Shown in pieces: positions 1 through 30,837 of a DNA stretch of 30,837 bases. The translations under genes were made by a program, and so were the position numbers. Position 1 is the stretch's first letter, and each line of letters starts with the position of its first letter. Source of the DNA: Nitrospirota bacterium (GTDB taxonomy: Bacteria > Nitrospirota > Nitrospiria > Nitrospirales > Nitrospiraceae). Location: assembly GCA_963703955.1 (NCBI GenBank), contig CAVPGK010000025.1, positions 1-30,837 of the forward strand, written 5' to 3'. The notes under the pieces are model-generated. The model was given only the letters and a program-made list of their open reading frames with translations. It had not been told where the DNA came from and made no database searches.

Positions 1-71
1 GCTTGGTTAGGCTGCGATCTCATCGAAGACTGACTTTCAGGGCTGTCCCTTAGTGACCACCTATGGAGTAG

Positions 72-382
72 GTTTCCAAACTCAATCTGCAGATATCCGG
101 AAGGCCGCAAGGGAAAACGCTGGCAACCCTCGCCGACGCGGTCGAGTCGGCCAAAGCCGCCGGGCTGCGGTACGTGGACGATACGGGTCCCGGAAGGTCA
201 AGAAGGCGATGACGGAATCACTGGACAAGGTCCGCCCTGAGGAAGCCGCCGTCATGGCGCTTCTCCGACAGCGCCTCAAGCGTGACGTTGAGGAGAGAAG
301 CAAGACCGAAAACAAGGCATCGGTGAGTCGATTGCTCAAGCAGTCGATCAGGCGAAAACAGGAGAAAGGGGGAAGTGACTAG
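72..382 (+). pseudogene. DNA topoisomerase IB remnant: N-terminus joined to C-terminus, catalytic core missing
   Basis: One frame (~111-195) reads KTLATLADAVESAKAAGLRYVDDTGPG, the typical bacterial TopIB N-terminus. From ~196 another frame reads VKKAMTESLDKVRPEEAAVMALLRQRL, the typical TopIB C-terminal helix. Nothing lies between them and no clean start codon is present. Confidence 0.75.
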
Positions 383-1817
383 AAGGCGATCACACGATGA
401 TGCCCTCTCACTTGCCAACGGCCCCCACCTATCTTACGCTCCCAGCCTAAGAGCAAAAAGACACGGTCCTTCCAGCGTTCGTCTCGGTATTCTTCTACTT
501 CTTGTCTGGTCCTGTCTTGGTTGTGAAACCACTCGTCCCGCGTCAGAGAGATTCGGATCATCCCAGCCGGCGATCATCGTTGTCCCAGGTTATTACGGAA
601 CCAAGCTCTCGAGGGCCTCCGACGGGGCCGAAGTGTGGATTGACGCGTGGGAGGCTCTGTTCAGAAGTCGATCGTTGAGACTGCCGCTTCCGGGTCTGGG
701 ATTCGACAAGGCTCTCGATCTTCGGCCTGACGGCATTGTGAACAAGGTCAACGTGATCCCATTGATCTACTCGGTGGAAGGGTATGGTGCCCTGCTTGAA
801 GCCCTCCGCAAAGCGAGCGCCGACCGTGAGCAGGTAGTCCCGTTCACCTACGATTGGCGGCTCGATCTGATGGATGCGGTGCGTAAGTTAGGCAGCCTCG
901 TGGATCAATTACGGGGTCAAGGTAGATGCCCGATCGCGATCGTCGCGCACAGCATGGGCGGTCTCATCACCAGTTACTACCTGCGCTATGGCACGCAGGA
1001 CCTTGGGAATGCGGTTGAGAATTGGGAAGGGGCAGAGAAAGTCGATACGGTCGTCATGGCGGGTGTGCCGTTCCTTGGGTCTATGACCGTTTTTCGGAAC
1101 ATGCAATACGGCGTACGGATCGGTCTCAATCGGTCGCTGCTCGACCAGAAAGCCGTTCCGTCTCTTCTGCGAGTTATTACCTGCTCCCTGCTGGTGATGC
1201 AGATGTCCTGCTCGCACCGGCGAGCGGTTCGGTGAAGAGCATGATCCGTAAAGAATCCAATTGGAAGGAGTATGGGTGGGGTCTCTCAAAAGACTCAAGT
1301 TCGCTGCAACATGAAATCATCGAGCGTCGGTCTGCGTACACGTCTTCATGGCTCCGGGAGGCCGGACGGTTTCCAACCTGCTCCTTGCCCCACCAGGGAG
1401 GTCGACCGGAACGCGTGCTCCGTTATTATGTATCCTTGCCAAGGGATATCCCACGCTCGCCAAGGGTGTGTGGTTGGATCGCAGTCCGCACAACAGACTC
1501 GACCGGCTTCTTTTCGAGGCAAGAGCAAGTGGAGAATCTGCGCTTGGAATGGATCACCGCCTTATCTTGGAAGACGGCGACGGGTTCGTAACGCTCCATT
1601 CGGCGTCATTGCCCGATGCATATGGCTATGCGCTTGACGTGACCTCCCGTGAACGAAACGTGGATCACGTCCGGACTTGGTCGGTGAGCCGGAGATCCAC
1701 AGGGAGATCGTAGACTTCTTGCAGGTGCGCCATGCAGATACGTCGGCACAGGTGGTGCCTTCGGGAAGCAGCGCGTCACATGAACGACAGTCCCGACCCG
1801 ATTCTGGGGTCCATTGA
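375..1817 (+). pseudogene. Lipase/acyltransferase (LCAT/PGAP1-like alpha/beta hydrolase), probable lipoprotein; split by ~3 frameshifts
   Basis: Motifs VVPGYYGTKL, FTYDWRL, nucleophile elbow AHSMGG and GVPFLGS. The protein continues in other frames as SASYYLLP (~1160), EDGDGFV (~1575) and H.DLVGEPEIHREIVDFL (~1670-1720). A lipobox-like CLGC follows a hydrophobic stretch. Confidence 0.75.
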
Positions 1818-1866
1818 CAGCTGGATGGCCGGGGTCAGCTCCGTGTAGATAAGGACTGAGGTGAGA

Positions 1867-2320
1867 CTAACGCTGATCGAGCGATTTCTCTTGAGCGGTA
1901 GGTTGAACCGACGAATCCTTCTGGTGTTCTTCCCGGTCGGTGTCTAGCCGACGAGCATCGACGGCTTTCTTGAGAGAGACGATGAACTCCTCCCGGTCAA
2001 GAGGCTTCTCCATGAACGCGTAAGCCCCTCCATCTCGCGCGCGCGCGGCTATCTCAGAGTCTCCGTGCCCCGTGATGAGAAGCACGGGCGTTGCGGGACG
2101 GAACGCCCGGATCTTCACCAGCAAGGTCAGGCCATCCATTTTCGGCATCTTGATGTCCGCTCACGACCGCATCATAGTCAGCCTTCGAAAGATGTTCCAA
2201 TGCCTCAGGACCGTCATGACAGGTATCGACTACGGCGTTCATGCGGAGGCGCAGGGCGTCGGACAGGGCTTCTAGGAGGGCGGGATCGTCATCTATCACG
2301 AGAATCCGAGGCATAAGCAT
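1867..2320 (-). CDS. Stand-alone response regulator receiver (REC) protein; +1 frameshift near 2158
   Basis: ILVIDDD...DYDAVVS joins D-IKMPKMDG...LLITGHG...FMEKP. One extra G next to the phospho-Asp codon splits it into two ORFs. Confidence 0.85.
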
Positions 2321-2592
2321 TCGCCCGATTGGGTTGTGCGTCAGTATCTGCCCCTATAGATGCCTTTGTGCAACCACTCGCTGACACATCGGCAAAAAAG
2401 CAAATCACCAATTCAACGCGGGGAGAAGATCGATTTACGGTCTTTAGGAGCGCAAGGCGGGGCTAATCCTTGGAATGATGCATGCGGTGAGAAACGAAGA
2501 GGCGGATCGCTATGACATGGGACGGATCGTCGCTGGCGAATCTCTTGCATCTCGTGTTCTTACAAGCTGAGAAGGAGACTTGTGGGTCGCCG

Positions 2593-2680
2593 GTGCCGAA
2601 TGAAAAGCCGAGAGAATCGGAAGTCGTTGTGATCACCGGACGTCGGCCGGAGTCGGCCGGGCGACGGTCCGGGCGTTTGA
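2593..2680 (+). pseudogene. N-terminal fragment of an SDR-family oxidoreductase
   Basis: Restoring one base gives EVVVITGASAGVGRATVRAF (Rossmann TGxxxGxG). Downstream sequence shows no SDR similarity. Confidence 0.6.
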
Positions 2681-2905
2681 ACTCCAAGGGATTGTCATCG
2701 GAGAAGGAACATTAGGGATCACAATTAGCCGCCGCGGAACGGAAACTGTCATTGACCAGATGAATGCAAAAGACATTGAGATTGTTCATGACCAGGTCGA
2801 GGCGCCGCTGTGGGGCGTCCCGCCGAGCCTATGAAGTCGCTCCCTTCGTGTTGTCTGACCAGCGTGGCGGCCAGGTTGCCACGTTCAGCTTCTAGAATTG
2901 TTCTG

Positions 2906-3253
2906 TCAGGGACACAGGCCTCGTTGTATTGCGAGTAGGGGTGGGGTGGACGGATTTGGCGTGACCATCCGGCGTGACGTTCGCTTTTCTATCCGATCAC
3001 CGGGTTTGAATTTCGCACCCGGCAAACCGGGGATCACGGTATCTTTGCCCAGATGAAGATGGATTTTCTTGCCCTCGTCATCCGTGATGGTGAGGACTTC
3101 GTTTTCATGTTTCAACACCTGCCCCTTCACGATTTGCAGGTGCGGCTGCTCGTTTCCGGTCTCTCCTTGCTTGTCCACTGAGAATGCCGGTCCGTAGATT
3201 GCTACGAGAGAGACCACAACAATCGCGCTTGCACAGAATTTGAAGCTGGCCAT
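2906..3253 (-). CDS. Small secreted beta-rich (OB-fold-like) protein; C-terminal frameshift near 2985
   Basis: RBS GGAGGA and a signal peptide. VKGQVLK...LTITDDEGKKIHLHL...PGDRIE continues in another frame as ANVTPDGHAKSV. Confidence 0.7.
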   Translation of the reverse strand: MASFKFCASAIVVVSLVAIYGPAFSVDKQGETGNEQPHLQIVKGQVLKHENEVLTITDDEGKKIHLHLGKDTVIPGLPGAKFKPGDRIEKRTSRRMVTPNPSTPPLLAIQRGLCP

Positions 3254-3398
3254 TGTTCCTCCTTCCTATCCAGGGGACGTTATTAGCAAAAAAACTCACA
3301 AACCAACGTATTCCTACATCCTAGTCCATCACAGTCAGACGTCTTGAATTATTCTCCAGGCCGCTAGAAGAATACTGTCATCTTTGGGATAGGTAACT

Positions 3399-3415
3399 GT
3401 AGGTCTGAACCGTAC
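3399..3415. promoter_or_regulatory. Putative regulator box GTAGG-N7-CGTAC in a divergent intergenic region
   Basis: Half-sites and spacing are identical to the reverse complement of the box at 7434-7450. Confidence 0.5.
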
Positions 3416-3741
3416 GTGGAGATCAGGATCAAAACATTTATCATGGACAGGACGTCCCCGGGTGACATCTTGTCTCGATCATTTCCCGGCGTGACCTGCT
3501 ATCTGGCAAGAGACTTTGATTGGATTTTGAGCGCTTAGATGTACTCGATCCGCTCCTCCCTCTCTGGCGTATACCTTGCAGACAAATTAGTGGGAGTAAT
3601 AGCCTTGCCGGGATGGTCATATCTCGACTCTCCCGGTTTTTGCTTTCGTGAGGATGACGCTGGAAGATGAGAGTGCGAGGATGGGCAGTGAGGACAGAGC
3701 CCTAGATGAAAGGACTCTATGAACTGCGAAGGGAGGGGAAA

Positions 3742-4354
3742 ATGGGAATGAGAATAATCAAATCAGCCATGATGCTCACAATAGTAGCGCTAGCGGCCCA
3801 ATTTGTTGTCGAGCCCCCGTCCTCAGGCCAAAGTACCGACCCCATCACGGATGGGGCAAAGGTCACGATTGCTTTTACGATCACCGTTCCCGAAACCCGT
3901 GTCGTTGTTCCCAACAATGTCAGCCAGTATGTTCCTGGGCAACGCCAACTGATCCCTGCCTTGGAGCAGGCTCTGGAACGGAATGAAGGAGGGGGCCATC
4001 AGAAGCGGGTTGACCTTGAGGCGGAAGAGGCGTTCGGGCATTACGATGAAAGAAACGAGTCACGGCAAGCCGGGAGGAATTGCCACGGGGAGCGCAGATG
4101 GGGTCCATTCAGCGAACTCCGGATGCGGTACGCCGTTCACTATTGTGTCACTGTCTGACAATAGCGCAGTGATTGACTTCAATCATCCTCTGGCGGGTAA
4201 GCATCTTGTGTTTGATGTGCGGGTTCTCAAGGTAGAACGAGGATCTGAAGACGGGATTGTCCTTTGCGCAAGAATGAGCGGTTTGCGGCGTCGGAGCGGT
4301 GAAGCTAGTTTCATCTCGTCCAGCGGGACGAGAGAAAAGGGAGGAGACTCATGA
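3742..4354 (+). pseudogene. SlyD-like FKBP-type peptidyl-prolyl isomerase with N-terminal signal-like segment; several frameshifts at ~3975-4130
   Basis: ITDGAKVTIAFTI, GQRQLIPALEQAL, GMKEG, EEAFGHYDE and VIDFNHPLAGKHLVFDVRVLKV are spread over different frames. Confidence 0.8.
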
Positions 4355-4646
4355 AAAATCTTATGACCTTGGTAAGTCTGCTGTTCTTTCTTGGTGGGGC
4401 GTTGTTCGTGGGATTTCCGCCGATCCATGTCGATCTCGCATCGGCGACGAGCACCTTCACTAATTCCACCGTGGAGTCGATCGATCCGAGCGGGGGAATC
4501 TCACGATTCGTACCCATGATGGAAACGCATGGACCCTGCCGGTTTCGAAAGCCGAATTGATCAAAGAGCTGCGCAAGGGCGACCATGTCAGCCTTGAACT
4601 CGATGTAAAAGGACAAGTCGTGAAGGTTGTAAAGCTCACTTCATGA
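4351..4646 (+). CDS. Small secreted OB-fold-like protein; frameshift near 4495
   Basis: RBS GAGGAG and a signal peptide. TVESIDPSG continues in another frame as LTIRTHDGNAWTLPVSKAELIKELRKGDHVSLELDVKGQVVKVVKLTS*. Confidence 0.65.
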
Positions 4647-4765
4647 TCAACAAACGAGATTCGAGGAACAGGTCAGCTCGACTGAACCCCTTATCAGGCT
4701 CCCAGTGGTTTGGGGAATTCGGCTTGGTTTGCTCTATATCACCTCAGTCTGAGGAGGGACCTACA

Positions 4766-5041
4766 ATGAAAACCTATAATCAATCATCGGCAGTGCCGAC
4801 ATTTGCAGTAGGAGCGGCAGCGGGAGCATTGGTTGGAAGTGGAATCGCTTTGTTGCTCGCACCTCATTCGGGTCGGACACTTCGAAGAAGGTTATGGCGC
4901 TATTGCCTAAGAGCGACCGAGGACACTTTAGAGATGGGCCAGGGTGCATTCGAGAGCGCGCGCGAATGGGGACACGAATACCTGGAAATCGGTATTGATG
5001 GATTGAGAAGAGTGATGAGAAGGTCAGGCATGGGACAATAG
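4766..5041 (+). CDS. YtxH domain-containing protein
   Basis: RBS GAGGAGG. GAAAGALVGSGIALLLAPHSGRTLRRRL matches the YtxH LLAPxSGxExR pattern. Confidence 0.75.
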   Translation: MKTYNQSSAVPTFAVGAAAGALVGSGIALLLAPHSGRTLRRRLWRYCLRATEDTLEMGQGAFESAREWGHEYLEIGIDGLRRVMRRSGMGQ

Positions 5042-5186
5042 TCTGAGAAGTCGCTAACGCTGTTTATGGCCACTGAGGACTCGGTAAGTTGTCCGTCTCC
5101 TGAAGAATAATGAGCAGATTAAGGGGTCCGAGTGCACGGTCTGAAAAGAGTTCTGCTCGGTAGAGGTCATGGAAGGTACAAGAACC

Positions 5187-5651
5187 ATGAAGATGAGAAA
5201 CAGCCACCTCATTCTGGTGGGATTGTTCCTTGTCGGCTGTGCAAGCCTTCCTGAGACAACAAGGACGGCGGTCATCCACGACGTAAAGATTGAACATGAC
5301 CTTTCTCCATCGCACCTTCTGGCCCAAATCGGCGACGAAGTACGGTGGGTCAATCATCGGTCGGGGTCTGTAACAATTCATTTTCTCGGCGGTGCCTTGG
5401 ATCATGTTTCCTGCGGGCGAGGATTTTCAAATTTTCTGGGGATCAAGAAAGAGTCGGCCACTATCAAACCAGGCCAATCCGGCAGTTTGTGTTTCTCACG
5501 ACCCGGGTTCATGAGCTATAACGTCCGAATGACAGCTATGGTTCCCGGTGGCGAGCTTATCGAGGCCGGAACCATCCGTGTGGGGTCTGTACCTTCACCT
5601 CAGGCGATAGCGCGAAGCCGCGGGAGCAAATCCTGGTCGACACATGGTTAG
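5187..5651 (+). CDS. Lipoprotein with a cupredoxin-like fold, unknown function
   Basis: Lipobox LVGC. GDEVRWVN, ATIKPGQSGSLCFSRPG..YNV resemble a cupredoxin strand pattern. No Cys-His-Met copper loop is seen. Confidence 0.65.
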   Translation: MKMRNSHLILVGLFLVGCASLPETTRTAVIHDVKIEHDLSPSHLLAQIGDEVRWVNHRSGSVTIHFLGGALDHVSCGRGFSNFLGIKKESATIKPGQSGSLCFSRPGFMSYNVRMTAMVPGGELIEAGTIRVGSVPSPQAIARSRGSKSWSTHG

Positions 5652-5850
5652 AGAAAAGCGTTCTGACTTCCGCCATAGGACGATTGGCAGTTTCCCTGCC
5701 TGTTGAGTTAACCTTCTGCCCGCTCCTTCTCAAAATCGAAGCCAAGCGCCTTGATTTTTCATGATTTCTCGCGCATCCTTCCTCCTCACTGTGCGATCGA
5801 GGCTGTGGACCCTGCAGGCTTCTCTCTCTCACTGGGGGAAATGTTTTTCC

Positions 5851-6453
5851 ATGACGAGGATGGAGCACGACGAACACCTCTTTCGGCTGCTCGTCCAGCG
5901 CGTGCACGACTATGCGATCTTCATGATTGACCCCAAGGGTCTGGTGATGAGTTGGAATGAGGGGGCACAAGCCCTCAAAGGCTACCAGGCACATGAAATC
6001 ATCGGCCAATCCTTTGAGCGCTTCTATCGCGCAGAAGATCTCCGAAACAACAAGCCCGCGCAGCTGCTTGAGGTCGCAGCCGCCCGGGGGCGAGCTGAAG
6101 ATGAAGGCTGGCGTATTCGCAAAGACGGGACCCGGTTTTGGGCGGATGTGATTATCACTGCAATACGCGACGATACGGGCGACTTGATCGGTTTTGGCAA
6201 AGTCACCCGCGACTTGACTGAGCGCCGTCGCATGGAAGAAGCCCTCCGAGAGGCAGCGCAGTCACTGGAAAACAATGTGGCAGAACGGACCCGCGAGCTT
6301 CAAGACACGAACGCAGCTCTCCAGGAGAAGAATGCTGAGCTTGAGAAGTTTGCAGATATCGTGGTCGGTCGAGAACTGGCGATGATAGACCTCGAAAGAC
6401 AGGTCCGATTACTTCAGGAGCAGTTGAAAAAGTTCCAGCCAAGTGAAAGCTAG
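5851..6453 (+). CDS. PAS/PAC sensor protein with a coiled coil and 'VVGREL' tail; no kinase domain
   Basis: DYAIFMID..WNEGA..KGY..EIIG, EDEGWRIRKDGTRFWA and GFGKVTRDLTER, then VAERTREL..ELEKFADIVVGRELAMIDLE and a stop. Confidence 0.88.
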   Translation: MTRMEHDEHLFRLLVQRVHDYAIFMIDPKGLVMSWNEGAQALKGYQAHEIIGQSFERFYRAEDLRNNKPAQLLEVAAARGRAEDEGWRIRKDGTRFWADVIITAIRDDTGDLIGFGKVTRDLTERRRMEEALREAAQSLENNVAERTRELQDTNAALQEKNAELEKFADIVVGRELAMIDLERQVRLLQEQLKKFQPSES

Positions 6454-6676
6454 CGGTCATTGGGCTCATTTTGTGTGTTGAGCCCCTCGATGACGGCGAT
6501 TCCCCGGTAGCTTATACCAACCAGCGCGACCCATCCCAAATCCTCGAAGGCTAGACCCGCGAAGTTGGCCACCCCAACACTGACTGCTGAATCTCTCGCA
6601 CAATCTCCACGGCGTGCTTCTTCATCTTAGCTCGGACTCGAAGGTATCGCTTGTTAGGTGATACTGGGTGCGAGAC

Positions 6677-6937
6677 TCACAGGTAGCCGAGGGTTAGGAG
6701 GTGGCCGTCTATCCGGATCTTGTGCAAACTGTTCACCGCCTTCACAACCTCTTCTGGCTGCGACATTTCGACATACGCCAGAGGCAGCGCCTCACCAGTC
6801 GTGGTAATGATACAGGCACGAATGACTGTCCCAAACGGTGCCAATAGGTCCCGCAGCTGTCCGTCGCGGAATGAAGGCGGGAGGTCGTTCACAAAGAATC
6901 GTGTCGTGCTGATCTTGGTTGCTACCGGTGGTGTCAT
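6677..6937 (-). CDS. RNA recognition motif (RRM) protein
   Basis: RNP2-like FFVNDLP, LRDLLAPFGTV, RNP1-like PLAYVEM, AVNSLHKIRIDGHLL. Confidence 0.82.
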   Translation of the reverse strand: MTPPVATKISTTRFFVNDLPPSFRDGQLRDLLAPFGTVIRACIITTTGEALPLAYVEMSQPEEVVKAVNSLHKIRIDGHLLTLGYL

Positions 6938-7233
6938 GCATCAATAGGGTCCTGTTCGGGACTCGTGGGACTCTTAAGGATACATGCCCTGCCGTGCCTT
7001 TTCGTTGAATGTGACGGGGTTCGGCCTACCTGAACCGGCACGGTGAGAAAGAGCGGATGACTGCTGACCGGAAGCGTCACACGCCGCCGCAACCACCAAG
7101 TGCCGGCGGGAGCGCGCGAGATCTCCTCCAGTGGCACCACCTCGCCGGTCTGCTCGTTCCACAGGACCGGTGTCGTGGCTGACACCCAGTCTCTGTACCC
7201 CTGAGCCCTACGCCAGCCCAGCGTGAAGGCCAT
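6934..7233 (-). CDS. Small hypothetical protein, translationally coupled to the RRM gene
   Basis: GAGGGA RBS before ATG. Its stop overlaps the RRM start (ATGA). Trp-rich N-terminal half. Confidence 0.5.
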   Translation of the reverse strand: MAFTLGWRRAQGYRDWVSATTPVLWNEQTGEVVPLEEISRAPAGTWWLRRRVTLPVSSHPLFLTVPVQVGRTPSHSTKRHGRACILKSPTSPEQDPIDA

Positions 7234-7268
7234 GTTCAAAGTCCCTCGCTCTCTGCCATTTTTTGGTG

Positions 7269-7305
7269 GGAAGACCAGACTGACACAATGCCAGTCTGGT
7301 CCTCC
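7269..7305 (-). promoter_or_regulatory. Stable stem-loop in the leader of the hypothetical-RRM operon
   Basis: GACCAGACTG (7273-82) and CAGTCTGGTC (7292-7301) form a perfect stem that extends to ~17 bp with two G-U pairs on the minus strand only. Confidence 0.55.
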
Positions 7306-7433
7306 GCTCGGGAGGGCGCCTGTACTGAGGAGGGCCGCTCATGCTCAGGTTCTTCAGCCACCAGGAGCCATCCCTGCGCTAGCTATAGAGCTAAATACAC
7401 CTAGGTATAAATAGGGTAATACGGAAATAGATT

Positions 7434-7450
7434 GTACGTCAATGTCCTAC
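7434..7450. promoter_or_regulatory. Putative regulator box GTACG-N7-CCTAC
   Basis: 17-bp imperfect palindrome upstream of the minus-strand RRM operon. Confidence 0.5.
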
Positions 7451-7583
7451 CTCTGTATCAAGATTGGATGCAATGGAAATTGACTGCTTTCGGGTGACTT
7501 GCTTGGATAGACAACGCAGGTCTTGTAGGAAGAAGCGATACTACTGGCTCCGCAAGAAACCGACCCTCATAACGTCCACCTGC

Positions 7584-7855
7584 CTATAGGAATCGAGCCG
7601 GCCTTGAAGCAACATGCATGCAGGGGATGACGGTGCTCGCAAGCAAAAATGGTCCAAATCGTTGAGTGAGCATACCAAGGAGAACACTGCCATGTTTAAG
7701 GAGCGATCGATTGCGAGAAGCAATTGTGCTCAGTTGGCTTCAGGAAGGGACGCTGCGAGTTGATCGAGGGTCTGAGGCCCTCGCTCTCGTAATGTTCCGA
7801 TCACCCATTCTCCCACAGACGGCCCTTGAATGACCCCCGCATGAAAAAGAAGCAT
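7584..7855 (-). pseudogene. Small winged-helix-like protein interrupted by TGA and a probable frameshift
   Basis: Strong RBS AAGGAGG then ATG at 7855: MLLFHAGVIQGPSVGEWVIGTLRERGPQTLDQLAASLPEAN*AQLLLAIDR, then (shifted) LLKHGSVLL. Confidence 0.5.
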
Positions 7856-7947
7856 CGGATCCCTCCTTTGGGTTGATGGTGGGAAAGCTAAAGAAGCCAG
7901 CTTCTTCTTCCTACGGCGATCGGCACGAGTTCACAATCGGAATTTGG

Positions 7948-8010
7948 AGTGCAGTGACGTAGGTGTTCTCCTACGGTATCTGAAGTACAATGACGTAGGT
8001 GTGTTCCTAC
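7948..8010. repeat. Two 27-bp direct repeats (period 36), each containing GTAGG-N6-CCTAC
   Basis: agtgcagtgacGTAGGtgttctCCTAC (7948-7974) versus agtacaatgacGTAGGtgtgttCCTAC (7984-8010), 23/27 identical. Confidence 0.8.
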
Positions 8011-8339
8011 ACGAGGCGATGAGCTCATTGTTTAAAACCCACAGCCTGTAATCACAATACTCGAACTCGCTCTCTCCACTGACACTCCGCTCTAGGACGA
8101 CCGATGTTTCCTCGAGCAGCGTCGGGCTAGGAGGTTAGTGGCCACCGTCCTCTACCCGCCGAGTCTTCGGTATATAGTCAGACCTGCGTAGGCCTGAGCG
8201 CTATCAAAAATTGTCAAAAGCCCGACGCCGCCGGCATGGTTTGTCCGATAACACACAACGACTAACCGTTTTAATCTACACTCACTCCCTGCGTGAATCA
8301 GGAAGGATTCCTCATTAATTATTATTCATTGGGCGACTG

Positions 8340-9902
8340 ATGCACAAAGCGTTGTGGCGGCTAGGCGCAAGTTTGGGCATATTTCTCGTGGCCATCGCTC
8401 TCGCAGTGGCCTTTGTCGACGACCCACTTCGTGCCTATGCGGAGAGAGAATTCAATCGGCACCTGCAGGGGTACACTCTTCAAATTGGCGCGTTACATTT
8501 TCATCCCATCGGGCTCTCGATTGATCTCGAAAACGCAAGACTGGTACAGAACGAGCATCCGGATCCTCCTGTCTTCGACATTCCGAAATGGCACGCCAGC
8601 CTCCATTGGGGCGCGTTGCTACGTGGTCAGGTTGTCAGCGATCATGCAGTCGACAGCCCGATCCTGCACATGACCCGCCCGCAAGCGAAGAAGGAGATCA
8701 AAGACCCGGAATTGATCGAGAAAAAGGCCTGGCAGGAAATTGTCCTGGCTCTCTATCCTCTCCACATCAGTGTCTTGACGGTTGCCGACGCCACGATCAC
8801 TTATCTCGACACCCCCAAAGCTCAGCCCGTGCAGATTACACATCTGAATATTCGCGCGGAGAACATCCGAAACACCGCATCCAAGGACGGGGTGTATCCG
8901 TCAACAGTCCACCTCGACGCCATTCTGTTCGATTCCGGGCGGATGATCGTCGACGGCTCGGCTGATTTTCTCTCGGCACCCCAGATGGGTCTCAATGCAG
9001 ATGTGGTGCTGGAAGAGGTTAAGCTTGAGCAGTTGCTGCCGCTGACGGGCCGGGTGAATCTGCAGCTTCGGAAGGGAGTGATCTCGGCGACGGGCCATGC
9101 CGAGTATTCACCGTATGCCAAGGTCGTGGAACTCAAGGATCTCGTGCTGGATGGGGTCCACCTGGACTATGTGCATGCCACCGCCACCAAAGAGTCGGAA
9201 AAGCACGTGGCGGCTCAGACGGCACAGGCGGCCGAGGAACTGAGTAACCATCCCGAATGGCTGGTCCGTATTGACCGGGGGAAAATTCTGAACAGTGAAT
9301 TCGGATTCGTCAATACCGCGGCTCGTCCGCCCTATCGGGTCTTTCTCACCGACACGAATATTGGACTGGCTAATTTCAGCAACCAACTGTCGGAAGGGAC
9401 GGCGTATGTCAAGCTGACGGGAAAATTTATGGGATCCGGCCTAACCCAGGCCAGTGGAACGTTCCGGCCGGAAACCAGGTCGCCGGATTTTGATTTCCAC
9501 ATTCGGATGGTCCACACGAAGATGCAGGCTTTCAACGATGTGCTGCGAGCCTATGGGAATTTCGATGTGGTCAAAGGAGCCTTTTCACTGTTTACGGAAC
9601 TGAGAGTCAAAGACGGCACGATCACAGGGTATGTCAAGCCCTTGTTCAAAGACGTGGAGGTCTATGATCCGGCTCAAGACCGGGACAAAGGGCTGCTCCA
9701 GACCGTGTTCGAGGGCGTGATTGGCGGCGTCACGGACCTGCTCAAGAACAGGCCGCGCGAAGAGGTGGCCACGAAAGTCGACGTATCGGGGCCGGTGAAG
9801 CAGCCCAAGGCGAGCACGTGGCAAATCGTCGTACATCTGATCCAGAACGCCTTCTTCAAGGCGATCCTACCCGGGTTTGAAAAAGAGGCCAAAAACGCCT
9901 AG
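8340..9902 (+). CDS. DUF748 / AsmA-like envelope protein
   Basis: N-terminal TM anchor, repeated beta-rich segments, C-terminal GYVKPLFKDVEVYD...KNRPREEVATKVDVSG...LIQNAFFKAILPGF. Confidence 0.82.
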   Translation: MHKALWRLGASLGIFLVAIALAVAFVDDPLRAYAEREFNRHLQGYTLQIGALHFHPIGLSIDLENARLVQNEHPDPPVFDIPKWHASLHWGALLRGQVVSDHAVDSPILHMTRPQAKKEIKDPELIEKKAWQEIVLALYPLHISVLTVADATITYLDTPKAQPVQITHLNIRAENIRNTASKDGVYPSTVHLDAILFDSGRMIVDGSADFLSAPQMGLNADVVLEEVKLEQLLPLTGRVNLQLRKGVISATGHAEYSPYAKVVELKDLVLDGVHLDYVHATATKESEKHVAAQTAQAAEELSNHPEWLVRIDRGKILNSEFGFVNTAARPPYRVFLTDTNIGLANFSNQLSEGTAYVKLTGKFMGSGLTQASGTFRPETRSPDFDFHIRMVHTKMQAFNDVLRAYGNFDVVKGAFSLFTELRVKDGTITGYVKPLFKDVEVYDPAQDRDKGLLQTVFEGVIGGVTDLLKNRPREEVATKVDVSGPVKQPKASTWQIVVHLIQNAFFKAILPGFEKEAKNA

Positions 9903-10045
9903 CTGACCGAAGTGGATAGAAGAGACCCCGGGACAGGGGGCATTACGTGCTCCTTTATTGGCCAAGAATTAATTGGCCGTAGGCCTAGGAGATGGGCTCG
10001 GCAGACGCATATAGGTTTGAGGGTGAGCTCTCTCATTGTGGATTG

Positions 10046-10453
10046 ATGAGCAATCTGGCCGGTTCCGTACCACGTCTGATCCTCGTCATCGACGACGATT
10101 TCGATACTCGAAAGATCTTGCGCGATCGGCTGACGGCCATGGGGTTCGATGTGGTCGGGGCGAGGAGCGGGTATCATGGGCTCGCTCTCCTCGAGGAACA
10201 TGTGTCGAACAGATGTCAACCGGACGGCATACTCTTGAATCTGGAGATGCCCCGTCTTGACGGCCTAGCCGTGCTTCGGAGAGTGAAAGAACACTTCAGT
10301 CAGATCCCTGTCATCATCATGACCTCCGCGTCCAATACCTCGCGATTGGAAGAAGTCCTTCGAGAGGGCGCACGAGATATTGTGATGAAGCCGTTTGATC
10401 CCATCTTGTTGCGGGAGAAATGTCTTCAGCATTTCATTCCCTCCTCACGTTGA
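10046..10453 (+). CDS. Stand-alone receiver-domain protein with Asn at the phospho-acceptor position
   Basis: ILVIDDD...DGILLNLEMPRLDG...IIMTS...MKPF. Confidence 0.85.
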   Translation: MSNLAGSVPRLILVIDDDFDTRKILRDRLTAMGFDVVGARSGYHGLALLEEHVSNRCQPDGILLNLEMPRLDGLAVLRRVKEHFSQIPVIIMTSASNTSRLEEVLREGARDIVMKPFDPILLREKCLQHFIPSSR

Positions 10454-10489
10454 GGTGCCTCACGGCCACCGACGACCCGTGTCAATGAA

Positions 10490-10870
10490 CCTCTTCGGGA
10501 TCGCGTCCGATTGACCGACGACCCAGAGGTCTTACCGATCACCCTTTGTCCTGTCGCGGGCCGATGGAGGGGGGTGTCGGTTAGCGTCCGGCTCCACGAT
10601 TGATATAAAAGCTCGCATCGACATGGCCGATCGATAAGAGGTGCTCTTGCGTCGTTTGCTCGCCTTGGCCGACTGCTTCAAGGATGCGGCAATCTTTCGC
10701 GGACTTCGTGAAGAGAAGATTCCCCCCTTCAGGTCCAGCGCATCACTGTGCTGCATCACATCTGCGGACCAATACCGACGAGCCCCTTCGCCCCGTTGGT
10801 AGACGCGTATTGCTCCGGGGGCGCTGCGCTGCGATCAGCTACGAAAAAAAGGAGGCCAAAGCTTACTCAT
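10490..10870 (-). pseudogene. DUF3175 domain protein, frameshifted; ends approximate
   Basis: RYWSADVMQHSDALDLKGGIF...KIAASLKQSAKASKRRKSTSYRSAMSM, after which the frame breaks where FYINR is expected. Confidence 0.7.
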
Positions 10871-11317
10871 CAGACGTGACGTTTCTTTCCGTCGCATTAA
10901 AGCGTCCACTTCTCATCGACCGAAAGGGTCTTGCCTGACTTTCACTTTGGCCTCCACAAATCTAAACATAGTATTTCGCTGCGGCTTGAAGTATCGGCGG
11001 CAATCCCTTTTCGTTGTAAAGCTTGCAGGCAGCCCGGCGATCAACAAGGCGTCGTACTTTCATCTGTTCTCCTCCTTCTTTTTTCTTTTACTATTAGAGA
11101 GTTGCCCGTCATGCTGAGAAGAGGCAGCTAAGTACGGTGAAGCCTCTTTGTCTTGATCATATGATAGAGCACTCGCTTGGACTCGGCTGTCAGTGAAATG
11201 TTTTTTTGATGTCGGTGAATGCCAGGTTTTTGGTCCTCAATCCGGACGGCGAGGATAGGTCTAGATGTGCGTACGAGACTGTGGAATTCCGGATACTGCG
11301 GGTAAGAGCGCCTTCCC

Positions 11318-11334
11318 GTCATCCTTTGTCCTAC
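11318..11334. promoter_or_regulatory. Putative regulator box GTCAT-N7-CCTAC upstream of the kinase operon
   Basis: 17-bp box ~130 bp before ATG 11464, with a weaker neighbour at 11342-11358. Confidence 0.4.
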
Positions 11335-11463
11335 ACTGAATTAGGGATTTCTGCTGACTCTGTTAAAGGCTTCCTTAGGCTATTCTCTTCTGGTTTTCCT
11401 CTTATCGAGGTGACTGTCGCATCTTCCGCTTTTTTCTGGTCAGCGTGCCAAAGGAGGCATCGC

Positions 11464-14400
11464 ATGTTAGTCAAGGAACGGCAAACAGAATCGCACCTCA
11501 ATGCTGCTGCATTGTTGACCACGCTGCAAGCCTTCGGAAAGGGCGATTTCGGAGTGCGGATGCGAGGACCGCGCACCGGTTTGGCCGGGGAGATTTCGGC
11601 TGCCTTGAATGACATTTTTGAGCAAAACGAACGCCTGAGCGAAGAGCTTGTGCGGCTGAGTAAGGCTGTCGGCAAGGAGGGCAAAATCGGGGAGCGGGCC
11701 GCGATCGGCAACATTAGCGGGTCGTGGGGCGTGTGTGTGGATTCGGTGAACTCACTGATCACCGATCTCGTCAAACCCACATCCGAGGTGACCCGCGTCA
11801 TTGGGGCGGTAGCAAAAGGCGACCTCACGCAGTCCATTTCCCTTGAGACCGACGGTAGGCCTATCAAGGGTGAGTTTCTACGCACCGCGAAACTGGTCAA
11901 TGTCATGGTGGATCAGTTGAACTCCTTCGCGTCCGAGGTGACCCGCGTGGCGCGCGAGGTGGGCACGGAAGGCAAACTCGGCGGTCAGGCGGATGTCAAG
12001 GGCGTAGCTGGCACGTGGAAGGACCTCACCGACAACGTCAATTACATGGCCAGCAACCTGACCAGCCAGGTGCGGAACATCGCGCAGGTGACCACGGCGG
12101 TGGCGACCGGCGATCTCTCGAAGAAGATTACCGTGGAAGCGCGCGGCGAAATCCTCGAGCTGAAGAACACGATCAACGTGATGGTGGATCAGTTGAACTC
12201 CTTCGCGTCGGAAGTGACCCGGGTTGCGCGCGAGGTCGGCACGGAAGGCAAGCTGGGTGGCCAGGCTATCGTGAAAGGGATGGGCGGGATATGGAAGGAC
12301 CTCACCGATAACGTCAACTACATGGCCAGCAACCTGACCAGCCAGGTGCGGAACATTGCTCTGGTGACGACTGCGGTGGCGACCGGCGATCTCTCGAAGA
12401 AGATTACCGTAGACGTGCGTGGTGAGATTCTCGAATTGAAGAATACGATCAACGTCATGGTGGACCAGTTGAACTCCTTCGCGTCGGAAGTGACGCGGGT
12501 TGCGCGCGAGGTGGGCACGGAAGGGAAACTGGGCGCTCAGGCGGATGTACGCGGAGTAGCCGGCACGTGGAAGGACCTCACTGATAGCGTCAATTATATG
12601 GCGAGCAACCTCACGAGCCAGGTGCGGAACATCGCGCAGGTGACCACGGCGGTGGCCAACGGTGACCTCTCGAAGAAGATCACGGTGGAGGTGAAGGGCG
12701 AGATCCTCGAGTTGAAGAACACGATCAACGTGATGGTGGACCAGTTGAATTCGTTCGCGAGGGAGGTCATCCGAGTCGCTCGCGATGTCGGGACAGAAGG
12801 CAAGCTCGGTGGGCAGGCCGAGGTGCGGGGCGTGGCCGGCACGTGGAAGGACCTCACCGATAACGTCAACTGGATGGCCGGCAATCTGACGAGCCAGGTG
12901 CGGAACATTGCCCAGGTGGCGACGGCGGTGGCCAGCGGCGACCTGTCGAAAAAGATCACCGTGGAGGTGAAGGGCGAGATCCTGGAGTTGAAGAACACGA
13001 TCAACGTGATGGTGGATCAGTTGAATTCGTTCGCATCGGAGGTGACGCGTGTTGCCCGCGAAGTGGGCACTGAGGGCAAGCTGGGTGGGCAGGCCGAGGT
13101 GAAAGGCGTGGCCGGAACCTGGAAAGACCTCACCGACAACGTGAACCTTATGGGCAGCAACCTGCGAAACCAGGTGCGGAACATTGCCCAGGTGGCGACG
13201 GCGGTGGCCAACGGCGACCTCTCGAAAAAGATCACCGTCGAAGTACGCGGCGAGATTCTCGAATTGAAGAACACGATCAACGTGATGGTGGATCAGTTGA
13301 ACTCCTTTGCCTCGGAGGTGACCCGCGTCGCGCGTGAGGTCGGCACGGAAGGAAAGCTCGGCGGCCAGGCGGTCGTCAAAGGGGTGGCCGGCACGTGGAA
13401 GGACCTCACCGACAACGTCAACTATATGGCCAGCAATCTCACGAACCAGGTGCGGAACATCGCCGGTGTGACGACGGCGGTAGCCAACGGCGATCTGTCG
13501 AAAAAGATCACGGTGGAGGTGAAGGGCGAGATCCTGGAGTTGAAGAACACGATCAACGTGATGGTGGATCAGTTGAACTCGTTCGCGTCGGAGGTGACGC
13601 GCGTCGCCCGCGACGTAGGCACGGAAGGAAAGCTCGGCGCCCAGGCGGTCGTCAAAGGGGTGGCCGGCACGTGGAAAGATCTCACCGATAACGTCAATCT
13701 CATGGCGAGCAATCTGACCAGCCAGGTGCGGAACATCGCCGGCGTGACGACGGCGGTGGCCAACGGCGATCTGTCGAAAAAGATCACGGTGGAGGTGAAG
13801 GGCGAGATCCTGGAGTTGAAGAACACGATCAACGTGATGGTGGATCAGTTGAATTCGTTCGCGTCGGAGGTGACGCGTGTTGCCCGCGAGGTGGGCACCG
13901 AGGGCAAGCTGGGCGGACAGGCCGAGGTGAAAGGCGTGGCAGGAACCTGGAAGGACCTCACGGATAACGTGAACTCGATGGCCGGCAATCTCACCAGCCA
14001 GGTCCGAGGGATCGCGAAGGTCGTGACCGCGGTCGCGAGCGGCGATCTCAAACGAAAACTCACGGTGGAAACGAAAGGTGAAATCGCGGCATTGGCCGAT
14101 ACGATCAACGAAATGATCGAGACGCTCGCGACGTTCGCCGATCAGGTCACGACCGTCGCGCGCGAGGTGGGCACCGAGGGCAAACTGGGCGGACAGGCCA
14201 AGGTGCCGGGCGCTGCCGGTCTCTGGAAAGATCTCACGGACAACGTTAATCAGCTCGCCGCCAACCTGACCAATCAGGTGCGCGCGATCGCGGAGGTTGC
14301 GACCGCCGTCACCAAGGGTGACCTAACCCGGTCCATTGCCGTCGAAGCGCTGGGCGAAGTAGCGGCCTTGAAAGACAACATCAACGAGATGATCCGCAAC

Positions 14401-17253
14401 CTCAAGGAAACGACGCAGAAGAACACGGAACAGGACTGGCTGAAGACCAACTTGGCCCAGTTCACCAACAAAATGCAGGGGCAAAAGAATCTGACGACTG
14501 TCGCCAATCTCATCCTATCGGAGCTTACGCCCCTGGTTAATGCGCATCACGGCGTCTTCTATCTTAATGAACCCGCGGATGGAACCCCGGTGATGAAGCT
14601 GCTCGGCAGTTACGCCTATCGCGAACGCAAAGGCCTGCCGACTCAGTTCAGGGCCGGGGAGGGACTTATCGGGCAATGCGCGCTCGAAAAGGAGCGTATT
14701 GTGATGACCGATGTGCCCTCGGATTACATCCAGATCAGCTCGGGGTTGGGCAATGCCTCGCCGTATAACATCGTGGTGCTTCCCGTGCTGTTCGAGGGCG
14801 AGGTGAAAGCCGTCTTGGAACTCGCATCCTTCAATCGGTACAGCGACATCCACCTGACCTTCCTTGACCAGCTCAAACAGACTATCGGGATCGTGTTGAA
14901 TACGATCGCTGCGAACATGCGGACGGAAGACTTGCTGAAGCAGTCCCAAGCGCTGACGGCCGAGTTACAAAGTCAGCAGCACGAGCTCAAGACCACCAAC
15001 GAGCGGCTGGAGCGACAGGCCGAGACACTTCGAACCTCCGAAGACCTGTTGCGGACGCAACAAGAAGAGCTACGACAGTCCAACGAGCAGTTGGAAGAGA
15101 AGGCCAATCTGCTCAGCCAGCAGAATATACAGGTGGAAACGAAAAACCGAGAGGTCGAAGAGGCGCGTAAAGCGCTCGAGGAAAAGGCCGAGCAGTTGGC
15201 CCTCTCCTCCAAATACAAGTCCGAATTCTTGGCGAACATGTCCCACGAGCTACGGACACCGCTCAACAGCCTATTGATTCTCTCCAAGCTGTTGGCCGAC
15301 AACCGCGACGGGACGCTGACCCCTAAACAGGTCGAATTCGCGCAGACCATCCAGGCGTCCGGCAGCGATTTGCTGGCGTTGATCAACGACATTTTGGATC
15401 TGGCCAAGATCGAGTCAGGCACGATGGGAGTGGCGGTCAACTCGGTAGGCTTCGCCGAACTGACCGATTATGTGGATCGAACCTTCCGTGAGGTGGCTCA
15501 GAATAAAGGACTGACTTTCGACATCGAGCGCATTCCGGGATTGCCCTCCGCAATTCAGACCGATCCTATGCGGTTGCAGCAGGTCCTCAAGAATCTGATT
15601 TCCAACGCGATCAAGTTCACGTCGCACGGGACCGTATCCTTGCGTATCGAAAAAGTGTCGTCCGGCTGGGACCGTGGACATATGGTGTTGAATCAGGCCG
15701 ATGCCGTCCTGGCCTTTTCCGTGACGGACACGGGTATCGGCATTGCGGCCGATAAGCAGAAAATTATTTTCGAAGCCTTCCAACAAGCTGATGGGACCAC
15801 GAGTCGAAAGTACGGTGGAACAGGCTTGGGTCTCTCGATCAGTCGAGAGATCGCCAGGTTACTCGGTGGAGAGATCCAAGTCCGGAGCACGGTTGGAAGA
15901 GGCAGCGTGTTTACCTTCTATCTGCCACGCGTGTACAGCCCGGCAGTCGTGTTGCCTCGAACGTCGGTCCCGGTGCTCATCTCCAAAGAGACCATTCCTG
16001 TTCCTACTGCTGGACCTGCGCAGGTAGAATTGGTGGCGCCGGTGGAGATTTCGGACGATCGATCGAATATCGAGACGGACGATCGAGTCTTGCTGATCGT
16101 TGAGGACGATACGTCCTTTGCCCAAATTCTGTTGGATCTCGCACGCGAGAAGGGCTTCAAAGGATTGATCGCGACGAGCGGGGAGGCCGGTTTGGGCCTA
16201 GCGCGGAGGTTCAAACCTGCCGCCATGACCTTGGACCTCTGTTTACCAGACAAGGATGGCTGGACCATTCTGGACCGATTGAAACACGACCCGCTCACCC
16301 GCCATATCCCGGTCCATATCATCTCCGTCGAGGAGGCGCGGCAGCGCGGCCTCAAACAGGGGGCAATCGGCTATCTCAACAAGCCGGTCAGCCGCGACTG
16401 GTTGGAAAAGGCGTTCGATGACATGGTGTCCTTCATTGAACGGCCGGCCAAGAACCTTCTCATCGTGGAAGACGATGAGGCTCAACGACGCAGTATTCTG
16501 GAGTTGATCGGCGGCGGAGATGTGCAGACGACCGCCGTAGGTTCCGGCGCCGAGGCTATCGAGGCGTTGAGACACGGTTTCTTTGACTGCCTGGTCTTGG
16601 ACCTTCGATTGCCCGACATGACAGGTCAGCACCTCATCGAAACGATTCACAGTGAGTTCGGCCGGCGAAATCTGCCGATCATCGTCTACACCGGCAAAGA
16701 GTTGTCCCGAAATGAGGAGAGTCAGCTCAAAAAACTGACGGAGGCCATCATTATTAAAGATGTCCGGTCGCCGGAGCGTCTCCTCGATGAAACTTCACTG
16801 TTCTTGCATCGCGCCTCTCACAGCTTGGCTACCTCTCAACAGCGGATGCTCGAGCAACTGCACCAGATGGATCCGGCCCTCGCCGGCAAGAGGGTTCTCA
16901 TTATCGACGACGACATTCGGAACATCTTTGCGCTCACCAGCGTGCTGGAGACGCACGAAGTGCAGGTGATATACGCGGAAAACGGTCAGGATGGGATTGC
17001 ACAACTGACCCAAACACGTGGTATCGACGTGATTCTCATGGATATCATGATGCCGGATATGGATGGGTACCAGACGATGCAGGCGATTCGAAAGATGCCG
17101 GAATTTGCCTCACTGCCCATTATTGCGGTAACGGCGAAGGCGATGAAAACAGACCGCGCCAAGTGCATTGAAGCCGGCGCGTCGGACTACATTTCCAAGC
17201 CGGTCGATCCGGAGACGCTGGTGTCTTTGCTGCGAGTGTGGTTGTACCGATAG
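11464..17253 (+). CDS. Poly-HAMP hybrid sensor histidine kinase (HAMP array-GAF-coiled coil-HisKA-HATPase-3xREC), OsaA/Nik1-like architecture
   Basis: AGGAGG RBS at ATG 11464. 92-aa repeats, GAF ([12 protein letters not shown]), H-box [12 protein letters not shown]-box [23 protein letters not shown], and three REC domains each retaining Asp. No TM segment seen. Confidence 0.95.
11905..14388 (+). repeat. Intragenic tandem array of nine 276-bp (92-aa) poly-HAMP units, preceded by one degenerate unit
   Basis: Unit starts at 11905, 12181, 12457, 12733, 13009, 13285, 13561, 13837 and 14113, at an exact 276-bp period. Confidence 0.95.
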
Positions 17254-17256
17254 CGG

Positions 17257-18120
17257 ATGCTGAGGAGTTTAGAGATCGTGCAATCGGTGCATGAATCCAT
17301 TGTGGAGGAGGCCGAAGTCCGTTTACTGTTAGATGGGCTACTGCATTGTTATGGATTCGATTTCCGCGAGTATGAGCCGACTTCGCTCAAGCGGCGCATC
17401 TGGGAGCAAGTTCATGCGGAGGGTCTCCGGACGATTTCAGGATTGCAGGAAAAGATCTTGCACGATTCTCCGTCGTTGGAACGCTTGTTATTATCCCTCT
17501 CGGTGCGTGTCTCTCCCATGTTTACCGACTGCGCCTTTTATCGGACCTTCCGGGCTGCCATTGTGCCGATCCTACGCACCTATCCCTCAATCGATATTTG
17601 GTTTCCGGCCTGCTCGACCGGCGAGGAGGTCTATGCGTTGGCGATTGTCCTGCATGAGCAGGGGCTTTCTCACAGAGCTCGATTATACGCGTCGGACCTC
17701 AGCGAAGCCGTTTTCAGAAACGCCAAGGATGGGCGGTTCGCGCTTAGGGACATGGCAGAAAGTGCAGTGAACTATCGGCTTGCTGGGGGAATGGGTCTCC
17801 TCTCGGACTATTACGCTATCGAACGTGAGCACGCCGTGATGTTGCCTAAGCTCAAGGACAACATCGTGTTCAGCGAGCATAGTTTGGCAACGGACGCCGG
17901 CTTCCACGAATTCCAAACCATTGTGTGCCGAAAGACCTTATCCTCATTCAATGACGGGTTGCGTGAACGAGTCCATGCCTTGTTCGTACAGAGCTTGAGT
18001 CGTTTCGGCGTTCTGGGACTCGGCAATGACGACCTGACGGCTTGGCAGATGGACGCCCATCGGTATGAAGTGATCGGAAGCGGCTGGTGCCGGAAGACGG
18101 CCGTATGTATGGAGGTCTAA
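17257..18120 (+). CDS. cheR: CheR-family methyltransferase-like protein with degenerate active-site motifs
   Basis: YGFDFREY..SLKRRI, CSTGEEVY, LYASDL. However, FRD is FTD and CRNVLIYF is CRKTLSSF. Confidence 0.85.
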   Translation: MLRSLEIVQSVHESIVEEAEVRLLLDGLLHCYGFDFREYEPTSLKRRIWEQVHAEGLRTISGLQEKILHDSPSLERLLLSLSVRVSPMFTDCAFYRTFRAAIVPILRTYPSIDIWFPACSTGEEVYALAIVLHEQGLSHRARLYASDLSEAVFRNAKDGRFALRDMAESAVNYRLAGGMGLLSDYYAIEREHAVMLPKLKDNIVFSEHSLATDAGFHEFQTIVCRKTLSSFNDGLRERVHALFVQSLSRFGVLGLGNDDLTAWQMDAHRYEVIGSGWCRKTAVCMEV

Positions 18121-19125
18121 ATGACGTCCGCGAAGCAACAGAGTCGACAAGGAATGGAAACTCTGCCCGGATGCCTCAACCCTTCCGGAAAAGCGGCCAT
18201 CCTTATTGTTGATGACAATGCTCAGAATCTGATGGCCCTTGAAGCCATTCTGGCCGGGCCCGATCGCAATGTGATGGCGGTATCCTCCGGTGAGCACGCG
18301 TTGAAATATCTGTTGCAAGAGGAGTGTTGTGTGGTGGTCCTGGATGTAAAAATGGAGGGGCTGGATGGATACGAGACTGCGGCACTGATCCGCAGTCGTG
18401 AGCGAACGCGCGATCTCCCGATCATTTTTGTGACCAGTTATAGTAAAGAGGAGGCGGACGTCATCAAAGGCTACTCCTACGGCGCGGTCGACTACATCTT
18501 CAAACCGATCGTCCCGGAAATCCTGCTCTCCAAGATCAACGTCTTCGTGGAATTGTACAAGAAAAGGGCGGACCTAAAGCGCAAGAACGAGGAACTGGAG
18601 CGGGCCGAGACTGAATTGATGCGAACCAAGGCGGCGGAAAGTTTGATCAAGCATGCACCGGACCCGCTGTTCGTGTCGGATCTGCAAGGTCATATCCTTC
18701 AAGTGAATGACGCCGCCTCAGACCTGCTGGGCCTCCGCGCAGAAGAATTAGTCGAGCAATCTATCTCACAGTTTATTCCGCCGCAGGAGACGCAGGAATT
18801 CATCGGCGCGCTGCGGGAGGTTGTCGAGCGAGGGGTCACCCGCAACCTACGCCTGAATCCCCGAAACTCCGTGGGCGAGATTATCCCTACCATGCTCAAT
18901 GCGTCCGCCTTGCGGGACCAGGAAGGGAAAGTAATCGGGGCGATCGGCATTTTAAGGGATATGCGCGCCTACGAGGCGGTGATGCGCGATCTTGAGAAGT
19001 CGCAAGCCTCATTGATCGACAAGATCCGTGACCTCGAGAAATTCGAAGAAGTGGTCGTGGGACGAGAACTCAAGATGATAGCCATGGAAAAAGAACTGGC
19101 GAAACTCAAAAGAGGTGAGGCCTAG
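18121..19125 (+). CDS. REC-PAS protein with a 'VVGREL' tail; no kinase or DNA-binding output
   Basis: ILIVDD..VLDVKM..FVTS..FKP, a coiled coil, PAS (APDPLFVSD..VNDAA..GILRD), then DLEKFEEVVVGRELKMIAMEKEL. Confidence 0.9.
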   Translation: MTSAKQQSRQGMETLPGCLNPSGKAAILIVDDNAQNLMALEAILAGPDRNVMAVSSGEHALKYLLQEECCVVVLDVKMEGLDGYETAALIRSRERTRDLPIIFVTSYSKEEADVIKGYSYGAVDYIFKPIVPEILLSKINVFVELYKKRADLKRKNEELERAETELMRTKAAESLIKHAPDPLFVSDLQGHILQVNDAASDLLGLRAEELVEQSISQFIPPQETQEFIGALREVVERGVTRNLRLNPRNSVGEIIPTMLNASALRDQEGKVIGAIGILRDMRAYEAVMRDLEKSQASLIDKIRDLEKFEEVVVGRELKMIAMEKELAKLKRGEA

Positions 19126-19302
19126 GTTAAAAATGACGTGATCTATCGCTAAATCCCAACTTCAACCTACCTAGCCTCAACTTCATGCATATCCACTCCT
19201 ATCACCGGTGCTGGCCGTCGTTTCATCCGATGCTGATCCTTGCCTTGAACCAATCACGAGCGAAATACCCGTCGTCCCACGAGTAAGCCTGTTCGCCCTC
19301 CT

Positions 19303-19342
19303 GTCAGATGATCGCCGACTCTTCCATAGGGGGTTTTCCTAT
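19303..19342. promoter_or_regulatory. Tandem putative regulator boxes GTCAG-N7-CCGAC and ATAGG-N7-CCTAT
   Basis: Located at 19303-19319 and 19326-19342, ~70 bp upstream of ATG 19411. Confidence 0.55.
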
Positions 19343-19410
19343 AGTCTGTGGATCGGGTGTCGGTGATGATAGCGGCAGCCTGTTCCTGCGCTGAAGGGCG
19401 AAAGTTTGCT

Positions 19411-19944
19411 ATGGCCAGTGCGAACAACACATCGACCAGCTCCTCGGACATCGGCGATCTGCAAATTCATCAGAACCTGACGTTTCAACGGCGATCGTGG
19501 GCGTTCCAACGGGTCGGATGGGTCATCATCGCAATAATAGTGGGAGCGGCCTTGCTCGGCTTGTTCGGACAAGGACCTCTCAGCCGAGCGACTGAAGGTT
19601 CTCCATCCGGACCCTTGTGGATTGAATACGAACGGTTCGCCCGGGTGGAGTCTCCCATTCTTGTACGCCTTCACTTGGGTGGGGGTGTCCCCGTGGATGG
19701 AACGGCTCATCTTCGCATCGATCACGAATACCTCGACGGGGTGAGAATCGAACGTATCGTGCCGGCGCCGTATGACGAAGAGGCCACGCAGGATGGAGTG
19801 CTCTACGTCTTTCACACGGAGCATGCAACACAGTCTATCGAGATCCGGTTTGTCTTCACGGCAAAGGGGCCGGGATTGTTGTCCGGCCAGATCAGCGTGA
19901 ACGGCGATGCCCCGCTTCGGCTTCGTCAGTTGATCTACCCATAG
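19411..19944 (+). CDS. Membrane-anchored hypothetical protein preceding DUF421
   Basis: FQRRSWAFQRVGW, TM helix, LGLFGQGPLS, IEYERFAR, beta-rich domain ending QLIYP. Confidence 0.75.
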   Translation: MASANNTSTSSSDIGDLQIHQNLTFQRRSWAFQRVGWVIIAIIVGAALLGLFGQGPLSRATEGSPSGPLWIEYERFARVESPILVRLHLGGGVPVDGTAHLRIDHEYLDGVRIERIVPAPYDEEATQDGVLYVFHTEHATQSIEIRFVFTAKGPGLLSGQISVNGDAPLRLRQLIYP

Positions 19945-19971
19945 GAATTCGGATCCCTAAGGAGGTTTCCC

Positions 19972-20427
19972 ATGGACCCCGTGTTTCGTGCTCTGACCAT
20001 CTATACGGTTCTATTACTGCTATTTCGAATCGCTGGGCGGAGGACGATGGCCCAAATGACCAATTTTGATTTTGTTCTTCTGCTGATCATTAGCGAGGCA
20101 ACCCAGAATGCGATGATCGGAAACGACTATTCCGTCACGAATGGTGTGCTGGTCATATTGACGTTGGTGGGGGCCGACGTTCTTCTGTCGCTGTTTAAAC
20201 AACGATCTCCTCGCCTGGAGCAATGGCTGGACGGATTGCCCTTGGTCATCGTCGAGAATGGTCGGCCACTTTCGGACCTTATGGGACGGGCCAGGATCGA
20301 TGAGCAAGATATCCTCTCGGCTGCGCGCGAGCGGCAAGGATTGGAACGAATGGACCAGATCAAATATGCCGTCCTGGAGACCAGCGGAGGGATTTCCATC
20401 ATTCCAAAACAGCCGCCTTTGCCCTAG
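19972..20427 (+). CDS. DUF421 (YetF-like) membrane protein
   Basis: [53 protein letters not shown]. Confidence 0.9.
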
Positions 20428-20443
20428 CGGCGGTGCCGTTGGT

Positions 20444-20746
20444 ATGGAAGGTATAAAGACTCAGACCGCTTGGTTCGCGATCCTTCTCGTCCTTGTTTTG
20501 ATTCACGGGTGCGCATCGGATAACAACGCGCGCCAGAGGGATTTGTCCATTACCAGCGCGGTTCAGAAGATTCTGGAAGAGAATCAAGAAGCCAATTTGA
20601 TTCATGTCGATGTATACACCGAGGACTCCATCGTCTATTTAAGTGGAGAGCTTCCGGAATACGAGCAGAAGTTGCAAGCCGAACGTCTGGCCCGAAATGT
20701 TCGAGGCGTCAAGAAGGTGTTCAACAAGATTCAAGTTGAGCCGTAG
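20444..20746 (+). CDS. BON-domain lipoprotein (OsmY-like)
   Basis: Lipobox IHGC. DLSITSAVQ..IHVD....VYLSG...AERLARNVRGVKKVFN. Confidence 0.88.
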   Translation: MEGIKTQTAWFAILLVLVLIHGCASDNNARQRDLSITSAVQKILEENQEANLIHVDVYTEDSIVYLSGELPEYEQKLQAERLARNVRGVKKVFNKIQVEP

Positions 20747-21896
20747 AGGAGTTGCGTTCGGCAGCACCGTCGCGCTGGTTGCATGCTTGGGGGCGGCGCC
20801 GCTCTATGCCGAGGACGCGACCTATGAAACGAGCGCCTGGACGTACGGTGGGTTCGTGGACCTGAGTTACGCGCTCAACTTTAATTTTCCGGAAAACCAC
20901 CTGTGGCGTAGCAAGGAAACGACCACCCGGACCAACGAGCTTGCCCCAAATATGCTGCTGGCATACATCGAAAAAGAACCCCGCATCGAATCGCGATGGG
21001 GGATGGAACTCGCATTCCAAGCCGGATATGATACCGACGCCCTGGTGCCCGAGGAGATTCCGGGACGATCTAGCCCGATCCGCGGGGCTGATGTGCTTCG
21101 TCACGTCTCTCGTGCAAACGTGAGCTATCTCGCTCCCGTCGGAAACGGATTGGCCCTGACTGTAGGCCTCATGAAGGGCTACATCAATTACGAATCGTTC
21201 TATGCCAAGAACAACTTCAATTACACCCGCGCGTACCTCACCGATTATAACCCGAATTTCGTATTCGGAGTCGGCGGTCGCTACGGATTCACCAAAAATG
21301 TGGATGTCGGATTCCATGTGATGAACGGGTTCAATTACCTGTCCCATCCGAACAACCTGCCGAGCTATGGAGCGGAGTTGGACTGGCGCATCACGAAACG
21401 CATGATCCTTTACGAGAACCTCTACTACGGTCCGGATCAGAGCGACACAGCAGTGAAATTTTGGCGCTTTTTTACGGATACCACTCTGGAATGGACAGGA
21501 GGTGATGTTACGGTCGCCGGTTCTTACAATATCGGAACGGAAAAATCGGCCGAACAACCCAGCAATCCCCAGACTTTTTGGATGGGAGCCGCAGTATTCA
21601 GCCGGTGGAATATCGGTGGCCCTTGGAGTCTTGCGTTCCGGCCTGAATTCTATTGGGATCCGAACGGCCGAATCAGCAACTTTGAACAATTGCTGTGGGC
21701 GATCACCAACACGGTGGAGTACCGAAGGCACCTTGGGCATCATCTGGCAGTGCTGCGTTTGGAATATCGCTACGACCGATCCACCGGACCGCAAGGCGGG
21801 TTCTTCAAGGACGGCGACGTCACTCCGGGTGTGCCACGATTGGTCGCGGACCAGCAACTCCTGCTTTTCTCACTGAATTGGGCCTTTGATTCTTGA
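20736..21896 (+). CDS. Outer-membrane beta-barrel porin (BBP2/OmpL-like)
   Basis: Signal peptide after TTG 20736. YGGFVDLSY, YESFYAKNNFNYTR, RLEYRYD, aromatic C-terminal strand FSLNWAF. Confidence 0.8.
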   Translation: MSRRGVAFGSTVALVACLGAAPLYAEDATYETSAWTYGGFVDLSYALNFNFPENHLWRSKETTTRTNELAPNMLLAYIEKEPRIESRWGMELAFQAGYDTDALVPEEIPGRSSPIRGADVLRHVSRANVSYLAPVGNGLALTVGLMKGYINYESFYAKNNFNYTRAYLTDYNPNFVFGVGGRYGFTKNVDVGFHVMNGFNYLSHPNNLPSYGAELDWRITKRMILYENLYYGPDQSDTAVKFWRFFTDTTLEWTGGDVTVAGSYNIGTEKSAEQPSNPQTFWMGAAVFSRWNIGGPWSLAFRPEFYWDPNGRISNFEQLLWAITNTVEYRRHLGHHLAVLRLEYRYDRSTGPQGGFFKDGDVTPGVPRLVADQQLLLFSLNWAFDS

Positions 21897-21934
21897 TGAA
21901 CCGAGAGGTCATGCGAGGCCATCGTACAGAGCAT

Positions 21935-21951
21935 GTCGGACACAATCCTAC
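21935..21951. promoter_or_regulatory. Putative regulator box GTCGG-N7-CCTAC upstream of the ROK kinase
   Basis: 17-bp imperfect palindrome ~110 bp before ATG 22063. Confidence 0.55.
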
Positions 21952-22062
21952 AAAGAGCCCCCAAAGGTCCTGCCCCAGACTTGCAAGTCGCCTGATATCC
22001 TTTTCTTCAGTTCGTACGTAGAGTTGCGAAAAAGGGCGTGTTCTTCCAAGGAAGGAGATGTC

Positions 22063-22788
22063 ATGCAGACACTGACAAAGCGCAACGACTCTGGCAAGTC
22101 CAAAGCCCGGGTGACGCTCCTGAAACCACTGCGCACGCTGGCCGTCGATATCGGAGCGACAGGAATCAAAATGTTGGTGCTGAATGAGCTAGGCAAGCCG
22201 TTGACAAAGCGAAACCGCGTGGAGACGCCTGATTCAGGCAAGCCGATCGCCGTGATAGACGCGGTAATTGAGTTGGCGGAACAGCACGGTGAATTTGATC
22301 GGGTATCGGTGGGGTTCCCAGGCGTGGTGCGCCATGGGGTCGTGAAGCAGGCGCCGAAACTCGCTCCAGAATGGAAGGATATTAATCTCGCGAACGCGTT
22401 GTCTTCGCGGCTCAACAAGCCCGTCAGGGTCGCCAATGACGCAGACGTACAGGGGTTCGGAGCGATCTCCGGCGATGGCGTAGAACTCGTAGTTACCCTA
22501 GGGACGGGGGTCGGATCCGCACTATTTGTGGACGGTGTTTTGGTGCCGAATGTCGAGGTTGGGCACGACAAACTCAGCGATGCCCAACTCACGAGTGTAG
22601 GGAAGAAGAGATGGAATAAACGTCTCGTGAAGGCTATTAGAAAACTGGACGCCGTCTTTCATTATGATCGGCTCTATATCGGAGGTGGTAACGCTAGGCA
22701 GGTGGACATCGGCATACTCCCTGCGGATGTGACGATCGTGTCCAACCTCAATGGATTGGTCGGAGGCCTGGCGTTATGGCGTGATTAG
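22063..22788 (+). CDS. ROK-family sugar kinase, polyphosphate glucokinase-like
   Basis: AAGGAG RBS. LAVDIGATGIK, VGFPGVVRHG, NDADVQG, TLGTGVGSALF.DG.LVPNVE, YIGGG. Confidence 0.87.
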   Translation: MQTLTKRNDSGKSKARVTLLKPLRTLAVDIGATGIKMLVLNELGKPLTKRNRVETPDSGKPIAVIDAVIELAEQHGEFDRVSVGFPGVVRHGVVKQAPKLAPEWKDINLANALSSRLNKPVRVANDADVQGFGAISGDGVELVVTLGTGVGSALFVDGVLVPNVEVGHDKLSDAQLTSVGKKRWNKRLVKAIRKLDAVFHYDRLYIGGGNARQVDIGILPADVTIVSNLNGLVGGLALWRD

Positions 22789-22824
22789 AGGATGTCTGTC
22801 TAGGCCGGAAACGGGAGGTGCCTC

Positions 22825-23070
22825 ATGTCGATCTTAGGATGGATCGTGTTCGGGTTAGTCGTCGGGATCGTCGCGAAGTTTCTGATGCCCGGGCCCGATC
22901 CGGGGGGAATGATCGTCACGATTCTCTTGGGAATCGTCGGCGCGCTGCTCGGTGGGTTCATTGGTCGTGGTTTGGGGTGGTACGGCGAAGCGGATCCTGT
23001 CGGCTTCGTCATGGCGTTGATTGGGGCGATCCTGATTCTTATCCTCTATCGACAGTTCAGGGGGTTCTAA
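22825..23070 (+). CDS. GlsB/YeaQ/YmgE stress-response membrane protein
   Basis: GGAGG RBS. WIVFGLVVGIVAKFLMPG...LGIVGALLGG...IGAILIL. Confidence 0.92.
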   Translation: MSILGWIVFGLVVGIVAKFLMPGPDPGGMIVTILLGIVGALLGGFIGRGLGWYGEADPVGFVMALIGAILILILYRQFRGF

Positions 23071-23100
23071 GAATCGGACGTAACTTATAGGGGGCGACCC

Positions 23101-24119
23101 TTGCGGAAATTCGCTTTTTGGTGGTCGCTGCTGAAGCAGACGTTTGTCGAGTGGAATCTCGACGGCGTGCCTCGGTTGGGAGCAGCCTTGGCGTACTATA
23201 CCGTCTTCTCGATGGTGCCGCTTCTGGTCGTGATCATCGCAGTCGTGGGGATGGTGTTCGGACAAGAGGCGGCGCAAGACTACATCATAGTGCAGATCGA
23301 AGGGCTGGTAGGTCCGCAAAGCGCCTCGGCAATCCAAGAGATGCTGGAGTATGCCAATCGCCCGTCGAGCGGAGTTCTGGCCGCCATCGTCGGAATTGCT
23401 ACCTTGCTCCTGGGCGCTTCGGGGTCTTCGGCCAGCTCCAAGACGCGCTGAACACCATCTGGGATGTTGAGGCCAGGGAAGGCAAAGGCCTTCTAGGGGT
23501 GATCAAGGATCGATTCATCTCTTTTTTGGCTGTACTGGGTAGCGGCTTCTTGCTCACCGTTTCGCTGATTTTCAGCGCGTGGCTCGCGGCGTTTGGAAAG
23601 CTGTTTGAAGCCTGGTTGCCCCTTCCTGAAATCCTGCTGGAAGGTCTCAATTTCGGCATATCTTTCGCGGCGATCACCGTCTTGTTCGCCATGATTTTTA
23701 AAGTGCTTCCCGATGCAAAGATCGCTTGGAAGGATGTCTGGGTGGGCGCGGCGATGACGTCGCTGCTGTTCACGCTCGGAAAGTTTGCACTCGGTCTCTA
23801 TCTTGGAAAGAGCGACATCGGAACAGCATACGGGGCAGCCGGCTCTCTGGTCATTGTCCTGGTGTGGGTCTACTATTCTGCACAAATCCTTCTCTTCGGA
23901 GCCGAGTTTACATTCGTGTATGCCGATCGGATCGGATCACGCATTATTGCCCAAAAACACGAGGGTCAGGCTTCGCAACGATTTCCCTTCGAGAGTCATA
24001 CTCCGGCATACTCGCGCTCGGAGTCAGCGCCGGGCCGCATGGCTATACCGGGCTGGATCCCCACGACGCTTGTGTTCGTGATGGTGACGATGCGACTGAT
24101 TCATCGATCGGGCCGATGA
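23101..24119 (+). CDS. YihY/virulence factor BrkB family membrane protein; single frameshift in a G-run near 23421
   Basis: PRLGAALAYYTVFS...LLGAS joins GVFGQLQDALNTIW...KVLPD...YGAAGSLVIVLVWVYYSAQILLFGAEF. Confidence 0.88.
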
Positions 24120-24165
24120 CCCCTCCTCCGGCCACCCCTCGCAGTTAATCCTCCTCAGAACCTCT

Positions 24166-25626
24166 CTACAAGGCTCTCATGAATGCCGCTAGCGCGGCTT
24201 TCTCCTCTCGACTCAGGTGAAGGCCACCCACGACATTGAAAAACTCGACGGTGTCTTCAACGGTCGGCAGCCTCCCGTCGTGGAAGTAGGGCGGGGAGTC
24301 CTTGATCCCGCGTAGCACAAACGTCTTGATTGGCCCGTCGGCTTCGGCGCCGAACCGTTCCAGCTTGAGATCATGCATCATATGATCCGTATAGGCAGGC
24401 GGCTGGTGGCATGCGGCGCAGCGCGCTTTTCCGAAGAAGAGGTCTTCCCCCTGAATTTCCTGTTCGGTCGCCTTTTTTCTGTTCAACCGGCCGGTCATCG
24501 GATCCAGCTTGGCAGCCGGAGGAAAATCGACCATGTTCTGCATTTGAGCCATGTGTGCCACTTGGACGCGATCGATTAGATTCAAGCCTTTTTTCATCGC
24601 TCTGATGGGATCGCCATTAAAATAGGCGGTCCGCTGCTCGAACTCGGTGAAGTCTTCGACCGACCGCAGGCTACGTTTTGATCCATGGATCTGCTGATTG
24701 AACATCCCTCGGAGGCTCACGGTATCCAGGCGGAGCCGATCTCGTTGCGGTCTCGTGTCAGGATTGAGGTGAAATTGCGCCGTCGTATGAAAATTAACAT
24801 GGCAGTCGAGACAGGAGACCCCCAAACTCGGCTTGTCGGATTTCCGATCGTGAGTCAGATTGAACTCCTCTTGTGGGAATTGCGTGACCAACAAACGGAG
24901 ACCGTCAAGCTGAACCGGGGTGACGAGTCCTCGGAAGAGGCGGTCAAAATTTTCCGCGTGAAGCGCTTCACCCCGTGACACATCTCCGAGTTCCGGATGC
25001 GTGGTGAGAAAGATAGGAGGCGGAAACTCAGGAAGAAAACAATCCGGCAGATCAAACTCTACATCGAAGCGTTCTAAACGGGGGAACTGTTCGGTTTGTG
25101 CTTGCGGGAAGACCATCCCCCCGACCTCATGTTTCACATGAGGAAGCCGATGGAAGCCAAGAGGAAACATGATTTTGGTCTTGATATCATCTGCATCTGC
25201 CTCGGAAAGTTTTTCCCATGTGAGACCATCCTTCAGTAGAACTGTCGGTCCGATGGGTTGCGGTTTCCCTTTCGTCATGATCGCACCGGGTTGTGTTTTG
25301 CAATCGAGGTTGTAACGATCACGCAAAAGCTTTTTTTGCTTGGCGATCACCTTCGATTTTTCCGCGATGTCCTTTGCCTTTCCTTCGTCGGCATTCTTGT
25401 CGGGATCCTGACCCGGAGGGGCTCCAAACACATCGTACGAAAAATCGACGCCTTCGAACCCCTTTTTCTTTGTTTCGGTCAGTTCAAGATCCAACTTATC
25501 TTTCGGCTGCTCTTTAGGTCGAGTTTTTTCTTGACGTGTCTGGGCCAGGATCCCACCCGTATAGATCCCCGCGAAACCCGCGCAGATAAACATGGCGAGT
25601 ACCAGAAGAAGGATGCGTTGTGTCAT
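24166..25626 (-). CDS. Periplasmic diheme cytochrome c of the cytochrome c peroxidase/MauG superfamily (atypical)
   Basis: Signal peptide, two CxxCH motifs (CLDCH, CAACH), DTVSLRG, GEDLFFGKARC, KTFVLRGIKDSPPYFHDG. Confidence 0.85.
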   Translation of the reverse strand: MTQRILLLVLAMFICAGFAGIYTGGILAQTRQEKTRPKEQPKDKLDLELTETKKKGFEGVDFSYDVFGAPPGQDPDKNADEGKAKDIAEKSKVIAKQKKLLRDRYNLDCKTQPGAIMTKGKPQPIGPTVLLKDGLTWEKLSEADADDIKTKIMFPLGFHRLPHVKHEVGGMVFPQAQTEQFPRLERFDVEFDLPDCFLPEFPPPIFLTTHPELGDVSRGEALHAENFDRLFRGLVTPVQLDGLRLLVTQFPQEEFNLTHDRKSDKPSLGVSCLDCHVNFHTTAQFHLNPDTRPQRDRLRLDTVSLRGMFNQQIHGSKRSLRSVEDFTEFEQRTAYFNGDPIRAMKKGLNLIDRVQVAHMAQMQNMVDFPPAAKLDPMTGRLNRKKATEQEIQGEDLFFGKARCAACHQPPAYTDHMMHDLKLERFGAEADGPIKTFVLRGIKDSPPYFHDGRLPTVEDTVEFFNVVGGLHLSREEKAALAAFMRAL

Positions 25627-25712
25627 GGATATCTCCCTTATCTGAGAAATGACGAGGGTTCTCCAGTAGTCTTAAGGGGCAACCGGAAACGGCTTCCCCC
25701 TACCATGATTCA

Positions 25713-26252
25713 TTACCGCCGGCTTCTGCCGCCGTTTTTTCGTGAATGCATAACTCTCCCATTGCGCTTGCCTGACCGGCTGAAAAACTTGGCCATCAGC
25801 TGCTCTTTCCGCTTCATGACTTGATTGGTCAGATCGTCCCAATCAATATCACATTTCTCCGCTTTCGGCAGCATTTGACCTTCTTCTTCCTTAATATGAT
25901 GTTTAACGCTTTCCCCGAGGACTGTAAATTTCGCGTCGTAACGCTCGCTGCTGGGTTTCATCTTCTTCAACTCGGCCACCAAGGTGTGCACGACGTGGTG
26001 TTCCTCGAGGGCCTCGTCCATGAGATCTTGCTCTTCAATCTCCGGTCGGATCGCCGGATAGATGATCTCTTCCTCCAGCTTCGCGTGTACTTGCAGTTCC
26101 GCCAGCGCCGTCTCCACGAGTTTTTGTTTCTCTTTGGAGTCCTCGGTGTTTTCGAACTCTTCGAACAGATCTTTGACCTTCTGGTGATCCTCATGCAGCA
26201 TTCGTACGATGGTTGAGGCGCTTCTCTCTGACACCGATGATGTCATTCGCAT
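25713..26252 (-). CDS. Hemerythrin/HHE cation-binding domain protein
   Basis: GAGGAGG RBS. LHEDH, HAKLEEEIIYP, EEH, HHIKEEE. Basic C-terminal tail. Confidence 0.92.
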   Translation of the reverse strand: MRMTSSVSERSASTIVRMLHEDHQKVKDLFEEFENTEDSKEKQKLVETALAELQVHAKLEEEIIYPAIRPEIEEQDLMDEALEEHHVVHTLVAELKKMKPSSERYDAKFTVLGESVKHHIKEEEGQMLPKAEKCDIDWDDLTNQVMKRKEQLMAKFFSRSGKRNGRVMHSRKNGGRSRR

Positions 26253-26475
26253 AACGCTTAACCTCCTCTTCTATTTGTGTGATTGCTGACTGTGAATTAT
26301 TGTTGAAATGATCATTGGGACGATCTCAGTCTAATGCATGTCAGAGTCTTGTGCTATCGGCGACGGCGGAGGAGACTTGTAGGTTTAAACGAAGGATGAT
26401 CTCCATCCGTCCCCCCCTTTCCATCCGGAAAATGATGGTTATCTCTACCCTCATACACCAACTGTGAGGATGAAT

Positions 26476-28863
26476 ATGGACAGCACATATGACCAAGGAC
26501 TCGTGACCCTATTACCCGTTTTACCGATTAAGAGGACTGTGTTGTTTCCAGGCGTCATGCTGCCGTTGAGCGTCGGACGCTCACGGTCAGTAGCGGCGGT
26601 GGAGGCCTCTCTCAAAACCGAAGAGAAGACCATCATCGTCGTCACGCAGCGTGATCCGGATAAAGAAGATCCTACGGTCGATGATTTGTTTACGATCGGG
26701 ACAAAGGCGGTCGTCAAGCAAGTGGGCCGGACCTCAGAAGGAGTGCTCCAGGCCTTCCTTCAAGGAATCGAGCGGGTTGTCCTGCTGAAAATGGAGCAGG
26801 TAGACCCATTTCTGATGGTCCGATCACGGCAGGTGACTCCTCCGCCCGATTCGGCGCCTGAGATTGACGCATTGCACCGGGCGATTCTCGACATGATCGA
26901 TCGACTCCCGACGCTTGTTCCGACACCTGGCATCGGCGACGTCGTGGCCACGCTGCATGCCGAACGCGATCCTGTCGCCTTGGCGTACCGGGTCGCCTCT
27001 CTCCTGAATCTGACAGTCGAGACGGAGCAAGCGCTGCTGGAGGCGGCGACACGCGAGGATGTCCTCCGCCAGCTCTATAAGTCACTTGCGCACGAAGTGC
27101 AGGTGCTGGAGCTTCGAAATAAGATTGCCAGCGACGCGCAGGCCGAGATCGGAAAGTCTCAACGCGAGTACATGCTGCGCCAACAACTCAAAGCCATTCA
27201 GCAAGAGCTGGGTGAAGGCGAGGGGGAGGAAAGCGAAACCGCGCACCTCAAGAAGCAGATCGAGGAGGCCGACGTGCCGGAGTCCGTCCGCAAGGAGGCG
27301 GACCGTGAACTGGCAAGATTGGCGAAAACACCTGCGGCTTCGCCGGAGCACCAGGTAATCCGGAACTATCTGGAACTGCTGCTTGAACTCCCCTGGAACA
27401 AGGTCTCTGCAGATCATCTCGATTTGGCGCGCGTGCGTCAAATCCTGGATGTGGATCATTACGGCATTCAGGAGGTCAAGGAACGCATTATCGAACATCT
27501 GGCGGTCCTGAAATTGAATGCCTCCGCCAAGGCCCCTATCCTCTGCCTGGTCGGCCCTCCCGGGGTGGGAAAAACCAGTCTGGGGCAATCGATTGCACGC
27601 GCCTTGGGCCGGACCTTCGAACGGATGAGTTTGGGCGGGGTACATGATGAGGCGGAGCTGCGCGGCCATCGCCGGACCTATATCGGAGCCATGCCGGGCC
27701 GCATCATTCAAGCGATGCGCCGCGCCGGCGTAAACAATCCCGTGCTCATGTTGGACGAAGTCGATAAGATGGGGCGGGATTTTCGAGGGGATCCCGCGGC
27801 AGCCTTGCTCGAGATTCTCGATCCCGCGCAGAACCATACGTTCCGGGACAACTATCTCGATTTGCCGTTTGACCTATCTCGGGTCTTCTTCATCACGACG
27901 GCGAACGCCCTGCATCCAATTTCCCAGCCCCTGCTGGACCGGATGGAGGTCATTCGTTTGCCTGGGTACAGCGAGCAGGAAAAACTTCAGATTGCCACGC
28001 GCTATCTCTGGCCACGCCGTTTGAAGGAAGCCGGTCTCACCGGCGACCACGTGCAGTTCGGCGAGGAGGTCCTCAAAGAAATCATCAGCCGGTACACCCG
28101 TGAGGCGGGGGTTCGGCAGCTGGAGCAAATGCTGGGTCGTCTGACTAGGAAGGTGGCGCTGAAGCTCACCGAAATGCCGCCGGATTCCCCCGGCCCAGTG
28201 GCAATCGAGGGAGACCACTTGGGTGACTGGCTCGGAACCGAACGGTTCATGCCCGAAGAAGCCCGAAAAGACTTGCCGGCTGGAGTCGCTACCGGTTTAG
28301 CCTGGACGGAAACCGGAGGCGATGTGCTATACGTGGAAACCAGCTTGTTACCGGGTGGGCGGGAGTTGACATTGACCGGTCAGCTCGGCGAGGTCATGCA
28401 AGAGTCAGCCAGAGCGGCAAGGAGTTATCTATGGTCCCACGCGGATGTGTTGGGCATCGACGTCGAGCGCTTCAAGCGAAACGGGGTGCACATCCACGTG
28501 CCCTCAGGAGCGATTCCCAAAGATGGTCCCTCCGCCGGCATTACGATGGCGACGGCGCTCGCGTCTCTGTACCTGGCCCTTCCGGTGCGAAGCGATCTCG
28601 CGATGACCGGGGAGATCAGCCTGAGCGGCTTGGTGCTTCCGGTCGGCGGAATCAAGGAGAAGGTCCTGGCGGCGCGCCGAGCGGGCGTCACTCAGGTCAT
28701 TCTGCCCAAGGCGAATCGAAAGGATCTGCGAGAGGTGCCGCAGGAAGTGAGAGAAGAAATGGTCTTTACATTCGTCGACACGATCGAGGAGGTTCTTCCG
28801 GTGGCGCTTCAGGAATGGACCGGCGCGGCAAGGCGCCCGATTGGGGAAATGGTGCATGTGTAA
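26476..28863 (+). CDS. lon: ATP-dependent protease La (Lon)
   Basis: LON N-domain (LPVLP..VLFPG), Walker [10 protein letters not shown], Walker [17 protein letters not shown] (Ser) and GGIKEK (Lys). Confidence 0.97.
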
Positions 28864-28882
28864 AACAGACCCGTAGGCTACG

Positions 28883-29050
28883 ATGATTCCATGCCGGTGC
28901 AGTGGCGCGCCGATTCGTGAGCCATCCCGCAGGAAACGAGCGCCGAGAAGGGATCCACCGCGTCGGGAAGCGCCGCGTAAAGACCCTCCGGTGATCGAGC
29001 GTCCGCGGGATGAGCCACCCGACGAGAAGCGGCCGCCTATGAAACTGTAG
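28883..29050 (+). CDS. Putative 55-aa Pro/Arg/acidic repeat peptide
   Basis: MIPCRCSGAPIREPSRRKRAPRRDPPRREAPRKDPPVIERPRDEPPDEKRPPMKL*. It fills the lon-DUF202 gap, has 10-aa periodicity and a weak RBS. Confidence 0.5.
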   Translation: MIPCRCSGAPIREPSRRKRAPRRDPPRREAPRKDPPVIERPRDEPPDEKRPPMKL

Positions 29051-29067
29051 AAGGCGGGGTAAGCGAC

Positions 29068-29368
29068 GTGCAAGCCGAACAACCCCGTCGAGACAGAGCA
29101 AGCCGTCGATCAGCGACAAACGCTCGCGTTCCAGCGAACAATCCTCGCCAACGAACGAACCCTGCTGGCCTATATTCGAACCGCACTCGCATTGTTGATT
29201 TTGGGCATTTCATTACTCCAGTTCTTTGCCTCCTTCTGGATGCAAGGAGCGGGATGGATGTGCATCCTATCGGGGGTCGGGTTACTGGCGGTCGGTTTCG
29301 CAAGGTTTAGGAAACAGAGTGAACGCATGGCCCAGATGAAAAAAAACGGTGTTATGAAAAAGGAATAG
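29068..29368 (+). CDS. DUF202 (YidH-like) membrane protein; +1 frameshift in a C-run near 29085; absent from the ORF track
   Basis: GTG QAEQP joins VETEQAVDQRQTLAFQRTILANERTLLAYIRTALALLILG...GFARFRK...KKE*. LANERT.LA..RT is the DUF202 signature. Confidence 0.85.
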
Positions 29369-29405
29369 GAGGAGGGATCGCCTGCTTACAGCAGAAGCCC
29401 AGCCA

Positions 29406-30587
29406 TCAATGTCTTTGGGCCCATCGTTCGATGCGCGGCAGGAGGAGTTCCTGCAGCAGAATCTTGATGCAGGCGGCGACCGGAATAGCTAGAAGCAGGC
29501 CGTATAAACCGCCCACGGCGCCCCCGATGAATAGGACGATCAGGACAGTGACGGCGCTCATATCGGTGGATTGACTCTGAATCCAGGGGGTGAGCACCCA
29601 ACTCTCTACGAACTGGACAACCAAGTAGGCCACGCTTGGCCAGACGGCGATAGAAAGCCAGCTCACACCCGCGGCGCTTGATGTGGTCACGATATCCAAG
29701 TATTTCACCAGAATGGCCAACGGCCATCCGACAACGGACATATATGGAATAACGGACAGTAAGCCGGTCCCAATGCCGAGCAGAAACCAAAAGGGAACAT
29801 CGGTCAACAACCATCCCACGGCATACATGATCCCGGTCAGAAAGGCTATCAGAAGGCGACCGCGAAAAAATCCGCTCACGGCGCGATCCATGCGTCGAAA
29901 GATCTCCAACCACCGCTCCTTCCGGCTGGACGGGAGGAAGCGCGCCGCTGCCAGAGTCATACGGTCGAAATTCCAGGCGAAAAAGAAAAAGTAAACAGGA
30001 ATCAGAAACGTAAAAAGTGCTACCTGCGTGGTCGTTCCGATGACAGTGCCGATGACTCCGAATGCCGTTCCGGTACCCGTCAAGAGGGGCAGTATCACGG
30101 CTATCGGATCCGCCTGAAACTTTGTAATGAATGTATTCAGTTGATCCGAGAGGCTGTCGAATCCAATTCCATATTTTCCGCCCAGGCTTTCCATGTACCT
30201 CGGCGCCTTTTTCGCTAGAGTTTGAACTTGATCGATAAGCAGCGGACCCAGCCAGGCTCCTAATCCAATCACGAATAAGATCATGGTCACCAGCACGATG
30301 GCGACGGTGACCGGTCTAGGCAGACGCCATCTTTTCTCCGCGTACGTAATGAAGGGATGGACCAGATACGCCAACATCAATGCGATTAATACCGGCGTGA
30401 ATACACCACGGAGGTAATAGCCGAACCACAGGAGAAAAAGAACCGTCCCAATGAGAAGGACATCTCGAATGCCGACGATCTGCCACAAGTGACGATCAGC
30501 GGCCGACGGGGGAGGGGTCGGCAGTCCCAGCGTCATATCCTTCTTGGCAGCAAATCGGTGGGGTGAGGGGTCAGTCTCTCTGGGCAT
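29406..30587 (-). CDS. AI-2E family (PerM-like) transporter
   Basis: PVLIALMLAYLVHP, FFRGRL, SVIPY, VQFVESWVLTP, GGLYGLLLAIPVAACIK. Many TM helices. Confidence 0.92.
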   Translation of the reverse strand: MPRETDPSPHRFAAKKDMTLGLPTPPPSAADRHLWQIVGIRDVLLIGTVLFLLWFGYYLRGVFTPVLIALMLAYLVHPFITYAEKRWRLPRPVTVAIVLVTMILFVIGLGAWLGPLLIDQVQTLAKKAPRYMESLGGKYGIGFDSLSDQLNTFITKFQADPIAVILPLLTGTGTAFGVIGTVIGTTTQVALFTFLIPVYFFFFAWNFDRMTLAAARFLPSSRKERWLEIFRRMDRAVSGFFRGRLLIAFLTGIMYAVGWLLTDVPFWFLLGIGTGLLSVIPYMSVVGWPLAILVKYLDIVTTSSAAGVSWLSIAVWPSVAYLVVQFVESWVLTPWIQSQSTDMSAVTVLIVLFIGGAVGGLYGLLLAIPVAACIKILLQELLLPRIERWAQRH

Positions 30588-30837
30588 GCTGCCTTCGTTA
30601 TCTTGCGTCTGGAGTTGGATTGTATCCACCGCCACGCGGCTCGGTGATCGGGACACTGCGTGTTATTCGGCCAGGGCTGGTCAAACATCTCCGTACGACC
30701 CTTCTCAGATGATTCAGGTGAAACCCCACCTTCACCCCACGCTCTGAGATTCCCATCAGCATCAGAAGATTGAGGAGAAGACCGTCAGCGTATCTTACAT
30801 GAGGCGAGCCGGAAAGCGATAGTCAAACTCTTTGTCA

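Follow-up and report, generated by a model that had tools for sequence, protein, structure and literature searches.

The stretch of DNA analyzed here (the window) comprises 30,837 nucleotides of contig CAVPGK010000025.1 from a Nitrospirota assembly (GCA_963703955.1), a genome of 3.3 Mb that is 82% complete. It contains two genes whose products end in the same short helix, here called the tail (Table 1). In the shorter product, in which a domain search found no catalytic domain, the tail is joined to a PAS domain by a coiled-coil linker that we take to be an S-helix. The longest form of this open reading frame runs from 5761 (230 residues) to the stop at 6453, and the start is probably at 5851 or 5860 rather than at 5761, because three homologues with ∼90% identity are 199-200 residues long. 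The other product has a REC domain as well as a PAS domain (stop at 19125), and the order hybrid kinase, CheR, REC-PAS-tail is also present in a relative (G003, locus L112). Judged from this gene order, the hybrid kinase is the likely phosphodonor upstream of the REC-PAS-tail protein. The two chains end 26 (copy 1) and 19 (copy 2) residues past the tail arginine.

The CheR gene in the window follows the hybrid kinase with no adjoining CheB gene. The surroundings of these genes (8340-30656) resemble a general-stress island, with what are presumably genes for Lon and for hemerythrin-like, BON, DUF748-like and AI-2E-like proteins. Elsewhere in the window, genes at 1867-2320 (minus strand) and at 375-1713, 3706-4354 and 23101-24119 (plus strand) appear to be broken across two or three frames, which is consistent with one-base assembly errors; we take these to be a receiver, a lipase-like, an FKBP-like and a YihY-like gene.

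Table 1. Tail genes, tail copies and associated features in the window and elsewhere in the source genome
Feature	Coordinates	Strand	Basis or remark
PAS - signalling helix - tail gene, soluble ∼200-aa product	5851..6453	+	PAS_9, E 1.6e-15
PAS domain	5914..6222	+	Pfam PF13426, residues 52-154 of 230-aa ORF
Coiled-coil linker of signalling-helix type, PAS to tail	6223..6336	+	Sequence
Tail ('plug') helix, copy 1	6337..6414	+	Invariant Arg-Glu at 6370-6375, Arg codon 6370-6372
Hybrid histidine kinase	11206..17253	+	Long repeat region, HisKA (15217-15420), HATPase, three REC domains
CheR-type methyltransferase between hybrid kinase and REC-PAS-tail gene	17257..18120	+	Pfam CheR, E 5.8e-20
REC - PAS - tail gene, 334 aa	18121..19125	+	Last in run hybrid kinase, CheR, REC-PAS-tail
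Tail ('plug') helix, copy 2	19030..19107	+	Invariant Arg-Glu at 19063-19068, Arg codon 19063-19065
Third tail copy, PAS plus tail	C5:62939-63685
Fourth tail copy	C12:8114-8278 (L002:7115-7279)		42-54 aa frame, nearly tail alone

The initial annotation of the locus had pointed to the resemblance of the two tails, and the resemblance is real: the copies starting at 6337 and 19030 are identical at 13 of 20 positions, and at 16 of 34 over the wider helix. Among ∼3.57 million 20-residue windows from the six-frame open reading frames of the whole genome, the best match outside the four tail copies reaches 9 of 20. The PAS domains of the two proteins, which had been called dissimilar, are indeed distant (25% identity over 116 residues) but nevertheless related. 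In the frame that holds the fourth copy, the tail Gly is replaced by Glu and the frame overlaps the start of an unrelated 497-residue gene; it could be a remnant, or a free peptide able to compete for the partner helices described below.

A large family of C-terminal helices

The tail is a C-terminal helix with the consensus ELExFxxxxVGRELxMxELK. At E ≤ 0.001, a profile built from 26 diverse tails matched the representatives of 18,962 clusters at 50% identity, of which the best 150 were viewed individually; at E 1e-10 it matched 3,339 cluster representatives. Searches against Pfam, NCBIfam and PDB sequences gave no family above the cut-off and only weak generic coiled-coil matches, so that no described domain could be assigned to the tail from these three collections; the ESM Atlas returned unnamed short clusters with a best score of 0.91. 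A genome scan yielded a sample of at least 79 loci, the labels of which include Verrucomicrobia, Nitrospirae, Planctomycetes, Bacteroidales, Acidobacteriota, Deltaproteobacteria, Betaproteobacteria, Chloroflexi and Patescibacteria, together with methanogens and Heimdallarchaeota.

Conservation was assessed in 467 distinct tails chosen by the tail profile, with eight gapped matches skipped. The Arg and Glu of the motif are essentially invariant (Arg ∼100%), and Leu-10, Phe-7, Val-2, Leu+2, Met+4, Leu+7 and Lys+8, numbered from the Arg, are conserved at 84-96%. The C-terminal half follows an a/d heptad pattern (Met+4, Leu+7, Ile/Val+11, Leu+14), and the outer Val, Leu and Ile of the tail are also conserved. 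Codons vary freely, with all six Arg and all six Leu codons in use and the two Glu codons at 59 and 56, and selection therefore acts at the protein level.

The tail lies within 90 residues of the C-terminus in 424 of 455 distinct cases. In 23 of the 31 internal cases it is followed in the same chain by a second conserved helix, the socket (see below), sometimes after a linker of a mere 30 residues. The modules found upstream of it are PAS, GAF, REC, HAMP, Cache, PocR, MEDS, solute-binding and CheB/CheR domains. No HisKA, HATPase or GGDEF family is listed for any of the 240 best database matches, and only one of 355 database tail proteins contains kinase motifs in a motif screen; the homologues screened almost never continue into a normal kinase, a possibility that had been considered. 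Among the 87 tail genes of the loci, a kinase occurs later in the chain in two, both with other domains and a socket in between. Because sensor, REC or CheB/CheR modules precede the tail and kinase domains are nearly always absent, it occupies the usual position of a kinase core. The original view that the two proteins are not random truncations is thereby borne out, the tail being a conserved modular C-terminal helix outside the families catalogued in Pfam, NCBIfam and the PDB.

Some database proteins (P0123-P0127, P0243-P0258, P0330 and P0344) are fusions in the order sensor, tail, linker, (PocR), socket, PAS, tail, an arrangement suggestive of daisy-chained sensors. A single-chain model of the tail-linker-socket fusion P0330, computed from a five-sequence alignment, predicts both motifs to be helical, both tails to be unbroken helices and the linker to be disordered (pTM 0.25, mean pLDDT 64 overall).

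Relation to the DHp helix

The tail had been placed where the DHp helix of a PAS-kinase would begin, with a similar start and no His. This description agrees with profile comparison: hhalign aligns the tail with the S-helix/DHp junction of ELxxF-type kinases (probability 86%, score 25.3, 15 columns), compared with at most 10.6 for 30 column shuffles, and Arg takes the place of His. The strong stretch stops at the Phe; beyond it there is a one-residue insertion, after which VGRELR is aligned to VSHDLR. In the 467 distinct tails, a phospho-acceptor His is absent both at the Arg-equivalent position and at the preceding Gly, no Pro occurs in the ten positions after the Arg and there is no second helix.

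The likeness to the junction at HisKA (DHp) helix 1 therefore consists of the position after a PAS domain and signalling helix, the spacing of Leu, Asn, Leu and Phe, and the similarity of VGRELR to VSHDLR. Unlike a DHp, the tail has no His, Pro, second helix or ATPase, contains one extra residue, and continues as a zipper and stops. On the strength of these alignments it may derive from the S-helix/DHp junction, but it is not a DHp.

Gene neighborhood and the socket helix

Gene neighborhoods were counted for 87 tail genes in 73 of the 79 loci, the tail gene having been lost in the other six by the automatic gene pick. An adjacent kinase gene lies downstream of the tail gene in 26 of 79 cases and upstream in 5 of 69. 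The tail gene and the next gene share a four-base start-stop overlap in 19 of 65 same-strand pairs, compared with 6 of 74 control pairs. Kinases of the HisKA, HWE/HisKA_2 and HisKA_3 types are all found downstream of tail genes, so that the DHp surface is not their shared feature; this speaks against docking on the DHp itself.

The socket is part of the coiled coil that immediately precedes the catalytic core in separately encoded kinases; in the inspected kinases of archaeal tail genomes it is recognizable as one more helix, placed between signalling helix and DHp. Its motif, RRAxLNxxED, recurs among bacterial loci, where it is found in each of the three kinase classes, with the variant RRAxxHxxxD in the subtype to which the window genome belongs, and like the tail it has invariant polar residues (Asn/Asp). 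Pfam and the PDB gave no match to it, at most a weak generic coiled coil, and scores for the socket region in the ESM Atlas were below 0.9. The socket also occurs as 21-residue tandem repeats in kinases without any sensor; at L128:8278-9477, L129:3607-4638, L007 and L009 the input region of the kinase consists solely of 3-7 such repeats, and these kinases come directly after multi-PAS-tail genes.

A socket is present in 49 of the 79 tail loci and in the first downstream kinase in 32 of 55 cases (compared with none of the nine complete kinases that lie upstream or on the opposite strand), although both in-locus counts are partly circular because the profiles were built from kinases adjoining tail genes. 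The first downstream kinase itself is without a socket in 23 of 55. In a few loci the socket stands ahead of HD-GYP-type domains recognized by eye (L012, L123:6146-7153), and the output is therefore not confined to kinases. Clustering of the neighbors over the 79 loci gave no third recurrent family, the largest clusters other than kinases and receivers comprising four loci. CheR or CheB genes or domains are present in some tail loci. In one operon-like run (L121, G051:C21:32000-51999), a socket kinase, CheR and two hybrid kinases accompany five tail genes, and in two loci (L047:1756-4239, L063:2887-4338) KaiC-like and KaiB-like genes, assigned by eye, come directly after tail genes.

A candidate partner in the source genome

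The initial annotation had suggested that the tail might plug into a kinase. That part stands insofar as tail genes are genetically tied to histidine kinases; the partner it named, the DHp of the window hybrid kinase (15217-15420), is not supported, since a socket search found no socket helix in that protein, which is therefore probably not the docking partner. The best socket match in the genome (E 0.024) is a kinase on another contig (G000:C11:285404-286426, minus strand), referred to as the C11 kinase. It has no sensor, and its N-terminus consists of four variant sockets with spacings of 21, 28 and 21 residues, His replacing Asn in three of the four. The four repeats are nearly invariant in the best 120 of 4,544 homologues, and Pfam assigns to these and to the C11 kinase either HisKA/HATPase families only or none. 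We regard the C11 kinase, which is unlinked to the tail genes, as the candidate partner of the tails in the window genome.

Among 31 relatives, a socket kinase occurs once each in exactly the three tail-bearing genomes (the source genome G000 with four tail matches, G003 with nine and G006 with eight) and in none of the other 28, although these three may be one clade; without G006 the count is 2 of 2 compared with 0 of 28. The contig that carries the kinase has no tail match in G000 or G003. The C11 gene (285126-286426; L210:7127-8427, minus strand) contains a one-base frameshift before the ATPase domain. This is likely to be an assembly error, because the G003 socket kinase has an unbroken frame (416 aa) and because three public runs each include one contig in which a single base is added at the frameshift site. 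One RNA run also contains contigs across the gene, although contigs cannot show transcription. A REC-HisKA_3-HATPase gene lies downstream of the C11 kinase.

Co-occurrence of tail and socket

Tail and socket were counted in three sets of genomes, which are often incomplete and within which kin are not independent. The archaeal set consists of 201 genomes of ∼1 Mb from the phylum of G226, which we infer to be DPANN-like. Here tail and socket are each found in 37 genomes and together in 35, each occurring alone in two, so that the socket is present in 35 of 37 tail-positive and in 2 of 164 tail-negative genomes. Up to eight tails occur per genome, and HisKA is found in 58 of the 201, mostly as a single copy; none of the 21 genomes that have HisKA but no socket carries a tail. 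In these small genomes the pair is accompanied nearby by only a stand-alone receiver and variable binding proteins. Among the exceptions, a contig edge coincides with the end of the G572 tail gene, and short contigs hold the socket kinases of G566 and G615. G491 (L284-L286) has three tail genes, and searches for HisKA and socket found neither; it is either a counter-example or an incomplete assembly.

In the Patescibacteria-labelled set (phylum of G225, n = 251, G383 included) the tail is found in 28 genomes, the socket in 25, both in 23 and HisKA in 213, with the socket in 23 of 28 tail-positive compared with 2 of 223 tail-negative genomes. Of the five tail-only genomes, four have a divergent socket recognized by eye; in the remaining one the contig ends within the gene that follows the tail gene. 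The phylum of the source organism itself (n = 201), for which the tail and socket searches used differing profiles and thresholds, gave 37 genomes with tail, 30 with socket and 28 with both (28 of 37 tail-positive compared with 2 of 164 tail-negative), leaving 9 of 37 tail-positive genomes without a socket match. The socket profiles were trained on tail-adjacent kinases, and divergent sockets in tail-negative genomes may have been missed, because the general profile missed the variant of the window genome. Since tail and socket genes are usually neighbors, the co-occurrence may also reflect the transfer of one cassette.

Charge and covariation

In 132 canonical pairs the net charge of the core is +2.2 for the tail and -1.3 for the socket. 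The window-genome subtype has the opposite pattern (tail -1.0; sockets +0.9, 0.0, +1.1 and +1.1), as does the window genome itself (tails -1 to -2, sockets +1 to +2). Direct contact would predict such a joint reversal, yet the swap is a single evolutionary event, seen in one subtype of near-identical sequences. Both halves of this subtype, tail and socket, carry names from Nitrospiraceae and Ktedonobacteraceae, and the names of close homologues suggest that the host belongs to the Nitrospiraceae. Tail and socket charge show a weak negative correlation over the 132 pairs (rho -0.22, kin not independent). Mutual information between columns of the two helices, computed over the 132 pairs (effective 98), yielded no consistent register; the offsets were scattered and appear to follow lineage.

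Proposed mechanism and alternative explanations

The tail is a real, large and unnamed module, and the genomic evidence that it has a specific partner is strong. The motifs and their positions, the co-occurrence, the gene order, the fusions and the charge pattern lead us to a model in which tail and socket probably associate as a mixed coiled coil or four-helix bundle and so plug many separate sensors into one kinase. The physical mechanism, that is, binding, its geometry and stoichiometry and whether it would activate or inhibit the kinase, is inferred from sequences. The tail would be a docking helix ('plug') at the end of sensor-only proteins, and its partner the socket helix upstream of a kinase core or, in a few loci, of an HD-GYP-type domain. 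The coiled coil would be parallel, or part of a four-helix bundle, with the signalling helix of the sensor in line with that of the kinase, and a change in a PAS, REC, GAF or HAMP domain would pass through the signalling helix to the kinase as it would in a single fused chain. With many plugs for one socket kinase in a genome, signals would be integrated. In the window genome, four dispersed tail genes would feed the single sensor-less, four-socket C11 kinase; the 5851-6453 protein would be a plug-in sensor, and the REC-PAS-tail protein, by its gene order, would convey to the C11 kinase the state of the hybrid kinase encoded upstream. More tentatively, and with slightly less than even confidence, the pair may be a general standard of bacteria and archaea, in which any plug sensor could dock to any socket kinase or phosphodiesterase, tandem sockets would read several sensors, proteins with both socket and plug would daisy-chain, and charge-swapped subtypes would act as insulated channels.

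The plain a/d heptad in the C-terminal half of the tail would also suit a self-associating leucine-zipper cap that dimerizes output-less sensors or pairs different ones, the socket being a fellow member of the same cassette with no contact to the tail. Such a cap would accommodate the finding that only GCN4-type and designed coiled coils resemble the tail in the PDB (E ≥ 0.012), that tail and socket genes often adjoin and that the socket was not detected in some tail genomes. It is nonetheless unlikely: the invariant Arg-Glu, the conserved outer Val, Leu and Ile, the sensor-less socket-repeat kinases, the co-retention of unlinked genes and the joint charge reversal are left unexplained, and the sensors are left without an output. 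More doubtful still is the strict form of the initial idea, a pseudo-DHp (His to Arg) that exchanges strands with DHp helix 1 of a kinase and blocks autophosphorylation in the manner of RetS-GacS. Its strong match is confined to the 15 columns up to the Phe and gives way to an insertion with no Pro and no second helix; moreover, the downstream kinases come from unrelated DHp classes, and HisKA is a poor predictor of the tail (213 of 251 Patescibacteria-labelled genomes have HisKA, compared with 28 with a tail). These points have to be set against the hhalign score (25.3 compared with ≤ 10.6, with VGRELR aligned to VSHDLR), the kinase genes that come after tail genes and the heteromeric DHp pairing described in PMC8498467.

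We rate lower again an arrangement in which tail and socket belong to one system and each binds a third component, or in which Arg/Glu and Asn/Asp are modification or ligand sites. The invariant polar residues of both helices, the CheR or CheB in some loci and the missing covariation register would fit, but the 79 loci hold no further recurrent neighbor family (largest clusters, four loci) and the small archaeal genomes keep the pair with only the stand-alone receiver and variable binding proteins nearby. That the tail DNA or RNA is a recoding or recombination site fusing the sensor gene to the downstream kinase gene is very improbable, despite the frequent four-base start-stop overlaps (19 of 65). 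A frameshift or other DNA-level site was rejected on the free use of codons and on the state of the frames past the stop (open for more than 100 codons in 16 of 110 cases for the -1 frame and 13 of 110 for the +1 frame), and neither window gene has a coupled downstream gene.

Significance and comparison with known systems

Literature searches, in which subscription journals were thinly covered, returned nothing relevant on tail or socket when made by motif and no description of the tail/socket pair among the matches listed when made by topic. If true, docking of the tail to the socket would provide an output for 'PAS domain S-box' and other kinase-less proteins, which together make up a very large set (18,962 clusters at 50% identity). 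It would then also suggest, in a concrete form that can be tested, how REC-PAS and PAS proteins without an output domain pass on their signals, a question that PMC5847659 leaves standing for archaea. The use of up to eight separate sensors by 1-Mb archaea that have a single histidine kinase would be accounted for, and a natural pair of helices of ∼35 residues that couples sensor and kinase in trans would be a ready part for modular biosensors. If the binding is real, it would come close to a new kind of wiring.

In chemoreceptor-CheW-CheA arrays, many receptors with one conserved output helix act on one kinase. The tail system would be alike in logic, with many sensors, one output helix and a single kinase. 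It is unlike the arrays in that no recurrent adaptor family occurs among the tail neighbors, the kinases are ordinary HisKA, HWE and HisKA_3 proteins and Pfam gives no match to the MCP signalling domain (MCPsignal) on either window protein. Helical hetero-pairing of kinases is represented by RetS-GacS, where, according to PMC8498467, RetS is a full kinase that pairs through its DHp. Kinase activity under the control of a helical interface with a second signalling protein is what is predicted for the tail as well; the tail protein differs in that it lacks a kinase core and that its candidate docking site is found upstream of, not in, the DHp.

Archaeal REC-(PAS)n regulators have been described as having no obvious output domain, with protein-protein interaction proposed and targets unidentified (PMC5847659). 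The 18121-19125 protein has the same REC-PAS layout. The available text names no tail motif or partner; that study sought new output domains of at least 70 residues, and the tail, at about 35-45 residues, falls below this size cut-off.

Close parallels are H-NOX/HqsK and NosP/VpsS, in which a separately encoded sensor feeds a cytosolic kinase without a sensory domain of its own, NosP being co-cistronic with its kinase (PMC6769237). The likeness is that sensor and kinase are encoded apart and that the C11 kinase has no sensory domain. Those systems use single dedicated NO sensors, and Pfam finds PAS and REC domains only in the window proteins, with no H-NOX or NosP haem domain. Here, by contrast, one short helix is found on many unrelated sensor types, several per genome and often unlinked, and the kinase bears a matching, sometimes repeated, helix.
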